From Candidatus Parcubacteria bacterium (GTDB taxonomy: Bacteria; Patescibacteriota; Minisyncoccia; Phycocordibacterales; JBAYGS01): 61,899 nucleotides of DNA. Both the position numbers and the translations under genes were made by a program. The stretch is taken from the NCBI GenBank assembly GCA_039795895.1, contig JBDKKW010000003.1, forward strand, positions 1-61,899. The letters run 5' to 3'. The notes below the pieces were generated by a model. It did not search any database. It was not told the origin of the DNA and saw only the letters and a list, made by a program, of their open reading frames with translations. Positions 1 to 61,899 of this stretch are shown one piece after another. Position 1 is the first letter of the stretch; the number at the start of each line of letters is the position of its first letter.

Positions 1-2250
1 GCCTCATCAACCGCTCTCGGTACTACTGACCGATTCGTCATCAGTGGTGCCGGCAATGTCGGTATTGGTACCACTTCTCCTGGTCAGATGCTCTCTGTTG
101 CCGGAGATATCTTGGGTAACAACTTTATTGGCTCATACTTCACCGCGACGAGTACGACTGCAACAAGTTATTTTGCAGGAAAGATCGGTGTTGGTACTAC
201 CACTCCAAACTGGCTCTTCCAGCTCGCAAGTACCACCGCAAGTAATACAATGAAAGGCCAATTGGCTTTGACTGATATGGCTGCAGGTGCCGATCTTAAG
301 CATTGGGTATTTGCATCTGAAGGTGGTGCACTCTACTTTGCTACTTCGACCGATGCGTTTGCAACCTCAACCGTTCCAGCGTTGATGATAACCAAAAATG
401 GTAACGTCGGTATTGGTACCACTTCACCATACCTACCATTGTCGGTATACGGAGGTGCAGCAGCCACCTATTTTGTGGGCTCAGCAACGACTTCGACCAC
501 CACTCTCGCGGGTAGCTTCAACGTGGCAAACGGAGCAATGTTCTATGATAACTCTGGTGCATACACCAGTATCGACAACCTCCAGACTGGTGCACAGAGT
601 TTTGATACCAACGCAGGTATTGTGAGTTGGGTAGATGTTCCCGTTACTTCGGCTGCACCTGCAAGTACTATTGAAAGTTATAGTGCCCAAGTTGGAGGTA
701 CTTCGTTGCTCACTGTTTACGGTGAATCAGACGGTGCTGGAGGTGTGCAAAATCTTCGAGTGGGTATTGGTTCGACTAGTCCGACCCAGATGTTGACTGT
801 CACGGGAGGGGTCAACTTTACTGGTATCGCTGCTGGTGCAGGTACTGCCTATGTCTGTAGTACTGTGACCACTGGTGTACTTTCAACTTCTACTACAGCA
901 TGTAATCCGTCATCGATTCGATTCAAGGAAAATGTGGAAAATCTTTCGGCTGATCGCGGACTTGCTGGTGTGCTTCGTATGCGACCAGTGACTTATACCT
1001 ACAAGCCAGATATGGCGATTAGTGGTCAGCAAGTTGGATTTATCGCTGAAGAAATGGTGGGTATTGTGCCGGAAGCAGTGGGCTTTGATAGCCAAGGACT
1101 TCCAAGTAATATCGACTATGCAAAGTTGACTCCGATTCTTGCGAAAGCAATTCAGGAGCTTGCGACAACAACTGCATTTATCAGTAATGAGTGGGCAAGT
1201 ACTACTCCAGTATTTGCAGTGACTGCTGAGGGAAATATCGGTATCGGTACTTCGACTCCAGCATACAAGCTCCAGGTGATGGGTGATATTGCAGCGACTT
1301 CGTTTGTGAACATCTCGACTCGTGATGCCAAGAAAGATATTTCATATCTTTCTGCGAGTGATGACGCTACGGTCCTTGAGAAAATCAAGGCACTCAATGT
1401 GGCAACCTATCGATACAATATCGAGCCAAACAGCAACCCGCTTCGTATGGGCTTGATCGCTGAAGAAGCACCATCAGAAATCCTCGCGGTCGGTGGCAAG
1501 GGTGTCGATATCTACAAGCTCTCATCATTTATCCTCGCGGGTGTGAAAGCACAGCAAAGTAAGCTCGAATCTCTCGAGACTCGCATCGCGCGACTCGAAG
1601 CAAATCAGTCGACTGGTGGCACACAGACTCAGTCTGTCGGAGACTACTTGAGTCAGATGGGTGTCCAGCTCTCAGCGACCGTCGCACAATTTAAGACAAT
1701 GGTGGTAGATGCGCTCACCGTCGGTAGTAGCGACAAGCCATCAGGCATCACGCTCTACGATGAGGTCACCAAACAGCCATACTGCTTGAAGATTGCAAAT
1801 GGTGCGACCGTCACTGCTCCAGGAGTCTGTACTTCAGTATCGAGTGCTCCAAGTATCCCTGAGACTTCGACCACCACACCGTCACTTCCATCAGGTACCG
1901 CAACTTCAACCTCGAGTGATACAATCCCTCCAGTGATTAGTCTTAATGGCAACAATCCTGCGACCGTACAGCGAGGCGCGACTTACCTTGATCCGGGTGC
2001 GACTGTGACTGACAATGTCAATGATAATCTCGGGGTGACAACTGTTGGTGGCGAAATCGATACTACAATCCCAGGAGAATATACGGTACACTACAGTGCG
2101 ACTGACGCAGCAGGGAACACTGCGAGTACCACTCGTACCGTGATCGTTACTGATTCGTCTGCAACAAATACGATGCTCAATGTCTCGACGACCACCGATG
2201 TAAGTGGTACGACAAGCACCGCAACGACCTCTGATACCGTAACACCATAG
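1..2250 (+). CDS. Fibre-like surface protein (5' end off-window) with GIGT[TS]SP glycine repeats, two tandem peptidase-S74 intramolecular-chaperone domains, a coiled coil and a C-terminal Ig-like (DUF5011-type) domain
   Basis: Frame 1 is open from nt 1 (ASSTALGTTDRFVISGAGNVGIGTTSPGQ precedes the first Met at 88); stop at 2248-2250. S74-like blocks: SSIRFKENVENL..VGFIAEEM..IDYAKLTPILAKAIQEL (~907-1180) and STRDAKKDISYL..MGLIAEEAP..KLESLETRIARLE (~1315-1605). Ig-like block: PPVISLNGNNPATVQRGATYLDPGATVTD..YTVHYSATDAAGN (~1920-2150). Confidence 0.75.
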   Translation, partial: ASSTALGTTDRFVISGAGNVGIGTTSPGQMLSVAGDILGNNFIGSYFTATSTTATSYFAGKIGVGTTTPNWLFQLASTTASNTMKGQLALTDMAAGADLKHWVFASEGGALYFATSTDAFATSTVPALMITKNGNVGIGTTSPYLPLSVYGGAAATYFVGSATTSTTTLAGSFNVANGAMFYDNSGAYTSIDNLQTGAQSFDTNAGIVSWVDVPVTSAAPASTIESYSAQVGGTSLLTVYGESDGAGGVQNLRVGIGSTSPTQMLTVTGGVNFTGIAAGAGTAYVCSTVTTGVLSTSTTACNPSSIRFKENVENLSADRGLAGVLRMRPVTYTYKPDMAISGQQVGFIAEEMVGIVPEAVGFDSQGLPSNIDYAKLTPILAKAIQELATTTAFISNEWASTTPVFAVTAEGNIGIGTSTPAYKLQVMGDIAATSFVNISTRDAKKDISYLSASDDATVLEKIKALNVATYRYNIEPNSNPLRMGLIAEEAPSEILAVGGKGVDIYKLSSFILAGVKAQQSKLESLETRIARLEANQSTGGTQTQSVGDYLSQMGVQLSATVAQFKTMVVDALTVGSSDKPSGITLYDEVTKQPYCLKIANGATVTAPGVCTSVSSAPSIPETSTTTPSLPSGTATSTSSDTIPPVISLNGNNPATVQRGATYLDPGATVTDNVNDNLGVTTVGGEIDTTIPGEYTVHYSATDAAGNTASTTRTVIVTDSSATNTMLNVSTTTDVSGTTSTATTSDTVTP

Positions 2251-2253
2251 TGT

Positions 2254-4380
2254 ATGTCTCTACGGATATTCAAAATTAACGCACTTCTTGTATCACTAGT
2301 ATTCAGTGTGTACTTCGGTGTGTGTGTATCTCGAGTCAATGCAGCGACGAAAATAAATGCACCAGCTTCTGTACGTCTGACGAGTGGACTGGTTGATTAT
2401 TGGCCGTTTGATGCTCCGTATGTTAGTTTTGTCTCTAACACCGCCACCGATATTGCGAGTGGCGCTAAAAATGCCACGTTTGTGAGTATGGCTACGAGTA
2501 GTGCTCCTGTGGCGGGCAAGCTTGGGCAAGCCTTGTATTTTGCGGGAGTGAGTAGTCATTTGAATGTGAGTAATCTTGATAGTGTTGGCGGTACCCAGAC
2601 CGTCTCTTTTTGGTTGAAGCGGGGCCGTACATCGTCCGGAGGATTTGAGGGTGTTATTGGTTGTAACACGACTGGAGGATGGGGTATCGGTATTGATGGG
2701 GTGACCATCAACGGAAGATTATATAATGGAAAAATCGGTACCTCTGCACACTACACAACAGGAACTATTCTTGATACCAAGTGGCACCATGTGGTCCAGA
2801 CTCGCGACGGTGCGACTGTGCAATTCTATATCGATGGTGCATTTGATTCGAGTCAGGCTGATACTGATACCTACAGCTGTACGAGTGGTACAGCGACTTA
2901 TACCATCGGAGATATTAACAGTGGTGCGCCGTTGCTCGGGACGATTGATGATCTTCGTGTATACAACAGAATCTTGAGTACGACCGAAATCACTTCGTTG
3001 TACAAGCTCGGCCAAGCCACCATTCAAGCTTCAAAAAAGACTACTCGCACCGACGGACTGATTGGTATTTGGACGTTTGATGGCAAAGATATTACCAATG
3101 GAAGAATTCTCGATCGCAGTGGCAACGGGCGAGATTTGTATATGAACAATATTGCAACCTCATCTTTTTATGTTTCCGGTAAAAATGGACAAGCGGGGAG
3201 TTATAGTGGAAACAGTAGTCGCAAGGAATACGCCATGTCGTCGGCGACCACATGGGGAATTTCGACTGTCTATAGTATGTCGGCATGGATAAAAACTTCA
3301 GCAAGTAATGCTGCTTCGGTCGTTGCTTTGGGAAGGCAGAGTGTACTCGATGAACCAATGATTTATATGTCGCCCACCAACGCCGCCTTTTATATTTCTT
3401 GTGGTGCAGGATGTTATACCGGTATGGTGGGTAATGTGACAACCATCAACAATGGGAAGTGGCATCATATTGTGGTGACTTCTTCGGCACACGCTTGCGC
3501 AAGCTTGCGTATCTATGTTGATGGGGTTCTCGAAGGAAATACTTGTAGCACCGCTGGAGCAGCCACTGCTCCAAGTGATGGCTCTAATCGGTATTTATCA
3601 GTAGGTTTCCGTTCGTGGCCATATCCGACCGGAGCGTCAGAACTTTTTAATGGATTGATTGATAATGTCCGACTCTACAACAAAGCACTATCTGCTCAGG
3701 AGGTCACTGCACTATATAAGGCCGAGAGTGCGTCAAAGGTAAATGCCTCTCAAAATGCTCAGCTTGCTTCAGGTTTGGTGGGACTCTGGTCGCTCGATGG
3801 AGCAGATGCAATACGAGGTTCGTTTAAGGATCGTAGTGGTCAGAGCAGAGATGGATACATTGTCGGTACGATTGCCTCATCTACTTTTTATGTCCCAGGT
3901 AAGATTGGGCAATCGGTGAAATTTGCTGCGAATGACAGCTATATCAGTGTCCCCAATCTCGACACAAACACCCTGAGTGTTTTTGCGTGGATCAAGGTGA
4001 GTGGTGCCACCGACCAAGTGATTGTGGATGTGCTCGGTAGTGGTGGGTTTGGTTTTTATCTTGGAGGTGGAGCTGGAGGTACCTTGCGCCTAACAAAACG
4101 TGGTGGTTCTGAGGTGGCTTCTACGGGTACTGTTTCTGGGGGTGTGTGGCATCATGTTGGTGTGGTGTATGATGGCGCCAATGCTAAATTTTTTATCGAC
4201 GGTGTTCCGAGTGGTGCCCCGGCATACACACAAACGTTTTCAAGTGGATCAACTCGCTATGGTATCGGAGGTATTGAAGCTGCTGGGTTTACCATGAACG
4301 GGTGGCTCGATGATGTTCGATTGTACAACAGAACATTGTCTCAAGATGAGATCACACGCCTCTATAGTATTGGCAGATAA
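2254..4380 (+). CDS. Secreted protein with three LamG / concanavalin-A-like lectin modules
   Basis: 708-aa ORF with a signal-like N-terminus (INALLVSLVFSVYFGVCVSRVNA). Three ~230-aa modules each end in a LamG_3-type motif (IDDLRVYNRILSTTEITSLY, IDNVRLYNKALSAQEVTALY, LDDVRLYNRTLSQDEITRLY) and each carries a W-H-H-[VI] strand. Confidence 0.8.
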   Translation: MSLRIFKINALLVSLVFSVYFGVCVSRVNAATKINAPASVRLTSGLVDYWPFDAPYVSFVSNTATDIASGAKNATFVSMATSSAPVAGKLGQALYFAGVSSHLNVSNLDSVGGTQTVSFWLKRGRTSSGGFEGVIGCNTTGGWGIGIDGVTINGRLYNGKIGTSAHYTTGTILDTKWHHVVQTRDGATVQFYIDGAFDSSQADTDTYSCTSGTATYTIGDINSGAPLLGTIDDLRVYNRILSTTEITSLYKLGQATIQASKKTTRTDGLIGIWTFDGKDITNGRILDRSGNGRDLYMNNIATSSFYVSGKNGQAGSYSGNSSRKEYAMSSATTWGISTVYSMSAWIKTSASNAASVVALGRQSVLDEPMIYMSPTNAAFYISCGAGCYTGMVGNVTTINNGKWHHIVVTSSAHACASLRIYVDGVLEGNTCSTAGAATAPSDGSNRYLSVGFRSWPYPTGASELFNGLIDNVRLYNKALSAQEVTALYKAESASKVNASQNAQLASGLVGLWSLDGADAIRGSFKDRSGQSRDGYIVGTIASSTFYVPGKIGQSVKFAANDSYISVPNLDTNTLSVFAWIKVSGATDQVIVDVLGSGGFGFYLGGGAGGTLRLTKRGGSEVASTGTVSGGVWHHVGVVYDGANAKFFIDGVPSGAPAYTQTFSSGSTRYGIGGIEAAGFTMNGWLDDVRLYNRTLSQDEITRLYSIGR

Positions 4381-4447
4381 TACCTAAGTGCGTCTGGATT
4401 AAAGACGGGTTTAAAGAAGAAAATATTGCTATAATCAACTCACGTAT

Positions 4448-6520
4448 ATGGCAAAAAACCCCACCAACAATTTTATGTATTTACTGAGATTCTTTGTCGG
4501 TGTGCTTGTGTTGGTGCCTGTTTTTGCGCATGCTTCGGTCAAGACTAATGTGTCGACTCCGCCAGTGAGTAATCGGGGACTTGTAGGCTACTGGTCGTTT
4601 AACGGTACTGATGTGAATTCCACGACCGTATTTGATCGCAGTACGTACGCATACGATGGCACCCTTCACGGTATGGGGACAAAATACTCACTTTCTGGAA
4701 AAGTGGGTCAGGCGTTTTCTTTTGATGGTACCGGTGCGTATATATCACTCCCAAATCTTGATATGCAAGCGCCTTTGTCGTGGTCATTTTGGATTAAGCG
4801 GGGGAGGATTGGTCACGCGAACGATGATTTTTTTGGTGGTGACAGCGCGGGTTCGTGGGGTCTTGGCTTCAACGCAGACAATACACTCTTTCTTACAAAA
4901 GTGGGGGTTAATAGTGTAAGCTCGACGGGCACTATCACCGATATGAAGTGGCATCATGTGGCGGTGACTTATGATGGTACGAATGTACGATTTTATTTTG
5001 ACGGTGTTCTTGATTCTGCTCCAAGCTATACGAGTGGTACCTATACTAGTAGTGGGGGTGCGTACGCGATGGGGAGGGTAAATGTTTCGGCGTATTTTAG
5101 TGGCGCACTTGATGAGGTGCGGATGTATAGTCGGGTGTTGTCGGCATCAGAGGTGAGGACCTTGTACGGTAGTGGGTCGGTAAAGATTGCGAGTCCTTCA
5201 TCGAGTAATGCGGTGGTACCCAATGGTCTGATTGGTCTCTGGTCGTTTAATACCAATGACGTTGTGAATGGGACACTGATCGATCGAAGTGTTTCTGGAA
5301 ATACTGCGTATTTGTACAACACGGCAACATCGACGGTCTACAGTACTGGACGTATCGGTCAGGGGCTGACTTTTGATGGTGCCGATGATTATGCAAAGAC
5401 GCTCGCCACGACTTGGGGGGTGACCAATACTCTCTCGATGTCGGCGTGGATAAAAACAACGAGTAATACGTTGTCGATCGCATCGCTGGGCCACACCACA
5501 GTCACCGATGAAGCTTTGATGTATGTGTATGGTGGTACGGCGGCGCTGTATTTTTCTCAGGGGACTGGTGTGTACACAGGTGTCAATGGCACAAAGATAG
5601 TGAATGACGGCGTGTGGCACCATGTGGTGGTTGTGGCTACGGGACCGTCTGTTGCGTGCGCGAATATACGGATATATGTCGATGGTGTGCGTGATACTGA
5701 ACATTGTATTGCAGAAAGTGTCTCTAGTATCAGTGATGCTACGCCTCGTAATTTTTTCATCGGATGGCGTTCATGGGGTGGGGGCGGATTTGAATTGTAT
5801 AATGGGAGTATCGATGATGTTCGGTTATATAATCGCGTGCTTACTTTAGGAGAGATAGGACAACTATATCGTTCGAGCGGTGTTACCAATCTCAATGTGT
5901 CTCAGAATAAAAAGAGCATTGGGGGACTTGTGGGATTGTGGTCATTTGATGGGTCAGATATGGTGACAGGGACCACCGCCTACGATCGGAGTGGAAATGG
6001 GTATAATGGAGCACTGCATGGATTGGCGACTTCCAGTGTTGCGGTCGGCAAGGTGGGACAGGCGCTCCGATTCAATGGAGTCGACAATTATATTAGCGTC
6101 CCTAATTTTGATATGAGCACTTTGAGTGCTTTTGGGTGGGTCAATATTACTCCCGGGAGTACTCAGGCGATTATTGATAGTCTCGCTAATGGCGGATGGG
6201 GTTTGTATATTGCGTCAGACGACACGGTGCGTTTTACCAAGCGGGGTAGTGCCGAAGTTGTCTCAGTGGGTACGGTATCGCGTGGATGGCACTATATTGG
6301 TGTCACCTATGATGGTGCAAATGCACGATTGTATATTGATGGTGTGCTCGACAGTGCGCCAGCCTTTAGTCAAACATTTTCTAATGGCGCGATGGGGTAT
6401 GGTATCGGTGGCTTGAGTTCTGCTGGGTTTACAATCAACGGCCGTCTCGATGATGTGCGTTTGTACAATAGAGTGCTCTCTTCGACTGAAGTAAGGACGC
6501 TGTACAATACAGAAAAGTAG
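4448..6520 (+). CDS. Secreted triple-LamG protein, tandem paralog of 2254..4380
   Basis: 690-aa ORF with a signal-like N-terminus (FFVGVLVLVPVFAHA). Same three-module layout (LDEVRMYSRVLSASEVRTLY, IDDVRLYNRVLTLGEIGQLY, LDDVRLYNRVLSSTEVRTLY). Confidence 0.8.
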   Translation: MAKNPTNNFMYLLRFFVGVLVLVPVFAHASVKTNVSTPPVSNRGLVGYWSFNGTDVNSTTVFDRSTYAYDGTLHGMGTKYSLSGKVGQAFSFDGTGAYISLPNLDMQAPLSWSFWIKRGRIGHANDDFFGGDSAGSWGLGFNADNTLFLTKVGVNSVSSTGTITDMKWHHVAVTYDGTNVRFYFDGVLDSAPSYTSGTYTSSGGAYAMGRVNVSAYFSGALDEVRMYSRVLSASEVRTLYGSGSVKIASPSSSNAVVPNGLIGLWSFNTNDVVNGTLIDRSVSGNTAYLYNTATSTVYSTGRIGQGLTFDGADDYAKTLATTWGVTNTLSMSAWIKTTSNTLSIASLGHTTVTDEALMYVYGGTAALYFSQGTGVYTGVNGTKIVNDGVWHHVVVVATGPSVACANIRIYVDGVRDTEHCIAESVSSISDATPRNFFIGWRSWGGGGFELYNGSIDDVRLYNRVLTLGEIGQLYRSSGVTNLNVSQNKKSIGGLVGLWSFDGSDMVTGTTAYDRSGNGYNGALHGLATSSVAVGKVGQALRFNGVDNYISVPNFDMSTLSAFGWVNITPGSTQAIIDSLANGGWGLYIASDDTVRFTKRGSAEVVSVGTVSRGWHYIGVTYDGANARLYIDGVLDSAPAFSQTFSNGAMGYGIGGLSSAGFTINGRLDDVRLYNRVLSSTEVRTLYNTEK

Positions 6521-6559
6521 AATCTTGTTATACTATAAGGACGAATTAAATTTAATGTT

Positions 6560-7609
6560 ATGAAAAAAATAAAAGTAGCAATCAACGGATTTGGACGAAT
6601 CGGACGAGCCTTTTTGAAGGTAGCGCGAGAGCGAACGAGCGAGATAGAGGTGGTGGCGATTAATGACTTGGGTGATATCAAGAGCTTTGCTTACTTGCTC
6701 AAATACGATACTGCGTATGGTGTGAGTGATTTTGAGGTGAAAGTGAAGGCGGATAATTCTGCATTGATTGTCGATGGCAAAGAGGTTGCGTTTGTCAGTG
6801 AACGCGACGCGACAAAACTTCCATGGGGGAAACTCGGTGTGGATGTGGTGGTAGAGTCGACCGGACTTTTCACTAGTTTTGAAAAAGCCCAGGTGCATAT
6901 TACGGCTGGGGCAAAACGAGTGGTGATCTCGGCGCCAGCGAAGGATGAAGCCGGAGTCGCCGGCGCCCCAGTCGTAGCTGGCGAAACCGTCTTGATGGCT
7001 ATGAATGAAGAAAAGCTTGGTACCTGCCAAATCACTTCAAACGCGTCTTGTACCACCAACGCTGGTTCGCCTTTACTTGCGATTCTCGATGGAGCGCTTG
7101 GTGTCGAAAAAGCTCTTCTTAATACCGTGCACGGCTACACCGCGAGCCAGTCTCTCGTAGACGGTCCAAATAAAAAAGATTTTCGTGAAGGCCGTGCTGC
7201 GGCGCAAAATATAGTGCCTTCTTCAACTGGCGCGGCGATTGCGGTGACCAAGATTATTACCCACTTGAAAGGACTTTTTGACGGGGTCTCAATGCGAGTG
7301 CCGGTGGTTACCGGTTCTATCGTAGATGTGACTTTTGTCTCAAAGAAAAATACTTCAGCCGAGGAGGTAAATGCGATTTTGAAAAAGGCCGCGGACTCTG
7401 CTCGCTGGAAAGGGATTTTTACGGTGACCGAAGAGCCTCTTGTTTCGAGCGACATTATCGGCAATCGCCACGCGTCTATCGCTGACCTCGCTTTTACTCG
7501 CGTGGTTGGGGGCAATCTCGTAAAGGTAATGGCGTGGTACGACAACGAGATGGGGTATACCTACACGCTCGTGGATCATGTGATTAAGGCGGGGAAGTTG
7601 GTTAAATAA
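6560..7609 (+). CDS. gap: Glyceraldehyde-3-phosphate dehydrogenase
   Basis: MKKIKVAINGFGRIGR Rossmann start, SNASCTTN catalytic-Cys motif, WYDNEMGY near the C-terminus. Confidence 0.95.
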   Translation: MKKIKVAINGFGRIGRAFLKVARERTSEIEVVAINDLGDIKSFAYLLKYDTAYGVSDFEVKVKADNSALIVDGKEVAFVSERDATKLPWGKLGVDVVVESTGLFTSFEKAQVHITAGAKRVVISAPAKDEAGVAGAPVVAGETVLMAMNEEKLGTCQITSNASCTTNAGSPLLAILDGALGVEKALLNTVHGYTASQSLVDGPNKKDFREGRAAAQNIVPSSTGAAIAVTKIITHLKGLFDGVSMRVPVVTGSIVDVTFVSKKNTSAEEVNAILKKAADSARWKGIFTVTEEPLVSSDIIGNRHASIADLAFTRVVGGNLVKVMAWYDNEMGYTYTLVDHVIKAGKLVK

Positions 7610-7612
7610 TTT

Positions 7613-7900
7613 ATGAACATAATTTCATTTGTAATTATCTCTGTCGTTTTGGGGCTATTAAATGGTTTTCTTGGAAGAAATCCTAACAAGAAATATCGGG
7701 TCTATACGGTATCAGGTTATTGCATTTTTATTGGTGGATTAGTGTTTTTATGGTTAATGTTTACTTCACCCTCGAAATATCCTCTGGGGTTATGGGATTA
7801 CCTTACTTTCCCCGGAATTCTAATTATTCTCGGTATTCTAATAATTATTGCCTCCCATTTTAAATTGGATGAAAAAGACAAATCCCATAAACTTTGGTAA
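7613..7900 (+). CDS. Small hydrophobic ORFan membrane protein (95 aa), visibly A+T-rich
   Basis: ORF with about three hydrophobic segments and no recognisable family. It sits between gap and rpiB. Confidence 0.5.
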   Translation: MNIISFVIISVVLGLLNGFLGRNPNKKYRVYTVSGYCIFIGGLVFLWLMFTSPSKYPLGLWDYLTFPGILIILGILIIIASHFKLDEKDKSHKLW

Positions 7901-7979
7901 AAATGATATTACTTCCTATTCCAGTACCAGTAGACTCCTGCAGGGAAGTAGGGTTAATCATCATTAAATAAAAAAGGAA

Positions 7980-8447
7980 ATGAAAAAAGATTTTAAACCA
8001 AGAATTTTGTTTGCCACTGACCATGCTGGGTTTGAGTTGAAAAATCAGCTCCTGGCTTTTGTAAAAGAGCTTGGGTATGAGACTGAAGATATGGGCGCAT
8101 ATACGTTTGATGCAAATGACGACTACCCGGGAATTATGGCGCCGGTCGGTTTTGCAGTGGGGAGCAATCCAGAAAAGTGCAAAGCGATTATTTTAGGTGG
8201 CTCGGGACAAGGGGAGGCGATAGTGGCGAACCGATTTCCGGGCGTACGGGCAGTGGTCTACTACGGAGGAAATCTTGAAATTATCAAACTTTCTCGAGAG
8301 CACAATGATGCCAACATTCTCTCTCTCGGCGCTCGTTTTTTGACCGTCGACGAAGCTAAGGAAGTGGTAAGGCTTTGGCTTGAGACTGCTTTTTCTGGTG
8401 AGGAAAGACATATTCGACGCTTGGAACAAATAGATCATATCTCGTAG
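7980..8447 (+). CDS. rpiB: Ribose-5-phosphate isomerase B
   Basis: RpiB/LacAB family pattern (ILFATDHAGFELK, GGSGQGEAIVANR, HNDANILSLGARF). Its stop TAG 8445-8447 is the first unit of the heptamer array. Confidence 0.9.
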   Translation: MKKDFKPRILFATDHAGFELKNQLLAFVKELGYETEDMGAYTFDANDDYPGIMAPVGFAVGSNPEKCKAIILGGSGQGEAIVANRFPGVRAVVYYGGNLEIIKLSREHNDANILSLGARFLTVDEAKEVVRLWLETAFSGEERHIRRLEQIDHIS

Positions 8448-8477
8448 ACATTAGTAGTTAGACACTAGACATTAGCC
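8445..8477. repeat. TAG-heptamer array, left arm (TAGACAT TAGTAGT TAGACAC TAGACAT TAGCC)
   Basis: Period-7 units. TAG at 8445, 8452, 8455, 8459, 8466 and 8473 covers all three frames. 8445-8463 is the perfect reverse complement of 8848-8866. Confidence 0.85.
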
Positions 8478-8481
8478 AGAA

Positions 8482-8853
8482 ATGAAAATTCATAATTATG
8501 AAAAGCTTGTGGTCTGGCAAAAATCAATGGACTTAGTCCAGGAGGTGTATACTTTGTCTGAGAAATTCCCCAAGACAGAATTATACGGTTTAACAAATCA
8601 AATACGAAGGAGTGCTGTATCAATACCCTCAAATATAGCCGAAGGGAGTCATCGAAAGACGGATAACGATTTTTAGCAATTTTTGTGTATCGCTTCCGGA
8701 TCAGCTGCTGAGCTACAGACGCAAATTAAGATTGCTCGGAGATTGGGCTTTTGTGTTTCTTTGATAGCGGAGTATGGTAAAATTGAGTCACTTATAGTAG
8801 AAGTAAGAAAAATGCTGTTCGGGATGGTCGATAATCTTAAGTCTAATGTCTAA
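8482..8853 (+). pseudogene. Four-helix-bundle protein gene (23S rRNA intervening-sequence protein / Avd-like family) interrupted by an in-frame TAG
   Basis: MKIHNYEKLVVWQKSMDLVQEVY..IRRSAVSIPSNIAEGSHRKTDNDF, then TAG (8674-8676), then QFLCIASGSAAELQTQIKIARRLGF.. in the same frame to TAA 8851-8853. Together they give a family-typical ~123 codons. Confidence 0.75.
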
Positions 8854-8876
8854 CTACTAATGTCTAACGTCTAGTC
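8841..8876. repeat. TAA-heptamer array, right arm (GTCTAAT GTCTAAC TACTAAT GTCTAAC GTCTAGT C), inverted relative to 8445..8477
   Basis: TAA at 8844, 8851, 8858 and 8865 and TAG at 8872 (exact period 7) cover all frames. The array ends 2 nt before the rpe ATG. Confidence 0.85.
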
Positions 8877-8878
8877 CC

Positions 8879-9586
8879 ATGGAAATCCTCCCCGCAATCA
8901 TACCCAAAAATATCGAAGACCTTTGCGAACAATGCGCGATGGTAAATGGGTCTGTTGATATGGTCCAAATCGATATTTGCGACGGGATCTTTGTGTCTTC
9001 AAAAAGTTGGCCGTATCGAGAGGATTCAACTGAGTACACTTCGGATTTCAAAGATATTATTGCTGAGCGAGCCGAATTCCCATTTTGGGATCGACTTAAT
9101 TTCGAAGTACATTTGATGGTGGCGCATCCTGAGCAAGTGGTAAACGATTGGATCTCTGCTGGAGCTAGTCGAATCGTAGTCCACCTCGAAGCACTCAAAG
9201 ACCCAAAGCAATTTTTTGCAGATTTTCGTGAGCGTTTTCCAAAAAGTGGCGGTTCACTCCTCAGTGTCGAGCTTGGGGTGGCACTTCGTCTCGAGACGCC
9301 GGTAGATGTAGTGGCTCCTTTTTTGAACGAAGTGGATTTTGTACAGCTGATGAGTATCGCGAAGATCGGTGGTCAGGGACAAAAATTTGATGAAAAGACA
9401 CTCAATCGTATCGACATTTTGCGTACGCAGTATCCAGGGACAGTGGTGAGTGTGGATGGGGGAATTACTTTTGAAATTGCCACCGAGCTACTGTCTGTCG
9501 GCGCGAATCGGTTGGTGATAGGTTCGGCTATCTTTAACGCCGACAATCCTCACGAAATTATTGATGAATTAAAAGCATTATCATAG
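8879..9586 (+). CDS. rpe: Ribulose-phosphate 3-epimerase-like protein (divergent)
   Basis: TIM-barrel Rpe signatures: VQIDICDG, EVHLMV, VDFVQLMS, VSVDGGI, VIGSAIF. It has an insertion relative to typical Rpe. Confidence 0.75.
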   Translation: MEILPAIIPKNIEDLCEQCAMVNGSVDMVQIDICDGIFVSSKSWPYREDSTEYTSDFKDIIAERAEFPFWDRLNFEVHLMVAHPEQVVNDWISAGASRIVVHLEALKDPKQFFADFRERFPKSGGSLLSVELGVALRLETPVDVVAPFLNEVDFVQLMSIAKIGGQGQKFDEKTLNRIDILRTQYPGTVVSVDGGITFEIATELLSVGANRLVIGSAIFNADNPHEIIDELKALS

Positions 9587-9628
9587 TGGGGATTGGTCGT
9601 TTATGGAGAGTGGTATAATGAGAAGGCA

Positions 9629-10492
9629 ATGCTCACTCCAGAGAAAATTAAAAATCTCGAACTAAAAGCCAACGATATTCGCCAGTCGATTATCAAAATG
9701 TTGCTCGAAGCAGGCTCGGGACATACCGCAGGTCCTCTCGATATGGCAGACATTTTTACCTATCTCTACTTTCACGCACTCAAACACAATCCGAAAGTGC
9801 CAGGCTGGGCTGATCGCGATCGAGTAGTGCTTTCAAATGGCCATATTTGTCCGGTGCTCTATGCGACGATGGCACATTCAGGTTATTTTCCAGTTGAGGA
9901 ATTGAAGACGTTGCGAAAGTTCGGTTCGCGACTCCAGGGTCATCCACATCGAGAATTTTTGCCAGCACTTGAGACGAGCTCGGGACCACTTGGTTCTGGT
10001 TTATCACAAGCAGTGGGGATGGCACTCGCGGATCGTGTCGACAATGGTCGCACCTCAAACAAGCAATTTTATTGCCTCACTGGTGATGGCGAGCTCGACT
10101 GCGGACAGATATGGGAGTCGGCAATGCTTGCAGGCAAGGAAAAGATCCAAAATCTCACGGTTTTTATCGACCGCAACAACATCCAGATAGATGGCTTCAC
10201 CGAAGACATCATGCCGCTCAATCCGCTTGGCGATAAATGGCAGGCTTTTGGCTGGCATGTACAGGAGATCGATGGTCATAATTTTGCGATGATAGATGAG
10301 GCAGTCGGGCAGGCACAGGCCGTGTTCGACAAGCCGTCGGTGATCATCGCGAATACGATCGCCTCAAAAGGCGTCCCCGAATTCGAGCGAATGTTTGAAT
10401 GGCATGGCAAGCCACCAAATAAAGACGAGGCGGAGTTGGCGCTTCGTGAACTAAGGACTTGGCGCGGGAAGATTAAAGCTGAGCATGAATAA
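9629..10492 (+). CDS. Transketolase, N-terminal (TPP-binding) subunit
   Basis: SGHTAGPLDMADIF, LSNGHICPVLYA, CLTGDGELDCGQIWE. ATG 9629 is preferred over the upstream TTG 9593 used by the ORF track. Confidence 0.9.
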   Translation: MLTPEKIKNLELKANDIRQSIIKMLLEAGSGHTAGPLDMADIFTYLYFHALKHNPKVPGWADRDRVVLSNGHICPVLYATMAHSGYFPVEELKTLRKFGSRLQGHPHREFLPALETSSGPLGSGLSQAVGMALADRVDNGRTSNKQFYCLTGDGELDCGQIWESAMLAGKEKIQNLTVFIDRNNIQIDGFTEDIMPLNPLGDKWQAFGWHVQEIDGHNFAMIDEAVGQAQAVFDKPSVIIANTIASKGVPEFERMFEWHGKPPNKDEAELALRELRTWRGKIKAEHE

Positions 10493-10497
10493 TTTTT

Positions 10498-10878
10498 ATG
10501 GAATCTTCAGAACAAATAACGCGACACAATCTTAGGAGGGAGACCGTTGAGCTCGGTGTTCGAGACCAGGTGCGAGGATATCGTGTGGTGCTTGAAAAGT
10601 GCGGAACAGCGTCAGATGTTCTGAAAATGACTAGTGTGGATAATTATCAGCTTGAAGGTCGAATGAATATGACTCGTGAGACGGCATATCTAGTTCTCCT
10701 TGATGCTGGATATACCGCCGAAGAAGCTATAGCGTATCTGGAGGCTATTCCAAGGAGAGAGATCGATGAGAAAGTATTTGTTGATGCTGAAAAATGGGAT
10801 ACTGACCCATATTACCGGAGACTCAAGGAGAATGATTTTGAAGAAAGATTAGCTCGATTACTTAAGGATGTAAATTAA
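10498..10878 (+). CDS. Hypothetical acidic protein (126 aa)
   Basis: ORF only, no recognisable motif. It lies between the two transketolase halves. Confidence 0.45.
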   Translation: MESSEQITRHNLRRETVELGVRDQVRGYRVVLEKCGTASDVLKMTSVDNYQLEGRMNMTRETAYLVLLDAGYTAEEAIAYLEAIPRREIDEKVFVDAEKWDTDPYYRRLKENDFEERLARLLKDVN

Positions 10879-11231
10879 TGCAAAATACAAAAACAGAAAG
10901 ATATTGGTTAAAATGGGGATTAATTTTTCTTAAAGGGAGTTTTGTGCTCACAGTAATTTGTTTTTTAAATACGAGTTACAATGATTTTATTCCTACATAC
11001 GCTTTGCCATTAATTCCTGGAGAATTAACTATGGGTTTTATAAGTAGGTTTTTTGGATCTCAAGAATCGTGGATTATAGGTCCTTACAGTCATACTATTG
11101 TGGTATTGGCGGTATTAATTGTGGCTTTATCGGAGTACTTTTTATTCGGTGCACTTATTGGTGCACTTATCGATTTGCTTCATGGAAAAATCGAAAATCT
11201 TCCGGTGTCTCGTCGAATATCTAGCTCCTAG
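10878..11231 (+). CDS. Hypothetical membrane protein (117 aa), very A+T-rich
   Basis: ORF with hydrophobic segments. About 27% G+C in its first 100 nt by hand count, versus about 48% at the start of 11381..12373. Confidence 0.5.
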   Translation: MQNTKTERYWLKWGLIFLKGSFVLTVICFLNTSYNDFIPTYALPLIPGELTMGFISRFFGSQESWIIGPYSHTIVVLAVLIVALSEYFLFGALIGALIDLLHGKIENLPVSRRISSS

Positions 11232-11380
11232 TGTCTGATATAATCTATTTATATGCTTAACACACTTCAAAAAATAAATCCTCATGCTTCGCTAATATAT
11301 CGTCTCTCTAAGGATGTGCGACGATGTGATTTCGCTAAATCAGCTATGCAGGATGAGCAAACTCTGAGACAAATAATTTT

Positions 11381-12373
11381 ATGATAAATCCACAGGCAAA
11401 ATTAAACAGCAAATTATTTGATGCTGATGTCGAGCAGTTGCCGATCCGCAAAGGGTTTGGCGAGGGGTTGTTGGCCGCGGCGGAAATGGATATGAACGTA
11501 GTGGGGCTATGTGCTGACTTGACGGAGTCGACCCAGATGCACCTCTTCAAGAAAAAATTCCCGGAGCGATTTGTAGAGATGGGAATTGCCGAGCAAAATA
11601 TGGCAAGTGTCGCGAGTGGTATGGCAGCAATGGGGAAGATTCCCTTCATCACCTCGTACGCGATGTTTTCTCCGGGGCGAAACTGGGAGCAGATTCGCAC
11701 GACGATTTGCTACAACAATCAGCCGGTGAAAATTGCCGGCTCTCATGCAGGTGTGTCGGTGGGTCCAGATGGTGGCACACACCAAGCGATCGAGGATATG
11801 GCGCTGATGCGGATTATCCCGAAGATGGTAGTGATTTCGCCATGCGACTCAATTGAAGCCAAAAAAGCGACTATCGCTTTGGCCAAGACAAAAAGTCCGA
11901 CCTATATCCGTCTGGCTCGCGAGAAAACACCGATTGTGACCACCGATGCGACACCATTTGAAATCGGTAAGGCACAAATCCTCTGGTCACCAGCGACGGG
12001 TAAAGCAGATGTGGCGATTATCGCCACTGGCGCTTTGGTGTATCGAGCTTTGCAGGTAGCAAAGGCGCTTGAGAAAGAAAAGATTGGGGTGACGGTAGTG
12101 AATGTGGCGACGATCAAACCACTTGATACTGAGACGATTTTAAAAGTGGCAAAAAATGCCGGGCGGGTAGTGACCGTGGAAGAGCATCAGATGGCCGGAG
12201 GATTGGGTAGTGCAGTGGCTGAATTTTTGGCGACAGCTCATCCTGTACCGATGGAATTTGTGGCAGTCAAAGATCAGTTTGGACAGTCGGGCACGCCAGA
12301 TGAACTGATTGCTCATTATGGATTGGATGAGAAGGGGATTACTTATGCAGTGAAAAAAGTGATGAAGAGGTAA
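11381..12373 (+). CDS. Transketolase, C-terminal (pyrimidine-binding) subunit
   Basis: FVEMGIAEQNMASVASGMA, GSHAGVSVGPDGGTHQAIEDMALMR, TVEEHQMAGGLGSAV. Confidence 0.9.
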   Translation: MINPQAKLNSKLFDADVEQLPIRKGFGEGLLAAAEMDMNVVGLCADLTESTQMHLFKKKFPERFVEMGIAEQNMASVASGMAAMGKIPFITSYAMFSPGRNWEQIRTTICYNNQPVKIAGSHAGVSVGPDGGTHQAIEDMALMRIIPKMVVISPCDSIEAKKATIALAKTKSPTYIRLAREKTPIVTTDATPFEIGKAQILWSPATGKADVAIIATGALVYRALQVAKALEKEKIGVTVVNVATIKPLDTETILKVAKNAGRVVTVEEHQMAGGLGSAVAEFLATAHPVPMEFVAVKDQFGQSGTPDELIAHYGLDEKGITYAVKKVMKR

Positions 12374-12494
12374 AACTTCCATAATCGGCGCACTTCTTTG
12401 TCGCCGGCTCCGTCCGCTCCCGCACTGTATGTCCATATACAGTTTGGTTGCGTTACTCGCCGGCTTCGCGAATTGCATCCAATTATGGAAGTTT
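12373..12494. repeat. Stop-codon-anchored element closed by inverted repeats
   Basis: 13-bp perfect arms AAACTTCCATAAT (12373-12385, starting on the last base of the tkt stop) and ATTATGGAAGTTT (12482-12494). They enclose 96 nt rich in CGCTC/GGCTCC/TACTCGCC words. Confidence 0.6.
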
Positions 12495-12526
12495 GTAGAC
12501 ACGGGGTAGTAGTTAGACGTTAGACA
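12495..12526. repeat. Solo TAG-heptamer patch (..GTAGTAG TTAGACG TTAGACA)
   Basis: TAGTAGTTAGAC (12507-12518) is identical to 8452-8463 and 50905-50916. TAG at 12496, 12507, 12510, 12514 and 12521 covers all three frames. Confidence 0.65.
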
Positions 12527-12530
12527 AGAA

Positions 12531-12569
12531 AAATCCCCCAGAAATTGCAGAGCAATTTCTGGGGGATTT
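12531..12569. terminator. Bidirectional hairpin terminator between convergent tkt and kinase genes
   Basis: AAATCCCCCAGAAATTGC / loop AGAG / CAATTTCTGGGGGATTT. The arm sequence recurs at 48586..48620. Confidence 0.75.
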
Positions 12570-12615
12570 AAGTCTTCTAATTGTTGGTTGTAAATTGTAA
12601 GTTGTATGTTTGTCC

Positions 12616-13614
12616 CTAAATTTCTTTCGGCCAATAATCTGCGGGTGCTTTTGCAAGCCACTCTTCAATTTCCGCGAGTGTCAGCAGGCCTTTTTGGGCA
12701 CCTACGTATTGCACTACCGACATAGAATTGACCGGGGCGATACGCAAAGCTTCGAGCACTGTTTTTCCAAGAGCAAGTGCAGACACAAAGGTAGATGCAA
12801 AAGCGTCTCCCGCACCGGTTCTTTCGTAAGGAGGTTTTGGATCAGGGTATATCCTCATAAAGTACGATTTATTACCATCATACAAATATGCTCCCTTTGG
12901 TCCATCTGTAATCACTACAATCTTTGGTCCCAACCCCGCAATCCCTACGAGTAATTTTTTAATGTCTTTTTCTTCGGTATTCAAAATTCGCCTTGATTCT
13001 TCAACGTTGCATACAAAGATTTCTGTTCGCGCATATAATCGCTTTAGTTTTTCTACTCCGAGCTTCATCTGAAAAGTCCCCGGCTGGAAAGCCACTTTTA
13101 CTTCTGGATTTTTCTCAACGTAGTCCATTATTTCCTCATGGTATCTTTCACTTGCACCTCCAAGCGAGCTCACGTATAGCCATTTTGGTGCGGTAATGGT
13201 GGGTAGTGTGTAGGGATACTCGTTGTGTCTGACCAAGATGGTTCGTTCAGCTTCATACCAGAGGACATAGTGGTAGTTGGTCTGGATGTTTTTGTGTCGC
13301 GAGAGATATTTTGTCGAGACATTGTTTTTCTTAAGCTCGCTTATACACTCATCTCCATTTGTGTCCATGCCAAGGTCGGATACCAATGCAGAAGAAAGGC
13401 CGAGTCGTGCTCCGGCTACAGAGGCGTTGGCACTATTACCGACAGCTTTCACCACTTCGACAAATTCGTACGGAATCTTATCGGCAAAATTCATACAAAT
13501 TTGGCAAGCAGACGTATCGACATCACAATGCACCGACGCTTCCTTGAGTCGGATAAATGCATCGGTAGTAATATCGCCAATCGCCACAAAATCGTATTTT
13601 TTAGAAAAAATCAT
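12616..13614 (-). CDS. PfkB-family carbohydrate/nucleoside kinase
   Basis: MIFSKKYDFVAIGDITTDAFI start, GNSANASV, and C-terminal TGAGDAFASTFVSALA motif. ATG 13614 is chosen over the longer ORF-track start. Confidence 0.85.
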   Translation of the reverse strand: MIFSKKYDFVAIGDITTDAFIRLKEASVHCDVDTSACQICMNFADKIPYEFVEVVKAVGNSANASVAGARLGLSSALVSDLGMDTNGDECISELKKNNVSTKYLSRHKNIQTNYHYVLWYEAERTILVRHNEYPYTLPTITAPKWLYVSSLGGASERYHEEIMDYVEKNPEVKVAFQPGTFQMKLGVEKLKRLYARTEIFVCNVEESRRILNTEEKDIKKLLVGIAGLGPKIVVITDGPKGAYLYDGNKSYFMRIYPDPKPPYERTGAGDAFASTFVSALALGKTVLEALRIAPVNSMSVVQYVGAQKGLLTLAEIEEWLAKAPADYWPKEI

Positions 13615-13686
13615 GATAGGCAAATTATAGCATAGACAACAAAAAATCCACGAACACATCGGTGTTCGCGGAGGGGGATGGGCACA

Positions 13687-14190
13687 TCAGTAACAATATT
13701 CAGACTCGTCACCTTCGTGATCAGTGCCGAGTGGATTACCAAGGTCGCGTGCCCATTGCTGGATGATATTCATCAAAATCCACAGAGCAATACTGCTTCC
13801 GGCGCTGATTGTAAGGCACTTACTGATGAGTATGGCCACTTCCGGATGAGTAAAAAACAGGACGGACAGGATCATGATGCCGATGTGCGCAGGGTATATC
13901 CGCACTTCCTCCGCGATAGTCAGCCAGGTTGGCCACGAATCACAATCAGTCATGATGTTGGACCAGTCGTTTGTTTTCTCGGTATGATTTTCACCGACCC
14001 AACGCTTACCTACGGTGTAGCCAGCGACGACCATCAAGACTATTCCCAAACACGCCAAGATGAACGAGACTATTGATGCGATGAACCAAAGGAGGAAGCC
14101 GACGGTTTCAATCACAAAGTTAAAAAAGTCCTCGAATGGCTCGGGGCAGTATTGTCGGCAAAATTCAATGGCAGAAGCGACGAATTTCAT
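13687..14190 (-). CDS. Hypothetical multi-pass membrane protein (167 aa)
   Basis: ORF with about four hydrophobic segments and no family recognised. Confidence 0.5.
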   Translation of the reverse strand: MKFVASAIEFCRQYCPEPFEDFFNFVIETVGFLLWFIASIVSFILACLGIVLMVVAGYTVGKRWVGENHTEKTNDWSNIMTDCDSWPTWLTIAEEVRIYPAHIGIMILSVLFFTHPEVAILISKCLTISAGSSIALWILMNIIQQWARDLGNPLGTDHEGDESEYCY

Positions 14191-14268
14191 ACTAGGTCAC
14201 CTTTCTTTTTTGAGGTTCTGATTCCGTCTCCACTGTAGCATCATTTGACTTGTGGTACAATAGTGCGT

Positions 14269-15162
14269 ATGAAAACATTGCGTACTTATGTAGAGGAGGC
14301 ACAGCAGGCAAAACGTGCCATTGGTCATTTTAATATTTCAAATATGGAAGGTGTGTGGGCGATTGTGAAGGCTCGGGAAGTGATGTCGAAAGAAGTTGGA
14401 TTTGAATTGCCGGTGATTATTGGTGTATCAGAAGGCGAGCGAGACTTTTTTGGTGTGAAGCAGATTTCTGCGGTGGTAAAAAGTATTCGTGCGACCGGTG
14501 CGCCGGTGTTTCTTAATGCCGATCACACCTATTCGTTTGATCGAGTCAAGGAGGCGATTGATTCTGGCTTTGATATGGTCATTTTTGATGGCACCGAGCT
14601 TCCATTTGAAGAAAATGTGAAAGTGGCCAAGCAGTGCGTGTCGTATGCGAAGAGTGCGAAGCCTTTTTTTGGTGAACGAGTGCTTGTCGAGTGTGAACTT
14701 GGCTATATCGGTAAATCTTCAAAGGTGCTCGATGCAGTACCCGAAGGCGCTTCCATTTCTGATGACAGCTTGGTGAAGCCTGATGAAGCTAAACGATTTG
14801 TGCGAGAGACAGGAATCGACCTACTTGCTCCTGCGGTAGGCAATATTCACGGTATGTTTGCAAAAGGAAAGGACCCTGCGCTCAATATTACCCGAGTAGC
14901 TGAAGTATCACAGGCAACTGGTGTCCCATTGGTGCTCCATGGTGCTTCGGGAAATACTGATGCCGATATTCAAAACGCAATCAAGGCCGGTGTGGCGATT
15001 GTGCATGTCAGTACTGAACTTCGAGTGGCGTATCGTACTGCCCTCGACACGTCACTTGCCACTAATCCAAAAGAAGTTGCTGGTTATAAATATCTCACTC
15101 CCGCTCGTGATGCTATACAAAAGGTAGTCGAGGAAAAGTTGCGAGTATTTACCAAAGCGTAA
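14269..15162 (+). CDS. fba: Class II fructose-bisphosphate aldolase
   Basis: IGHFNISNMEG, FLNADHT, NIHGMF, LVLHGASG. ATG 14269 is preferred (MKTLRTYVEEAQQ). Confidence 0.9.
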   Translation: MKTLRTYVEEAQQAKRAIGHFNISNMEGVWAIVKAREVMSKEVGFELPVIIGVSEGERDFFGVKQISAVVKSIRATGAPVFLNADHTYSFDRVKEAIDSGFDMVIFDGTELPFEENVKVAKQCVSYAKSAKPFFGERVLVECELGYIGKSSKVLDAVPEGASISDDSLVKPDEAKRFVRETGIDLLAPAVGNIHGMFAKGKDPALNITRVAEVSQATGVPLVLHGASGNTDADIQNAIKAGVAIVHVSTELRVAYRTALDTSLATNPKEVAGYKYLTPARDAIQKVVEEKLRVFTKA

Positions 15163-15173
15163 TTAAAAAGAAA

Positions 15174-15203
15174 ATCCCCCGTACGTCGGAACGTGCAGGG
15201 GAT
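15174..15203. terminator. Hairpin between convergent fba and the 15223 gene
   Basis: ATCCCCCGTACG / TCGGAA / CGTGCAGGGGAT (one mismatch, one G-U). An A-run lies upstream, which gives a T-run for the minus-strand gene. Confidence 0.55.
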
Positions 15204-15222
15204 TGAGTTTGGAAAGAACTGA

Positions 15223-15783
15223 CTACTTCCTCACGGTCAGCATCGCCAGAGAAAGGGTGTTTTCTTTACGCCCCTTGAGCAAGTGCTTGATGCGAGGTAA
15301 ATCTTCTTCGACAACGATAAGACCATTGCTTGCGTTTTCAACGACACCACCCGGCGCGCGTTCGTTGTAGTTGTACCGGACATAGATCCAGCCGTTATTT
15401 CCACCACTGTTTTTGGCGAGAATTTCAACAGAGTTGTCTGCGTTGGGATTGTTGATCCTGAACACTCCGTATGGTTCGAGCACAAAAGTGCGTTCACCTT
15501 TGCCGGTAGGTTTGTTGACGGTAAGGGTAATTGCTCCGGGCTGTGTGCCACGAGTCACTGAGCGGGCAAAAGCATCTATGAGTGCGTCCACGGCACCTTC
15601 GTGACCACCGGTCAAAAAGTAGTTCCTTGGTCTGTTCTTTTTGAGAAACTTTATAAAGCGATCAGCTCTTTCTTCATGAAGCTGTTCGAGCTTTTTAATG
15701 CGCTTTGTGACTCGAGTGCGAATCTTCTGAATCTCTTCGCCTTGTGCTCGCAGGGCCTGATTAATTTGTTTAGGAGTGCTCAT
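15223..15783 (-). CDS. Hypothetical protein (186 aa from ATG 15783; the ORF is open to 15831)
   Basis: ORF only. It has an N-terminal Lys/Arg/Glu-rich helix followed by a Gly/Asn-rich beta-looking region, and lies downstream of the LuxR-type gene on the same strand. Confidence 0.5.
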   Translation of the reverse strand: MSTPKQINQALRAQGEEIQKIRTRVTKRIKKLEQLHEERADRFIKFLKKNRPRNYFLTGGHEGAVDALIDAFARSVTRGTQPGAITLTVNKPTGKGERTFVLEPYGVFRINNPNADNSVEILAKNSGGNNGWIYVRYNYNERAPGGVVENASNGLIVVEEDLPRIKHLLKGRKENTLSLAMLTVRK

Positions 15784-15893
15784 TGCAGTAGCCTTTCTAG
15801 TTGTCAAACGGTTCCACTCCCTATTTTCCATACCGATTAATCTTTGTCAACTCTCCCGAGGTACAAAAAACCGCTGGAATACCAGCGGTGGCG

Positions 15894-16232
15894 TTACAAT
15901 TTCTTGTGGGCCTTTCGGAATTTTGTAATAACGGGGGATATTCCTTGCACCCGATATTTCACTTTCACCAGCCCGAGGGCGATCGCAAGGTGGGTAAACT
16001 CGACGATCCGGGTGCCGTTGTCAATGAGTAGGTTTAGTCGGTCGATGATCTTGGTGCGGTGTGTCTCAACCGTCTTTGGACTTATCCCAAGAATCGAAGC
16101 CACTCTTTTTGTGGGTTCGCCTGAGGCCAAGAGCTGTAGCACTTCGAGCTCACGGCCGCTCAGTGGGAAGGTTTCGAGATTGATTGTTGTGGTTGTCCGA
16201 TGAGATCTTGGTCTCGGCATACGGTCCTCCAT
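15894..16232 (-). CDS. Stand-alone LuxR/GerE-type HTH transcription regulator
   Basis: LSGRELEVLQLLASGEPTKRVASILGISPKTVETHRTKIIDRL. No receiver domain is present. Confidence 0.75.
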   Translation of the reverse strand: MEDRMPRPRSHRTTTTINLETFPLSGRELEVLQLLASGEPTKRVASILGISPKTVETHRTKIIDRLNLLIDNGTRIVEFTHLAIALGLVKVKYRVQGISPVITKFRKAHKKL

Positions 16233-16310
16233 GCTGTAAAAGGTTCGTTTCTGCCACTTACCCTACTCTTTATGTTTTAAAAGTCAACACATCTGGTATA
16301 CTTGGTGTAT

Positions 16311-17282
16311 ATGAAAAAAGTATTTATCACACGACGTATTCCAGAGGTAGGTATTAAAATGCTTACTGATAGAGGCTATGCAGTGACAGTCAGCGCAAAA
16401 GATCGACCACTTGAGAAAAAAGAGTTGCTAAAGATTTTAAAAAAGGGTGCATATGATGCAGTGCTTACCTTACTCACTGATCCGATAGACAAAGAGGTGC
16501 TCGTCGCGGTATCTCCGACAGTAAAGATTTTTGCCAATTTTGCTATCGGCTTTAATAATATTGATGTCGAAGAAGCAAAAAAGAGAAATGTATATGTGAC
16601 CAATACTCCCGGTGGTGGAGCAGATCGCGTAGCTGAGCATACCTGGGCACTGATTCTCGCTCTGACTTGCCGGGTGACAGAAGGGGATGTCTATATGCGC
16701 AAGGGTAAGTTTAAGGGTTGGGACCCTATGATTTTCCATGGCACCAAACTCTCTGGGAAAATGCTAGGGATTATCGGTACCGGACGCATTGGTGCGGATG
16801 TGGCTCACCGAGCGGTCAATGGCTTCGGGATGAAGCTTGCGTACTATGATGTAAGGCGAAATGAGGAGCTTGAGAAAAGTTTTGGCGCGGTATTTTGCGC
16901 AACTCCTGAAGAGGTATTGAAAATCGCCGATGTGGTTTCGATTCATGTACCACTCTTGCCTTCAACACACCACTTGATCAACGCCGAGCGTCTGGCGTTG
17001 ATGAAAAAGACCGCGTACTTGGTAAATACTTCTCGTGGTCCGGTGGTAGATGAAAATGCTTTGGTAAAAGCGCTACAATTGGGCACTATCGCTGGTGCGG
17101 GACTTGATGTGTTTGAGTTTGAACCAAAACTCGCAAAAGGTTTGGCGAAACTTGCAAATGTCGTGCTCACTCCGCACATTGCTTCGGGTACTGCCGAAGC
17201 TCGTCATGAAATGGCGGTGCTTTCAGCTCAGAATATTATCGACACACTCGAGGGTAAGAAGCCAGCGAATCTCGTCTACTAA
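16311..17282 (+). CDS. D-isomer-specific 2-hydroxyacid dehydrogenase (glyoxylate/hydroxypyruvate reductase-like)
   Basis: GIIGTGRIGADVA NAD-binding motif, LVNTSRGPVVDE, LDVFEFEP, TPHIASGT. Confidence 0.85.
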   Translation: MKKVFITRRIPEVGIKMLTDRGYAVTVSAKDRPLEKKELLKILKKGAYDAVLTLLTDPIDKEVLVAVSPTVKIFANFAIGFNNIDVEEAKKRNVYVTNTPGGGADRVAEHTWALILALTCRVTEGDVYMRKGKFKGWDPMIFHGTKLSGKMLGIIGTGRIGADVAHRAVNGFGMKLAYYDVRRNEELEKSFGAVFCATPEEVLKIADVVSIHVPLLPSTHHLINAERLALMKKTAYLVNTSRGPVVDENALVKALQLGTIAGAGLDVFEFEPKLAKGLAKLANVVLTPHIASGTAEARHEMAVLSAQNIIDTLEGKKPANLVY

Positions 17283-17323
17283 ACTGTGTGGTATACTAAG
17301 GTATCACTTAATCTAAATAAAGT

Positions 17324-17530
17324 ATGAACGTTGAATTTAATGATTCAGGGATGGGAGGAGGATATACTGGCGGAAGCTACGGTCAACCGCAGTTTACTCC
17401 ACAGGGTGTGGGGATGGCTGGGTGGCTCATGAAGAAGGGGATTGTGAAAGATCAGCAAGGGGCGGATACGATGTTGCTCGGAGTGGCGATTGCTTTTTTT
17501 GTCCTTACGCTGATTACGATTTTTTGGTAA
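17324..17530 (+). CDS. Small Gly-rich protein with a C-terminal TM helix (68 aa)
   Basis: ORF with one C-terminal hydrophobic helix (LLGVAIAFFVLTLITIFW). Confidence 0.45.
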   Translation: MNVEFNDSGMGGGYTGGSYGQPQFTPQGVGMAGWLMKKGIVKDQQGADTMLLGVAIAFFVLTLITIFW

Positions 17531-17538
17531 ATTGATTT

Positions 17539-17601
17539 AAAAGCCCTCGAAAAATGTCGCCACTCGAGCCTCTCGGGGCAAGACATTTTTCGAGGGCTTT
17601 T
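17539..17601 (+). terminator. Long hairpin (20-bp perfect stem, 23-nt loop)
   Basis: AAAAGCCCTCGAAAAATGTC (17539-17558) pairs perfectly with GACATTTTTCGAGGGCTTTT (17582-17601). Confidence 0.7.
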
Positions 17602-17678
17602 ACTGTGCTTTTTGCAGTATACCCAATTAGACGTCATTTCCTCTTGCAATCTTCTTCAAAATCCGTATACTAGCCCGT

Positions 17679-18356
17679 ATGCTTACGTTAAAAGTATCTA
17701 AACGAAATTTGAAAGAAAAGCTCGAAACTATCCGAAAGGCGGGTAATATTCCAGCTGTTTTCTATGGCCCAAAGGAGAAATCAACTCCTATTACTATTAG
17801 TTTGGTAGATTTTAAAAAGGTGTGGAAGCAAGCCGGTGAGACTTCAGTGATTGAGCTCAAAGGTGAAGGAGTCGATGTACAAGCATTGATCCACGAGCTT
17901 GATCTTGATCCAGTGAAAAGTACGGTTCGACACGCAGACTTCTATGCGGTAGACAAGGATCAGAAAGTACGCATCCATGTGCCTCTCGAATTCGTCGGTG
18001 TTGCTCCTGCGGTAAAGGATCTTGGAGGTATCTTGATCAAAGTGCTCCACAGTTTGGAAATCGAGGCATTGCCAAAAGATTTGCCTCAGAAGATTGCCGT
18101 CGAGCTTTCGTTGCTCACCGCATTTGATAGTCGTATTTCTGCAAGAGAAATCAAACTTCCATCTGGCGTAACACTCGTTGCAAAACCAGAAGAGGTGATT
18201 GCAAACATCGCTCAGGTCAAGGAAGAAGTGGTTGAGGAAGCTCCAGCTGATGTGGCAAATATTGAAATCTCAGAGAAGCGTGGAAAGGAAGTGAAGGAAG
18301 GTGAAGCTCCAGCGGGTGATGCAAAGGCAGCTCCGGCGAAGGAAGCAAAGAAATAA
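17679..18356 (+). CDS. rplY: Ribosomal protein L25 / general stress protein Ctc
   Basis: RKAGNIPAVFYGPKEKSTPI, VRHADFYAV, and a Lys/Ala/Glu-rich C-terminal tail. Confidence 0.9.
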   Translation: MLTLKVSKRNLKEKLETIRKAGNIPAVFYGPKEKSTPITISLVDFKKVWKQAGETSVIELKGEGVDVQALIHELDLDPVKSTVRHADFYAVDKDQKVRIHVPLEFVGVAPAVKDLGGILIKVLHSLEIEALPKDLPQKIAVELSLLTAFDSRISAREIKLPSGVTLVAKPEEVIANIAQVKEEVVEEAPADVANIEISEKRGKEVKEGEAPAGDAKAAPAKEAKK

Positions 18357-18364
18357 AGACTCAC

Positions 18365-18524
18365 TCGAAATACTTGTGAGAGCAGCGAAAAAATCCCCCA
18401 GCAGGGGATTTTTTCTAATCCGCTCGCCTCAATGAGCACATTGACCTACTGGGTCTGCTCGTCGCATCAGAATGCGACACCATGCCCGCTCGGCTCCTCG
18501 CCCTACTCGCACAAGTATTTTTCG
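18365..18524. repeat. 3'-UTR element closed by inverted repeats and containing a canonical terminator
   Basis: Arms TCGAAATACTTGTGAG (18365-18380) and CTCGCACAAGTATTTTTCG (18506-18524), with an 11-bp perfect core plus a bulged extension. Inside are the hairpin ATCCCC-CAGCA-GGGGAT with a T-run (18388-18415) and GC-rich CCGCTCG/GGCTCC/TACTCGC words. Confidence 0.6.
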
Positions 18525-18540
18525 TTCGTTATCGACAAGA

Positions 18541-18575
18541 GAAGGGTTAAAAATCGTGGCGATTTTTAACCCTTC
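18541..18575. other. Perfect 16-bp hairpin GAAGGGTTAAAAATCG-TGG-CGATTTTTAACCCTTC
   Basis: Read directly from the sequence. It is followed by a TCTATCTTGCT block that is also present at 27190-27200. Confidence 0.6.
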
Positions 18576-18627
18576 TTCATATCTATCTTGCTAGAAGCTA
18601 GAAGCTTCTTCTGGTATACTTCCCCCT

Positions 18628-19290
18628 ATGCCTACCCTCCAATCTTCTGATAGTCAAAAGCCTCCACGACGGATCAAAACGATGCTTGATCGGGTGCTCA
18701 ACTACAGTGAGGCTCGTGCCGCCTATTTTGCAAAGGTGACGCCAATCGACCGACTACTCGAGAAGACGGTCCTCAAATTGATTCCGGCTAGTATCACTCC
18801 AAATCAGATTACCGTGTTTCGATTTATTACGATTCCGTTTGTGATCGGACTGCTTTTGACTGGGCATTACACGCTCGGCACCATTGTGTTTATGCTGTCG
18901 GCATTTTCCGATATGCTCGATGGTGCTCGTGCACGAACGACCAATCACATCACAACCTGGGGGACCATTTGTGATCCACTTGCGGACAAGCTTTTGATTG
19001 GTAGTGTGGTGATTATTTTGGTATCAAAATTGATTAGTCCCGCTTTGATGTTGGCGATTATTTCTGTCGAGGCGCTGTTGATCGTGTCTTCATACTATCG
19101 ATTCAAGGGTAAGGCGGTGCCCGCAAAGACAGTGGGGAAGATCAAGATGACGCTACAGTGCCTTGGAATTATTTTCTTACTGTATTTTATTCTCTCAGGT
19201 GTAGCAATCTTTTTAATGATTGCTACATATACACTCTATTTGGCACTGATTTTTGCCCTCCTCTCGCTTTTGGTGTATCGTTCGGTATAA
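18628..19290 (+). CDS. CDP-alcohol phosphatidyltransferase (PgsA-like)
   Basis: SDMLDGARARTTNHITTWGTICDPLADK matches the D-x2-DG-x2-AR..G-x3-D-x3-D motif. The protein is multi-pass and hydrophobic. The start is uncertain (18628 or 18682). Confidence 0.8.
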   Translation: MPTLQSSDSQKPPRRIKTMLDRVLNYSEARAAYFAKVTPIDRLLEKTVLKLIPASITPNQITVFRFITIPFVIGLLLTGHYTLGTIVFMLSAFSDMLDGARARTTNHITTWGTICDPLADKLLIGSVVIILVSKLISPALMLAIISVEALLIVSSYYRFKGKAVPAKTVGKIKMTLQCLGIIFLLYFILSGVAIFLMIATYTLYLALIFALLSLLVYRSV

Positions 19291-19305
19291 GTTGAATTAC
19301 ATATT

Positions 19306-19392
19306 GGAAAGGTGCCGGAGCGGTCTAACGGGCAGTCCTGGAAAGACTGTGTATCAGAAATGGTACCGCGAGTTCGAATCTCGCCCTTTCCG
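19306..19392 (+). tRNA. tRNA-Ser (anticodon GGA)
   Basis: Acceptor GGAAAGG/CCTTTCC, anticodon arm CAGTC-CTGGAAA-GACTG, long variable arm, T-arm GCGAG-TTCGAAT-CTCGC, discriminator G. Confidence 0.9.
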
Positions 19393-19425
19393 CAAAATAA
19401 ATATTACCTAGGGTGATTTTATTTT

Positions 19426-19633
19426 GCGGTAGGAAAAACTGCTGGAGAGCAGTTGTGCGCGAGATTCGAAGCCTGATTGAGTATTTTCTTAAGCTCTTTT
19501 TAAGAGCACAAAGAAAATCCAATCAGGGTACTGAAACTGTAAGTTTCGAAACTCTCGCTCCTTCCGCCTTGCACAAGAGAAAGCGTGTAAGGAGTAATTT
19601 CCTTCAAGGGTTCAAATCCCTTACCTTCCGCCA
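19426..19633 (+). ncRNA. Candidate structured RNA ending in a tRNA-like T-arm, acceptor 3' strand and encoded CCA (identity unknown)
   Basis: 3' end AAGGG-TTCAAAT-CCCTT ACCTTCC G CCA (19606-19633). 5' GCGGTAGG (19426-19433) is complementary to CCTTCCGC (19624-19631) with one mismatch. There are several internal hairpins (e.g. AACTGCT-GGAG-AGCAGTT at 19437-19454). Confidence 0.4.
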
Positions 19634-19655
19634 AAATGATACTCGAGGAATAAAT

Positions 19656-20015
19656 CTAAATAATCTCCTCTCTCTCCAGCTTGTCCGCTGCATCTGGACT
19701 TGAGATGGGTTTACTCATGATCATTAGGCGCATCAGTCCTGTGGCGATTAGCCAGTAGACAAACATGGCAAGGAGGGTGGTCCACTCAAACGTGCCATCG
19801 GGAGTGTTGGAGACTTGAAAGACGGTGAGAAATGGCGATGCCAACGGCAAAGATATGCTGTAGACAAAAGCACTAAATTGCGCGAAGGGATTGGCGCCGA
19901 GAAATTTCAGTGCAAATCGAAAGATGAGGGTGATTTCAATCATACCAAGCACGGACCAAATCACTTGGCTGGTTCGAAACATTGGTCGGGTACTTTGGTA
20001 GATATGAGGGTTCAT
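19656..20015 (-). CDS. YggT-family-like small membrane protein
   Basis: 119 aa. Hydrophobic repeats with a LIFRFALKFLGANPF-type segment resemble YggT. Family recognised by eye only. Confidence 0.6.
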   Translation of the reverse strand: MNPHIYQSTRPMFRTSQVIWSVLGMIEITLIFRFALKFLGANPFAQFSAFVYSISLPLASPFLTVFQVSNTPDGTFEWTTLLAMFVYWLIATGLMRLMIMSKPISSPDAADKLEREEII

Positions 20016-20065
20016 GGTGATGTATTGTATGTGTTACTTACAACGACGAATGGGGCGGAGAATGA

Positions 20066-20689
20066 TTACAATGTTTGAGAGGCAGGAAAGTATTGATCCG
20101 AAAAGACCACTAGTCGGTCGGTGTATTCATGTGTGATCGGATTCCAATCGCCTTTGCAAGTAATCAAGTTGAGATGTACTTTTTTGTCGGTAGTGGTGAG
20201 GGCTACACTTGCGTCGGCGGTTTGATTGTAGACAGCGACTTTACGTACGATAAAGGTAGTGACTACTCCAACTTCATCTGTTACTGAAATGAGATCTCCT
20301 ATCGTAAGGGAGTGTAGATTGTCGAATGCTGCCGGGATGCCATCTTTCCATCCGAAATGACCGTCGATGACTGATACACCGATTTCCCCCGGCCGACGAC
20401 TCAGCGTAAACCATCCGACATGTGCAGGATCTTTCGGTGTATCGAGAATCTTTTTGGAGGTAAGGCTGATTGATTCGATGGCGGTATCAAGACCAATTTT
20501 TGAAATCAAGAGTCGGATAGGAACGCCGGGCTGTGTATGTGCGGGTGCCACGGAAGCGACGAGCTCGCTTGGATGTATGGCGTATGCGTACTGTTTGTAT
20601 GAGTTTCCAAAAAAGAATACATAGACAAGAGATGTGGCACAACATAGTGCAAAAACCGCTTGGACTCTCAGGGTAATTGTAGAACGCAT
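20066..20689 (-). CDS. Sortase-family transpeptidase
   Basis: N-terminal TM (VQAVFALCCATSLVYVFFF), VIDGH catalytic His context, LNLITC catalytic Cys motif, downstream Arg (DRLVVF). ATG 20689; the alternative GTG 20725 overlaps the upstream gene. Confidence 0.8.
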   Translation of the reverse strand: MRSTITLRVQAVFALCCATSLVYVFFFGNSYKQYAYAIHPSELVASVAPAHTQPGVPIRLLISKIGLDTAIESISLTSKKILDTPKDPAHVGWFTLSRRPGEIGVSVIDGHFGWKDGIPAAFDNLHSLTIGDLISVTDEVGVVTTFIVRKVAVYNQTADASVALTTTDKKVHLNLITCKGDWNPITHEYTDRLVVFSDQYFPASQTL

Positions 20690-20699
20690 AGGAGGGGAG

Positions 20700-21683
20700 T
20701 TATTCTGCCGACACTCGTGCGTCACAATAATTTTTTTCTAGTTCTTGTGGAGGCAATCCGGTATTGGGGAATTGAGGAATGAAATCTGGTGGCACAAAGG
20801 CTATGGTCGCTGTCGGTACTGCGGTGACGATTGTGGTGGTAGCAACAGGCACGGTGGCGACCGCGGTGGCGTAGGCATCCCAACCGTTGGCTGAGCCATG
20901 TGTGGTGGCGATGTTGGTTTCGGTCTGGGACACCAATTTTGTGCAGGTGTAAATCCAGGTTTCAGTAGTGTCGAGTATTTTGTCAGAATTGCTGTCGCCT
21001 GAGACAAAAGTGACCGGAGTACATTTGTCATCCTTTACCCAGACGCCATTGAGCGCGCTGGTCCCTCCATTTTTTACAACATAGGTGTAGGTGACGGATC
21101 CGGGACCTGTGGGGAGTGAGTCTGGGGTAGGAATCTTGGTAAGAGTGATCACTGGTGGGGGCACAAACCCTCCGCCACCACCACTTGGGGTGGGAATAGA
21201 TGGAGGCGGTGGAGGAGTTGCGATGATGGTGAGATTGAGTCCTTGAAAACCGCCCCCGACACTATCGGTGTTGTTTTGATGAATGGTGCCGGTATCGACA
21301 GCGGTGGCGGTCAGGGTGCCGTCTGGTTTGATATCTATGGCGCGAACGATGTAGGTGGTGATGTTTGCGTAGGTATCGAGCTGGGTGTTTGCAAGCGCGG
21401 TACGAAGCAGAGTGATTGGGTGTGGTACGCCATCGGGAGTGACTAGGGTTGCAACAATATCAGTGGCATCACATACCACTGGACCAACTCCTGTGCCGTT
21501 AAACACATCTACGCTGTATATGATGCTGTCGCCGACGTGCACTTGAGGGTTGTCGGTGTATAGACTAATGCCTAGGCCACTTCCAGAACATCCCACAGGA
21601 TTTCGGTGAGCGAATGTGGTGAATGGGAGTGCGAGGCTCAGTGTACAAAAGAGGATGATGGTCTGGATTCTTGAATTGTTCAT
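20700..21683 (-). CDS. Secreted surface protein with DUF11-like beta domains, a Pro/Gly linker and a C-terminal FPNTG motif
   Basis: Signal peptide (IILFCTLSLALPFTTFAH), PPPPPSIPTPSGGGGGFVPPP linker, and the motif IPQFPNTGLPPQ 23 aa from the end. Confidence 0.7.
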   Translation of the reverse strand: MNNSRIQTIILFCTLSLALPFTTFAHRNPVGCSGSGLGISLYTDNPQVHVGDSIIYSVDVFNGTGVGPVVCDATDIVATLVTPDGVPHPITLLRTALANTQLDTYANITTYIVRAIDIKPDGTLTATAVDTGTIHQNNTDSVGGGFQGLNLTIIATPPPPPSIPTPSGGGGGFVPPPVITLTKIPTPDSLPTGPGSVTYTYVVKNGGTSALNGVWVKDDKCTPVTFVSGDSNSDKILDTTETWIYTCTKLVSQTETNIATTHGSANGWDAYATAVATVPVATTTIVTAVPTATIAFVPPDFIPQFPNTGLPPQELEKNYCDARVSAE

Positions 21684-21756
21684 ACTGCTTCTGCCGTATG
21701 ATTGCCCGGGTTATTACACAAAGGTCAAAACCTGTGGGTTGATTTGGCGGGTGCGC

Positions 21757-22299
21757 TTATACGATTGGAAACGGTGACACGATTGGGGAGTAGAGTAGTT
21801 TTAATTTCTCTAGTCCGCGATGTGCTTGGACAGCGAGTGCATTTTGTGAGGTGCCCGTAATCAGCGACATCTCTTTGAGAGACAAATCTTGCACATAGCG
21901 CATACGCATTACTTTTTGGTACTTGAGGGGGAGTTGTTGAATGAGGAGAATGGCTTTTTTACCGTCGAGGAAATTGAATAGCTGTCCAGAAGTGCTTTCG
22001 CTGGCGGTCGGATCATATCCTTTTTCGATCAAGACATCGAGTGAGCCGGTCTTGTGTTTTCGGTATTGATCGATAATGAGATGGTTGAGTACGTGATAGA
22101 GAAAGGATTTCATTACATCCACCTTGCCTCCTTTGACCAAGTATTTCCAGGTTTTTAAAAATGTATCTTGTACAAGGTCTTCGCCGATCTCGTGATCGTG
22201 TACTTTGAAGTAGGCATGTGAATTGAGACCTTTTTCAAATTCATGATGCGCTAGCGCAAGGAATCCCTGTTGTTCAGTCTTTTGAGTTGGTGTCATCAT
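21757..22299 (-). CDS. ECF-type sigma-70 family RNA polymerase sigma factor
   Basis: Region 2 (EDLVQDTFLKTWKY..VLNHLIIDQYRKHK) and region 4 (LPLKYQKVMRMRYVQDLSLKEMSLITGTSQNALAVQAHRGLEKLK). Start chosen at the MMTPTQ Met pair. Confidence 0.8.
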   Translation of the reverse strand: MMTPTQKTEQQGFLALAHHEFEKGLNSHAYFKVHDHEIGEDLVQDTFLKTWKYLVKGGKVDVMKSFLYHVLNHLIIDQYRKHKTGSLDVLIEKGYDPTASESTSGQLFNFLDGKKAILLIQQLPLKYQKVMRMRYVQDLSLKEMSLITGTSQNALAVQAHRGLEKLKLLYSPIVSPFPIV

Positions 22300-22533
22300 A
22301 TATAAGTGAGGGCGAGTAGGGCTGATTTCTATTACAGAAAAAGCCGATACATTACAGATCAATTTCTGCATGGGCGATTCCGGCTATATTCTTAGGCCTA
22401 CAATCTGCGAGACAGAGTAAATGTCTCATTACAAACAGGTTATTACATGGAGTGGCTAACTTGAGCTCAAACTATAGCATAGTATCTAAATAATAGCTTG
22501 TAATCTCGCGAGGGAGACATCGGCTTTGGTGGT

Positions 22534-23115
22534 ATGAGAAAAATTAACACCACTGGAGTACAAATACCAAAGGAAATTGAGGCTGAGTTTGTGGAGCGAT
22601 TGTGGGAAAAAAGTTGGGAATATATTAAGACGGTGGTCGATGTGGTGCGAGAGCCAGTTTTAATTTTAGATAAAGATCTTCGGGTGATGACCGCCAATGA
22701 ATCCTTTTACCGTATTTTTCAAGTAGAACATAAAGATACTGAAAGTAATGTAGTCTACAAGTTGGGAAATGGTCAGTGGAACATCCCAGCACTTCGAAAG
22801 TTGCTCGAAGACATTTTGCCTCAAAATACTTTTTTTAAGGGGTTTGAGGTTGACCATGAGTTTCCGTTTATTGGACGTAAAGTAATGATTTTGAATGCGC
22901 GACAGATTCATTTTAAGGAAGATTCAACACTGAAGATCTTCCCACCGATTATTTTGCTTGCCATGGAAGATGTGACCGAGATGATGGTGGTGGCCGAGAC
23001 GCTTGCGGTGCATACCAAACAAATTCAGGCCAAGCTGACTGAGCGGACTATTAGATTGGAAATGCATATTCGAAAATTGGAAAAAGAAATTGAATCGCTA
23101 AAAGATCGTGAGTAG
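22534..23115 (+). CDS. PAS-domain protein with a C-terminal coiled coil
   Basis: EPVLILDKDLRVMTANESFYRIFQVE..GNGQWNIPALRKLLEDILP..MILNARQI resembles the PAS domains found in CheR/CheB-associated sensors. Confidence 0.65.
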   Translation: MRKINTTGVQIPKEIEAEFVERLWEKSWEYIKTVVDVVREPVLILDKDLRVMTANESFYRIFQVEHKDTESNVVYKLGNGQWNIPALRKLLEDILPQNTFFKGFEVDHEFPFIGRKVMILNARQIHFKEDSTLKIFPPIILLAMEDVTEMMVVAETLAVHTKQIQAKLTERTIRLEMHIRKLEKEIESLKDRE

Positions 23116-23243
23116 GTGAATGTAATATCTTTTGAAATGAGACGTCTTTGTAAGTAAGAGGTATACCACGGGGAGGTCGGCTATAGTATCTCTACGACAT
23201 ATTACTTACTTCATTTAAAAATTATTCATAAACAAAAAATACT

Positions 23244-23906
23244 ATGACAAATACACAAGTAGCTTATACACGATTTCTTTCGATTGGTGCAATGACTGCA
23301 GTGCTCTTTTCAGTATTACTTACTTCAGCACAGCATGCTGATGCAGCAATTTCAGGAACGATGAATCTTGGGTCAAAAGGATCTCAGGTCACACAGCTTC
23401 AACAGTTTCTTGCGACTAATGCCTTTATTTACCCACAAGCAATCGTCACAGGCTTTTACGGCCCACTTACACAGTCTGCGGTCACGCAGTTCCAAGTAGC
23501 GTACGATCTTCCACAGGTTGGTCGTGTTGGACCGATGACCTTGGAGAAGATTAATGAAATTGTTTCTTCAGGATTGGGTCTTGATACAATAGCTCCAAAT
23601 ATGGGAAGTCTATCTGTACAGGCCAATCGTACTGACGCGACGATTAGTTGGTCAACCAGTGAGCTTGCTCGAGGACAGGTCTTCTATGATGTGAATCCAA
23701 TTCGATTTGATGAAGCTGAAAGTCATGCAGATGTACCATACGTGAGTGGTATCTTGGCTTCAAACAATACTGATTTTCGTGTAGCACAATCAGTATCGCT
23801 CACCAACCTTCAGCCGAACACGATCTACTACTATCTCGTTCGTGCGACCGATGGTTCAGGAAATATGACAATGACGGTTTCGAATATGTTTCGAACTAAT
23901 CAGTAA
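23244..23906 (+). CDS. Secreted protein with a peptidoglycan-binding (PG_binding_1-like) domain and an FN3-like domain
   Basis: Signal peptide. GSKGSQVTQLQQFLA..VTGFYGPLTQSAVTQFQVAYDLPQVGRVGPMT, followed by ISWSTSELARGQVFY..NTIYYYLVRATDGSGN. Confidence 0.7.
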   Translation: MTNTQVAYTRFLSIGAMTAVLFSVLLTSAQHADAAISGTMNLGSKGSQVTQLQQFLATNAFIYPQAIVTGFYGPLTQSAVTQFQVAYDLPQVGRVGPMTLEKINEIVSSGLGLDTIAPNMGSLSVQANRTDATISWSTSELARGQVFYDVNPIRFDEAESHADVPYVSGILASNNTDFRVAQSVSLTNLQPNTIYYYLVRATDGSGNMTMTVSNMFRTNQ

Positions 23907-23931
23907 TTGAGTCTGGAATAGTGAAGAAAAA

Positions 23932-23972
23932 CAGCCCCGCGTCCTTAAAAAAGGCGCGGGGCTGTTTTGTTT
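23932..23972 (+). terminator. Rho-independent terminator
   Basis: CAGCCCCGCG (23932-23941) pairs with CGCGGGGCTG (23955-23964), followed by TTTTGTTT. Confidence 0.85.
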
Positions 23973-24053
23973 GACATAGTATTTCAGTGATGTTAGGCTG
24001 TTTGAGGATCACTGTTCGGTATACAACAAACACACAGAAAGGGAAGTAAGAAT

Positions 24054-24467
24054 ATGAGTGCAAAACCCAAAATGGCTCGCCGGAAACAAAAGAAGTTAGC
24101 CGCTACCCCCCCCGCTGATTTTGTCAGTCGGGTGAGGGCGTATTGTGATCATCAGAAGAAGACCCTGGGCAATGATTATCGTTACAAGCTACAGGCTTGT
24201 CGTGACTCAGGGGCAATCGTGAATACGGACAATAAGGGGTATTGTGAATTGTATTTCGATACCACTGTCTTTCGTCTCAAAAACCCCAAGTTTCAAAAGG
24301 AGGTGGTGGATCAATCGGTTCTTTGTCCACACAAAATTGGTCTTATCGATTTGCGTTTTTGGGCTCCTGCGCCGAATCCGGATCAGGTCGTCGATGAGTG
24401 TCTGGTCACGCTCGACGGCAATCGCCCCTCTGACACTGTGTATCCCCATAAGTTGCTGGGGATTTGA
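24054..24467 (+). CDS. Hypothetical basic protein (137 aa)
   Basis: ORF only; Lys/Arg-rich N-terminus, several Cys residues. Confidence 0.45.
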   Translation: MSAKPKMARRKQKKLAATPPADFVSRVRAYCDHQKKTLGNDYRYKLQACRDSGAIVNTDNKGYCELYFDTTVFRLKNPKFQKEVVDQSVLCPHKIGLIDLRFWAPAPNPDQVVDECLVTLDGNRPSDTVYPHKLLGI

Positions 24468-24471
24468 TTCT

Positions 24472-24510
24472 AAAACCGATTGCTACCTTGGGTAGTAATC
24501 GGTTTTTTCT
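24472..24510 (+). terminator. Rho-independent terminator
   Basis: AAAACCGATTGCTACC / GGTAGTAATCGGTTTT (16 bp including one G-U) followed by a T-run. It lies inside the 5' extension of ORF-track entry 24464..24985. Confidence 0.8.
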
Positions 24511-24562
24511 TTTCTCGAGCAATCTAGTTGTATTCAATTTCATTTTGTTCTACACTTACCAC

Positions 24563-24985
24563 ATGAAATCAAAAATTATTCTCGGGATCGTTGCGGTAGT
24601 GTTGGTGCTTGGCGGTTTGGTGTATCTCTCTCGTCTGCCGGGCAAGCTTGATACTTTTGCAACGTGTTTGAAAGATAAGGGCGCAACTTTTTACGGAGCG
24701 TTTTGGTGTCCTCATTGCCAAGAGCAGAAGGCGATGTTTGGCCGTTCGGTGTCAAAGTTGCCGTACGTAGAATGTTCGACTCCAGATGGCAATGGTCAGA
24801 CGCAGATTTGTAAGGACAAAAAGATTACCGGGTATCCAACCTGGGAATTTGCCGATGGCACTCGTGAGACGGGGACGGTACCTCTCGCCAAGCTTGCCGA
24901 AAAGACTTCGTGTCCACTACTCGACTCAACTGTCGTGACAAAGACTACTGTTTCTGCGAGTTCTACTACCACTTTTGTAAAATAA
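24563..24985 (+). CDS. Membrane-anchored thioredoxin-like protein (CPHC active site)
   Basis: MKSKIILGIVAVVLVLGG anchor and FYGAFWCPHCQEQKAMFG. ATG 24563 lies downstream of the terminator. Confidence 0.7.
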   Translation: MKSKIILGIVAVVLVLGGLVYLSRLPGKLDTFATCLKDKGATFYGAFWCPHCQEQKAMFGRSVSKLPYVECSTPDGNGQTQICKDKKITGYPTWEFADGTRETGTVPLAKLAEKTSCPLLDSTVVTKTTVSASSTTTFVK

Positions 24986-24991
24986 AACACT

Positions 24992-25537
24992 ATGACTTTG
25001 AGTGAAATAACAACCACAATATTTTCAGGATTAGTGATGTTGAGTCAGCTTGCTTGGGTAGTAGTACTGGGCCTCTACCTCTGGAGTGATCAGCGTGAAA
25101 AGATTGGTGCTTTTGCGGTGAAATACGCAGTACCGCTGGCCTTTTTTGTGGCACTGACTGCAACTTTCGGTAGTCTCTTTTATTCTGATGTACTCGGTTA
25201 TGCTCCATGTAAACTCTGCTGGTTCCAGCGTATCTGTATGTATCCGCAGGTGATTTTGCTCGGTCTTGCGTGGTGGAAAAAAGATAAGGAGGTGGGGAAA
25301 TATTCGCTCGCTCTTTCTGCGATTGGTTTGGTGCTCGCCATCTACCACTACTATCTCCAGCTCGGAGGCAATCCACTTGTTCCATGTGGTGTGGTCGGAT
25401 ACAGTGTGTCGTGTAGCCAGCGTTTTGTGCTTGAGTACGGTTACATTACCATCCCGATGATGGCACTCACTGGATTTGCATTAATTCTGACAGTCTTTGG
25501 TGTCGCACGTCATTATCAGAAGAGTACAAAGAAATAA
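24992..25537 (+). CDS. Disulfide bond formation protein, DsbB/BdbC family
   Basis: Four TM segments, a CKLCWFQRICMYP motif and a second Cys pair (PCGVVGYSVSC). Confidence 0.75.
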   Translation: MTLSEITTTIFSGLVMLSQLAWVVVLGLYLWSDQREKIGAFAVKYAVPLAFFVALTATFGSLFYSDVLGYAPCKLCWFQRICMYPQVILLGLAWWKKDKEVGKYSLALSAIGLVLAIYHYYLQLGGNPLVPCGVVGYSVSCSQRFVLEYGYITIPMMALTGFALILTVFGVARHYQKSTKK

Positions 25538-25562
25538 TAATTAAGGTATTACTAAAATTACT

Positions 25563-26123
25563 ATGAAAAAAACATACATTATTTTAATCGCAGTCGTGGT
25601 AGTGATCGGATTGTACGGTTGGTCAACTTACAACAAGCTTGTTGCTGGCAATGAGTCGGTAAATTCTCTCTGGGCGCAGGTGGAGACACAGTATCAGCGT
25701 CGCTTTGATTTGATTCCCAACTTGGTCTCTGCAGTAAAGGGGACACTCAAGCAGGAACAAAAAGTCTTCGGTGATATTGCTGATGCTCGCACACACTACA
25801 GTGGTGCGGTCGGAGTAGATGCGAAGGCGCAAGCTGCGGGAGAGGTTGAGTCTGCACTTTCTCGATTGCTTGTGATTGTAGAAAATTATCCGCAGTTGAA
25901 GTCTTCAGCAACAGTTGAGGCTTTGATGTCTGAGCTTGAGGGTACCGAAAATCGTATTTCAGTGGAACGAAAGCGATTTAATGATGGGGTACAGGGATAC
26001 AATCTGTTGACCAAGCGATTCCCGAGCTCACTTGTGGCTCGCATCGGCGGATTTACTGCTCGACCGTATTTTGAGTCAGCAAAAGAGGCTGCGACTGCTC
26101 CAAAAGTTGATCTCACACAATAA
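25563..26123 (+). CDS. lemA: LemA family protein
   Basis: N-terminal TM and NSLWAQVETQYQRRFDLIPNLV..ENYPQLKSS..LEGTENRISVERKRFND. Confidence 0.85.
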   Translation: MKKTYIILIAVVVVIGLYGWSTYNKLVAGNESVNSLWAQVETQYQRRFDLIPNLVSAVKGTLKQEQKVFGDIADARTHYSGAVGVDAKAQAAGEVESALSRLLVIVENYPQLKSSATVEALMSELEGTENRISVERKRFNDGVQGYNLLTKRFPSSLVARIGGFTARPYFESAKEAATAPKVDLTQ

Positions 26124-27070
26124 TGCAAGGGGGAGTGTTTACATTTTGTAACAAAGAGCGGAAAGTGCGACTCCTGTCGGCACTTTCCGCTCTTATACTT
26201 CTCGTCCCTCTACTTGTGTTAGGTGCGTTGCCATATCAATCAACGGGATTCGTAAATGATTTTGCTCATGTAATGACTGATACCGAGCGGATCAATCTCG
26301 AGACTACACTGTCTCAGTTTGAAAAAAAGACGGGTGCTGAGATTGCGGTAGCTGTGATCCCGTCGCTTGATGGAGATACCGTGGAAAACGTTGCTGTTGA
26401 GCTCTTTAAGCAGTGGGGGGTTGGCAAGAAAGACAAAGATAATGGCATTTTGCTTTTGGTGGCAAAAGAGGATAGAAAATTGCGCATTGAAGTCGGGTAC
26501 GGACTTGAAGGGGTGGTTACGGATATCTACGCGAGTCAGGTGATTTCTCAGATCATTACACCGGCATTTAAGGCGGGTAATTTTGGAGCGGGGATTACGG
26601 ATGGGGTGGATGCGCTAATTGCAAAGATTTCGGGTGGTATTGTTCCAGAGAATAATACTCAAGATGGCATTTCTTTTGAGGATATATTCGTCACCGGTAT
26701 TTCTCGATTTCTAGGTGTGTTTGGTCCAGTACTTCTCTTTCTTTCTGTGCAAGTCTTTGGTTCTATGCTTGCACGAAGTAAGTCGTGGTGGATGGGTGGA
26801 GTGTTGGGGGCGCTGATTTCAAGTTTTATCGGATACCTTGTTGGTTCATGGGTGGCTGTATTAATTTTCGGGTTATTTTTTGTTCCGATGGGGTTACTGT
26901 TTGATTATCTGGTGTCGAAGTCATACGAAAAATACAAAAAGAATGGCTCAAAAGGAAATTGGTTTTTCTTTGGGGGAGGTTCTCGTGGAGGTGGATTTTC
27001 TTCTGGCGGAGGCTTTGGTGGTTTTGGTGGTGGTTCATCGGGAGGCGGAGGTTCTTCGGGGAGTTGGTGA
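26123..27070 (+). CDS. TPM-domain (YgcG-like) membrane protein with a Gly-rich tail
   Basis: GFVNDFAHVMTDTERINLETTLSQFEKKTGAEIAV, KLRIEVGYGLEG, C-terminal TM helices and a GGGSRGGGFSSGGGFGGFGGGSSGGGG tail. Its start overlaps the LemA stop (TAATG). Confidence 0.8.
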   Translation: MQGGVFTFCNKERKVRLLSALSALILLVPLLVLGALPYQSTGFVNDFAHVMTDTERINLETTLSQFEKKTGAEIAVAVIPSLDGDTVENVAVELFKQWGVGKKDKDNGILLLVAKEDRKLRIEVGYGLEGVVTDIYASQVISQIITPAFKAGNFGAGITDGVDALIAKISGGIVPENNTQDGISFEDIFVTGISRFLGVFGPVLLFLSVQVFGSMLARSKSWWMGGVLGALISSFIGYLVGSWVAVLIFGLFFVPMGLLFDYLVSKSYEKYKKNGSKGNWFFFGGGSRGGGFSSGGGFGGFGGGSSGGGGSSGSW

Positions 27071-27074
27071 TGGG

Positions 27075-27210
27075 GAAGACAGGTCAGCAAGAGAGATAAG
27101 AAGACAAGTCAGACATGAAAAAAGAATCAAAGGAAAAGAGCGATGCCGTAGGCATCGCCTTTTCCCGCTAGGTCTTCTTGTCTGACAGGTCTATCTTGCT
27201 TCTGGTCTAG
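27075..27210. repeat. Nested palindrome: GAAGAC-NN-GTCAG repeat blocks in inverted orientation around a terminator hairpin
   Basis: 27075-27115 GAAGACAGGTCAGCAAGAGAGATAAGAAGACAAGTCAGACA; hairpin GCGATGCC-GTA-GGCATCGC (27140-27158) plus T-run; 27169-27210 CTAGGTCTTCTTGTCTGACAGGTCTATCTTGCTTCTGGTCTAG. It shares 14-23-nt blocks with 43050..43178. Confidence 0.7.
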
Positions 27211-27236
27211 CATTCTCTGTGCTATACTTTTCCCAT

Positions 27237-27731
27237 ATGAGCACACTTATGAAGCGTTGGTCACAAGATACCGGTATTTTTATTGGCGTACTTGCCGCAT
27301 TGTTACTTTTATTATTCTTGGCAGGCATTTCACGGTACGGATCATACGATCGGATCCCACTCGTGGCACAAGTATTACCACATGCGGTCTTTGGTGACAC
27401 CAAAGTCACTCTCACGGTTGCTGACACACAAGCCACTCGTGCAAAAGGTCTCTCGGGACATGCGCCATTGTTGCCGACCGAGGGAATGCTTTTTGTATTT
27501 GATCAGCCAACCTATCCAGGAATGTGGATGAAGGATATGTTGTTCCCAATCGATATTGTTTGGCTCGACCAAAACAGTATTATTGTGGATATCAAAGACT
27601 CGGTTGGTCCGGAAACATACCCGCAAGTGTTTGCTCCGCGTGCAAAATCACTCTATGTCGTCGAGTTGCCAGCAGGATTTGCAAAACGACACGAAATTAA
27701 AATTGGTGATCAGGTCACAATCAAAAAATAA
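27237..27731 (+). CDS. DUF192-domain protein
   Basis: N-terminal TM and GMLFVFDQPTYPGMWMKDMLFPIDIVWLD..YVVELPAGF. Confidence 0.75.
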   Translation: MSTLMKRWSQDTGIFIGVLAALLLLLFLAGISRYGSYDRIPLVAQVLPHAVFGDTKVTLTVADTQATRAKGLSGHAPLLPTEGMLFVFDQPTYPGMWMKDMLFPIDIVWLDQNSIIVDIKDSVGPETYPQVFAPRAKSLYVVELPAGFAKRHEIKIGDQVTIKK

Positions 27732-27763
27732 TCCTGTTTTTCTGCCTACAGGATACTGTTTTT

Positions 27764-27793
27764 ACGGACTGTTCTTTACAGTCCGTTTTTTTT
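27764..27793 (+). terminator. Rho-independent terminator
   Basis: ACGGACTGT-TCTTT-ACAGTCCGT followed by TTTTTTT. Confidence 0.85.
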
Positions 27794-27892
27794 ATCTCCG
27801 CGTGAAATTTTTTTCAAGTTATCCACACTTTTTTTCTAAAAAAGGAGTAAAATGAATCGACTAATAGTAATAATTAATCGCAAGAAAAAGTC

Positions 27893-30685
27893 ATGGCAAT
27901 ATCAATCACGAAACGAGACGGAACAAAGATTGCGTTCAACGCAGACAAGATCAATCGCTCGATCGAGCGCGTATGTGTTGGTCTTGTCGATCCGATTGCA
28001 AAGGTGACTCAGGTTGCCACTGAGACACACCTCACACTCTACGATGGAATGACGACTGAAGAGATGGATCTTGCGACCATCAACGCCGCTGTTCAAAACA
28101 TCAAAGAAGATATTGAGTACGACAAAATCGCCACACGCCTTCTTTTGAAGACAGTCTATCGTCGTGTGATCGGGGATTATGACAAAGATAGTGTTGATGA
28201 CTTGAAGCAAAAGCATAAAGAAGCGTTTATCGCCTACGTGCACACCGGTATTGCTCAAAATCGTCTGCACAAAGATATGGCGGCCAAGTTTAATCTTGAA
28301 ATTCTTGCTGACACACTCGATATGGAGCGTGATGAACTCTTTGTGTACGCTGGACTCGACGGATTGCTCAATCGTTATGCACTTAAAGATGCAAAAAATC
28401 GTCCGATCGAGACTCCACAATTTTTCTTTATGCGTATCGCGATGGGTCTTGCCTACAACGAAAAAGATCCGACCGCCTATGCCAAGAAATTCTATAAAAA
28501 AATGTCTCGCCATGAGTACATTGCTGGAGGTTCGACCAACCTCGGTGCCGGCACCACTCGTCCATCACTCTCAAACTGTTTCCTTCTTGAAATTCACGAC
28601 GATATGGAGCACATTGCAAAGTCGGTATCAGATGTAATGTTGCTTTCAAAAGGCTCGGGAGGTATCGGTGCGTCTATCACCAAGCTTCGTGCAGCAGGTT
28701 CACCGCTCAAATCAAGTTTCGGAGGTGCTTCATCTGGTCCAACGCCATTTGCAAAAATTATCGACACCGCAATCCGTGCGATTCAGCGTGGAGGTAAAAA
28801 AGTCGGTGCACTTTGTTTCTACATGGAAAACTGGCATATGGATTTTCCAGAATTTATTGACTGGAAACACAACGCCGGAGACGACTATCTCCGTATGCGT
28901 ACTGCCAATACCGCGGTGTACCTCTCAGATGAATTTATGAAGCGTGTCGAGGCTGGTCTTGATTGGTTTATGTTTGATCCTGCTGATACACCAGACCTAA
29001 ACGAGCTCTATGGTCAGGCATTTTCTGCTCGCTACGCTGAATATGTCGAAATGGTAGAAAAGGGCGAACTCAAGCACTTTAAGAAGGTTCCTGCTCGCGA
29101 ACAGTACCGCCAAATCCTCGTGTCGCTCCAGAGTACTTCACACCCATGGCTCGTGTGGAAAGACACCATCAACCTCCGTGCGCTCAACAACAACACCGGT
29201 ACGATTCATATGTCGAACCTCTGTACTGAAATCTGTCTTCCACAAGATAGAAATAATGTAGCTGTATGTAACCTCACCTCACTCAATCTCGCAGCACACG
29301 TCTCAAACAAAGAAGTGCAGTGGGGAAGACTTGAAGAGTCTGTTCGCCTTGCGGTCCGACAGCTCGACAACCTTATTGATATCAATGTACTTCCAATTCC
29401 TGAAGCCGTAAAATCAGACAAAGAAAATCGTGCAGTGGGTCTTGGAGTGATGGGTTTTTCAGATACCATCGAACAGCTCGGTATGGCGTATGACAGTGAG
29501 CACGCATGGGACTTCGCTGACCGGATTTTTGAATTCGTAAGCTATATGGCAATCGACGAAAGCGCAAATCTTGCTCGTGAGCGCGGAAGTTATGCAAACT
29601 TTGATGGATCAGAGTGGTCAAAGGGTCGCGTACCTGTCGACACCTTACACACACTCGAATCTGGTCGCGGAGTACCGCTTTCAGTACCGAAAGAAAGTCG
29701 ACACAAGGGTTTGAATTGGAATGTGCTTCGCGCAAAGGTCCGTGGAGGTATGCGCAATGCGACTTTGATGGCAGTGGCACCAAACGCAAACATCGGTCTT
29801 GTGGTGGGTACGACTCCAGGTATTGATCCACGTTTCGCTCAAGTATTTTCTCGCAACAAAATCTCAGGAAAATATCTCGATTTGAATCACAACTTGGTGA
29901 AGGATTTGAAGAATATGAATATTTGGGAAAAGACTCGCGATGCGATCATCGAAAATCAAGGAGATATTTCAAATATTCCTGGCATTCCTGAACACATCAA
30001 GAGTATTTACAAGACCTCATTTACCACCTCACCACACGCGTACATCGAAGTCGCTGCTCGTGCACAAAAGTGGGTGGATCAGGCGCTCTCTCGTAATATG
30101 TATCTTGAGACTCGCGATATCGATGAGACTATGGAGATTTATTCTTCAGCGTGGAAGAAGGGTTTGAAGTCGACCTACTATCTCCATATGAAGCCACGAC
30201 ACACAGCTGAGCAGAGTACGACCAAGGTCAACAAGGGTGAGAAGATGGGTAAGCGTGGATTTGCATCGGTTGCGACCACGGCTATCTCAGCTCCGGTAGT
30301 AGAAAAGGTAGAAGAGGTAGTGGTTGATATTATCCTCGAAGCACCAGTAGTGGCTCCAATACAGGCTTCGATTACTGAAGCACCGGTAGCTGAAGCAAAG
30401 GCGTATACGGCTCCAGTCGCGCCAGCTCCTGTGGCACAAGCGGTACATACACAAGCTCCAGTTCAAAAGCCAAAAACCTTTGTGCCTTTGTCAGAATTAG
30501 TGGTTGAGACGGTGGCTGTAAAGCCAGTGATGGCGTTTGCGGGAGAAGTAGACTCACAGGTTTCTGCTGAGGAGGTGCATACCGCTCAGGCATCACATGG
30601 TCCATTTGCTCGAGTATCTTCGTCAAAACCAAAAGTCTGTCCGATTGATCCAGCGGAGCGAGCGCAGTGTGACAGTTGTCAGTAG
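27893..30685 (+). CDS. nrdA: Class I ribonucleotide reductase alpha subunit with a long low-complexity C-terminal extension
   Basis: ATP-cone start (ITKRDGTKIAFNADKINRSIERV), SNLCTEI active-site loop, STYYLH, then ~165 aa rich in Ala/Pro/Val, ending in CPIDPAERAQCDSCQ. Confidence 0.9.
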   Translation: MAISITKRDGTKIAFNADKINRSIERVCVGLVDPIAKVTQVATETHLTLYDGMTTEEMDLATINAAVQNIKEDIEYDKIATRLLLKTVYRRVIGDYDKDSVDDLKQKHKEAFIAYVHTGIAQNRLHKDMAAKFNLEILADTLDMERDELFVYAGLDGLLNRYALKDAKNRPIETPQFFFMRIAMGLAYNEKDPTAYAKKFYKKMSRHEYIAGGSTNLGAGTTRPSLSNCFLLEIHDDMEHIAKSVSDVMLLSKGSGGIGASITKLRAAGSPLKSSFGGASSGPTPFAKIIDTAIRAIQRGGKKVGALCFYMENWHMDFPEFIDWKHNAGDDYLRMRTANTAVYLSDEFMKRVEAGLDWFMFDPADTPDLNELYGQAFSARYAEYVEMVEKGELKHFKKVPAREQYRQILVSLQSTSHPWLVWKDTINLRALNNNTGTIHMSNLCTEICLPQDRNNVAVCNLTSLNLAAHVSNKEVQWGRLEESVRLAVRQLDNLIDINVLPIPEAVKSDKENRAVGLGVMGFSDTIEQLGMAYDSEHAWDFADRIFEFVSYMAIDESANLARERGSYANFDGSEWSKGRVPVDTLHTLESGRGVPLSVPKESRHKGLNWNVLRAKVRGGMRNATLMAVAPNANIGLVVGTTPGIDPRFAQVFSRNKISGKYLDLNHNLVKDLKNMNIWEKTRDAIIENQGDISNIPGIPEHIKSIYKTSFTTSPHAYIEVAARAQKWVDQALSRNMYLETRDIDETMEIYSSAWKKGLKSTYYLHMKPRHTAEQSTTKVNKGEKMGKRGFASVATTAISAPVVEKVEEVVVDIILEAPVVAPIQASITEAPVAEAKAYTAPVAPAPVAQAVHTQAPVQKPKTFVPLSELVVETVAVKPVMAFAGEVDSQVSAEEVHTAQASHGPFARVSSSKPKVCPIDPAERAQCDSCQ

Positions 30686-30694
30686 GCTCGCTCG

Positions 30695-30783
30695 TCCATC
30701 CGGTTTCAGAGCACGATAAAATTCTGCTGAATTTTTCTCTACTCGGCCTCAACGGCCTCCGTAAGGCTCTGAAACCGGACGGA
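30695..30783 (+). other. 18-bp stem (one mismatch) with a 53-nt loop, immediately after the nrdA stop
   Basis: TCCATCCGGTTTCAGAGC (30695-30712) pairs with GCTCTGAAACCGGACGGA (30766-30783). It is flanked by GCTCGCTCG direct repeats. Confidence 0.6.
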
Positions 30784-30897
30784 CTCGCTCGCTCAAGAAG
30801 GGATTCGTTCTTTATTTCATGTTTTATTCTCCCTTTAAAAAAATGGAGCACTTCAGTACTCTGAAGGAGGGATTTTTATGAGCCCCTTTGATTCTCA

Positions 30898-30925
30898 TTG
30901 TAAAAAGAAGTGAAGTAAGTATAAT
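30898..30925 (+). promoter_or_regulatory. Putative sigma-70 promoter for nrdB
   Basis: TTGTAA (30898-30903), 16-nt spacer, TATAAT (30920-30925). Confidence 0.4.
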
Positions 30926-30964
30926 TATCACACCTTTTAATTAATAGTATTTTTACCTACCCCT

Positions 30965-31990
30965 ATGCTCATCGGAAAAGCATCACCAGAAGATACCAGT
31001 CTCCACCCAATTAAGTACAAGTGGGCGTATGATCTGTACAACCAGGCGGTCCGCAATACCTGGTTCCCGCACGAAATCACCCTCAAAGAAGACTTGGATG
31101 ACTGGAAGAAAATGACCGACGATGAACGTCATGCCGTGAAATTTTTGATGGCCTTTTTCAACCCAGCAGAGTTGATTGTGAATCGCTCGATTGCGCTCGG
31201 TATCTACCCATACTTGAAGTCTCCCGAGTGTCACTTGTATCTCGCCAAGCAGATGTGGGAAGAGGCAAACCATTGTGTGGCTTTTGAATATGTACTCGAG
31301 ACCTTCCCATTTGATCGCGAGACCATTTTTAACCTCCACCTCGAGGTGCCTTCAATGGTGAAAAAAGAAGCGTACATCAATAAGTATATGAAGCGCATGA
31401 CCGAGATGACGGTGGATGTGAGTACGACCGAAGGTAAGAAGGATTTCATCCGCAATCTCGTAGCGACTAATATCGTGATGGAAGGTATCTGGTTTTACAG
31501 TGGCTTTATGGTGGCGCTTTCTTTCCGTCAGCGCAAACAACTTCGCAATTTCGGCTCAATGATCAACTGGGTGCTTCGCGATGAAAGTCTCCATCTTCAG
31601 TTCGGCATGAACTTGATCCAAAATATCTTGGAGGAAAACCCAGATTTGCTCACCCAAGATTTTGCCGACGATATTCGTAATATCATTATCGAAGGAGTGG
31701 ATTGTGAAGTGCTCTACAACAAAGATTTGTTCCCAAATGGTATCCTTGGTCTCAATGCCGACTATGTGAATCAGTATGTAAAATACGTGGCCGACCGCCG
31801 TCTCGAGGAACTCGGTTTCCCAAAGTATTACAACGTCACCAACCCTGCAAAATGGATGTCTACTGCAACCGATGTGTATGAATTGGTAAACTTCTTTGAA
31901 GCTCAAAACACCAGTTACGAAGTGGATTCTCACGCGCACAGCAAGAAGTCAGATAAAGTGGAGGCGAAGGCTCCTGTGACGGCAGAATAA
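30965..31990 (+). CDS. nrdB: Ribonucleotide reductase beta subunit, R2c-like (Phe at the radical-Tyr position)
   Basis: Ferritin-like motifs NPAELIV, WEEANHCVAFEYV, MEGIWFYSGF, RDESLHLQFG. Aligned by eye with E. coli R2, this gives D84->E69 and Y122->F107. Confidence 0.9.
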   Translation: MLIGKASPEDTSLHPIKYKWAYDLYNQAVRNTWFPHEITLKEDLDDWKKMTDDERHAVKFLMAFFNPAELIVNRSIALGIYPYLKSPECHLYLAKQMWEEANHCVAFEYVLETFPFDRETIFNLHLEVPSMVKKEAYINKYMKRMTEMTVDVSTTEGKKDFIRNLVATNIVMEGIWFYSGFMVALSFRQRKQLRNFGSMINWVLRDESLHLQFGMNLIQNILEENPDLLTQDFADDIRNIIIEGVDCEVLYNKDLFPNGILGLNADYVNQYVKYVADRRLEELGFPKYYNVTNPAKWMSTATDVYELVNFFEAQNTSYEVDSHAHSKKSDKVEAKAPVTAE

Positions 31991-32013
31991 TCTGCAATTT
32001 CCCCAAACTACTT

Positions 32014-32046
32014 AAAATCGCTCTATACATCGAGCGATTTTTTGTT
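32014..32046 (+). terminator. Rho-independent terminator
   Basis: AAAATCGCTC / GAGCGATTTT stem followed by a T-run. The same arm sequence is used at 34119..34147. Confidence 0.8.
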
Positions 32047-32101
32047 TGTAAACATATTTTGTACAGTACTATTTCTCAAGCTTGTTATACTAAGTGGGTG
32101 T

Positions 32102-33361
32102 ATGTCAAAATCTTTAGATATTAAAAAAGCACCACGGCCAAAGGTGATTTTTCATATGGACGGAGATGCCTTTTTTGTCGGTGTTGAGGTGGCCAAGAAT
32201 CCCAAACTTAAGGGTCTGCCTGTGGTGACAGGTCAGGAGCGGGGGATTGTGTCTGCTTTGTCGTACGAAGCAAAAGCGCTGGGAATTATTCGAGGGATGC
32301 CTATATTTAAAGTGAAAAAAGATTTTCCCAAAGTGATTATTCTTCCTGGAGATTATGCCTCATATGTCCGCTACTCGGGTCTGATGTTTGATGTTGTTCG
32401 TCGATATGCAGATGACGTTGAGGAATACAGTATTGATGAGTGTTTTGCCGATCTCACTGGTTATGAAAAATTGCACAAGATGTCGCATCAGAAGATTGCT
32501 GAACATATCAAGTCTGAAATCTTTAAGGAACTCAATCTGAGCGTCTCGGTAGGGATTGCACCAACAAAAGTGCTTGCGAAAGTGGCGTCAAAATGGAAAA
32601 AACCAGACGGATTGACCTTGATTGATACTAAATCGGCCCCAGATTTTCTCGCCAAGACGGCAGTCGAGAAAATCTGGGGCATCGGCCCACAAACGTCCAC
32701 CTTTCTTAAAAGACGGGGGATACAAACAGCTCAGGATTTTGTGGCAAAAGGCTTACCTTGGGTAAAGACAAATCTTCCAAAGCCATACGAGGCTTTGTGG
32801 CTTGAGCTCACCGGTGTGTCGGTAATGGATATTAATCCGGTGCGAAAGACGGTGTACTCATCGGTACAAAAGACACGTTCATTTCATCCTGCTACCAACG
32901 ATAAAACCTTTTTACTCTCACAGATTTCAAAGCATATTGAGGATGCGTGTTCAAAGGCTCGACATTTTCAGCTGGTTCCAAAAAAGTTTTCTATTTTTCT
33001 CAAAACACGAGATTTTAAGATTGTTTCAGTCTTGATTCCACTCTCTTCACCTACCAATGCTCCAGAGACTTTGATTACTTTAGCAAAGAAACAATTCAAA
33101 GAGATACACGCAAAGGGTGTACTCTATCGTACAACAGGGGTAATACTACAGGATTTAGTCTCTGATGTGGTATCGCAAGGGGATTTGTTTGGGGACACCA
33201 AACTTGCCGATAAGTTTGAGCTGATACATAAGCAGATCGATTCTCTCGAGGGAAAGTTTGGCCGTCGAGTGGTGTATCTCGCTTCCACCCACTCCGCCCT
33301 CAACCAAAAGCAATCCGGCACTGATTCAGACGATTTGGATAGGAATTTACTTTTTCTCTAA
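32102..33361 (+). CDS. dinB: Y-family DNA polymerase IV
   Basis: VIFHMDGDAFFVGVE, SIDECFADLTG, SVGIAPTKVLAKVAS. ATG 32102 lies downstream of the nrdB terminator. Confidence 0.85.
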   Translation: MSKSLDIKKAPRPKVIFHMDGDAFFVGVEVAKNPKLKGLPVVTGQERGIVSALSYEAKALGIIRGMPIFKVKKDFPKVIILPGDYASYVRYSGLMFDVVRRYADDVEEYSIDECFADLTGYEKLHKMSHQKIAEHIKSEIFKELNLSVSVGIAPTKVLAKVASKWKKPDGLTLIDTKSAPDFLAKTAVEKIWGIGPQTSTFLKRRGIQTAQDFVAKGLPWVKTNLPKPYEALWLELTGVSVMDINPVRKTVYSSVQKTRSFHPATNDKTFLLSQISKHIEDACSKARHFQLVPKKFSIFLKTRDFKIVSVLIPLSSPTNAPETLITLAKKQFKEIHAKGVLYRTTGVILQDLVSDVVSQGDLFGDTKLADKFELIHKQIDSLEGKFGRRVVYLASTHSALNQKQSGTDSDDLDRNLLFL

Positions 33362-33402
33362 TCTATTTGCTTATTTCTTCTTTACCACGTAAACTCCAGG
33401 GT

Positions 33403-33954
33403 ATGAATAATTTCCAAGATAGAGGAGGAAGAGGAGGGTTTCGGGGTGGGGCTTCGGGCGGTAGACCACCGTTTAAGAAGAGTTGGGGAGGAGACAGGGG
33501 TGGGGATCGTGGCGGAGACAAGCCAATGTATCCTGCGACCTGTAGCAAGTGCAACAAGCCGTGTGAGGTGCCGTTTCGCCCAATGAGTGGCAAGCCGGTG
33601 TTTTGCCGAGATTGCTTCAATAGTGGTAGAGACGCGGGAGACACTCGAGGTGCTCGTCCAGACTTTGCTAATCGAGGACCACGACCAGATTTTGGTGGTA
33701 AGCCAAGTTTCCGACCAGATGCGAATGCTGGATTCAAGTCAGCAGGAATTACGGATGATACTAAAAAGCAATTGGCGGAAATGAATAGTAAGCTCGACCG
33801 ATTGATTAATGTTGTCGAAAAAATGAACAGTATTGCAAAGGGGTTGAAGACTCCGGTTTCTGTAGAGACTCCAGCTCCAGCTGAGGTTATCTCTGAAAGT
33901 GTTGAGACTCCGAAGGTAACGAAGAAGAAGACGTCATCAAAAAAGAAAAAGTAA
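33403..33954 (+). CDS. RGG-rich protein with a CxxC-x17-CxxC zinc ribbon
   Basis: MNNFQDRGGRGGFRGGASGGRPP..GGDRGGDRGGDK followed by CSKC-x17-CRDC; Lys-rich C-terminus. Confidence 0.7.
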   Translation: MNNFQDRGGRGGFRGGASGGRPPFKKSWGGDRGGDRGGDKPMYPATCSKCNKPCEVPFRPMSGKPVFCRDCFNSGRDAGDTRGARPDFANRGPRPDFGGKPSFRPDANAGFKSAGITDDTKKQLAEMNSKLDRLINVVEKMNSIAKGLKTPVSVETPAPAEVISESVETPKVTKKKTSSKKKK

Positions 33955-33967
33955 TTTAAAAATAAGA

Positions 33968-34111
33968 GGATGGCGTAGTTGAGTGTAGTTCGACCCAGTA
34001 GGTGATTGTACTCAATCAGGCGCAAGCTCGGCTTGCGACTAAGCGATAGTAGACCTATCGCGCAGGAGTAAACGAGTGAAGCAACGAAGAAATACGCCAA
34101 CTACGCCATCC
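33968..34111. repeat. Multi-hairpin element closed by inverted repeats
   Basis: 14-bp perfect arms GGATGGCGTAGTTG (33968-33981) and CAACTACGCCATCC (34098-34111). Internal hairpins CGCAAGC-TCG-GCTTGCG and GCGATAG-TAGAC-CTATCGC. Confidence 0.6.
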
Positions 34112-34118
34112 TATTAAG

Positions 34119-34147
34119 CAAAAATCGCTCTTTTAAGAGCGATTTTT
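34119..34147 (-). terminator. Hairpin terminator downstream of rnpB
   Basis: AAAATCGCTCT-TTTA-AGAGCGATTTT palindrome, with a T-run on the minus strand. Confidence 0.7.
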
Positions 34148-34151
34148 GATT

Positions 34152-34505
34152 TCTGGGTAACGATAAGCCGAATTCTGTACCCAGCACTATTACAGTGCTG
34201 GGCGATAGTCATTTGTCTGGGCCATATGTTGCCACATAGCTCTGGCGACTCTCCGCATATTCTTGCGAATATTTGGCACGGTCTTGCACGTAGGTAAGGA
34301 TTTGGCCGTTGCAACCCCGATATTACTATCGGGACTCACCCCGTGAAGGGTGCCTCAATCTTTTCAGATTGAAGCGTCTCTGTTCGCACCTCTAGGATTG
34401 CTCCTGACGGGCGTTACCCGCTACCATCCTCCGCACTTTGTGTGCGGACGTGTTCGGACTTTCCTCCCGGATTCCCGAAGAAACCCGAGTAACTATCTAT
34501 TACCC
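34152..34505 (-). ncRNA. rnpB: RNase P RNA (bacterial type)
   Basis: The minus strand reads GGGAGGAAAGTCCGAAC (CR-I, 34455-34471 region) and ACAGAATTCGGCTTATCG (CR-V, ~34162-34179). P1 candidate is GGGTAAT / GTTACCC. The ends are approximate. Confidence 0.85.
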
Positions 34506-34511
34506 TCAATT

Positions 34512-34541
34512 ATTATACCATATATAAGTGTAAATATGCAA
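34512..34541 (-). promoter_or_regulatory. Putative rnpB promoter
   Basis: On the minus strand: TTGCAT (34541-34536), 18-nt spacer, TATAAT (34517-34512), about 7 nt before the proposed 5' G. Confidence 0.5.
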
Positions 34542-34608
34542 ATCTACAATGGATTGACTAGACTGTCCATGTATGTTACTTTGAATTTAGAAAGGTACCT
34601 ACACACAA

Positions 34609-35127
34609 ATGAATATACATAATCACGAACGCTTGTCTGATGCGATCCAGTTTGCTAATTGGGCACACAGAAAGCAGAAGCGAAAGTTAACTGATGCGCC
34701 ATACATTATGCATCCGTGTCATGGCACGATGCTCCTCATGTGTCATGGTTTGAGTATTGATGACCCGCTTGAGTTTATTGCGATTATCGCAGAGACTTTA
34801 CATGATACACACGAAGATAATCCGAAAGAGGTCTCACTTCCGCTTATCAATGAAACCTTTGGGTATGATGTGGCTCGAGTTGTGTTTGGGGTCACTCTTG
34901 ATCCGACAAACCCAGACAAGAGGCGCGCACGTCAAAAGATCCTGAGGGCTGACTGGATTGTGCGGATTGTGAAAGTTGCTGATATTCTGAGTAACACGAT
35001 TAGTACTACGTCTGTCGTCAGGAAGCGAGGACTTGCTGTAGTGCAAAAGCATTTTTCTCAACCAATCTCTGATCGAGTACGGATGGAGCGAGCTTTTTTT
35101 GAAAAAAGTTTGCCGGAAAAAAGATGA
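34609..35127 (+). CDS. HD-domain phosphohydrolase (small SpoT/RelA-type HD_4-like)
   Basis: AIQFANWAHRKQKRK..PYIMHP and ETLHDTHED (HD motif). Confidence 0.7.
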   Translation: MNIHNHERLSDAIQFANWAHRKQKRKLTDAPYIMHPCHGTMLLMCHGLSIDDPLEFIAIIAETLHDTHEDNPKEVSLPLINETFGYDVARVVFGVTLDPTNPDKRRARQKILRADWIVRIVKVADILSNTISTTSVVRKRGLAVVQKHFSQPISDRVRMERAFFEKSLPEKR

Positions 35128-35222
35128 GTATCCGAAATTGGTGGCTATTACGGCCACGGCTTTACGAGCTCTTGATGAGCTTGAATCGCTGATTCGTGCG
35201 TGAGTGTATTTCAAAGTCGCAA

Positions 35223-35250
35223 AGACCTCTTTATCAAAGGGGTCTTTTTT
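35223..35250 (+). terminator. Rho-independent terminator
   Basis: AGACCTCT-TTATCAA-AGGGGTCT followed by TTTTTT. Confidence 0.7.
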
Positions 35251-35350
35251 GTTGGATTGTGTGCATTTGTGGATTTATCCCTAGTTGCGCGATACTGGCT
35301 GTAGTATACTAGGGGTATTATTAAAAGTGAGCGCAGTTATTTATTTACCT

Positions 35351-37441
35351 ATGTCAAACGAAACAACGTCAGGATCAAAAAGTTTTTCAAAATTTGAGCA
35401 AGGAGCTCTTGGGGTGCTCTTTGTGGGACTCTTTTTACTACCACTTTTCTTTATCCCGTCTTCATTTATCCTATTTGAATTCGTCAAAATGATGGCGACC
35501 GTGGCGGTAATTTCTGTGGCTACACTCCTTGTGCTTTCTGCTCGACTCAAAGATGGCCAACTTACTCTCTCAAAATCGCCCCTTGTATGGTCACTATGGG
35601 CAGTGCCTGTCGTGTATTTCATTGCATCACTTTTCTCTGCACACCGCACGACTTCGCTCGTGGGTTACGGTTTTGAAGTGGGCACTTTCGGTTTTGTGTT
35701 GCTCATGGTCACTCTGACTGCGCTTGTCTCGTATCTCTTCCGAAATGCAAGTCGATCTTTCTCCCTCCTCGCCAGCCTTTTGGTGGTCACGCTGATTCTC
35801 GGGCTATTCCATGTCTCTCGATTTGTATTCGGCCCAGGCTTCCTTTCGTTTGGATTCTTCACTGATCTGTCGTACAACACCTTTGGTAAGTGGTATGATC
35901 TCAGCCTTTTGTTTGGGTTTGCTGCGGTCGTCACTACGACGCTCATTGAATTCTTCTCACTCACCAAGCTTTCTCGAATATTCTCATTGGTACTCCTCAC
36001 GCTTTCACTTGTAGTTCTCGCGGTGGTCAACTTCTTTATGGTGTGGGTGGTAGTAGCAATATTCTCTCTTGGATTGCTTTTGTATGGCTTCTTTATGCAA
36101 CCAAAGGCTACTGCCGAGGGTGCGACTCAGTCTGGTAGAAAGCTATCATGGGTATCTTTTGTGGTCTTTGTGGTAGCGCTCTTCTTTGTTCTTGATAATG
36201 TTGGCGCGTTTGGTATGTTGACCGCAAAGCCTTACGCCCAACGACTTTCAGACAAGCTCGGCATCTCGCAAGTAGAAGTTCGTCCGTCTTGGACATCGAC
36301 TATGGAGGTGATTTCTCCGGTACTCAAAGCTGATCCTGTGTTTGGTGTTGGTCCAAATCGTTTTGCGACCGCATGGACACAGTACAAGCCGGCAGGAATC
36401 AATGCGTGGCCGTTCTGGAATGTAGACTTCTCATATGCTATCGGCTTTATTCCGACCGCGGTGGTTACGGTGGGGGTTGTGGGTGCACTTGCGTGGCTTG
36501 TCTTCCTTGTCTTCTTGGTGTTGAGTTTTGTCAAAGTACTTCGAAAGCCTTTGGGTGATAAGCGTGGTCGGGGATTAACCCTGACTCTCCTTGTGGGCAC
36601 TGCCTTCTTCTGGTTCTTTATGATTGCGTATGTTTCGAGCACATTGACTCTCGTCTTTACGTTTGTTGTTACTGGTTTGTATTTTGCAGCACTACATCGC
36701 GAAGGAGTACTCAAGAGTAGTCCGGTGACTGTCACAAAACACTCAAAGCTTGCTTTAGTAAGTACGGTCGGAGTTGTGGTGGGCTTGATTGTGTTTGCAA
36801 CTTTGGGTTATGTCTATACCCAAAAGACGCTCGCATCGTATTACTTTAGAAAAGGCGCTACTGCTTTTGGAGCCAATGATCCAGTGCAGGGTGAAGTGAA
36901 TTTGGTAAAGGCGTTTCGTCTTGGTCAAAATGATTTGTATCTCCGCTCACTCTCTGATTTCTACCTTGCACAAGTCAATGTCCTCTTGACCAGTGATGTC
37001 AGTAAGATGAAGCCAGAAGATGTTCGAGCTCGATTTGAGACATTGTTCCGATTTGCCAATACTGCTGCTAATCAGGCGGTGGCATACGATCCGACCAATT
37101 ATCAAAATTACCTCACGCGTGCTCGCGTGTATGAGATTGTGGTTCCGCTCAATATTCCAAATGCGTACGAAAGTGCAAAAGCAGACTACATAGCAGCAGC
37201 AAAACTCAATCCACAAAATCCGCTGATCTACCTCTTGGCGGGACGACTCGAGGCAATCAAGGGAAATATTGCGCTTGCGAAAGAGACAGTACAAATTGCT
37301 CTCACCTTGAAGCCTGATTATGCTGATGCAAAGACACTACTCGATCAAATCAGTGCGGTGAAGCCAGCTTCAATCGCTCCTGTGGTTGATAAAAAAGTAG
37401 AGGCGGTGCTTGATGCTAAGGCGACAACGAAGAAGAAATAA
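35351..37441 (+). CDS. Polytopic membrane protein (O-antigen-ligase/Wzy-like by topology) with C-terminal TPR-like repeats
   Basis: About 12 hydrophobic segments, followed by a helical repeat region (YYFRKGATAF..NYLTRARVYE..AKLNPQNPLIYLLAGRLEA..LKPDYADAK). The family call is tentative. Confidence 0.6.
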   Translation: MSNETTSGSKSFSKFEQGALGVLFVGLFLLPLFFIPSSFILFEFVKMMATVAVISVATLLVLSARLKDGQLTLSKSPLVWSLWAVPVVYFIASLFSAHRTTSLVGYGFEVGTFGFVLLMVTLTALVSYLFRNASRSFSLLASLLVVTLILGLFHVSRFVFGPGFLSFGFFTDLSYNTFGKWYDLSLLFGFAAVVTTTLIEFFSLTKLSRIFSLVLLTLSLVVLAVVNFFMVWVVVAIFSLGLLLYGFFMQPKATAEGATQSGRKLSWVSFVVFVVALFFVLDNVGAFGMLTAKPYAQRLSDKLGISQVEVRPSWTSTMEVISPVLKADPVFGVGPNRFATAWTQYKPAGINAWPFWNVDFSYAIGFIPTAVVTVGVVGALAWLVFLVFLVLSFVKVLRKPLGDKRGRGLTLTLLVGTAFFWFFMIAYVSSTLTLVFTFVVTGLYFAALHREGVLKSSPVTVTKHSKLALVSTVGVVVGLIVFATLGYVYTQKTLASYYFRKGATAFGANDPVQGEVNLVKAFRLGQNDLYLRSLSDFYLAQVNVLLTSDVSKMKPEDVRARFETLFRFANTAANQAVAYDPTNYQNYLTRARVYEIVVPLNIPNAYESAKADYIAAAKLNPQNPLIYLLAGRLEAIKGNIALAKETVQIALTLKPDYADAKTLLDQISAVKPASIAPVVDKKVEAVLDAKATTKKK

Positions 37442-37450
37442 CTCTGTTGT

Positions 37451-39127
37451 ATGGTCAAGCGGATTCTGTCACTGCTGAACAAAGAGATAGGAGGCCTCCA
37501 CGAGGCAGCCTATCTCTTGGGCTTTTTTGCCCTATTGTCACAGGTGCTCGCGTTGGTTCGCGACCGCTTGCTCGCGTATACCTTTGGTGCAGGAGCAACG
37601 CTCGATGTCTACTATGCAGCATTTCGAATCCCAGACTTTATCTTTGTGTCGATTGGCTCGGTGGTCTCCGTGTCGGTACTGGTGCCATTTTTACTTGACC
37701 GTGCGCGACAGAGCGAAGATTCTGCGAGACTGTTTATTAGTCAGCTGTGCACGTTCTTTTTCGGATTGATCGTGATGGTAAATCTTGTTGTGTTTTTCTG
37801 TGTACCATTTCTGACGGCTTGGCTTTTTCCAGGTATTATCGGAGAAAGGCACGATACGCTGATTCTTTTAACACGAATTCTTCTGCTTTCACCGGTGCTC
37901 TTGGGGCTCTCCAATTGTCTGGGAAGTATCACTCAGGCATACAAACGATTTGTGGTGTACGCGTTGAGTCCATTGGTCTATAACTTGGGAATTATCTTCG
38001 GTATTCTAGTATTGTATCCGCAATTTGGGATGGTTGGTTTGGTGTATGGGGTTGTGTGTGGTGCGCTCCTGCATGTGCTCGTCCAGGTGCCCTCGGTGAG
38101 GGCTATTTCTCGAATGCCATACGTGGCGATACGGGGAAGTGCGAAGGTGTTTGCCCAAGTAATGCAGTTGTCACTTCCACGTACGCTCACACTTGGATTG
38201 TCTCAAATTGCGACTATCTTCTTGCTCTCACTCGCCTCAAAGATGGCTGATGGTTCGATTACGGTGTTCAATTTTGCTTTCAACCTTCAGTCGGTTCCAC
38301 TGTCGATTATTGGAGTTAGTTATTCGCTCGCCGCCTTTCCGGCGTTGTCAAAAATGCACACCGACGGTGATCGGAATATGTTTTTTAACCAACTCGCCTC
38401 TGCTGCTAGACATATTCTTTTTTGGTCGGTGCCGATTACGGTACTCTTTATTGTGTTGCGTGCGCAGATTGTGCGCGTGGTGCTCGGAGCAGGGGAGTTT
38501 AGTTGGGCTGATACTCGTCTCACCGCTGCTACACTCGCGCTATTTTCGATTTCGGTTGTCGCCCAGAGTCTCACACTGCTTTTTGTTCGGGGGTACTATG
38601 CCCGAGGTAACACGCGAAGGCCATTGTTGGTAAATGTATCGTCGACACTGCTTATTGGGGTACTTGGATTTTCTTTGACCAAGCTGTTTGTGGCAGTTCC
38701 GTCGTTCCATTATTTCCTCGAGGCGCTCTTTCGTGTGACCGATATTTCAGGAACAGAGATTTTGGTGTTGCCGTTGTCGTTTACGATTGGTATGGGTATC
38801 AATGCGTTGGTTCTGTGGTGGGGACTCAAGTCTGAAAGTCCGATTCCACTGGCGCCACTCCGTAAAACCTTTTTTGAAAGCTTTTCTGCGTCGATTATTA
38901 TGGGATTTGTCGCATATCTCTGTCTCAATTATTTCAGTACTGTCTTTTCAATGCACACTGTGCCCGGTATTTTCTTCCAGGGCTTTTTCTCGGGAATTAG
39001 TGGAATCGTGGTTGCGGTAGTGGTCTTGTATGCACTAAAAAGTCCTGAGCTTGCTGTGGTGTGGAAGACGCTTCATGCCAAGATTTGGAAGACTCCGGTG
39101 GTAGCGGAAGAGCTGGGGCAACTTTAG
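37451..39127 (+). CDS. murJ: Lipid II flippase MurJ/MviN
   Basis: 558 aa, about 14 TM segments. MurJ-like N-terminus (AAYLLGFFALLSQVLALVRDRLLAYTFGAG..DVYYAAFRIPDF). Confidence 0.85.
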   Translation: MVKRILSLLNKEIGGLHEAAYLLGFFALLSQVLALVRDRLLAYTFGAGATLDVYYAAFRIPDFIFVSIGSVVSVSVLVPFLLDRARQSEDSARLFISQLCTFFFGLIVMVNLVVFFCVPFLTAWLFPGIIGERHDTLILLTRILLLSPVLLGLSNCLGSITQAYKRFVVYALSPLVYNLGIIFGILVLYPQFGMVGLVYGVVCGALLHVLVQVPSVRAISRMPYVAIRGSAKVFAQVMQLSLPRTLTLGLSQIATIFLLSLASKMADGSITVFNFAFNLQSVPLSIIGVSYSLAAFPALSKMHTDGDRNMFFNQLASAARHILFWSVPITVLFIVLRAQIVRVVLGAGEFSWADTRLTAATLALFSISVVAQSLTLLFVRGYYARGNTRRPLLVNVSSTLLIGVLGFSLTKLFVAVPSFHYFLEALFRVTDISGTEILVLPLSFTIGMGINALVLWWGLKSESPIPLAPLRKTFFESFSASIIMGFVAYLCLNYFSTVFSMHTVPGIFFQGFFSGISGIVVAVVVLYALKSPELAVVWKTLHAKIWKTPVVAEELGQL

Positions 39128-39148
39128 GGATTGAAAGTATGAAGTCGG

Positions 39149-39190
39149 AAAAGTCGGGCAAAATGGTTGCCATTTTGCCCGACTTTTATT
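39149..39190 (+). terminator. Rho-independent terminator
   Basis: AAAAGTCGGGCAAAATGG-TTG-CCATTTTGCCCGACTTTT (18 bp). Confidence 0.85.
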
Positions 39191-39214
39191 GACTTATTCT
39201 ATTTGAGGTGTACT

Positions 39215-39313
39215 ATGGTAAATATGAAAAGAATAACGAGCGCTATAAACCTTCTCGGTTTGCTACTCCTGCCTAATCACGGTGGAGATTTTGCTCGTGC
39301 CAATTTAAACTAA
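39215..39313 (+). CDS. Candidate Leu-rich leader peptide (MVNMKRITSAINLLGLLLLPNHGGDFARANLN)
   Basis: GAGGTG (39205-39210) lies 4 nt before ATG 39215 (alternative ATG 39224). Leu codons at 39251-39256 and four consecutive at 39260-39271. Stop TAA at 39311-39313. Too short to appear in the ORF track. Confidence 0.55.
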   Translation: MVNMKRITSAINLLGLLLLPNHGGDFARANLN

Positions 39314-39340
39314 CTTACGTTAGAAACTCAAATTGATACA

Positions 39341-39378
39341 AGCCAGCTCTTCACCAAATGAAGAGCTGGCTTTCGTTT
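39341..39378 (+). terminator. Attenuator/terminator hairpin between the leader peptide and leuA
   Basis: AGCCAGCTCTTCA-CCAAA-TGAAGAGCTGGCT (13 bp) followed by TTCGTTT. Confidence 0.7.
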
Positions 39379-39405
39379 ACCGTGTGGTAAAAAGGGAAGT
39401 GTTCT

Positions 39406-41094
39406 TTGAGAAAATACACAAAATTGCTACGTCGTATGTTACAAGATACTGTTGGTAAATATCGTCCGTTTCCACCTATTGTTCTGCCGGATCGTCGTTG
39501 GCCAAATCGAGTGATTATTAGTCCTCCATTGTGGGCAAGTGTAGATCTTCGCGATGGCAATCAAGCGCTTCCCGTGCCGATGAATATTAGTCAAAAACTC
39601 GAGATGTTTAGAGCCTTAGTAACATATGGTTTCAAGCAGATTGAGATTGGTTTCCCTTCTTCATCAAACACAGAATTTCGATTCACTCGTCTTTTGATTG
39701 AAGAGAACCATATTCCTGATGATGTAACTATTCAGGTGCTCGTCCAAGCACGTGAAGACTTGATTGAGCGAACGTGTAAGTCGCTCGTGGGTGCGAAGCG
39801 TGTGATTGTGCACTTGTACAATTCTACGTCACCCGCTCAACGTCGTGTGGTCTTTGGTAAATCGAAAGAGGAAATCAAGGCCTTGGCTGTGCATGGTGCA
39901 CAACTGATCTCCGATCACCTCCGTTTACTCAATGGTACCGATGTCACTCTCCAGTATTCGCCAGAAAGTTTCTCGGCGACTGAAGTGGAATATTCCAAAG
40001 AGGTCGCTGAAGCGGTCATGGATGTATGGCAACCGACCCGAGAACGGAAGATGATTTTAAATCTCCCGTGCACGGTCGAAGTGGCTATGCCAAACGTGTA
40101 TGCCGATCAGATTGAGTGGATGTGTCGAAATATTAAAAATCGAGACTCGCTCATCATTAGTCTGCATACGCATAATGATCGTGGTACCGGTGTCGCCGCT
40201 ACTGAATTGGGTTTGCTCGCCGGCGCGGATCGCGTCGAGGGCACACTCTTTGGTAATGGCGAACGTACAGGAAATCTTGATATTGTCACTGTGGCATTAA
40301 ATCTATATGCACAAGGTATTGATCCAGGACTCGATTTTAGCGACCTGGAATCCGTGTGTACGATGTATAAACGATGCACTGGAATGACTATTCCTCCGCG
40401 TCATCCCTACGCCGGTGAGTTGGTGTTTACTGCGTTTAGTGGTTCTCATCAGGATGCCATTAAAAAGGGTCTGGATGAATGGAAGGTTGGTCAGCGTACT
40501 CACTGGGACGTTCCGTATCTCACGGTCGACCCCGGTGACCTTGGTCGTTTGTATGATGAAGTTATTCGTATAAATGGCCAATCAGGCAAAGGAGGAGTCG
40601 CATATTTGCTCGAAAATGAATTCGGCCTTCATATACCGAAAGACATGCAACGTGAGTTTGGCCCTATTGCCAACGACTTGGTTGATTCACTTGGTCGTGA
40701 GGTGAAAGGGGAGGAGCTCAAAGCAATGTTTTGGCATGAATATGTCGAACGTACGACGCCTTGGAAGCTCTCTGTGTTTGAGGCAGTGGGAGGGGATGTT
40801 TGTTCTTGTAGTGCTCAGATACTGCATAACAATAGTTCTCGTACTATTGTGGGTCACGGTAATGGTCCGGTTGCATCTTTTGTGGATGCGATAATCACAA
40901 ACACAGAAGTACCGCAGTTTAAAGTGCTGTTTTACAAAGAACACTCTTTAGGTGTGGGAGAAAGTGCTTCAGCAATTGCCTACGTTCAGCTCGAGATAAA
41001 TGGTGGTCAGTATTGGGGTGCTGGCGTTGATTCCAATATTGAGCTTGCCTCAGTCAAAGCCGTTCTGAGTGCGCTCAATCGTGCTTCTCAGTAG
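39406..41094 (+). CDS. leuA: 2-isopropylmalate synthase (long, LeuA type 2)
   Basis: KYRPFPPIVLPDRRWP, VDLRDGNQA, LHTHNDRGTGVA, and a C-terminal LeuA dimerisation/regulatory domain. Start is TTG 39406 or a downstream ATG. Confidence 0.9.
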   Translation: MRKYTKLLRRMLQDTVGKYRPFPPIVLPDRRWPNRVIISPPLWASVDLRDGNQALPVPMNISQKLEMFRALVTYGFKQIEIGFPSSSNTEFRFTRLLIEENHIPDDVTIQVLVQAREDLIERTCKSLVGAKRVIVHLYNSTSPAQRRVVFGKSKEEIKALAVHGAQLISDHLRLLNGTDVTLQYSPESFSATEVEYSKEVAEAVMDVWQPTRERKMILNLPCTVEVAMPNVYADQIEWMCRNIKNRDSLIISLHTHNDRGTGVAATELGLLAGADRVEGTLFGNGERTGNLDIVTVALNLYAQGIDPGLDFSDLESVCTMYKRCTGMTIPPRHPYAGELVFTAFSGSHQDAIKKGLDEWKVGQRTHWDVPYLTVDPGDLGRLYDEVIRINGQSGKGGVAYLLENEFGLHIPKDMQREFGPIANDLVDSLGREVKGEELKAMFWHEYVERTTPWKLSVFEAVGGDVCSCSAQILHNNSSRTIVGHGNGPVASFVDAIITNTEVPQFKVLFYKEHSLGVGESASAIAYVQLEINGGQYWGAGVDSNIELASVKAVLSALNRASQ

Positions 41095-41109
41095 GTTATA
41101 AAACACACA

Positions 41110-41140
41110 AACCGTTCGTGTATTTCGCGAACGGTTTTTT
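41110..41140 (+). terminator. Rho-independent terminator
   Basis: AACCGTTCG / CGAACGGTT stem followed by TTTTT. Confidence 0.75.
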
Positions 41141-41247
41141 CATTGTTTGAGCATTTCACATTGAAGTGTCTTCTAGTAAAAAATCAAAAATAGAGCTCTA
41201 TAGAGCCACTCTATCTTTTTTGCGGATTTCTGCTAGTATTGCCCTAT

Positions 41248-43050
41248 ATGGAATCTCGTTTTATTCGAAATTTCAGCATTATCGCGCATATTGACCACGG
41301 CAAGTCGACACTTGCCGATCGTATGCTTGAGCTGACACACACCATTGAAAAGCGCAAAATGATGGCGCAGGTACTTGATAGTATGGAGCTTGAGCGTGAG
41401 CGTGGTATCACGATCAAAATGCAACCAGTGCGCATGAAGCACACCAAGGACGGTCAGGAGTATGTGATGAATCTTATCGACACCCCAGGACACATCGATT
41501 TCTCGTATGAAGTGTCTCGTGCGCTCAAAGCGGTGGAGGGTTCGATTTTGCTTGTGGATGCCACGCAGGGAGTGCAGGCACAAACACTGACCACTCTCGG
41601 GATGGCGCGTGAAGCTGGTCTCACTATTGTACCAGTGGTTTCTAAGATTGATTCGCCACTTGCGCGAGTGGCTGAAGTGAAAGAAGAAATCGCACTACTT
41701 CTCGGTGTGCCACAATCTGAAATTCTTGAAGTGTCTGGGAAGACTGGCCAAGGAGTAATTGAGCTTTTGAATGAAATTATCTCTCGAGTTCCAGCACCAA
41801 AACATGAAGCAACCAGTACCGGACAATTCCGTTCGCTTGTTTTTGATTTTCAATATTCCAATCATCGCGGGGTGACGGTGTATGTACGTGTGTTTGGTGG
41901 GAAGGTGTCAAAAGGGGATGGTTTGCTTTTTAAAGTTGCGGATGAGAAATTCTTTGCACTTGAGACGGGAATCTTTTCTCCACACGAGGTGCCCGTGGAG
42001 TCGCTCGGTGAAGGAGAAATTGGCTATATTGTGACTGGTATCAAACAGCCTGGTATCGCTTCGGTGGGAGACACTGTGGCAGCACTCAAGGACACCTTGG
42101 CACCTTTCCCTGGCTATATGAGTCCAAATCCTGTGGTATGGGCATCTATCTATCCTGAAAGTCAGGATGATTTTGATTTTTTGAAACAAGCGCTCGGCAA
42201 GCTTCGACTTTCTGATTCGTCATTTACCCACGAAGAAGAGTCTTCGGGTACGCTCGGACGAGGCTTTCGATGCGGTTTCTTGGGAATGCTTCACTTGGAG
42301 ATTATCACTGAGCGATTGCGACGAGAATTTAATCTTAAATTGGTGATTACGAGTCCGACGATTACCTACGAAGTGCATATGCGTGGGGGCAAAGTGGAGA
42401 CAGTCTACTCGCCATCAAAATTCCCCGAAGAACATTTGATCGAGAAGATTTTTGAACCATGGGCAAAGGTGAAGATCATTACCCCGATGAAATATTTGGG
42501 TGAGGTAATGCAAAAGTTGTTTGAGCATGAAGCGGAAATTGGCGAGACTGAGAATTTTGGAGACAATCGAAATTCAGTGACGGTCATGATGCCTCTTCGC
42601 GAGCTGATGCGTAATTTCTTTGATGAGCTCAAGTCCGTATCGTCGGGTTTTGCGTCGATTTCGTATGCGATGGAAGGAATGCGCGAAGCGGATGTGGTGC
42701 GACTCGACATCTTGGTGGCGGATGAGGCGGTGCCCGCCTTTACTCGTGTGGTTTCTCGAAAGCGAGCGCAGGAAGATGCTGAGAAGGCAGTGGAAAGGCT
42801 TTTTAATGTGCTTCCACGACAGATGTTTACAACCAAGATTCAAGGTAAGGCGATGGGGCGAATCATTTCTTCACGCACCCTTTCGGCAATGAAAAAAGAT
42901 GTGACTGGCTACTTGTACGGAGGCGATATTACCCGAAAGATGAAATTGCGCGAGAAGCAAAAAGAGGGTAAGAAACGAATGAAGGATCGTGGTACCGTAA
43001 ATATTCCACAAGATGTATTTTTGAAGATGATGCGGACAGGGGAAAACTAG
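41248..43050 (+). CDS. lepA: Translation elongation factor 4
   Basis: IRNFSIIAHIDHGKSTLADR, DTPGHIDFSYEV, SKIDS, and a LepA-specific C-terminal domain (..GGDITRKMKLREKQKEGKKRMK). Confidence 0.95.
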   Translation: MESRFIRNFSIIAHIDHGKSTLADRMLELTHTIEKRKMMAQVLDSMELERERGITIKMQPVRMKHTKDGQEYVMNLIDTPGHIDFSYEVSRALKAVEGSILLVDATQGVQAQTLTTLGMAREAGLTIVPVVSKIDSPLARVAEVKEEIALLLGVPQSEILEVSGKTGQGVIELLNEIISRVPAPKHEATSTGQFRSLVFDFQYSNHRGVTVYVRVFGGKVSKGDGLLFKVADEKFFALETGIFSPHEVPVESLGEGEIGYIVTGIKQPGIASVGDTVAALKDTLAPFPGYMSPNPVVWASIYPESQDDFDFLKQALGKLRLSDSSFTHEEESSGTLGRGFRCGFLGMLHLEIITERLRREFNLKLVITSPTITYEVHMRGGKVETVYSPSKFPEEHLIEKIFEPWAKVKIITPMKYLGEVMQKLFEHEAEIGETENFGDNRNSVTVMMPLRELMRNFFDELKSVSSGFASISYAMEGMREADVVRLDILVADEAVPAFTRVVSRKRAQEDAEKAVERLFNVLPRQMFTTKIQGKAMGRIISSRTLSAMKKDVTGYLYGGDITRKMKLREKQKEGKKRMKDRGTVNIPQDVFLKMMRTGEN

Positions 43051-43178
43051 ACCAGTCAGACAAGAAGCAAGAGAGATAAAAAGACCGGAAAAAAGTGTGG
43101 TCGCGAAGCGACCACACTTTTGCATTTCTCCTCCTGTCTGACCTGTCTTCTTATCTGACGGGTCTTCCTGTCTATATC
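43050..43178. repeat. Second copy of the GAAGAC-NN-GTCAG nested palindrome around a terminator
   Basis: 43050-43087 GACCAGTCAGACAAGAAGCAAGAGAGATAAAAAGACC begins in the lepA stop codon. Hairpin AGTGTGGTCGC-GAA-GCGACCACACT (43094-43118) plus T-run. 43133-43175 CCTGTCTGACCTGTCTTCTTATCTGACGGGTCTTCCTGTCTAT. AGCAAGAGAGATAA is identical to 27087-27100. Confidence 0.7.
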
Positions 43179-43249
43179 CATTGACTTCTCTCTCTTGTAG
43201 GAGTACTGTTTTATGTGGATATAGTTCACCGCATCACCATGGAGGATAT

Positions 43250-43501
43250 ATGGGAAGATCCGCGAAGTCTGCTCCAGTTGAACCACCTGAACGGATTTGT
43301 GATTACCCGGGATGTGTCACAATCCTTTCTGCCACCAACGATGACACCAAATGCCGTTGTCATCAGTCGAAAATTGCCAAGGCGTTTATCGCACAATTTG
43401 GTGCCGACGCTGAGAGTAGTGGTAGTGTGAGAAGTGATGGAAGGCATCTAACCTTGCGTCTGACGAGTCGTCGGCAGGCGTTTATCAAAGACCGTCGTTA
43501 A
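43250..43501 (+). CDS. Small Cys/His-rich (zinc-finger-like) protein, 83 aa
   Basis: GGAGGA lies 3 nt before ATG 43250. CDYPGC..TKCRCH motif. Followed directly by a strong terminator. Confidence 0.5.
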   Translation: MGRSAKSAPVEPPERICDYPGCVTILSATNDDTKCRCHQSKIAKAFIAQFGADAESSGSVRSDGRHLTLRLTSRRQAFIKDRR

Positions 43502-43540
43502 AAAGCGGTTACTGTGTGCTACACAGTAACCGCTTTTTTT
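43501..43540 (+). terminator. Rho-independent terminator
   Basis: AAAAGCGGTTACTGTGT-GC-TACACAGTAACCGCTTTTTTT palindrome. Confidence 0.85.
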
Positions 43541-43558
43541 ATTGAAGTAACAGACTTG

Positions 43559-43669
43559 TTATCGCCAGAGAAATGGTACGTAAAGTAGTATCATGCTGAT
43601 GATGATAAACACGCAGACGATACTCCAGGCGACAGTCACGGTTTTCTTATGTTTTTTGTTGAGAAGCAT
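43559..43669 (-). CDS. Possible 36-aa single-TM micro-protein (MLLNKKHKKTVTVAWSIVCVFIIISMILLYVPFLWR)
   Basis: A short ORF fills an otherwise empty gap. It encodes a basic N-terminus plus one TM helix. No clear SD sequence. Confidence 0.3.
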   Translation of the reverse strand: MLLNKKHKKTVTVAWSIVCVFIIISMILLYVPFLWR

Positions 43670-43740
43670 GGGGGATAGTATAGCTGAAAATGCCTCTTTT
43701 TGCCAATGCGATATCCGGTGTCATTTGGTATACTGATTAG

Positions 43741-44118
43741 ATGCGAGAGTTTGAACAACGAAAAAAAGTCAGGCGATTTCTATACTCACCTTTATCTCTG
43801 ATTATATTGGTGCTGGTGCTTTTGGTACTCGTCAAAGCGTCGTGGGGCGCGTACCAGAAATATCGCTTGAGTGATGGGGCATATCAAGAGGTCTCGCGTG
43901 AGCAAGTGGAGTTGTCTCTCCGCAAAGATCAGCTCGAGAGTGATATTGCTCGTCTCAAGACCACCGAAGGTGTTGAGGCTGATATTCGTACCAAATTTGG
44001 CATGGTAAAGCAGGGCGAGGGGATGCTGATATTGGTAGAGCGTGGTACGACTACCGAGCAAGGAGCTACCACAAAAGCTAGTGTCTTCGACGCCCTGAGA
44101 AGTCTTTTTAAACGCTAA
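43741..44118 (+). CDS. Septum formation initiator (FtsB/DivIC-like)
   Basis: N-terminal TM, then a coiled coil, then ..DIRTKFGMVKQGEGMLILVE, typical of the DivIC/FtsB family. Confidence 0.65.
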   Translation: MREFEQRKKVRRFLYSPLSLIILVLVLLVLVKASWGAYQKYRLSDGAYQEVSREQVELSLRKDQLESDIARLKTTEGVEADIRTKFGMVKQGEGMLILVERGTTTEQGATTKASVFDALRSLFKR

Positions 44119-44143
44119 AACGCGTGTTAGGATAGGGGCACTT

Positions 44144-44214
44144 GCGAGTGTAGTATAGTGGTAGTACTGGTGCTTCCCAAGCATCGGGCGCGGGTCCGAT
44201 TCCCGCCACTCGCA
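44144..44214 (+). tRNA. tRNA-Gly (anticodon CCC), T-loop TCCGATT
   Basis: Acceptor GCGAGTG/CACTCGC, D-arm GTAT-AGTGGTA-GTAC, anticodon arm GGTGC-TTCCCAA-GCATC, T-arm GCGGG-TCCGATT-CCCGC, discriminator A. Confidence 0.8.
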
Positions 44215-44371
44215 CCGAAGTATTGAGCAGAGCGAAATCACTTTGGGGAGTGAGGAAGCAAACTGCTTTGCTTCCGGCGGGAAGCGGAAGGCTTTTCTAT
44301 ATTTCGTCCGCGAAATGAGAAAAGCACCTGACTATGTAGTAGTCGATTCCCGCCACTCGCACCGAAGTATT
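44197..44371 (+). repeat. 28-nt perfect direct repeat of the tRNA-Gly 3' end flanking a 119-nt structured insert
   Basis: CGATTCCCGCCACTCGCACCGAAGTATT occurs at 44197-44224 and again at 44344-44371. Confidence 0.9.
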
Positions 44372-44400
44372 AAGTTATTTATATTAGTATATCTTTATTT

Positions 44401-45537
44401 ATGAAAATCCTTATTGTTGGAGCCGGGATCGGAGGTTTAACCCTTGCAGCGTTTCTTAAAGAATCTTCTATCGAGTACGATATTGTCGAAAAAGCAAATA
44501 ATTGGAACACGCAGGGATTCTCGATTGGATTGTGGAATAATGGTAGACATATTTTAGCAAAACTCGGTATTCTTGATCGATTGGAAAAAGAGGGCACGCA
44601 CATCAAGCGCTACCAAGTCCGTAACGGCAAGGGGGATCTCATTCGTGAGTATGATTTTTTTAAATTGTATGCCAAATACGGCCTGAGCTATACCCAGATC
44701 AACCGAGCTTTCCTGCACAGTTGGTTACTTGAACTTGTCGGTAAGGAAAATATTCAGCTTGGAGTGCAGGTTAATTCCCTGAAAGATGTTGGGCACGGGG
44801 TTGAGGTTGTTTTAAGTAATGGTCAGACGCATACTTATGATCTTGTGGTCGGCGCAGATGGTATCCACTCGAAGATCCGCGGTATGATTTTTGGTAGTGA
44901 ACTTGAGAAATTCGACAACTGGCGAGTTTGGTATGCTTGGGTTGATAATCAATTTAAAGATGAGGCTACTGTCACTGAATATGTCGAGCCGGGCGAATTC
45001 ATTGGTATTTTTGATTCTTGTGGTAAAACACTTGCCGTTCTCATTGCCCCTGTCGAACACACTGTTTGGGATGATGTAAAAGGACGACTTGGACGTTTGA
45101 GTGAGACATTTAAGCATGAGGTTAGACTGGATGGTTTTTTGAAGGGTTTGAAAGATGAGGATGTTATGCCCACAGATCTTAGTCGTGTTACACTCAAAAA
45201 ATTTGTGAAGGGTAGAGTAGTGCTCGCTGGAGATGCTGCACATGGTTTTGAGCCGAATGCTGGTCTCGGCGCCTCAATGGCTATGGAGGATGGTTACGTG
45301 CTTGCTGCTGAACTCATGAAAGTCTCAGGTACCTATACGATCAAAAAGGCTATTGATCGCTATCAGGATCTTAGAAGGAAGCGGGTGAAGGTGGCTCGTT
45401 CATCGACCAGTAGAATGCGGTCGTGGTCTTTCATTGGTCCAAGATGGCTCAGGAAGACTGTGGACTTTTTCCTTCCTTTTGTTCCACAGCCTCTTTTTAC
45501 TAGCCAGTATCTGAAGTTGATGAAGGAGGAGATTTAG
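44401..45537 (+). CDS. FAD-dependent monooxygenase (UbiH/aromatic-ring hydroxylase family)
   Basis: MKILIVGAGIGGL dinucleotide-binding motif and GDAAHGFEPNAGLGASMAMEDG. Confidence 0.8.
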   Translation: MKILIVGAGIGGLTLAAFLKESSIEYDIVEKANNWNTQGFSIGLWNNGRHILAKLGILDRLEKEGTHIKRYQVRNGKGDLIREYDFFKLYAKYGLSYTQINRAFLHSWLLELVGKENIQLGVQVNSLKDVGHGVEVVLSNGQTHTYDLVVGADGIHSKIRGMIFGSELEKFDNWRVWYAWVDNQFKDEATVTEYVEPGEFIGIFDSCGKTLAVLIAPVEHTVWDDVKGRLGRLSETFKHEVRLDGFLKGLKDEDVMPTDLSRVTLKKFVKGRVVLAGDAAHGFEPNAGLGASMAMEDGYVLAAELMKVSGTYTIKKAIDRYQDLRRKRVKVARSSTSRMRSWSFIGPRWLRKTVDFFLPFVPQPLFTSQYLKLMKEEI

Positions 45538-45619
45538 TTGAACAACAAGCATTGCGTTGTTTCAAATCTAAAAAGTTTGATACAATAAACCAACTTTATT
45601 AGTTATTATTTACATGTAT

Positions 45620-45856
45620 ATGAAGACTGTTGCGATTTATTCAACCCCGACCTGTCATTACTGCAATATGGCAAAGGATTTTTTTAAGAAGAATAATATC
45701 GCCTACACTGAATACAATGTGGCGACTGATTTGGCGAAGCGAAAAGAAATGGTAGAGAAGAGTGGTCAGATGGGGGTGCCGGTGATTGAGATTGATGGCA
45801 AGCTTTCTGTGGGGTTTGATGAAGCGGAGATTAAGGGTGCTCTCGGAGTTAAATAG
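45620..45856 (+). CDS. Glutaredoxin-like protein (NrdH/YruB type)
   Basis: VAIYSTPTCHYCNMAKDFF, GVPVIEIDG. Confidence 0.8.
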   Translation: MKTVAIYSTPTCHYCNMAKDFFKKNNIAYTEYNVATDLAKRKEMVEKSGQMGVPVIEIDGKLSVGFDEAEIKGALGVK

Positions 45857-45890
45857 ATAGTGGTAGTGAGACAGTAGAAATTCGAAAATA

Positions 45891-45939
45891 AAAAAAGCCC
45901 CGTCCTGCTTCGCCAAGGCTTCGCAGGACGGGGCTTTTT
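45891..45939 (+). terminator. Rho-independent terminator
   Basis: AGCCCCGTCCTGC (45895-45907) pairs with GCAGGACGGGGCT (45922-45934), followed by TTTTT. It is preceded by a TAG-rich patch at 45854-45881. Confidence 0.85.
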
Positions 45940-45981
45940 CATTCACCAAAATCAGTGCTATAGTCTCAGGTGTAGCCAATT

Positions 45982-46053
45982 GCCCTCGTAGTTCAACAGA
46001 TAGAACCGGCCCGTCCTAAGGGTCTAATGTCAGTGCAACTCTGGCCGAGGGCA
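45982..46053 (+). tRNA. Atypical tRNA-Arg (anticodon CCT) or tRNA-like gene
   Basis: Perfect acceptor GCCCTCG/CGAGGGC, D-arm GTTC-AACAGATA-GAAC (no GG), anticodon arm GGCCC-GTCCTAA-GGGTC, T-arm GTCAG-TGCAACT-CTGGC (no T-Psi-C consensus). Confidence 0.5.
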
Positions 46054-46177
46054 CAAATTTAGAAAGTAAATTTGGATGGACAGAATCGGAATTATATTCT
46101 ATGCTGTTAGCGGAATTCGATTTTGAACCATGGTGGTTCAAGTAAGTACATTTTTAAACTTAAACTGGAGGTATCCA

Positions 46178-46516
46178 ATGAAATGCAAACAAGCTGTAAT
46201 TTGGTCGCTTATTCACGGTAAAAAACATGGGTCACTAAACGAAAAGGATGTAACGATTGGGGCTACGATACCTTTGGTCTCCGCACTCTTTCCGGGTATC
46301 AATTATTACTCCATCCCTGGGTTTAATCAGGTGATGCGGGACTGTGTCCTTCCGATTCTTGTGAAGCGCTTTGCTCACTTACAGACCATTCATGCGTCCA
46401 AGATTGATCCACGCGCAACGATAGAAGTTGTTGAGGCTTTGCCTTCCAAGGGGTATGAGTGGCAGGATAGTCGCAGATGGATGGCTAAGTTTAGGAAGAT
46501 TTTGGTGTCCGCCTAA
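46178..46516 (+). CDS. Hypothetical protein (112 aa)
   Basis: ORF only. GGAGG lies 5 nt upstream of ATG 46178. Confidence 0.45.
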   Translation: MKCKQAVIWSLIHGKKHGSLNEKDVTIGATIPLVSALFPGINYYSIPGFNQVMRDCVLPILVKRFAHLQTIHASKIDPRATIEVVEALPSKGYEWQDSRRWMAKFRKILVSA

Positions 46517-46539
46517 GAAGTCAATATGGCTTCAGGTGT

Positions 46540-46579
46540 AGAGCTCCAATCGCAAGTGTTTGCGATTGGAGCTCTTTTA
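46540..46579 (+). terminator. Rho-independent terminator
   Basis: AGAGCTCCAATCGCAA-GTGT-TTGCGATTGGAGCTCT followed by TTT. Confidence 0.8.
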
Positions 46580-46690
46580 AATTCTTAATTATCTCTTACT
46601 TTAATGAGGAGATTCATCTTTATTATCTCAGTTACTAGTGCGAGATTACGGCTTATTGTCTATCGTCTTTCGTTATGCTATATTTCTCCC

Positions 46691-46978
46691 ATGACTCCAG
46701 AGGAACGATCTTTGTTGGAACGAACACTGTCTCTTGCGCAAGAGAATAACAAGATGCTACGGAAGATACGCAATAGTGCGCGAATCTCTTCGATATTGCG
46801 TCTCTTTTACTGGATTATTGTTCTGGGGTTGTCGTTTGGGTCATATTACTTGATTCAGCCGTACATTGAGCAACTTGGAAAAGCGTACGGAGTTTTGAAT
46901 GACGGAGTAAATACCGTCAAAAGTGCTCAGAGTCAGTTTGGAGATATTCCAAATCTCTTGAAATCCATCAAGAAATAA
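46691..46978 (+). CDS. Hypothetical membrane protein (95 aa)
   Basis: MTPEERSLLERTLSLAQENNKMLRKIRN followed by one TM (ILRLFYWIIVLGLSFGSYYLI). Confidence 0.5.
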   Translation: MTPEERSLLERTLSLAQENNKMLRKIRNSARISSILRLFYWIIVLGLSFGSYYLIQPYIEQLGKAYGVLNDGVNTVKSAQSQFGDIPNLLKSIKK

Positions 46979-47002
46979 TTTCGAGGTTTATAGTCAGTGA
47001 TT

Positions 47003-47075
47003 GCTGGGATAGCTCAGTTGGTAGAGCATTCCCCTGAAGAGGGAAGGGTCCCCAGTTCGAACCTGGGTCCCAGCA
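47003..47075 (+). tRNA. tRNA-Phe (anticodon GAA)
   Basis: Acceptor GCTGGGA/TCCCAGC, D-arm GCTC-AGTTGGTA-GAGC, anticodon arm TTCCC-CTGAAGA-GGGAA, T-arm CCCAG-TTCGAAC-CTGGG, discriminator A. Confidence 0.92.
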
Positions 47076-47359
47076 CAAAATACAAAATCCGCCGATGAGG
47101 CGGATTTTGTATTTTGTGCTGGGAAGCGAGCAAACTACTTTGCTCGCGACCCAGGTTCGAAAAGCGGAGCGATGTTTCGCTAGCAAGCGAAACCGCGAGC
47201 TGGGGTCGAGAAAAACAGGAGCGACGGCGACTGTTTATTCGTGACCGATCCGGTCGTACTCGACCACCTGGGTCCCAGCTTCGTTTCGAGGTACCGAGGA
47301 GCGAGTGAGATCTTGGGTCCCAGCACAAAATAACACCGCCTTGGCGGTGTTATTTTGTG
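47064..47359 (+). repeat. Triplicated tRNA-Phe 3' end with structured inserts and two related hairpins
   Basis: TGGGTCCCAGCACAAAATA occurs at 47064-47082 and 47314-47332. ACCTGGGTCCCAGC occurs at 47061-47074 and 47266-47279. There is a 26-bp perfect palindrome (47068-47093 / 47099-47124) and a second hairpin at 47324-47359. Confidence 0.9.
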
Positions 47360-47360
47360 A

Positions 47361-47810
47361 TTAATTCCCCGGCTTAATCTTGAGCTTCGTCTGTCTCCCC
47401 TTATTTATCTTCGGTAATCGGATAGTGAGCAGACCATTTTTCTCAGTCGCTTCAGCTTCGTCTGGTTCAACTTCTTGGGGGAGTAGGATGGTGCGTGAAA
47501 AAGAGCCCCAGTATAACTCACGGAAAAAATAATCTTCATCAGCGACGGTGTGTACATTTTCTCGCTTGCATTTGATGGTCACCATATCTCGAGTAATGAC
47601 CACATCCAAATCTTCTTGGCGGACGCCAGCGACCATTGCTCGGATAATCACCTCAGATGGGGTCTGGTGTACATCGACCGAAAGCTCGCCTTCATTGTCA
47701 CCTTCTTCAAATTTTGCAACGCCCTTAATAGGGGTAGTCTCTTCGGTATCATCTTCCATTGGCACTCCGCCAGTGAGTCTTTCAAAAAATGAGCGTTTAT
47801 GTTTAGACAT
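47361..47810 (-). CDS. Hsp20/alpha-crystallin small heat-shock protein
   Basis: Alpha-crystallin domain: LSVDVHQTPSEVIIRAMVAGV..FSRTILLPQEVEPDEAEATEKNGLLTIRLPK. Confidence 0.9.
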   Translation of the reverse strand: MSKHKRSFFERLTGGVPMEDDTEETTPIKGVAKFEEGDNEGELSVDVHQTPSEVIIRAMVAGVRQEDLDVVITRDMVTIKCKRENVHTVADEDYFFRELYWGSFSRTILLPQEVEPDEAEATEKNGLLTIRLPKINKGRQTKLKIKPGN

Positions 47811-47822
47811 AATGTAAATGAG

Positions 47823-48533
47823 TTATTGGGTAAGTGGTTTGGTGAGTGTTGGTTTGGCTATTCTTTTGATTCGACTAAATACAATCAGCAAGAGAATAAT
47901 AGCAATCCACACTCCGTAGAACACCCTAAATACTTCAGTACCTTTCGCATCCATTATAAAAAAATTAAAGGTTGCGTGCAAACCGGTCGAGAGGATAAGT
48001 CCAATAACCGTTGCTACTTCTCGCTTATAGCGGCCCTTGTAAAATTCCGTGGCAATGACCGCACCGACTACTCCCGAGGTGAGCACATGGAGGAGGCTGG
48101 CACCGATAAAGCGGAGGTTACCGGTGACGAGGCTCTCGATAGGTGTGTAGTGGAGCATTGATCCAGCAATAAAGAGGGTGTTTTCGAGCGCAGAAAAGCC
48201 GAGTGCTGCGGTGATGAGGTAGATCATGGCATCAACTGGCTCATCAAAATATTTCCGGTCGAGAGCGGGAAGGTAGGCCGCAAGGTATTTCAGTACTTCT
48301 TCGATACCCGCCCATGCGACGACGATCCAAAAGCTCGCACCGATCATTGAGCCGATTTGCTTTTGTAAGTAACCAGCGAGAGGGACGACCACCATACCGC
48401 AGAGGAAGACTGAGAGGAGGACTGCTCGAGGTTCTGGATGTCGATCTTCGTGAAGCCAGCACCAGAGCCAAAAGAGGGCTGGGAGAATGCCTCCGAGGGC
48501 GGCGTAGAGGAGTATGTCAGGAGCGGTTTCCAT
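47823..48533 (-). CDS. PrsW-family intramembrane protease
   Basis: Polytopic; GIEEVLKY, GFSALENTLF, LHVLTSG motifs. ATG 48533 (METAPDILLYAALGG). Confidence 0.75.
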   Translation of the reverse strand: METAPDILLYAALGGILPALFWLWCWLHEDRHPEPRAVLLSVFLCGMVVVPLAGYLQKQIGSMIGASFWIVVAWAGIEEVLKYLAAYLPALDRKYFDEPVDAMIYLITAALGFSALENTLFIAGSMLHYTPIESLVTGNLRFIGASLLHVLTSGVVGAVIATEFYKGRYKREVATVIGLILSTGLHATFNFFIMDAKGTEVFRVFYGVWIAIILLLIVFSRIKRIAKPTLTKPLTQ

Positions 48534-48585
48534 AGGGGAAGTATATAGTAAAAAGTACAAAGTATGAAGTATATAATACGGGGAA

Positions 48586-48620
48586 AAGCCCCAGAAATTG
48601 TGGGGCAATTTCTGGGGCTT
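48586..48620. terminator. Hairpin terminator downstream of valS; its arms are shared with 12531..12569
   Basis: AAGCCCCAGAAATTG-TGGGG-CAATTTCTGGGGCTT. Confidence 0.7.
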
Positions 48621-48661
48621 TCTTTGTATTCCTCTAACAACTCTACACCAATGACTATCAA

Positions 48662-50845
48662 CTATGCTTCAGGCCACTTCTCGATCATCAGTAGTTTCTT
48701 GTTTGCGATTGGTAGGTGTTCCCAAATCGTCTCAGTCACAAACGGCATAAATGGATGGAGGAGTTTGATACAGGTGGTGAGGATGTAGAAGAGGGTGAGT
48801 TGGCGTGAGGTTTTGATAATGGCGTCGGTGCCTGCAATCTTTGCTTTTGAATCTTCAATGATAATGTCAGCAAACGTGTGCCAAACATAGTGATAGATTT
48901 TTTCAGCAGACATATAGAAGCGGTAGTCTTCGAGATCTTTGGTGATGTCGGCAACGAGGGTGTGGAGCTCAGTGATTAGTTTGGTGTCCTCGGGAGTTAA
49001 GCCATTGTGGTCCGGAGCATTTGTCGACAAGATTTGAATACCCTCACATGAAGTGAGTACAAAACGGGTGATGTTCCAAAGTTTATTTCCAAAATTCTTG
49101 TATCCCTTTATTTTATTTTCTGAAAGTGATAGGTCGGTGCCGGGAGTGTTGCCCACGACAAGGCCAATACGGAGCGCGTCAGTGCCGTATTTGACGATAA
49201 GGTCGGTAGGGTTGATCACATTACCCTTACTCTTACTCATCTTTTTGCCCGATGCATCATTTACCAAGCCGTGGAGATATACCGTGTGGAATGGAGCCTT
49301 GCCAGTGAGATAGAGGCCAAAGATCACCATACGCGGAATCCATTTAAAGATAAGGTCCGAGCCGGTCTCCATCACGTCGGTTGGGTAGAATTGCTTCCAA
49401 TCACTACCTTCGGAATATCCGAGGGAGAGGAGTGGCCACTGTCCAGATGAGAACCAGGTATCAAAAGTGTCGGTATCGGCACGGAGTGTTGCCTTGCACT
49501 TTGGACAAGTGGTGAGTTCGTTTTCTAGATCAGGCTCGGCAAAACTACACGAGTCACAAATTTTGGCTGGAATCGGAATGCCCCAGACGATTTGTCGAGA
49601 AATATTCCAGTCGAGGGTATTTTTCATCCAGTAGAGGAAGATCTTGCGGTAATTATCTGGCTCAAAGATGACTTGTTTTGCATCAACAGCTTTGATCGCT
49701 TTCTCTGCAAGGGGGGCCATTTTTACAAACCACTGCGGAAGAATCTGTGGCTCGATAACGGTCTCGCATTTGTAGCAGACGGGGACATTATGCACGTATT
49801 TCTCATCGACTTTCACGAGTAGGCCTTTGGCTTTGAGCTTCTCGACGATTTTTGGTCTCGCATCGGTGATTTTCATACCGGCAAATTCGCCAGCAATAGG
49901 GAGGAGCTTGCCACGCATATCGATAACTTGCTCGCGGTCGAGTTTGTGTCGCTCCGCAATGCCAAAGTCGATGGCGTCGTGCCATGGGGTGATAGTCATC
50001 ACACCGGTACCAAATTCCATATCAATCGCTTCATCCTTGATGACGGTTGCAGTGATGGGGCCGTTGATCCATTCGAGATCAATCTTTTGTCCTTGTTTGT
50101 ATTCCGCATAGCGCTTATCGTCTGGATGCATCACCACATACTTATCTCCAAATTTTGTCTCAGGGCGGGCGGTACCGATGGTGAATGGACCGTATTTGAA
50201 ATAATAAAATGGATCAGTCTTTTCTTTGCTCTCGGTTTCTACGTCAGAAAGGGAAGTGGCGTGTTTTGAGCACCAATTTACGATACGTGAACCGCGATAG
50301 ACGAGACCGTCATCAAACATCTTCTTAAATGTGCGGTGAGTTTCTGCGATTACTTTCGGGTCGAGAGTGAATTTTTCCCGAGACCAGTCGCATGAAGCGC
50401 CAAGTGCGCGTACCTGTGCTTCCATGTTCGCTTTATTCTCAAGTGTGAAGGCGAGAATTTCTTTGTAGAGGTCCTGAGGATCCATTTTGAATCGAGAACG
50501 ACCTTCTTTCTCAAGCTTTTTTTCGTACACGATTTGTGTCTCAAAACCAGCGTGATCAGCTCCGGGTACCCACAGAGTCTTGAAGCCTCGCATACGTTTG
50601 AAGCGAATCATGATGTCTTCGAGAGTGATGGCGAGAGCGTGGCCGACGTGGAGGTTGCCGTTGGCATTTGGTGGAGGCATTACGATGGTAAACGGTCGCT
50701 GGTGTCTGATAGGAAGTCGGTCGGGATTAAAAAAACCACTGTCGTGCCAGAGCTTGTAGATGCGAGTCTCATGCTCCTCGGCGTTGTATGGCTTGAGGAA
50801 TGCTTGGGGGATATTTGGGTCTTGGTAGGGTTTATTCTCAGTCAT
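48662..50845 (-). CDS. valS: Valyl-tRNA synthetase (short form)
   Basis: PPPNANGNLHVGH (HIGH), GKKMSKSKGN (KMSKS), editing-domain TTRPET-like block GTARPETKFGD. ATG 50845 (MTENKPYQDPN). Confidence 0.95.
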   Translation of the reverse strand: MTENKPYQDPNIPQAFLKPYNAEEHETRIYKLWHDSGFFNPDRLPIRHQRPFTIVMPPPNANGNLHVGHALAITLEDIMIRFKRMRGFKTLWVPGADHAGFETQIVYEKKLEKEGRSRFKMDPQDLYKEILAFTLENKANMEAQVRALGASCDWSREKFTLDPKVIAETHRTFKKMFDDGLVYRGSRIVNWCSKHATSLSDVETESKEKTDPFYYFKYGPFTIGTARPETKFGDKYVVMHPDDKRYAEYKQGQKIDLEWINGPITATVIKDEAIDMEFGTGVMTITPWHDAIDFGIAERHKLDREQVIDMRGKLLPIAGEFAGMKITDARPKIVEKLKAKGLLVKVDEKYVHNVPVCYKCETVIEPQILPQWFVKMAPLAEKAIKAVDAKQVIFEPDNYRKIFLYWMKNTLDWNISRQIVWGIPIPAKICDSCSFAEPDLENELTTCPKCKATLRADTDTFDTWFSSGQWPLLSLGYSEGSDWKQFYPTDVMETGSDLIFKWIPRMVIFGLYLTGKAPFHTVYLHGLVNDASGKKMSKSKGNVINPTDLIVKYGTDALRIGLVVGNTPGTDLSLSENKIKGYKNFGNKLWNITRFVLTSCEGIQILSTNAPDHNGLTPEDTKLITELHTLVADITKDLEDYRFYMSAEKIYHYVWHTFADIIIEDSKAKIAGTDAIIKTSRQLTLFYILTTCIKLLHPFMPFVTETIWEHLPIANKKLLMIEKWPEA

Positions 50846-50887
50846 GTCGACCAATAGTAGCAAAAATAGGGCTATTTTGCCATAGAA

Positions 50888-50925
50888 TACAGACAAGAAG
50901 TGGTTAGTAGTTAGACGGCAGATCA
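50888..50925. repeat. Intergenic patch combining CAGACAAGAAG (27/43-kb family) and TAGTAGTTAGAC (TAG-heptamer family)
   Basis: ATACAGACAAGAAGTGGTTAGTAGTTAGACGGCAGATCAG lies between the tsaD stop and the valS start. Confidence 0.6.
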
Positions 50926-50956
50926 GAAGGAGCAAAAATGATGCTTGGGTTTGAAA

Positions 50957-52189
50957 TTAGAAGCTCAAATTACCTTTTGCGACAAGTAATGGGGTCGCTG
51001 TGTGGTCGGGGGTCTGGGTGAGGTGTTGCATATAGCCCGCACAAGCAATCATCACTGCATTGTCGGTCGAGAGGGCGAGAGATGGGAAGAAGAGTTTGAT
51101 ATGCGGATGTTCGGTCACGAGTGCTTCAAATGCCTTGCGGATGTGGGTGTTGGCGATCACGCCGCCTCCGATAATAAGTGTCTGTGCGCCGTAGTGTTCA
51201 AGTGCTTTTTTTGTTTTAGTGACGAGGACCTCGGTCACCGCATCTTCAAATTCGCGAGCGATGACTTCTTTGTCTTTTTCGGTGAGGGTTTTTAGTTCTT
51301 GTGTAAGGTAGAGCACTGCTGTTTTGAGACCAGAAAAAGAAAAATCAAAATCTTTGGTGTGGAGCATCGGACGTGGGAGAGGATAAGGGGTTGGTTGACC
51401 AGTGTTCGAGAATCTCGATTTTGTTGCTAGTCTTGAAATCTCTGGACCGCCGGGATAGGGTAGGCCGAGCATGCGGGCTACTTTATCAAAAGCTTCACCG
51501 ACAGCATCGTCCCGGGTTTGGCCGATGTTGGTGTATGTGCCCCAGCTTTCGATCAAGATGAGCTCGGTGTGGCCTCCGGAAATAAGGAGGGCGAGAGCGG
51601 GGAAAAGGATTGGGGAGTTGTTAGTTGATAGTTTACGGTCTTTAGTCTGAGGATCAGAAATTAGAAATTTTGACTTAGTAATTTCTCTGTCTACCAAAAC
51701 AGAGACGATATGTCCCTCCATGTGATTGACGGGTATGATGGGAATATTCCAAAGGAGGGAAAGTGCTCGAGCGAAATTGATGCCGACCCAAAGTGCTGGT
51801 TCGAGTCCGGGTCCGACAGTGACCGCGATGGCATCGATGGAGGGTTTTTCTATTTTTGGAAGATACGCCAAGAATTGTTCTTGTAGCTCCGGTTCTTTTG
51901 TTAGAATGGCTTTAATGTCTTCGACCTGTTCATTAGAAATTAGAAATTGGGAATTAGAAATTCCGAAACCCGATTCTTCCAAAGTTTTCTTAAACAAGGG
52001 AATCAGGTTTCGGCTGTGTTCTCGTTTTGCGAGTGCGGGGAAGACACCTCCGTATTGTTCGTGAATTTTAATCTGAGAATTAAGTGCATTTCCGAGCACC
52101 GAAAAAGCGGGTGTATTTTTATCACCGGTCGCGGATACTATGCATACTGCGGTTTCGTCGCAGGAGGTTTCGATGCCGAGGATGAGCAT
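50957..52189 (-). CDS. tsaD: tRNA N6-adenosine threonylcarbamoyltransferase TsaD with two in-frame insertions
   Basis: GIETSCDET, VNHMEGH, ISGGHTEL, GGGVIAN. ATG 52189 (MLILGIETS). It carries extra segments GFGISNSQFLISNEQ.. and EITKSKFLISDPQTKDRKLSTN relative to E. coli TsaD. Confidence 0.9.
   Translation of the reverse strand: MLILGIETSCDETAVCIVSATGDKNTPAFSVLGNALNSQIKIHEQYGGVFPALAKREHSRNLIPLFKKTLEESGFGISNSQFLISNEQVEDIKAILTKEPELQEQFLAYLPKIEKPSIDAIAVTVGPGLEPALWVGINFARALSLLWNIPIIPVNHMEGHIVSVLVDREITKSKFLISDPQTKDRKLSTNNSPILFPALALLISGGHTELILIESWGTYTNIGQTRDDAVGEAFDKVARMLGLPYPGGPEISRLATKSRFSNTGQPTPYPLPRPMLHTKDFDFSFSGLKTAVLYLTQELKTLTEKDKEVIAREFEDAVTEVLVTKTKKALEHYGAQTLIIGGGVIANTHIRKAFEALVTEHPHIKLFFPSLALSTDNAVMIACAGYMQHLTQTPDHTATPLLVAKGNLSF
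51618..51687. repeat. Period-7 array inside tsaD (plus strand TTGTTAG TTGATAG TTTACGG TCTTTAG TCTGAGG ATCAGAA ATTAGAA ATTTTGA CTTAGTA ATTTCTC)
   Basis: Read directly from the sequence. It encodes the second TsaD insertion on the minus strand. Confidence 0.75.
51932..51966. repeat. Five tandem heptamers inside tsaD (ATTAGAA ATTAGAA ATTGGGA ATTAGAA ATTCCGA)
   Basis: Read directly from the sequence. It encodes GISNSQFLISN on the minus strand. Confidence 0.85.
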
Positions 52190-52335
52190 GGGTTTTCGGC
52201 AGAAGAGGATTAGGTCACGAATATTTTGTTCGCCGTCGCTCACAAAATTTCTTGACCTCGACTCGCCGGTTTTTCTTGCTAGAAAAACATGACTCCGTCT
52301 TTCAAATCCTCACAAAAGCTTCGCTTTTTTACCGG

Positions 52336-52408
52336 TGGGCGGTAGAGGATTTGAACCTCTGACATTCACAACGTCAATGTGACGCTCTACCAACTGAGCT
52401 AACCGCCC
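52336..52408 (-). tRNA. tRNA-Val (anticodon GAC)
   Basis: The minus strand reads GGGCGGT TA GCTC AGTTGGTA GAGC G TCACA TTGACGT TGTGA ATGTC AGAGG TTCAAAT CCTCT ACCGCCC A. Confidence 0.9.
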
Positions 52409-52459
52409 GTGCCAGAAGAATAGCAGGTTTTTGTCGCTCGGGGAAGCCCTTTTAGAAAA

Positions 52460-52490
52460 GAAAAAATGGCAGGCCGAGTACGGCCTGCCA
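52460..52490 (-). terminator. Hairpin downstream of the dGTPase-like gene
   Basis: TGGCAGGCCG-AGTA-CGGCCTGCCA, with an A-run on the plus strand (a T-run on the minus strand). Confidence 0.7.
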
Positions 52491-52498
52491 TTGTGAAA

Positions 52499-53539
52499 TT
52501 ACCAGTTGAGATCGAGTTCAATCCCATTGATCGCAAACAAATGTTCGCGATCCGTATTCCTGATGATTTCTCCAAGGCCTGTATCCATCAGGACCCTGGA
52601 ATTGAGCATATGCGGGTCATCGATCAGACGAGAGACTTCTTCGTCTGTCAGAAGTGCAATTCCAAGCCAGGGCGGAATCAGCTCACTTCGATTGATGAAG
52701 TCGTAGATCGGATCAAGGAACCGGGCGACATTTTGTTCAACTACGCGTTCGTATTCGGCATACATCAGTCCACGAAGCTTGTTGAACATGAGGGCTGGTT
52801 CGGAAGTCTCAAAATGTACCCGACCAGCTTTGGCTGACTCTTCGCAGAGTGCCATGATGGTGCGAAAGGTGCGGTCTCGCTGATAGCCACCAAACCAAGC
52901 CATCACTTTCTCGAGTTCCGAACTGCAACGCCACTCCAGTCTTTTGAAGTCGTTGTAGTCGGCGAAGAGGTAGGCGATCTTGTCGGCATAACGTACCACC
53001 CAGGCCTCTTGAGTCATGGTCTCAGACGTATTTTTGCCTGAGTGTCGCCACATACCATCGAGTGTTGCGTGGGTGAGGTTGAGTCCTCTGCCCTTACGTT
53101 CGATGTGTTGGGCGATCACCACTCCAAATACTTCATGGGTGAATTTTGGGTTCCATTTCTTTTGGAGGTAGTTTTCACCTTGGTGGCCAAATGGCACGTG
53201 GCCAATGTCGTGACCCAAAGCGATCGCTTGGGTGAGGTGGATATTGAGTCCCAGATGTTCGGTAATGCGAATCGAGTGGGCAACTACTTCGTTTACATGT
53301 GTTGCCCGATTGCGGATGTGGGGTGTGTGATGCGATGATGCCACTTGATTTTTGCCACCCATTCGCCGAGAGGCTTTGGACGACAAAATCACTGAGCTAT
53401 CATCCACAAATTGATCGCCGATACGGAAGTCGTTCTCGTAGGTCTTCCGACGATGACTTCCATTGGTCTTAAGATGAGCGAGTGCTCCGGCCGTAGCCAA
53501 AAAACGCTTCAAGAGTTCTTGATCTGGTATTGCTTGCAT
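52499..53539 (-). CDS. dGTP triphosphohydrolase-like HD-domain protein (short form)
   Basis: RNRATHVNEVVAHS, IALGHDIGHVPFGHQGE, RYADKIAYLFADYND. Confidence 0.8.
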   Translation of the reverse strand: MQAIPDQELLKRFLATAGALAHLKTNGSHRRKTYENDFRIGDQFVDDSSVILSSKASRRMGGKNQVASSHHTPHIRNRATHVNEVVAHSIRITEHLGLNIHLTQAIALGHDIGHVPFGHQGENYLQKKWNPKFTHEVFGVVIAQHIERKGRGLNLTHATLDGMWRHSGKNTSETMTQEAWVVRYADKIAYLFADYNDFKRLEWRCSSELEKVMAWFGGYQRDRTFRTIMALCEESAKAGRVHFETSEPALMFNKLRGLMYAEYERVVEQNVARFLDPIYDFINRSELIPPWLGIALLTDEEVSRLIDDPHMLNSRVLMDTGLGEIIRNTDREHLFAINGIELDLNW

Positions 53540-53794
53540 ATGTTGTGTTTGTGAGGTGCTTTTCTGTATCTATACAATCACAACGGGAGGGGAGATGCAA
53601 GGATAACTTATTTGGCGGTGGCGATGTCCGGAAGTTTGAACCGGCCTTCGTCCGGAAAACCCTTAGTTATGGCCGTATAGATAAAATTGTACGCCAATTG
53701 CGACGTTATTACAAGGAAAATCCGACCTCTTTCGACATCCCGGCTTTCGCCCAGAAGGTCTACTAAGATCGGATTTTCGCTAGTCTAAGAGGCT

Positions 53795-54010
53795 TTATTG
53801 CTCCCCGCGAGCAATGTCGTCCTCGATCAATTTCTGCTCTTTTAGGTATCGAGTTATCGCATACCAAGCCGCATTGATCACTGGGATCAGTAACGCCCAG
53901 CGTGGGTCGTTCTGAGCGTAAGCGATCAGGAGCGGCAGGATCGATGATACCGCCGAGTAGAAAAATACGATGAGCAGGTGCTTCAGTGCTTCTTTGGTTG
54001 GTGTTGTCAT
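53795..54010 (-). CDS. Holin-like two-TM protein (71 aa)
   Basis: Two hydrophobic helices (LLIVFFYSAVSSILPLLIAYA, WALLIPVINAAWYAI) and a charged C-terminus, immediately downstream of the amidase gene. Confidence 0.5.
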   Translation of the reverse strand: MTTPTKEALKHLLIVFFYSAVSSILPLLIAYAQNDPRWALLIPVINAAWYAITRYLKEQKLIEDDIARGEQ

Positions 54011-54015
54011 AGTGG

Positions 54016-54591
54016 TTAGAAGATTATTCCCTTAATAATTGCCAGTCCCTCTTCGATTTTCCTCACACCATCCTCGACCGTGGGACTCGTTGCCGGCGTT
54101 TGCTGGCTGGCAAGTGCGACCAGCTCGTCGAGGATGCGTTTGTTGGTTGCCGGGCAGTTCGGCTTCTTTGAGAAGATCTCAAAGTGTCCGATGACGTGGT
54201 CGCGGTCGATCGGGATTTGCCATCGCTGGCAGATCTCGCGGATCATGGTCGCGCTGGCTTGCTTCATTGCGTCAGTCCACACATCGTCCGGCTTGCCCTC
54301 ATGCTCGATTCCAATCGTGTAGAGGTTCGGGTTTATATTCGGCCGAATGAGTTTCCAGACCGGCGCATCAACACGGCCAGCGTGCCACGCAGTATCGTTT
54401 TCTTGCACATACTGGTGGACTTCACCGAGCTTTCCAATCCCGTAATGTGCGCTTACTTGCGAATTGTGATCTGCGAACCATGCATCGGTGCCGCCAAGTG
54501 TGCCGTCCATGATGTGGATGACAACCGCTTCTGGTCGGTACGTTTTGCGACCAACCCAGAAGTTTGGCGATTTCTTTTGAATGATGTTCAT
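54016..54591 (-). CDS. N-acetylmuramoyl-L-alanine amidase (Amidase_2/PGRP-type endolysin)
   Basis: AVVIHIMDGTLGGTDAWF, SAHYGIG, DTAWHAG, IGIEHEG, HVIGH..KPNCP. Confidence 0.85.
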   Translation of the reverse strand: MNIIQKKSPNFWVGRKTYRPEAVVIHIMDGTLGGTDAWFADHNSQVSAHYGIGKLGEVHQYVQENDTAWHAGRVDAPVWKLIRPNINPNLYTIGIEHEGKPDDVWTDAMKQASATMIREICQRWQIPIDRDHVIGHFEIFSKKPNCPATNKRILDELVALASQQTPATSPTVEDGVRKIEEGLAIIKGIIF

Positions 54592-54595
54592 AGAG

Positions 54596-54823
54596 TTATT
54601 TGTTGATGGTTAGTAGTAAATTAATAATCGCAGTGATCAGACCTCCCACTGATGCTGTAGCGATGATCCAGAAAAATCGTTTGAGCCAATCCACGTCAGT
54701 ACTTACTTTCGTTAGATCGTTCTGCATATGCGTGAGATGATTGTCTTTGATTTCGTTTACGGTTTTTTCGACTCGATCAAGGCGTTCATCTTGCAATCGG
54801 TTTTGGTAGTCTGTTTTTTCCAT
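54596..54823 (-). CDS. Tail-anchored coiled-coil membrane protein (75 aa), possible lysis accessory
   Basis: MEKTDYQNRLQDERLDRVEKTVNEIKDNHL.. followed by a C-terminal TM (FFWIIATASVGGLITAIINLLL). ATG 54823 avoids overlap with the upstream gene. Confidence 0.5.
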   Translation of the reverse strand: MEKTDYQNRLQDERLDRVEKTVNEIKDNHLTHMQNDLTKVSTDVDWLKRFFWIIATASVGGLITAIINLLLTINK

Positions 54824-54827
54824 GTGA

Positions 54828-57671
54828 TTACTTTGGTACGTATGCTCTTTGGTACTGCTTGAGGAGACCTCTATCCTCAAGAGCTTTCTCGATGTTGTCT
54901 TGGCTCTCTCTGTCTCGCCAATACTTTTCGTTTTCAATGTCGACCGATTTTGCTTTCGCTCCCATAACACCGTAGAGGAACTTCACGGCGCTTGAGGTTT
55001 TGTCGTCCGACAGCTTTCCAGCAGTCGTGTAAAACCTCCCCAATGCGGTGTTAATAAAGTGAAGCTTGTAAGGATCGGCAATGTAACTCACTGAGCCGTC
55101 CTTACCTTTTTTCTCGGTCACCCCAAGCCATTCACGGAGGCCTGGGACTTTGTTCACGAACGGATAGACACGATTGTTCGCATCTATAGGCTCGCCCGTG
55201 AACAAGTTTTGACCGGTCGCCACTTCGATCGGATATTTGAGGATCGGCGACAATTCTCCGACTGCGCTCGCAAGTGTTCTCTGCGGACTTCCTTTCCAGA
55301 GTCGGTTCACATCCTCAACCGGCAATCCGAGTCCGTAGAGGTATTGCGAGAAGCCGCCTTTTTCTCCGAGTCGGATCGGTAGACCCTCTCGCATATAAGG
55401 TGGCAGTATCGGGAATTCCTCTTTTGCTTTGTCTTTGTCGACTTGCAGGTTGTCTACCAGTTTTCCGAGGCCGGCATACTTGCCCGGTTGCTTCACCATC
55501 TGCTCGAGCTGGAGTGGTATGTTTCCGCGCGTCCATCGGTAGAACGGCATCAATCGCTTCATGACATTCTGTTCAAACGGTGCGAGAGTCTCCGGTGCGT
55601 AGTCGAAGTGGAATTTGATCACTTGGTTGGCGGCTTCCTTTGCGCTGTCGCCCTTGATGATTCGATCTATGAAAAGTGGCATGCGGAGTCGGTTTTCCAC
55701 GAACTCCATTGCATGCTTAGGCGTATCCAGTAACTTTTGGACCGGGCCTTTGTTGATGTCTTTCTCCACTTCGCGCATTACGTCGAGGTATCCCGGCTGG
55801 CCGAAGACGCCGGCTTTCTCTGCCATGTTTCTTATTTCGGTGTAGCTGTACTTGGTGCCGAGCTTGGTGGTCAGTGATCCCTCAAGGCCTCGAGCGATCT
55901 TGTCGGCTTCGAGATATCGGGTTGGATTCGTCACGCCGGCGATGTAGTTGTTGAACGTACCACCGACAAAGTTTCGAGCATGGAATGATGGGAACAATCC
56001 GGTAACTGATCCTTTCCAGAAACCGAGCACCTTGTCGTAGAGCTTCAGGAATTTCTTTGTTGCTTCCTCGTTGGTGAGGATTTTATAAGTGTCGTCGACA
56101 TGCTTCACTATCTGCTCCGGCAAGAGCGTTCCTTTGAGTTGTGGCACTGCGGTCTCCACGTACTTGATTCCGTTTTCGTAGATAGGCTTTGCGGACTCTT
56201 TCATGTACACGGCTCCGGTGATCGGGTTCTTTACTTGCGTACCGACGATCTCGGCCGGACGTCCGAATTCCTTTCCGACGTTCGTGAGGAAGTCGTAGGT
56301 TCGGGTCGCTTTGATGCTTTCGGCTTTACGAGCGGCAAAGGCTTTGAATGCATCGTCCTCAAAGAATTTATTTATTCCGTATTTTTGTTTGAAGTAGGCA
56401 TTGATACTTGGGATTGATCCGTCGAGCTCTCTGGTCTTTGCGAATGGGTTTCTTACGCGAGTCGGGCTGTTGAGATCGGTTATAACTTCCGATGCTCGTT
56501 TCTGCATCAGCTCGCGCCCTTCAGGTGTGATGTAGTGGCGCACGTAATCCGGCAATGTTTCGTCGAGTATTCCACGGGACTTTTCTGCTTCAGCGAAGCT
56601 CTTATGCTGGCCTTGGATATAATCCACAATCTCTTTTATCGGGCTGGCTTTCTCTGCGGTATCCACTCCGGCTTTCATTACGTTTGCGGCCGGCGTCGCC
56701 ACGCCTTCGAGAATTTTGCTTATCTCTGTTCCAGCCTTTGATCCAAGTTCGCCCTTTGCGATCTTTCCCATGTGCGTTGCTTCCTCGACTGCTTTGCCGA
56801 CTTCGCCACGCGTGTCTTTGGTAAATTGCAGGAACTTGTCGACGTACTGATTGCCGACGCCACCCGGCAACGCTTTGATATCGCTAAACGGCACGAATGC
56901 TTTGCTACCGAAGTCTTTGACTCCTTGGTACGCCTTTCCGAGTACTGGTACTTTTTCGGCAATTGCATCGGCCGCTTTGAATGGAGCAGTGACTACCGAT
57001 CGTGGGAGTATCTGCTTACCCATAAATTTGAGACCGTCTTTTGCGAGGAATTTTTCGCCACCCTCCTCGAGCACTTTCTCGGCTACGGCTTTTCGGCCGG
57101 CTTCCTCTCCGAGCTTCAGGATGGAATCTTTGAGGAGTGTCGTACCAGCTTTGCTCAATGCGACTTCACCGGCTTTAGTTGCGAGTTTTGCTTCAGCACC
57201 GTATCCGAACGTGATGTACGTCGTCGGATCGAGCAGAACGTCGGCAATAAAACCGCCGACTTTGTTCTTGATGCCGAGTGCTTCAGACGGCAGAGTGTGA
57301 TCTTTGATTCCTTGCACCACGCCCTTTCCGCTTATCACGCCACCGACTGCGTATGCACCGGTGTTGAGCAAGTGGAGGAGTCCTTGCAGGAATGATTCTT
57401 TCGGTTGCTCTGGAGGAGTGACGCCATTTTGTGCGGCATAGTTTTGCAAACCCTCAACGGTGGTAATGTTCGGCTTTGCATTAACCGAATAATCCGGCGA
57501 TGTAGGATCGACGGTCGTCTTGGTGTATCCACCTTGAGCATTCTTGGAATAGCGGACAGCACCGGACGCCGGAGCCGAGAGCGTTTTGATAGGCGCAGAC
57601 GGAGCACTCGGCGCAATCGCGTCGTCCGTTTTCCTATACTTTCCAGTTATTGGGTCTTTGATGTAAGCCAT
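54828..57671 (-). CDS. Large virion-associated ORFan protein (947 aa)
   Basis: Long uninterrupted ORF in the phage-like train. No family recognised by eye. Confidence 0.6.
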   Translation of the reverse strand: MAYIKDPITGKYRKTDDAIAPSAPSAPIKTLSAPASGAVRYSKNAQGGYTKTTVDPTSPDYSVNAKPNITTVEGLQNYAAQNGVTPPEQPKESFLQGLLHLLNTGAYAVGGVISGKGVVQGIKDHTLPSEALGIKNKVGGFIADVLLDPTTYITFGYGAEAKLATKAGEVALSKAGTTLLKDSILKLGEEAGRKAVAEKVLEEGGEKFLAKDGLKFMGKQILPRSVVTAPFKAADAIAEKVPVLGKAYQGVKDFGSKAFVPFSDIKALPGGVGNQYVDKFLQFTKDTRGEVGKAVEEATHMGKIAKGELGSKAGTEISKILEGVATPAANVMKAGVDTAEKASPIKEIVDYIQGQHKSFAEAEKSRGILDETLPDYVRHYITPEGRELMQKRASEVITDLNSPTRVRNPFAKTRELDGSIPSINAYFKQKYGINKFFEDDAFKAFAARKAESIKATRTYDFLTNVGKEFGRPAEIVGTQVKNPITGAVYMKESAKPIYENGIKYVETAVPQLKGTLLPEQIVKHVDDTYKILTNEEATKKFLKLYDKVLGFWKGSVTGLFPSFHARNFVGGTFNNYIAGVTNPTRYLEADKIARGLEGSLTTKLGTKYSYTEIRNMAEKAGVFGQPGYLDVMREVEKDINKGPVQKLLDTPKHAMEFVENRLRMPLFIDRIIKGDSAKEAANQVIKFHFDYAPETLAPFEQNVMKRLMPFYRWTRGNIPLQLEQMVKQPGKYAGLGKLVDNLQVDKDKAKEEFPILPPYMREGLPIRLGEKGGFSQYLYGLGLPVEDVNRLWKGSPQRTLASAVGELSPILKYPIEVATGQNLFTGEPIDANNRVYPFVNKVPGLREWLGVTEKKGKDGSVSYIADPYKLHFINTALGRFYTTAGKLSDDKTSSAVKFLYGVMGAKAKSVDIENEKYWRDRESQDNIEKALEDRGLLKQYQRAYVPK

Positions 57672-57677
57672 ACGTTT

Positions 57678-59012
57678 TTAGTTGATGCCAAAGAGTCCTT
57701 TGAAGAAATCTTTAGTCGTGTTGTATCCGGACTTTGCGAGGCTCGGTATCTGCTGGGTGAAGACATCTTTCACACCACCGCCAAACTGTTGCGCGGTGAT
57801 ATGCGGTTGCGAAGCTTGAAGTGCGGCCGCCGCTTGAGCATCTGCATCCGCTTGCGAGTTAGAGTCGGCCACGATCTGATCTCTCTTTGCGAGAACTTGC
57901 GCCCTGATTTTTTGTGGAACGGTGCTTATCGAGAAGTTCGGATTGTTCAGAAGTTCGAGAGCGTAGGCTTCGACGTCGCTCGAGCTGACGCCTCCGTCTG
58001 ATCCACTTGCGACTTTATTTCCGGTGACTGTTTGTCCGCCGATGTTGTAGCTCACGCCGGCCGGTGTGCTGTTTGCGAGGTTCGCCATTTGCACCGCGCG
58101 ATCGATCACGTCTTGAGCGTCTTTCTTGTCTTGCTCGGTGCCGTACTTGGCGGCGTTGACGATGTTCTCTACATCCTTTTGAGATGCGCCGAAGACTTGG
58201 GTTAAGAGATCGCCGAGTACGCCGTACTGATCCTTTTGGAATCCGAGAGCTTTTTCTGCGGCAGTAAGTGGCACGGTTGCGTCGTCGTATTCCATGCCAG
58301 CCGCTTCCTTTGCGGCCGTGTCTGCGACTCCGAGTTTATCGGCCAGCTGGTTGCGCTCGGTGAGCAATTTTCGGTAGCTGTCCATCAGCGGTTGTTTCTC
58401 TGAAGCGACCAAGCGTTGCGTCTGACTTTCCGTTACCAAGCCTCCGCTGTTTATAGTTCGATCACGAATATCTTTTTCGGAGTCATCGAGTGAGTTCGAC
58501 ATCGTCGCCAAGCGATCGTCCAAGCTCTGAAGATTCGTCTGCATTTCATCGATGCCTCGGTTCGCTCTTTCGGTCTTATAAAGATCGGTTTTCTTAGGCA
58601 GATTCTTGAGTGTATCGAGGTAGGAAGTCTGGCTGTCTTTCATGCTTTTTAGGGCAGTATCGAGGCCGAGGTCGGTTCGGTATTGCTGGAGCAAAGAGGT
58701 GCTAGAAGGCACATTTGCGCCATACATGGTGGTAGTGCTGGGGATCGGGCTCGTCCCACCGCTCGAAATTTGGTCAACGCGCTGGGTTACAGGCGAAGAA
58801 GGTGTCACCGGTGCAGGTTTGGGCGAAGCTGGGGTCACAGGGGCAACAACGGGCGAAGCTGGTGCTCCCGGCAAAGCGAGGCTTGCGCCGGCAAATATCT
58901 TGTTTGGGTCGGTGATCGACGGGTTCGCTTTCATGAGGGCATCCACGGTGGTGCCTTGTGACTTGGCGATTCCCGACAGGGTCTGACCTTTTTGGATAGT
59001 TATTGTTGCCAT
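57678..59012 (-). CDS. LysM-domain protein with a long coiled-coil/low-complexity region (444 aa)
   Basis: N-terminal LysM (ITIQKGQTLSGIAKSQGTTVDALMKANPSITDPNKIFAGASLALPG), then a Pro/Ala/Val linker and helical repeats. Confidence 0.65.
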   Translation of the reverse strand: MATITIQKGQTLSGIAKSQGTTVDALMKANPSITDPNKIFAGASLALPGAPASPVVAPVTPASPKPAPVTPSSPVTQRVDQISSGGTSPIPSTTTMYGANVPSSTSLLQQYRTDLGLDTALKSMKDSQTSYLDTLKNLPKKTDLYKTERANRGIDEMQTNLQSLDDRLATMSNSLDDSEKDIRDRTINSGGLVTESQTQRLVASEKQPLMDSYRKLLTERNQLADKLGVADTAAKEAAGMEYDDATVPLTAAEKALGFQKDQYGVLGDLLTQVFGASQKDVENIVNAAKYGTEQDKKDAQDVIDRAVQMANLANSTPAGVSYNIGGQTVTGNKVASGSDGGVSSSDVEAYALELLNNPNFSISTVPQKIRAQVLAKRDQIVADSNSQADADAQAAAALQASQPHITAQQFGGGVKDVFTQQIPSLAKSGYNTTKDFFKGLFGIN

Positions 59013-59018
59013 AAATTT

Positions 59019-59222
59019 TTATGTAAGTGTTACGAACCTCCAGTTGCCGTTGAAGAAAACGTAGAATCTCCTCGTGCCTCCGTTTTCGTAGAGCGCAAAG
59101 CTCACTTGCGTTCTCGGTGTGTCCGATGGCGCGACGTTCAAGATAGGAATGTCGCGGAGCAAGTTGAGGATCGATCCCAAGTTCGGATCAAACGACTGAT
59201 TTTGTGCTGGTTTATCGTTCAT
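59019..59222 (-). CDS. Hypothetical phage-module protein (67 aa)
   Basis: ORF tightly packed between neighbours (3-6-nt gaps). Confidence 0.45.
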   Translation of the reverse strand: MNDKPAQNQSFDPNLGSILNLLRDIPILNVAPSDTPRTQVSFALYENGGTRRFYVFFNGNWRFVTLT

Positions 59223-59224
59223 AA

Positions 59225-59503
59225 TTATTTGAGTTTTGCGTACTCGCCCAAGACCTCATTAATCTGGTCGAGTTGCGCTTGTAATGTTTCGATCGTTTTT
59301 TCCAGATCGGCTTTTGCGGTTTTCATCGCAGGAATATTCACAATCGAAACATCGGGGTGCGACGTTATCTTTCTCACGTTGTCGTCATCGATCTTTTCGA
59401 GCGTGAATTCTCCCTCGGCTTTTACGACCGGCGTATCCACCGGCATTGGTGCTGGTTGCGGTGGGTTGTTTATTTCTGATGCTGTACTTGTTTCGTCAGG
59501 CAT
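59225..59503 (-). CDS. Hypothetical phage-module protein (92 aa)
   Basis: Tightly packed ORF with a C-terminal coiled coil. Confidence 0.45.
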   Translation of the reverse strand: MPDETSTASEINNPPQPAPMPVDTPVVKAEGEFTLEKIDDDNVRKITSHPDVSIVNIPAMKTAKADLEKTIETLQAQLDQINEVLGEYAKLK

Positions 59504-59507
59504 ATGT

Positions 59508-61199
59508 TTATTTGATTATTCGATCCGGCACATACAGCGCGGACACGTCTTTGAGTCCCATGTCCCACTCACCGCCGAAGCCGGAGTTGCTCCAAATCTC
59601 GATCTTGAATTGAATCTTTTTCGATCGAGCGTTGAAGCGAAGCATTTTGTTGACCTTTGCGACGTTCTCGTTTCCTTTGATCGTGCCGAGCTTCTTGAAC
59701 GGCGTGATTGCAACGAAGTCACCGGACTGGATAAACCCTTGCGAGCCTCCGACGTAGTACAGGGTTTCGTCCAAGTCGATGCGACCGGTCGAAGTGTTGA
59801 TGGCTTTGATGTGTCGCGTCTGGCCGGCGGCTGGACCCGCAAGCACGATCACTTCATCGCCGATCTCGTAGTTGGCGAGACCAAACGGCAGGATTAAATA
59901 ATCCGAACCACCACCCGTTGTGCTCCTCACATCACGCAGGGTTTGTTCGGTGACGTTGTACTTCACTTCAAATCGGGAAAAACTGCTGTTCGGTATCGGC
60001 TTGAAGAAGTTGAGGACTATTTGTTTGAACCGCTTGCGCAGGTACGGCTCATCATCGAGTAGCGGACTGATCCAGTACGCACCGAAGTCGTATGGTCGGA
60101 ACGTGCCGGTGTCGTTGTTCACGTCGATGATGGATTTAATTCCGTCAGTCCACATCACTCGGATGTTGAGGTTGTCGACGAAGAGGCAGTACACGGCAGA
60201 CACTCCGGCCGGCGTCACATGATTCACTGAGTTGTTTGAGAGTCGGTGTTTGAAGTACAGCGCATTGGTTGCAGGGTTGTAGCACCAGATTCCGCAGAAC
60301 TGATTTCGGTGCGCGATGTCGAACGTGTTCGATCCTTTGGCGATATAGATCAGGCCTTGGTAAACCTTGAAGCACTCGGCACGAAGCGAGATGTAATCTT
60401 GGTAGTCCATGTCCGGAAAGCGATTGAGCTTTTCGACACCGACGCCGTTGAAGCGGCAGATCCATCCGTCGCGCATGAGCATGTAGAGCACGTTCTTGTC
60501 GACTGCTCCGGCAAGGCATTCCGTTTGTGTGAGCTGGATGACGCGGTTGTAGGTCTGCGAGTATCCGTCCCAGAAGAACAGTGCTGATCCGAACGTCGGG
60601 TGGTGCGCAGATACGACCAAGTAGTCGGTAAGCGGAGCAAGCCAGCGAATGACGTATCCGGCTGGAAGCGTCAGGCGTCCTGGATTCCACGAGCTCGCGC
60701 CGGTATCCCACGTTGCTAGGTAGTTCTTATTTCCGAAGCAGATAAACTTTAAGAATTTGGTGATCGGCACGAAGTCGAACGCAGTGTTCACGTTGAGCGA
60801 TTGCCACGAGTCGACCCACGTCGTTTTGTCGAAGCGTCCGATCCACGTGCTTCCGGCGTAGTACATGTAATCGTCATCAGCAAACATTCCGCTTCCTCCC
60901 CAGATGTTCACGTTGTCATGCACCTCGACCCAGCTGGAAAAAGTATTCTCAAATATTTTTCCGTTGTTGTGGTTTACGGTGTAGTACCGGTTGTTGAAGT
61001 AGCACGCGAACGACGGCTCATCGAGTGTTGTGGTGATCGTGCTATCCGTTTCCTTAAAGAATTTGTTAGCGACTTTGAGGAATGGAGGATAGAGGTCGAA
61101 TTCCAAACCATTCGAGAACCAGAAAGTACCCTCGCTATTGAGGTTTGAGACTCCCTTGTGGAAGCGCGATGATTTCCAGATTTTCTTTGGTAGTGACAT
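59508..61199 (-). CDS. Large beta-rich structural-looking protein (563 aa), possible tail/nozzle or receptor-binding protein
   Basis: Trp/Tyr/Gly/Asn-rich ORF. Assigned by its position after a 210-aa adaptor-sized gene; no motif recognised. Confidence 0.5.
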   Translation of the reverse strand: MSLPKKIWKSSRFHKGVSNLNSEGTFWFSNGLEFDLYPPFLKVANKFFKETDSTITTTLDEPSFACYFNNRYYTVNHNNGKIFENTFSSWVEVHDNVNIWGGSGMFADDDYMYYAGSTWIGRFDKTTWVDSWQSLNVNTAFDFVPITKFLKFICFGNKNYLATWDTGASSWNPGRLTLPAGYVIRWLAPLTDYLVVSAHHPTFGSALFFWDGYSQTYNRVIQLTQTECLAGAVDKNVLYMLMRDGWICRFNGVGVEKLNRFPDMDYQDYISLRAECFKVYQGLIYIAKGSNTFDIAHRNQFCGIWCYNPATNALYFKHRLSNNSVNHVTPAGVSAVYCLFVDNLNIRVMWTDGIKSIIDVNNDTGTFRPYDFGAYWISPLLDDEPYLRKRFKQIVLNFFKPIPNSSFSRFEVKYNVTEQTLRDVRSTTGGGSDYLILPFGLANYEIGDEVIVLAGPAAGQTRHIKAINTSTGRIDLDETLYYVGGSQGFIQSGDFVAITPFKKLGTIKGNENVAKVNKMLRFNARSKKIQFKIEIWSNSGFGGEWDMGLKDVSALYVPDRIIK

Positions 61200-61203
61200 A
61201 GCG

Positions 61204-61836
61204 TTATACGAGTGAGCTTCTTGGTATCTCCGCTTGATCCGATGCGGATGTCATGCGAGCAAGCTCTTGGTCTCGCCATTTGCCGACCATAAACTTCTCG
61301 AAGTTGACCTCGGCTTGGCGTTCGAGTTCGGTATCGCCTTGCTGGTTGTAGTACATCTTTTTGCCCCACTCGACGTAGGATTGGTGGTAGAGCTTTTCGA
61401 CTTCCGGCTCATCATTGTCTGAAGCGAAGTCATCAGATATGCGCACGTACACGAGGCTCATGCTCAAACCGTCGGCCGTCGGTATCGCAAGCGGATAGAA
61501 ATAACCACCGAGCAGGTAGACCGTGTGATCCTTTCGGTTACTGCGCTCTCTGAAGTCGATCAGGTCGTATGGTTTTGTGTCCGTTCCGATTCTGAGTTCG
61601 ACAAAAGCACGGAACGTATCAGGGACCGGGTATTTCGTCTGGTTTGCGACGCTCGTGTACGGCTGTTCGGTCTTGAGGTAGTCCCAGTAGTCGAACGTCT
61701 GATCACGATCGTCAGCAGGACGCCAGCTCTGCACTTTTTCGTCGGCTCTTTGCACCCATGTGTTCAAGAGTGCATCGTCGATGGTCTGGTCATCGACTTC
61801 GTTTTTTATTGCTGTTTTAATTTGGCCTCGGTTCAT
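61204..61836 (-). CDS. Hypothetical phage-module protein (210 aa), adaptor/tubular-protein sized
   Basis: ORF in the same train, with a 4-nt gap to the next gene. Confidence 0.5.
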   Translation of the reverse strand: MNRGQIKTAIKNEVDDQTIDDALLNTWVQRADEKVQSWRPADDRDQTFDYWDYLKTEQPYTSVANQTKYPVPDTFRAFVELRIGTDTKPYDLIDFRERSNRKDHTVYLLGGYFYPLAIPTADGLSMSLVYVRISDDFASDNDEPEVEKLYHQSYVEWGKKMYYNQQGDTELERQAEVNFEKFMVGKWRDQELARMTSASDQAEIPRSSLV

Positions 61837-61841
61837 AGGGT

Positions 61842-61899
61842 TTAGATGTCATCACGGATGATGATCGAGAGTTGCTTATAGCCGGTCTGAATAAGACCG
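61842..61899 (-). CDS. 3' end of a further minus-strand gene (..GLIQTGYKQLSIIIRDDI), truncated by the window edge
   Basis: Open frame to the edge; stop TAA (reverse complement) at 61842-61844. Confidence 0.35.
   Translation of the reverse strand, partial: GLIQTGYKQLSIIIRDDI

Follow-up and report, generated by a model that had tools for sequence, protein, structure and literature searches.

The repeated tRNA-Phe 3' ends analysed here belong to a conserved, previously undescribed family of modules (type A) of the Patescibacteria, a group of ultra-small and mostly uncultured bacteria. The window, a stretch of 61,899 nucleotides from a Candidatus Parcubacteria bacterium (contig JBDKKW010000003.1), carries three type-A copies, which follow its tRNA-Phe, tRNA-Val and, in divergent form, tRNA-Gly genes. 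The motif was found at 69 genome loci, nearly all from Patescibacteria, and the covariance model R1 returned 85 matches in 60-odd Patescibacteria MAG loci. Type-A copies lie immediately 3' of tRNA genes of 13 identities and on the tRNA strand without exception; of the 104 tRNAs in the motif-bearing loci, 47, representing 13 amino-acid identities, are followed on the same strand by a core no more than 150 nt away. Literature searches, whether by topic or by motif sequence, turned up no account of the family.

Each unit follows the same plan. Guide g1, antisense to the acceptor 3' strand and trailer of the tRNA, is followed by a conserved hairpin (HP), by guide g2, which is antisense to the T-loop and the T-stem 3' strand, by a covarying three-way-junction core and finally by a sense copy of the tRNA 3' end that spans T-loop to discriminator. 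At the tRNA-Phe locus the following features were identified.

47003–47075, + strand: tRNA-Phe(GAA) gene (ARAGORN; Rfam tRNA, 68.7 bits), with discriminator A at 47075 and CCA not encoded.
47054–47082, + strand: repeat copy 1, comprising T-loop, T-stem 3' strand, acceptor 3' strand, discriminator and a 7-nt trailer (direct-repeat analysis and shuffles).
47068–47124, + strand: hairpin A, in which the acceptor 3' strand and trailer meet their complement in a perfect 26-bp palindrome (inverted-repeat analysis).
47126–47147, + strand: conserved 9-bp hairpin HP (47126–47134 / 47139–47147), loop CTAC, all nine pairs with double changes across the family.
47148–47161, + strand: guide g2, the 14-nt GACCCAGGTTCGAA, a perfect antisense of the T-loop and T-stem 3' strand (TTCGAACCTGGGTC).
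47162–47205, + strand: core junction (covariation; covariance model R1 match 47124–47205, 74.8 bits).
47204–47265, + strand: 3' domain (comparison with the relative L189 and the family).
47266–47279, + strand: copy 2 of the tRNA 3' end, ACCTGGGTCCCAGC, complementary to g2 and g1 (repeat analysis and shuffles).
47280–47313, + strand: 34-nt spacer with 74% repeat similarity, resembling the start of the 3' domain (TCGAGGTACCGAGGAGCGA versus TCGAGAAAAACAGGAGCGA).
47304–47332, + strand: copy 3 of the tRNA 3' end and trailer, 86% identical over 29 nt, with the 19-mer at 47314–47332 exact.
47324–47359, + strand: terminator-like hairpin of 17 bp, paralogous to hairpin A but shorter (inverted-repeat analysis; not called by a simple terminator scan).

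A sequence-only reading of the locus had pointed to the repeats and the palindrome, and both are borne out. The 19-mer TGGGTCCCAGCACAAAATA occurs exactly twice, at 47064–47082 and 47314–47332, and the 14-mer of copy 2 recurs at 47061–47074; neither gave any match in shuffled sequence (100 shuffles for the 19-mer), and the perfect palindrome is likewise absent from shuffled sequence. The arms of hairpin A (47068–47093 / 47099–47124) are 26 nt long and 100% complementary, with a loop of 5 nt between them, and the acceptor 3' strand of tRNA-Phe lies within the 5' arm, as had been claimed. The 3' arm ends in GCTGGGA (47118–47124), the complement of TCCCAGC in copy 2, as the same reading had noted; these final 7 nt constitute g1 and have the same sequence as tRNA nucleotides 1–7. 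That the palindrome might sequester the acceptor strand, as was further suggested, would fit the predicted minimum-energy fold of the whole transcript. The hairpin A design is also present in other subtype-1 members, and both arms are unchanged in the syntenic relative L189. It is missing or not terminator-like in L121, L122, L181, L184 and the Gly and Val elements of the window.

The core junction consists of AAGC-G-GA-GCG ... CGC-GA-GCT, a tandem G.A internal loop, around the hairpin GTTTCGC/GCGAAAC, followed by GGGG. Set against a canonical kink-turn, in which a 3-nt bulge and tandem sheared G.A pairs lie between a canonical and a non-canonical stem, the core shows a conserved, covarying tandem GA/GA with conserved, covarying stems on either side, and its bulge is a single G. 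In the 3' domain, GGTC...GACC (47204–47207 / 47243–47246) encloses the hairpin AAACAG/CTGTTT with the loop GAGCGACGGCGA, and a small extra hairpin, GGTCG-TACT-CGACC, at 47252–47265 has the counterpart GGCCG-TCTT-CGGCC in the relative. Of four internal helices that had been proposed within the region, two hold: the 9-bp hairpin, through covariation across the family, and AAACAG/CTGTTT, whose place is taken by different but still complementary helices in the Val element and the syntenic L189. The other two, GGTCGAG/CTCGACC and GACCG/CGGTC, give way to the GGTC...GACC pairing that more than 25 family members share instead. Copy 2 may then pair with both g2 and g1 and close the unit as an acceptor/T-type minihelix, with HP at the point where the acceptor-like and T-like helices meet.

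Downstream of copy 2, the sequence of the spacer suggests that it is probably the leftover of a second unit. The hairpin at 47324–47359, which had been recognised as related to the one that follows copy 1, is the probable end of the tRNA-Phe transcription unit. The locus is best explained as a full unit followed by a truncated second one, after which come a last copy of the tRNA 3' end and its terminator. A simple intrinsic-terminator scan called nothing in 46850–47450, where the T-rich tract of hairpin A lies within a long stem, and in the same interval a simple search for the sigma-70 consensus gave no promoter-like site. An ORF tool reports spurious ORFs over the elements.

Palindromes and repeats break de Bruijn graphs, and unitig depth in the source run is low over 47097–47150, as might be expected if the arrangement were an artefact of assembly or of chance. 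Such an origin is barely credible. A 5.3-kb unitig of the source run covers 47168–47600 without any difference, and the repeats gave no matches in shuffles. Moreover, independent assemblies of the relatives L152, L189 and L190, from another site and aquifer, share the layout of tRNA, palindrome, element and copy 2, and both palindrome arms are identical in all three. The family itself is present in more than 60 genomes. Mis-assembly, against which the sequence-only reading had advised a check, can therefore be set aside, and the comparison across relatives that it had called for shows the same architecture.

Four of the five tRNA genes in the window carry a structured element. In addition to the tRNA-Phe locus these are as follows.

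44215–44374, + strand: related element after tRNA-Gly(CCC) (44144–44214), 95% identical to its orthologue (covariance model, 36 bits; repeat analysis).
52196–52333, - strand: type-A element after tRNA-Val(GAC) (52334–52408) (covariance model, 50.5 bits).
19394–19633, + strand: type-B element after tRNA-Ser(GGA), with the same logic and a different core.

The likeness between the Phe and Gly loci, which had been noted earlier, is real: a 31-nt repeat links 44197–44227 with 44344–44374, the latter being copy 2. In the Gly element HP lies at 44254–44275, g2 is GGCGGGAA (44276–44283), and a single long hairpin is present alongside a divergent core. The Val element adjoins the tsaD start codon (52189–52187), has a variant HP and carries the core stem GAC/GUC in place of AGC/GCU. 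The type-B element is followed by an extra copy of T-arm and acceptor at 19606–19633.

Across the family, 95.5% of cells are paired and 18 of 19 pairs show double changes, values that none of 500 shuffles equalled. The guides are specific to the neighbouring tRNA, as judged from their longest perfect antisense matches: the median for g2 is 10 nt to its own tRNA versus 5 nt to other tRNAs, and for g1 it is 7.5 versus 5. Transition mismatches between guide and tRNA are G.U in ten cases versus A.C in two. G-U pairs occur in the core too, and the structured strand is the tRNA sense strand, which together indicate structure at the RNA level. The possibility that g2 is a copy of the T-stem 5' strand and T-loop was ruled out, as non-palindromic T-loops show the reverse complement (GGAGAATCGAA versus TTCGATTCTCC). 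Units are 110–250 nt long and have no conserved ORF; a small ORF behind a conserved GGAG-NN-ATG was rejected, its frames and lengths varying between members.

Copy 2 retains 91% identity to the tRNA in its T part and 93% in its acceptor part (26 units), figures which exclude better retention of the T part. Where copy 2 and the tRNA differ, the guides follow the real tRNA at 82 positions versus three, a count that is partly a boundary effect, as many of these positions fall outside the repeat, on the left margin of copy 2. In L167 and in the Gly element of L189, copy 2 has decayed and the guides are still complementary to the tRNA; indeed, the L189 Gly g2 is a perfect 13-nt antisense. This suggests that the upstream pairing is at least as important as the downstream one. 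In subtype 2, comprising 13 of 42 members, g2 pairs with the discriminator and trailer and most members have no copy 2 nearby; a tRNA-like 3' end is therefore not shared by all units. The junction between discriminator and trailer falls within the guide duplex in both subtypes. The direct repeats have a fairly fixed left edge in the T-loop (tRNA nucleotides 55–57) and a right edge that varies from 14 to more than 45 nt; their length ranges from 8 to more than 45 nt.

Conservation among relatives was also informative. In a syntenic relative whose coding genes are 72–79% identical to those of the window, identity reaches about 96% in the Phe element and 95% in the Gly core, a compensatory A-U to G-C change included, and the flanking spacers are not conserved. 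As the elements so far exceed the coding genes, this sequence comparison indicates that the element cores are under purifying selection. Together, the 85 covarying copies, the match of the guides to their own tRNA and the orthologous conservation uphold the earlier proposal of a family of tRNA-templated structured RNAs.

The competing proposal, that of repeated insertion and excision scars, fares differently. Direct repeats that begin in the T-loop and reach or pass the tRNA 3' end are characteristic of T-loop-class tRNA att sites, and those described here resemble them; the 34 nt at 47280–47313 are also remnant-like. It might be supposed, then, that the repeats are attL/attR-type scars of integrase islands or prophages that repeatedly entered and left the tRNA 3' end. 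Yet the DNA between the repeats is an RNA-type covarying structure common to 85 copies, it includes tRNA-antisense segments for which att scars have no need, no integrase is nearby, and orthologous sites show conserved elements. Covariation together with this conservation largely refutes the scar reading, which we consider very improbable; it fails for the conserved covarying core and fits only the 34-nt segment.

The account that we favour, tentatively and at somewhat less than an even chance, is that type A is an RtT-like RNA that shares the transcript of the tRNA, is closed as a tRNA-like minihelix and is excised by tRNA-processing enzymes. The modules would then be non-coding RNAs inside Patescibacteria tRNA transcription units, without a promoter of their own and made by read-through from the tRNA promoter. 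Guides g1 and g2 would pair with the downstream copy to give an acceptor/T-arm minihelix that closes the core. Because the guides and copy 2 would form this minihelix, we infer that the enzymes of tRNA end processing (RNase Z or exonucleases, RNase P and the CCA-adding enzyme) may cut out the module as a discrete tRNA-like RNA, a pattern also seen in the E. coli RtT/RttR RNA. The window itself encodes RNase P RNA, at 34148–34508. The guides could alternatively pair with the tRNA's own 3' third, and for this reason maturation of the tRNA and release of the module would probably be coupled. Recombination and gene conversion between repeated tRNA ends and homologous cores could produce the arrays, module swaps and losses. 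Several distinct family members occur in wastewater metatranscriptome contigs, which could include DNA; their presence hints that the family is transcribed.

In the minimum-energy folds predicted for the full Phe and Val transcripts, the guides pair with the 3' third of the tRNA itself and the tRNA is disrupted. These folds could also point to a cis-acting conformational switch on tRNA maturation, with g2, with or without g1, as the switching strand. Pairing of g2 with the T-loop, T-stem and acceptor of the tRNA would block its folding and processing, pairing of g2 with copy 2 would close the core in the manner of a P1 helix, and a core-bound ligand or protein would choose between them. Such a switch would account for the fact that antisense and sense copies both match the host tRNA. 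It would also be in keeping with guides that keep their tRNA complementarity where copy 2 has decayed, with the position of the discriminator/trailer junction within the guide duplex, with the tight, conserved three-way junction that the g2:copy-2 helix closes, and with purifying selection on the elements. Against this, a ligand or protein for the core is not known, the alternative partner is missing in most subtype-2 members, tRNAs fold and are processed rapidly, and we know of no comparable switch for tRNA genes. The same core stands behind 13 tRNA identities, so any signal would have to be global, which counts against a switch. The Val copy, moreover, is dispensable: it is missing without replacement in the syntenic L152, where about 12 nt of its 5' end are left, so that a given copy can be lost. 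This absence looks like an internal deletion and not a clean empty site. Overall, a switch seems possible but rather doubtful.

Evidence of rearrangement bears on a further alternative. Tandem arrays stand behind single tRNAs, combining type B with type A in L120, L132 and L168, and two type-A units in L131, L160 and L184. Duplicated units or parts of units were found within the genomes of L156 (255 nt, 89%), L167 (88 nt, 99%) and L176 (113 nt, 95%); orphan units without an intact upstream tRNA occur in L122b, L145 and L156, and a tRNA-Gln is split in L139. tRNA-Phe carries different subtypes in different lineages. Taken with the near-fixed left and variable right edges of the repeats, these observations would be expected of a self-propagating, guide-programmed cassette aimed at tRNA gene 3' ends. 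In such a cassette the guides and the sense copy would read both target strands, integration at the T-loop would leave a direct repeat of variable length, and a recombinase or reverse transcriptase supplied in trans would provide the chemistry.

The searches for partners and carriers of such a cassette gave little. No recombinase, reverse transcriptase or transposase was found in the window (Pfam; 37 window proteins in the case of recombinases), and when the 1,207 ORFs of the 69 loci were clustered all against all, no enriched partner emerged, no protein family being present in more than nine loci. The top family, an HTH protein of about 230 aa with no further recognisable domain, was rejected as a partner; it tracks tRNA 5' flanks and not the elements, and it is absent from the window. 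The hairpin motif by itself was matched at least 117 times in viral contigs, always attributably to chance, and among the matches listed none had AAGCGG downstream. A scan of viral contigs with the core pattern gave five matches, none confirmed by the covariance model and none near a tRNA. Viral contigs therefore yielded no confirmed copy among the matches listed or in the core-pattern scan.

Similarly, no empty-site or junction sequences were found in the reads of the source run. An empty-site search across metagenomes with a tRNA-Phe 26-mer returned only two contigs, both of one relative, and exact matches to the proteins of flanking genes came only from unitigs of the source run. The elements lack the hallmarks of MITE and IS elements, namely constant terminal inverted repeats and target-site duplications of fixed length; their inverted segments (g1/g2 versus copy 2) vary with the host tRNA. 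Copies within one genome are mostly divergent, unlike those of an active repeat family, and retargeting would require a joint change of three segments. The orthologous Phe and Gly elements, about 95% conserved across species, point to selection at the level of the host, which selfish DNA that stays put does not receive. A self-propagating cassette is accordingly judged improbable.

More generally, the modules could be programmable RNA-level devices tied to individual tRNAs, a speculative idea that we hold possible though not probable, in one of two forms. As riboswitch-like regulators they could use the T and acceptor arm of the tRNA as their expression platform, with one global signal gating the maturation of many tRNAs. 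As guide-programmed cassettes they could recognise both strands of a tRNA gene 3' end through the guides and sense copy and be inserted by enzymes supplied in trans. Either form, if true, would be a mechanism undescribed in bacteria that generalises E. coli RtT, and guides that function as their sequences suggest would constitute a natural, retargetable RNA module that addresses a specific tRNA.

Independently of mechanism, a large share of tRNA genes in these streamlined genomes has a selected structured RNA tailored to each tRNA, which points to an unrecognised layer of Patescibacteria tRNA-operon biology. There are practical consequences also. The repeated tRNA ends mimic att sites and may mislead callers of genomic islands and prophages, and the palindromes break assemblies.

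Among known systems, tRNA integrative elements of the T-loop class, which use tyrosine integrases, resemble type A in their direct repeats of the tRNA 3' end, which start in the T-loop and vary in extent, in leaving the tRNA gene intact and in tandem accretion at one tRNA. Type A differs in having no integrase and no cargo, in its covarying interior with antisense segments and in its orthologous conservation. Integron attC cassettes are likewise promoter-less units stacked behind one promoter-bearing site, with inverse and direct core copies that pair within each unit; in type A, by contrast, there is no RYYYAAC/GTTRRRY core and no intI nearby, and the structured strand is the tRNA sense strand, with G-U pairs.

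In riboswitch and T-box expression platforms, as with g2/g1, one strand has two alternative partners, one of which closes a junction core as P1. The alternative partner in type A would be the T and acceptor arms of a tRNA and not a terminator or Shine-Dalgarno sequence, the element lies 3' and not 5' of the RNA that would be regulated, and there is no known ligand. The tRNA-like domains of tmRNA, viral tRNA-like structures and RNase P external guide sequences serve as signals for processing or stability. They share with type A a coaxial acceptor/T helix built from distant segments, a 3' discriminator and a large insert; type A, in contrast, reproduces the sequence of whichever tRNA lies next to it, and its T-loop is fully base-paired. 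Neither ARAGORN nor the Rfam models for tRNA and tmRNA recognise the element, the only tmRNA-related match being a sub-threshold one of 14.7 bits to permuted tmRNA at the Gly locus.

Rfam searches (the window at gathering thresholds, 43900–47600 at E ≤ 10 and 18 family loci at gathering) returned only tRNAs, matches to miRNA families being generic long hairpins; no group I or group II intron and no self-cleaving ribozyme was matched in these sequences. The RtT family (RF00391) had no match in any of them either, while the E. coli locus, as positive control, gave four matches of 133–138 bits. The parallel with RtT is therefore one of design and not of homology.

It is nevertheless the closest known design. 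The 178-nt RtT (RttR) repeats of the E. coli tyrT-tyrV operon have been known since the 1980s–90s and, to our knowledge, never explained. Like type A, they follow a tRNA gene directly, share its strand and form tandem units. At E. coli tyrT the units finish with 19 nt copied from the tRNA-Tyr 3' end, beginning in the T-loop (AATCCTTCCCCCACCACCA), and the annotated RttR 3' end is the CCA of this copy. Within each unit an internal antisense, GGGGAAGGAT, closes the unit on ATCCTTCCCC around a structured interior; in type A the guides would do likewise. RtT is described as being released from tRNA operon transcripts during processing (PMC3318445, PMC4986893).

The two also differ. RtT carries the small tpr ORF, for which type A has no conserved equivalent. 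The RtT antisense is one continuous stretch of 10 nt, whereas that of type A is bipartite (about 7–18 nt and 10–14 nt) and split by the conserved hairpin, so that a full acceptor-plus-T minihelix is possible. Further traits set type A apart: its palindrome takes in the acceptor strand of the tRNA itself, its core is a three-way junction with tandem G.A, its host tRNAs are of at least 13 identities, it has a second family (type B) beside it, and its spread is Patescibacteria-wide. With type A, the E. coli RtT repeats become one case of a general design that is open to comparative study.

The type-A modules, structured elements lying 3' of tRNA genes, form a family that is real, conserved and undescribed. 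Scanning one genome per species with a pattern gave 69 loci, nearly all in Patescibacteria MAGs. In 36 contexts a same-strand tRNA gene of varied identity ended 23-110 nt upstream, and in many of these 13-20 nt of the tRNA end recurred exactly, 140-380 nt downstream. When 54 cores were aligned, RNAalifold returned a consensus fold comprising a hairpin and a junction with a tandem G.A loop. The covariance model of this core, R1, produced 85 hits in the window and the 69 loci; in their alignment 95.5% of cells are paired and double changes occur in 18 of 19 pairs, values that no shuffle and no slid register approached. Good matches were also seen on contigs labelled Elusimicrobia-like, Patiriisocius (Bacteroidota) and Burkholderiales (L133, L140 and L180), the last having ~65% G+C in the element region, which implies either mis-binning or a range of the family beyond Patescibacteria.

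R1 matches at Phe, Val and Gly, together with an element of a second family (type B) at Ser, place modules behind four of the five tRNAs in the window.

Modules of the window and the tRNA-Phe gene
47003-47075: tRNA-Phe(GAA)
47076-47279: complete Phe unit
Phe element: R1 match, 74.8 bits
52256-52330, minus strand: R1 match (50.5 bits) in a new Val element directly behind tRNA-Val
52196-52333, minus strand: the whole of this type-A element, squeezed in ahead of the tsaD start codon (52189-52187)
Gly element: divergent R1 match, 36 bits
19394-19633, plus strand: type-B element behind tRNA-Ser(GGA)

The Val copy has GAC/GUC in place of the family's AGC/GCU. The tsaD ORF delivered by the ORF tool (50957-52243) begins at a GTG within this element, and that start is probably wrong. 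Behind tRNA-Gly(CCC) a 31-nt tRNA-end repeat occupies 44197-44227 and 44344-44374. Both this Gly insert and the Phe insert contain the hairpin AGCAAACTNCTTTGCT (3 matches versus 0.19 expected) and, on its 3' side, a stretch able to pair with the T-loop and the 3' strand of the T-stem; the likeness of the two loci noted in the sequence-only reading is real. Directly behind the second Gly copy lies an FAD-dependent monooxygenase gene (44401-45537, plus strand), missing from the syntenic locus L189, which is a gene-sized indel adjoining a repeated tRNA end. The RNase P RNA of the window (bacterial class A, 34148-34508, minus strand) scores just 115 bits against a gathering score of 100 and is therefore a divergent version.

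At the Phe locus, the repeats noted in the sequence-only reading were all recovered: the 19-mer at 47064-47082 and 47314-47332 and the 14-mer at 47061-47074 and 47266-47279, both absent from 100 shuffles, and a 26-bp perfect palindrome (hairpin A; arms 47068-47093 and 47099-47124) with the acceptor 3' strand inside its 5' arm. Among the internal helices proposed earlier, comparative data uphold AAACAG/CTGTTT, the inner hairpin, and not GGTCGAG/CTCGACC or GACCG/CGGTC. The same data back a GGTC/GACC pairing in the 3' domain (47204-47207 with 47243-47246) and a small hairpin at 47252-47265. By repeat comparison the 34 nt at 47280-47313 resemble the beginning of a 3' domain and may be read as the stump of a second unit. 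The third tRNA-Phe end and its hairpin (47304-47359) are a shorter paralogue of the first end and hairpin A, and probably form the end of the tRNA-Phe transcription unit. Two mechanical ORFs, 47014-47328 (minus strand, 104 aa) and 47114-47308 (plus strand, 64 aa), lie wholly inside the tRNA and element; almost certainly neither is a gene, and automatic annotation might mis-call them. A 5.3-kb unitig from the source run matches 47168-47600 with zero differences and independent assemblies from another aquifer have the identical layout, so the locus is not an assembly artefact; artefact as a general explanation is largely excluded and scarcely credible.

Subtype-1 units run in the order tRNA, trailer and hairpin, g1, 9-bp hairpin, g2, core, 3' domain and tRNA copy, g1 and g2 being guide segments antisense to the host tRNA. 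The trailer hairpin is often a long palindrome, in which the acceptor 3' strand and trailer are followed by their complement. The core consists of AAGC-G-GA-Gnn, a variable hairpin and nnC-GA-GCU, and the 3' domain of GGUC...GACC or GGGGAGGAAGUUCUUA...UUAGAAACUUGACCCC; the terminal copy begins at T-loop nt 56/57 of the tRNA and extends to the discriminator or further. Non-palindromic T-loops (GGAGAATCGAA versus TTCGATTCTCC) show g2 to be genuinely antisense to the T-loop and the 3' strand of the T-stem. The guides are specific to the neighbouring tRNA: perfect matches between a guide and its own tRNA reach, at their longest, a median 10 nt (g2) or 7.5 nt (g1), compared with 5 nt for other tRNAs. 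Together with the R1 hits and the covarying core, this bears out the earlier suggestion of a family of tRNA-templated structured RNAs. Subtype 2 (13 of 42 units) has a g2 that pairs with the last acceptor bases and trailer, and is usually without a nearby second tRNA end (copy 2). Copy 2 agrees with the tRNA at 91% of T-part positions and 93% of acceptor-part positions. Among transition mismatches between guide and tRNA, 10 are G.U and 2 are A.C, an excess that points to a single-stranded sense strand, i.e. RNA.

Comparison across relatives, advocated in the sequence-only reading, showed that the Phe and Gly elements are conserved in L152 and L189, which are syntenic with 43560-52434 and whose coding genes are 72-79% identical. 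From trailer to 3' domain the Phe element differs from that of the relative just in the 5-nt loop of hairpin A and at one base elsewhere, the inner hairpin being exchanged. In L189 this inner hairpin (47211-47239) has an entirely different stem and retains the loop GAGyGACGrCGA; a module was exchanged here, as opposed to a helix covarying step by step. Loops of the related kind GCGACGGC/GCGGCGGC turn up again in further members and at Val. In the Gly core 5 of 106 nt differ (95% identity), one of the changes being compensatory; the spacer preceding it is ~65% identical, and sequence 5' of the tRNAs shows no conservation. Near-identical cores amid such divergence indicate purifying selection at orthologous sites. 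Since, in addition, no recombinase was found in the window, repeated insertion and excision by an integrase is largely excluded as the origin of the repeats, and very improbable. In the relative the acceptor part of the second Gly copy has decayed. The Gly trailer is duplicated almost perfectly in the window and orthologous trailers differ, which indicates gene conversion between the two copies. Single copies can also be lost: the Val element is absent from L152, where just its first ~12 nt, AAAAGCGAAGCT, remain.

Mixed tandem arrays occur behind single tRNAs, whole or partial units are duplicated intragenomically (L156, L167, L176 and L184) and orphan units exist. In L139 (1740-2650) a tRNA-Gln breaks off after its first 52 nt, where a type-A element and then a decayed 3' part of the tRNA follow; an intact identical tRNA-Gln stands ~200 nt beyond. 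The arrangement resembles a tRNA gene split within its T-arm region. A guide-programmed mobile cassette would account for the arrays and duplications, but is unlikely, as it comes without an enzyme and fits poorly with orthologous conservation. Reverse transcriptase and transposase were likewise not found in the window, no protein family was enriched at the loci, and no family copy was confirmed among the matches listed by pattern scans of viral contigs. A ~230-aa protein whose one recognisable domain is an N-terminal HTH is encoded 10-60 nt 5' of tRNA genes of differing identity (Met, Lys, Arg, Gly) in L120, L131, L134, L145, L146 and L150; this association with tRNA genes is a pattern of its own, and the gene does not occur in the window.

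Type B follows the logic of type A with a different core. The Ser element comprises a palindrome including the acceptor end (19390-19429), the hairpin AACTGCT-GGAG-AGCAGTT, the antisense segment GCGAGATTCGAA, a long hairpin, GGTACTGAAACTGTAAG and a decayed tRNA 3' copy, and is followed by an additional T-arm and acceptor copy at 19606-19633. Related loci hold 8 further members, and GTACTGAAnnnGTAr stands immediately 5' of the tRNA copy in 9 members.

The position, orientation and structure of the modules, their match to the neighbouring tRNA and the selection acting on them are established. As to mechanism, the modules may be transcribed by read-through; g1 and g2 would then pair with copy 2 to form an acceptor/T minihelix, closing the core, and tRNA-processing enzymes would excise the module, as for the RtT RNA of E. 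coli. This account is tentatively favoured. Wastewater metatranscriptome contigs contain several distinct family members, which is consistent with transcription. A switch coupling or gating tRNA maturation is a serious rival, if a rather doubtful one, because in computed folds of the complete Phe and Val transcripts the guides pair with the 3' third of the tRNA itself, and guides follow the tRNA where copy 2 has decayed.

No Rfam family matched the elements, and literature searches found no description of the type-A family. The sequence of the E. coli tyrT operon, in which RF00391 hits mark four RtT units, shows the design of the present modules. Each unit ends in AATCCTTCCCCCACCACCA, the tRNA-Tyr 3' end from the T-loop, in which the type-A copy likewise starts; this copy is the partner on which an internal GGGGAAGGAT closes the unit, and the annotated sRNA RttR has its 3' end exactly at the CCA of the copy. 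In three papers, all citing Bösl and Kersten (1991), RtT is an RNA released from tRNA operon transcripts, for which a link to the stringent response has been proposed (PMC3318445, PMC4986893, PMC2965389). The type-A family shares no homology with RF00391 and has a more elaborate build; in design it is a new and far broader version of the RtT kind of tRNA-operon RNA.

Follow-up and report, generated by a model that had tools for sequence, protein, structure and literature searches.

Heptamer repeat DNA inside two loops of the tsaD gene of a Candidatus Parcubacteria bacterium

How can repeat DNA carrying stop codons come to lie inside an essential gene? The question is raised by a stretch of 61,899 nucleotides from an uncultured Candidatus Parcubacteria (CPR) bacterium (assembly GCA_039795895.1, contig JBDKKW010000003.1, hereafter the window), in which the gene for TsaD, an essential tRNA-modification enzyme, contains two segments of 7-base tandem repeats. 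According to the original prediction, TsaD carries two extra segments relative to E. coli TsaD, both encoded by period-7 DNA, because an intergenic TAG/TAA heptamer repeat invaded the gene and only variants with the in-frame stops mutated to sense codons survived, in a way reminiscent of Rickettsia palindromic elements (RPEs). The observation was confirmed by our analysis. Its interpretation, however, was supported only in part.

Period-7 arrays in the tsaD coding sequence

The features of the gene and its immediate surroundings are the following.

50957..52189, minus strand: tsaD coding sequence (410 aa; ATG at 52189-52187, TAA at 50959-50957)
51932..51966, minus strand: array 1, five heptamers TCGGAAT TTCTAAT TCCCAAT TTCTAAT TTCTAAT, coding G76-N86 (GISNSQFLISN) in a coil at the start of insertion 1
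51684..51705, minus strand: 9-bp hairpin inside the coding sequence (TCTCTGTTT / AGACAGAGA, loop TGGT), immediately 5' of array 2, its 3' arm being the first part of insertion 2
51653..51680, minus strand: array 2 core, TACTAAG TCAAAAT TTCTAAT TTCTGAT, coding TKSKFLISD
51611..51652, minus strand: array 2 tail, a second, decayed heptamer series ACTAAAG ACCGTAA ACTATCA ACTAACA ACTCCCC, coding QTKDRKLSTNNSP
50949..50962, minus strand: two-unit remnant TTCTAAT TTCAAAC containing the tsaD stop codon; close relatives lack it, and its significance is weak
50904..50916, minus strand: copy of the window's dispersed heptamer motif, GTCTAAC TACTAA, in the tsaD-valS spacer

The identity of the gene is secure. 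Homologues start at MLILGIETS, and one of them (P0001) is 100% identical, whereas a GTG at 52243 gives only the longest ORF. A phmmer search of the PDB matched TsaD with E=1.6e-71 (8iey) and 1.6e-67 (4ydu), and the predicted structure (mean pLDDT 90.9) matched YgjD/TsaD in a Foldseek search with a TM of 0.89 and E=2e-30 (3zet_B/4ydu_A). The metal-binding HxxxH motif and the C-terminal Asp of the TDN motif, expected of a TsaD/Kae1/Qri7 (PF00814) t6A synthase, are present: H156, H160 and D376 are invariant in 20 and in 106 aligned sequences.

Array 1 was called by TRF at 51932-51962, with period 7, 4.4 copies, 83% matches and a score of 48. Its lag-7 matches are 21 of 28, a value reached by 0 of 5000 shuffles. 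Taking the ATG at 52189 as the start, the 7-spaced triplets GAA, TAA, CAA, TAA, TAA sit in codon phases 1, 2, 0, 1, 2, such that only CAA (51947-51949) is in frame. In array 2, AAA (51668-51670) and CAG (51647-51649) are in frame, and TAA, TAA and TGA are out of frame. The codon phases are thus as originally predicted. Only the four core units of array 2 resemble the array 1 unit, the remaining part being the decayed series. Even so, the whole 70 nt has 33 of 63 lag-7 matches, reached by 0 of 5000 shuffles, and the tail alone has 21 of 35, reached by 1 of 5000. The tail was also picked up, at 51607-51641, in the scan for period-7 arrays described below, and the corresponding position in other TsaDs carries (ACGCTAW)n, translated as LNAIRYTLNA.

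The two arrays share 17 of 18 bases, AATTTCTAATTTCT[A/G]AT, which gives the peptide FLIS[ND] twice; 6 matches to TTCTAATTTCTAAT at up to 2 mismatches were found against 0.61 expected, all on the coding strand. In-frame reading predicts peptides such as GISNSQFLISNEQVEDIK and SKFLISDPQTK. Period 7 is the only period from 4 to 12 that reaches 20 of 28 self-matches anywhere in the window; at 18 of 28, 7 period-7 arrays are found, against 0.45 in local shuffles.

Both segments are absent from solved bacterial TsaDs, query residues about 83-113 and 171-193 being unaligned. In the structure model, residues 73-85 (array 1) are coil with pLDDT 85-91, whereas the array 2 region has a pLDDT of about 51, below 50 at residues 176-179, and is predicted to be disordered. 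The claim that both extra segments are encoded by period-7 DNA was nevertheless an overstatement, as only 11 of roughly 38 extra residues of segment 1 are heptamer-coded. The two segments are old, Parcubacteria-wide insertions with a conserved, non-periodic helical part, and the arrays occupy only short, hypervariable sub-segments of them.

The hairpin next to array 2 has a folding energy of -10.8 kcal/mol. The same register is seen in 9 other TsaD genes with different sequences, where 84% of cells are paired against 47-58% in slid controls, and 10 of 12 pairs show compensatory changes. This set was chosen because each member folded, so that its prevalence is overstated, and the hairpin is absent from TsaDs with a short loop 2. 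The arrays themselves fold no better than shuffles (z from -0.45 to +1.35).

Distribution of the arrays among TsaDs and outside tsaD

We compared the window with homologous tsaD loci, designated by L numbers. Array 1 DNA is almost identical in the window, L014, L081, L082 and L083, although the flanks differ and the TsaDs carrying it are only about 58% identical. At columns with identical amino acids, the same codon is used at 9/9, 8/9 and 9/10 positions inside the array, against fractions of 0.43, 0.41 and 0.34 outside it, and the Leu is always the minor codon CTA. The translated signature occurs in 14 of 106 TsaDs in loop 1 and in 8 of 106 in loop 2, and the nearest neighbour lacks it in 10 of 14 and 6 of 8 cases. 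Presence in TsaD is therefore patchy, and conserved at the DNA level rather than the protein level.

The closest relatives (78-84% aa identity) have alignable flanks, but a 42-nt (6x7) patch of loop 1 carries a different heptamer array in them, TAACAAC AAACAAC TCACAAC AAACAAC, sharing only 7 of 42 positions with the window. Relative to them the window shows no length gain. In loop 2, homologous arrays occur in the close relatives L084-L086.

A scan of metagenome DNA showed that the 17-mer CAATTTCTAATTTCTAA occurs in at least 120 stretches, with unrelated flanks. None of the 80 inspected was in tsaD; most were intergenic, not spanned by any long ORF, and several lie 3-40 nt from the starts of rplE, atpC, rnpA or yidD. 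The same array DNA is abundant outside coding regions in CPR metagenomes. The pattern was chosen to begin with CAA, and cannot show that intergenic copies usually carry a stop at that position. An inverted partner array lies nearby in 14 of 78, against 2 of 215 controls, and in the minimum-energy fold 21 of 78 have the array paired with downstream sequence. Between 14 and 21 of 78 thus form arms of long palindromes. Some are long stems between genes of an operon, such as rpmH-rnpA in L142. In-frame hairpins occur in the TsaD loops of L208 and L209.

The same array is read in frame, as ISNFQFLISK, in a PF00849 pseudouridine synthase and in a MetRS, and other heptamer units occur in ValRS and in a MurD-like ligase. 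One genome carries the unit at three sites: tsaD, a split phosphoglucomutase and a third locus. By contrast, in about 185,000 residues of ORF translations from CPR tsaD neighbourhoods, the QF[LP]IS[NK] signature was found only in TsaD, 7 of 7 times. This at first suggested a tsaD-specific element, a view overturned by the metagenome scan, although it could indicate tsaD-specific constraint.

In 535 kb of CPR loci, 30 arrays have period 7, against 0-4 for periods 4-13 and 9 for period 14. The rate is 5.6 per 100 kb, against 1.2 in non-CPR loci. A scan of genome contigs with a TsaD alignment returned at least 80 loci, of which, among those 80, only about 30 were CPR; they were useful as period-7 controls but contained few FLIS-type loops.

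In the window, the AATTTCT unit occurs as an array only in tsaD, and no donor was seen there. Its intergenic arrays use related but different units, GTCTAAY/TACTAAY and AAGTATR, and do not support the view that the window's own intergenic repeat had entered tsaD. The dispersed motif of the tsaD-valS spacer has 4 copies in the window against 0.06 expected. The other arrays are the following.

8445..8475, plus strand: left arm of a 31-nt inverted repeat built of heptamers (TAGACAT TAGTAGT TAGACAC TAGACAT), 90% complementary to 8836-8866
8836..8873, plus strand: right arm, the intergenic stop-codon heptamer array GTCTAAT GTCTAAC TACTAAT GTCTAAC GTCTAGT, ending 5 nt before ATG 8879; the two arms flank a PF05635 gene
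48538..48575, minus strand: intergenic heptamer array (TATACTT/CATACTT units) directly upstream of the next gene's ATG; an array of the same unit family sits at the corresponding valS-PrsW spacer in L085

A further sequence, TATACTTCCCC, found upstream of two start codons, is not significant (2 matches, reached by 8 of 100 shuffles).

Origin of the arrays

We favour, with moderate confidence, the view that the tsaD arrays are copies or remnants of a dispersed family of heptanucleotide tandem repeats (unit AATTTCY), common in Parcubacteria/CPR genomes, lying mostly between genes and close to gene starts, and forming in about a fifth of the cases inspected the arms of long hairpin-forming palindromes. 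In a coding region, a copy would persist only if the net length change keeps the frame (whole arrays come in 21-nt quanta, and the loop 1 patch is 42 nt, or 6 units), if the one unit in three whose TAA would be in frame reads a sense codon (CAA or AAA), and if the site is a tolerant surface loop. TsaD would offer two such sites, inside old lineage-specific insertions. Once resident, arrays would turn over quickly by slippage or replacement, such that close relatives carry different units while distant lineages can carry almost the same DNA, and the product (..ISNSQFLISN.., ..KSKFLISD..) would be a passenger low-complexity linker, not a selected peptide motif. Our data establish the periodicity, the frame pattern, the DNA-level identity across distant TsaDs, the patchiness, the dispersal outside tsaD, the in-frame copies in other enzymes and the loop location. 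We infer from them the direction of transfer, from the intergenic pool into the gene, the mechanism of spread and the neutrality of the peptide.

Some observations sit less easily with this view. The tsaD copies are solo arms without an inverted partner. No target-site duplication and no pair of empty and filled sites differing in length was found, nor, without a dedicated search, any transposase; the only finding of this kind is the replacement of the 42-nt patch at equal length. The covarying hairpin also suggests selection at the nucleic-acid level rather than neutral passenger DNA. Moreover, that exactly the in-frame stops are missing must be true of any intact ORF, and the direction of change, TAA to CAA or the reverse, is not shown: a relative with 78% identity has stop-free CCAA units in the homologous loop 2 array, so out-of-frame TAA could have arisen by C-to-T change.

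This last point is the core of an alternative that we consider possible but unlikely, in which the arrays are a local microsatellite, born and maintained by replication slippage in two loops tolerating any sequence, without exchange with intergenic repeats. From an ancestral stop-free AATTTCC unit, AT-biased C-to-T change would create TAA wherever it falls out of frame, which alone yields the observed pattern. The loop 2 array of the relative L085, homologous to array 2, is indeed AATTTCC AATACCC AATTCCC AATTTCC, stop-free in all frames; other TsaD loops hold perfect stop-free arrays, for example (GTTCCAA)x4 in L082; FPIS (CCA) and FLIS (CTA) versions are both common; and the loops differ greatly in length and sequence among 120 homologues. 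However, slippage explains neither the 30-nt DNA identity between TsaDs whose synonymous sites are otherwise largely randomised, nor the same sequence at many unrelated intergenic loci and in MetRS and a pseudouridine synthase, nor the divergence of loop 1 from the closest relatives. A selected nucleic-acid signal, such as a platform for an RNA- or DNA-binding protein, an RNase processing or stability element, or an internal promoter or terminator element, with intergenic copies performing the same function, would account for conservation of DNA over protein, for the covarying hairpin at a fixed codon position, for intergenic copies at gene boundaries, often a few nt from a start codon, and for the recurrence of the same few unit families across lineages. 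It remains doubtful, since the array is absent from the closest relatives and most TsaDs, the array regions fold no better than shuffles, and there is no Rfam match. Least likely, and very improbable in our view, is that FLIS[ND] is a selected peptide, for instance a docking site shared by enzymes acting on tRNA or rRNA, with the DNA periodicity secondary. The peptide does recur in two TsaD loops, MetRS and a pseudouridine synthase, all RNA-handling enzymes, and array 1 is modelled with fairly high confidence. But the codons are identical, the motif is missing from most TsaDs including the nearest relatives, array 2 is predicted to be disordered, and the same DNA is mostly non-coding. Any in-frame reading of (AATTTCT)n must give the cyclic peptide FLISNF* whichever frame it enters, so the shared peptide follows from the DNA alone.

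Other identities were rejected. TTTCTAA resembles a 7-nt anticodon loop with U36-A37-A38, and GGAA-UUUCUAA-UUCC could form a stem-loop in the window, but the stem is not conserved in L081 or L082, and the regions fold no better than shuffles. In a search of Rfam 15 over 50800-52500 only tRNA-Val passed, with nothing in the arrays at E of 1 or less. A programmed -1 frameshift site is not supported either: read in frame, the array shows no X XXY YYZ heptamer, the only stable hairpin lies upstream of array 2, and the array regions fold no better than shuffles.

Comparison with known repeats and implications

RPEs (Ogata et al. 2000, as summarised in PMC10969869) are likewise short dispersed repeats found between genes and inserted in frame into unrelated housekeeping genes, where they are translated as extra segments at positions compatible with the fold. 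The comparison is apt, because many intergenic copies here are arms of long palindromes and some TsaD loops carry in-frame hairpins. However, RPEs are defined elements of about 100-150 bp belonging to ten sequence families in Rickettsia, whereas here the unit is a 7-nt tandem repeat with a stop codon in it, the tsaD copies are 28-35-nt solo direct arrays rather than palindromes or MITE-like elements with terminal inverted repeats, mobility being not shown, and the host is a CPR bacterium; no sequence relation to RPEs exists or was expected.

The short tandemly repeated repetitive (STRR) sequences of heterocystous cyanobacteria (Mazel et al. 1990) are also tandem heptanucleotides with several unit families, dispersed and mostly intergenic, and tolerated inside an essential gene, an STRR being reported inside the RNase P RNA gene (Vioque 1997); neither repeat has a known function. 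Their units (CCCCAGT and similar) differ from those found here (AATTTCY, GTCTAAY, AAGTATR, AAGCTAW and ACGCTAW), as does the phylum, and frame-filtered coding copies or arrays serving as arms of palindromes are not known to be part of the STRR description. Tandem repeats of Borg elements (PMC9879509) occur between genes and inside ORFs, evolve fast, arise independently in homologous proteins and yield low-complexity or disordered segments, but in ORFs their unit lengths are divisible by three and give perfect amino-acid repeats. Here the frame rotates, one unit in three must lose its stop, and the hosts are bacterial chromosomes and core enzymes. Heptanucleotide phase-variation tracts (for example neuO in E. 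coli K1 and the HMW1A promoter in Haemophilus) also lie inside or next to a coding region and matter modulo three, but are long perfect repeats in dispensable surface-related genes. The tsaD tract is short and imperfect, lies in an essential, conserved enzyme, and meets TAA in both alternative frames within the array. Literature searches on heptamer, tandem or palindromic repeats in CPR, Patescibacteria or Parcubacteria found nothing relevant.

It is possible, though we regard it only as a tentative reading, that these genomes carry a previously undescribed class of repeat element built from heptanucleotide arrays and hairpins, either actively spread by a sequence-specific mechanism or kept by selection as a nucleic-acid signal, for example long stems for RNase III-type processing between genes or a binding platform with a 7-nt register. 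It would have colonised loops of core enzymes such as TsaD, aminoacyl-tRNA synthetases and a pseudouridine synthase, and the covarying hairpin plus array inside tsaD would then be a working part of gene expression, not debris.

In practice, such segments can mislead alignments, phylogenies and gene calling, because ORFs become extended or split at arrays. They also mark tolerant surface loops, and the 17-30-nt conserved arrays and the covarying hairpin give concrete targets for metatranscriptomic and metaproteomic tests. CPR bacteria have small genomes and are usually regarded as poor in repeats. These results suggest a repeat family dispersed across many Parcubacteria, with a fixed 7-nt register, which would account for the odd low-complexity peptides in CPR proteins (..SNFQFLISK.., ..NDQFPISKQIPN.., ..LNAKRYTLNA..), for much of the length variation of TsaD in this group, and for some split genes, for example the phosphoglucomutase in L082. 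It also extends the Rickettsia observation of selfish DNA translated inside essential genes to a second, unrelated lineage with a different kind of repeat.

Period-7 arrays in the tsaD gene

The minus-strand ORF at 50957-52243 is tsaD. Its longest form starts at GTG 52243, but homologues and the database protein start at ATG 52189 (MLILGIETS), which gives a protein of 410 aa, and the 18 extra codons are probably not translated. Protein P0001 is 100% identical to it, and the best 120 homologues are from Parcubacteria/Patescibacteria MAGs. The product matches solved TsaD/YgjD proteins by sequence (E=1.6e-71) and by predicted fold (TM 0.89; model mean pLDDT 90.9). The gene order is tRNA-Val, tsaD, valS, then a gene whose counterpart in relatives is a PrsW-type protease. 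The features of tsaD considered here are the following, all on the minus strand.

51932-51966, array 1, five heptamers read on the coding strand as TCGGAAT TTCTAAT TCCCAAT TTCTAAT TTCTAAT
51653-51680, the four units of array 2 that resemble TTCTAAT
51611-51652, the rest of array 2, a different heptamer series
51684-51705, a hairpin inside the CDS, directly 5' of array 2
50949-50962, a two-unit remnant, TTCTAAT TTCAAAC, in which the tsaD stop codon lies; the closest relatives end differently (CTC TAG CAC.. and TTC TAA ACC..)

In array 1, TRF reported period 7, with 4.4 copies and 83% matches. Lag-7 identity was 21 of 28, a value reached by no shuffle in 5000, whereas other lags gave 0.12-0.48. 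The triplets at the TAA position are in codon phases 1, 2, 0, 1, 2, and only the phase-0 unit reads CAA, at 51947-51949. In array 2, AAA at 51668-51670 and CAG at 51647-51649 are in frame, while TAA, TAA and TGA are out of frame. Although only four of its units resemble TTCTAAT, the whole 70 nt still has 33 of 63 lag-7 matches, reached by 0 of 5000 shuffles. The two arrays share 17 of 18 bases, AATTTCTAATTTCT[A/G]AT, which is why both give FLIS[ND]. The original prediction, that heptamer arrays lie in frame in tsaD with sense codons exactly at the in-frame units, was confirmed as an observation, including the triplets and phases of both arrays.

Period 7 stands out in the window as a whole. 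It is the only period between 4 and 12 that reaches 20 of 28 self-matches, and it does so at three places, 8839-8873, 48537-48579 and 51927-51968. At 18 of 28, seven period-7 arrays were found, against 0.45 in local shuffles. Three or four of them are in coding sequence: two in tsaD, a weak one inside the ORF at 46604-46978, which is only putatively coding, and one at 8839-8873, which partly overlaps the end of a PF05635 pseudogene.

The extra segments of the protein are old, whereas the arrays are not. Alignment with E. coli TsaD and with solved structures left query residues about 76-113 and 171-193 without a counterpart, and all Parcubacteria TsaDs (380-476 aa) have insertions at both places. 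Insertion 1 has a conserved, non-periodic part (..ILEREPELLEQFLEFIPTIEKP..) that is modelled as two helices with pLDDT above 90, and array 1 codes only for the coil in front of it, G76-N86. Insertion 2 is a loop with pLDDT of about 51, and below 50 at residues 176-179, LISD. Thus, the claim that both extra segments are encoded by period-7 DNA holds for segment 2, but for only about a third of segment 1.

Distribution of the arrays among TsaD genes and elsewhere

Among the 120 homologues, many carry in either loop peptides such as ISN[SF]QF[LP]IS[NK], NDQFPISKQ, SKFQVPN or LNAKRYTLNA. In those loci whose DNA was retrieved, the loop-1 array is nearly the same as in the window: L081 reads AATTCCTAATTCCCAATTTCTAATTTCTAAT, L082 is the same apart from the last base, L083 reads AATTTCTAATTCTCAATTTCTAATTTCTAAT, and L014 is similar. 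The flanking DNA, however, is unrelated at synonymous sites. At alignment columns with identical residues, the same codon is used in 9/9, 8/9 and 9/10 positions inside the array, whereas the fractions are 0.43, 0.41 and 0.34 in the rest of the gene. The Leu is always CTA, although CTA is a minority Leu codon in all four genes. The translated signature is patchy, occurring in 14 of 106 sequences in loop 1 and 8 of 106 in loop 2, and the nearest neighbour by core identity lacks it in 10 of 14 and 6 of 8 cases.

The closest relatives of the window (loci L084-L086, 78-84% identity) have well-aligned flanks. In loop 1, however, a 42-nt patch (six heptamers, 14 codons) reads TAACAAC AAACAAC TCACAAC AAACAAC in L085, and shares only 7 of 42 positions with the window, as counted on the aligned sequences. 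In loop 2 the relatives have a homologous array, which in L085 is the stop-free version, AATTTCC AATACCC AATTCCC AATTTCC, coding EISNTQFPISN. Other TsaD loops hold other units: (GTTCCAA)x4 in L082, (GTTAYAA)x3 in L081, (CTATAAC/CTAAAAC) in L024 and (ACGCTAW)x4 in L208.

In 535 kb of CPR loci around tsaD, we found 30 arrays of period 7, whereas the other periods from 4 to 13 gave 0-4 and period 14 gave 9. The rate is 5.6 per 100 kb, against 1.2 in 820 kb of non-CPR loci. Long, nearly perfect heptamer arrays were nevertheless found in these control loci, (CCCTCAT)n/(TCCCCAT)n in a Competibacteraceae MAG (L064, 8049-8162 and 8920-8979) and (CTCGGAA)n in a Lysobacter (L077, 11019-11128), so that dispersed heptamer repeats are not limited to CPR and cyanobacteria. 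Units tend to be shared within a genome: within-locus pairs differ by at most one position in 22% of cases, and between-locus pairs in 9%. A few unit families, AATTTCY, GTCTAAY, AAGTATR, AAGCTAW, ACGCTAW and AACCTAW, recur across genomes. In locus L010, five arrays of one unit (TTACGAA/TTCGTAA) lie within 7 kb, at 243-296, 1283-1334, 1577-1612, 4269-4311 and 6122-6165: two in a MurD-like ligase, one intergenic, one in tsaD and one in ValRS. All four coding copies are in the orientation that has no stop in any frame.

An exact scan of metagenome contigs for CAATTTCTAATTTCTAA gave at least 120 stretches. Among the 80 loci inspected, none lies in tsaD, and most are not spanned by any long open frame. 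Many lie 3-40 nt from the start of a housekeeping gene, in either orientation, for example rplE in L138, atpC in L163, rnpA in L142 and yidD in L154, as we identified them by reading the N-terminal sequences. Many show the architecture [AATTTCY]n - AAACAATG.. - centre - ..CATTGTTT - [GAAAATT]n. In 21 of 78, at least 12 of the 17 array bases are paired with downstream sequence in the minimum-energy fold, and 15 of 78 fold at z below -3. An inverted-orientation run lies within 250 nt in 14 of 78 cases, against 2 of 215 control windows. Two loci contain the array in frame within real enzymes, as AISNFQFLISKNKK in a PF00849 pseudouridine synthase (L087) and as KISNFQFLISKQIPNPK in a MetRS (L100). 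Any in-frame reading of (AATTTCT)n gives the cyclic peptide FLISNF*, with * replaced by Q or K, and the shared peptide therefore follows from the DNA.

In one Taylorbacteria-like genome the unit occurs at three places: tsaD loop 1, an (ATTAGAA)x4 array, and a third locus. The (ATTAGAA)x4 array (L082, 17598-17640) has TAG/TAA stops, sits between the PGM_PMM_I part and the PGM_PMM_II-IV part of a phosphoglucomutase, and is followed by CC-ATG, such that the gene is called as two ORFs. It may be a gene split by an array, or a pseudogene.

Hairpins and intergenic heptamer arrays

Hairpins go with the arrays. Some TsaD loops contain in-frame hairpins between heptamer units: L208 has AATTTCC-CCGCCTGCGCCAAAGCTTCGGCGGGCAGG-CAATTTCC, coding PRLRQSFGGQA, and L209 has AATTTCTAA-CCCGCCTGCGGAACGGGCAGG-TTTCCAATTTCC, coding PPAERAG. 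A similar GCCTGC...GCAGGC hairpin sits in the centre of the intergenic element of the metagenome locus L165. TsaD loop 1 of L209 (1966-2070) and its clade, which includes proteins P0033 and P0108, is a perfect 13-bp palindrome (TTTACTTGGAGGC-TCG-GCCTCCAAGTAAA) translated as LYLEARPPSK.

In the window, the CDS forms a 9-bp hairpin (51705-51697 with 51692-51684; -10.8 kcal/mol) right after the HMEGH motif. Its 3' arm is the start of insertion 2, so the insertion begins as an inverted copy of the preceding codons. Nine other TsaD genes form a 9-14-bp hairpin in the same codon register with different sequences. These ten genes, all with a long loop 2, were chosen because each folded on its own, and TsaDs with a short loop 2 lack the hairpin. 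On their alignment, 84% of cells pair, against 47-58% when the partner column is slid, 10 of 12 pairs show compensatory changes, and no shuffle in 500 reached the observed covariation score.

Outside tsaD, heptamer arrays and related sequences are present at the following positions of the window.

8445-8475 and 8836-8866, the arms of a 31-nt inverted repeat built of heptamers, 90% complementary
8836-8873, the array containing the right arm, GTCTAAT GTCTAAC TACTAAT GTCTAAC GTCTAGT, then CCC-ATG
8451-8463, 8848-8860, 12506-12518 and 50904-50916, four copies of the 13-mer GTCTAACTACTAA (two heptamers), the last in the tsaD-valS spacer
12540-12560 and 48593-48613, two terminator-like hairpins, next to heptamer arrays at 12575-12609 and 48538-48575
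48535-48545 and 18615-18625, the 11-mer TATACTTCCCC upstream of two genes

The two arms of the inverted repeat flank a gene of the 23S rRNA intervening-sequence protein family (PF05635, E=1.8e-38; ATG 8482), which has an in-frame TAG at 8674-8676 and whose last codons and stop lie in the right-hand array. The whole resembles an IVS-type cassette with a long processing stem, but it sits between protein genes. The 13-mer was found four times against 0.06 expected, and all four sites fall in spacers between the ORFs listed for the window. The two terminator-like hairpins share the stem AGAAATTG/CAATTTCT (2 found, 0 expected), which is the same octamer as in the tsaD array. The intergenic units differ from the tsaD unit by one or two positions in seven (TTCTAAT against GTCTAAT and TACTAAT). 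The 11-mer ends 1-2 nt before the ATG of the two genes, where no Shine-Dalgarno-like GGAGG is present. This might indicate a -10-like box and very short or absent leaders, but the count is not significant, as 8 of 100 shuffles reach it.

Relation to known repeats and interpretation

RPEs are the closest functional analogue, being dispersed, palindromic, and in frame in housekeeping genes (PMC10969869). Cyanobacterial STRR sequences are the closest in form, as they are dispersed heptanucleotide tandem repeats. Borg tandem repeats are a recent parallel for repeats that create disordered protein segments (PMC9879509). The present case differs by the 7-nt register with a stop codon in the unit, the solo arms in tsaD, the host lineage, and the covarying hairpin in the CDS. 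In the literature searched, no description of heptamer arrays or palindromic repeats in CPR/Patescibacteria was found.

It had been proposed that an intergenic stop-codon heptamer repeat invaded the coding region, and that only variants with the in-frame stop removed survived. Our results support this interpretation in part. The presence of sense codons exactly at the in-frame units is shown by the sequence, but it is also required of any intact ORF, and a direction of change from stop to sense can only be inferred, since a stop-free AATTTCC array, as in L085, plus C-to-T pressure would give the same picture. Rival readings, each less likely than the one given below, are a purely local microsatellite, a functional nucleic-acid signal, and a selected peptide. 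The covarying hairpin and the conservation at the DNA level keep the functional-signal reading alive.

The best-supported reading is that the tsaD arrays belong to a dispersed heptamer/hairpin repeat family of CPR genomes. In this view, they persist inside the gene because three filters are satisfied, namely the frame, which would explain the 21-nt quanta and the 42-nt patch, the absence of an in-frame stop, and a tolerant loop, and the peptide is a passenger.
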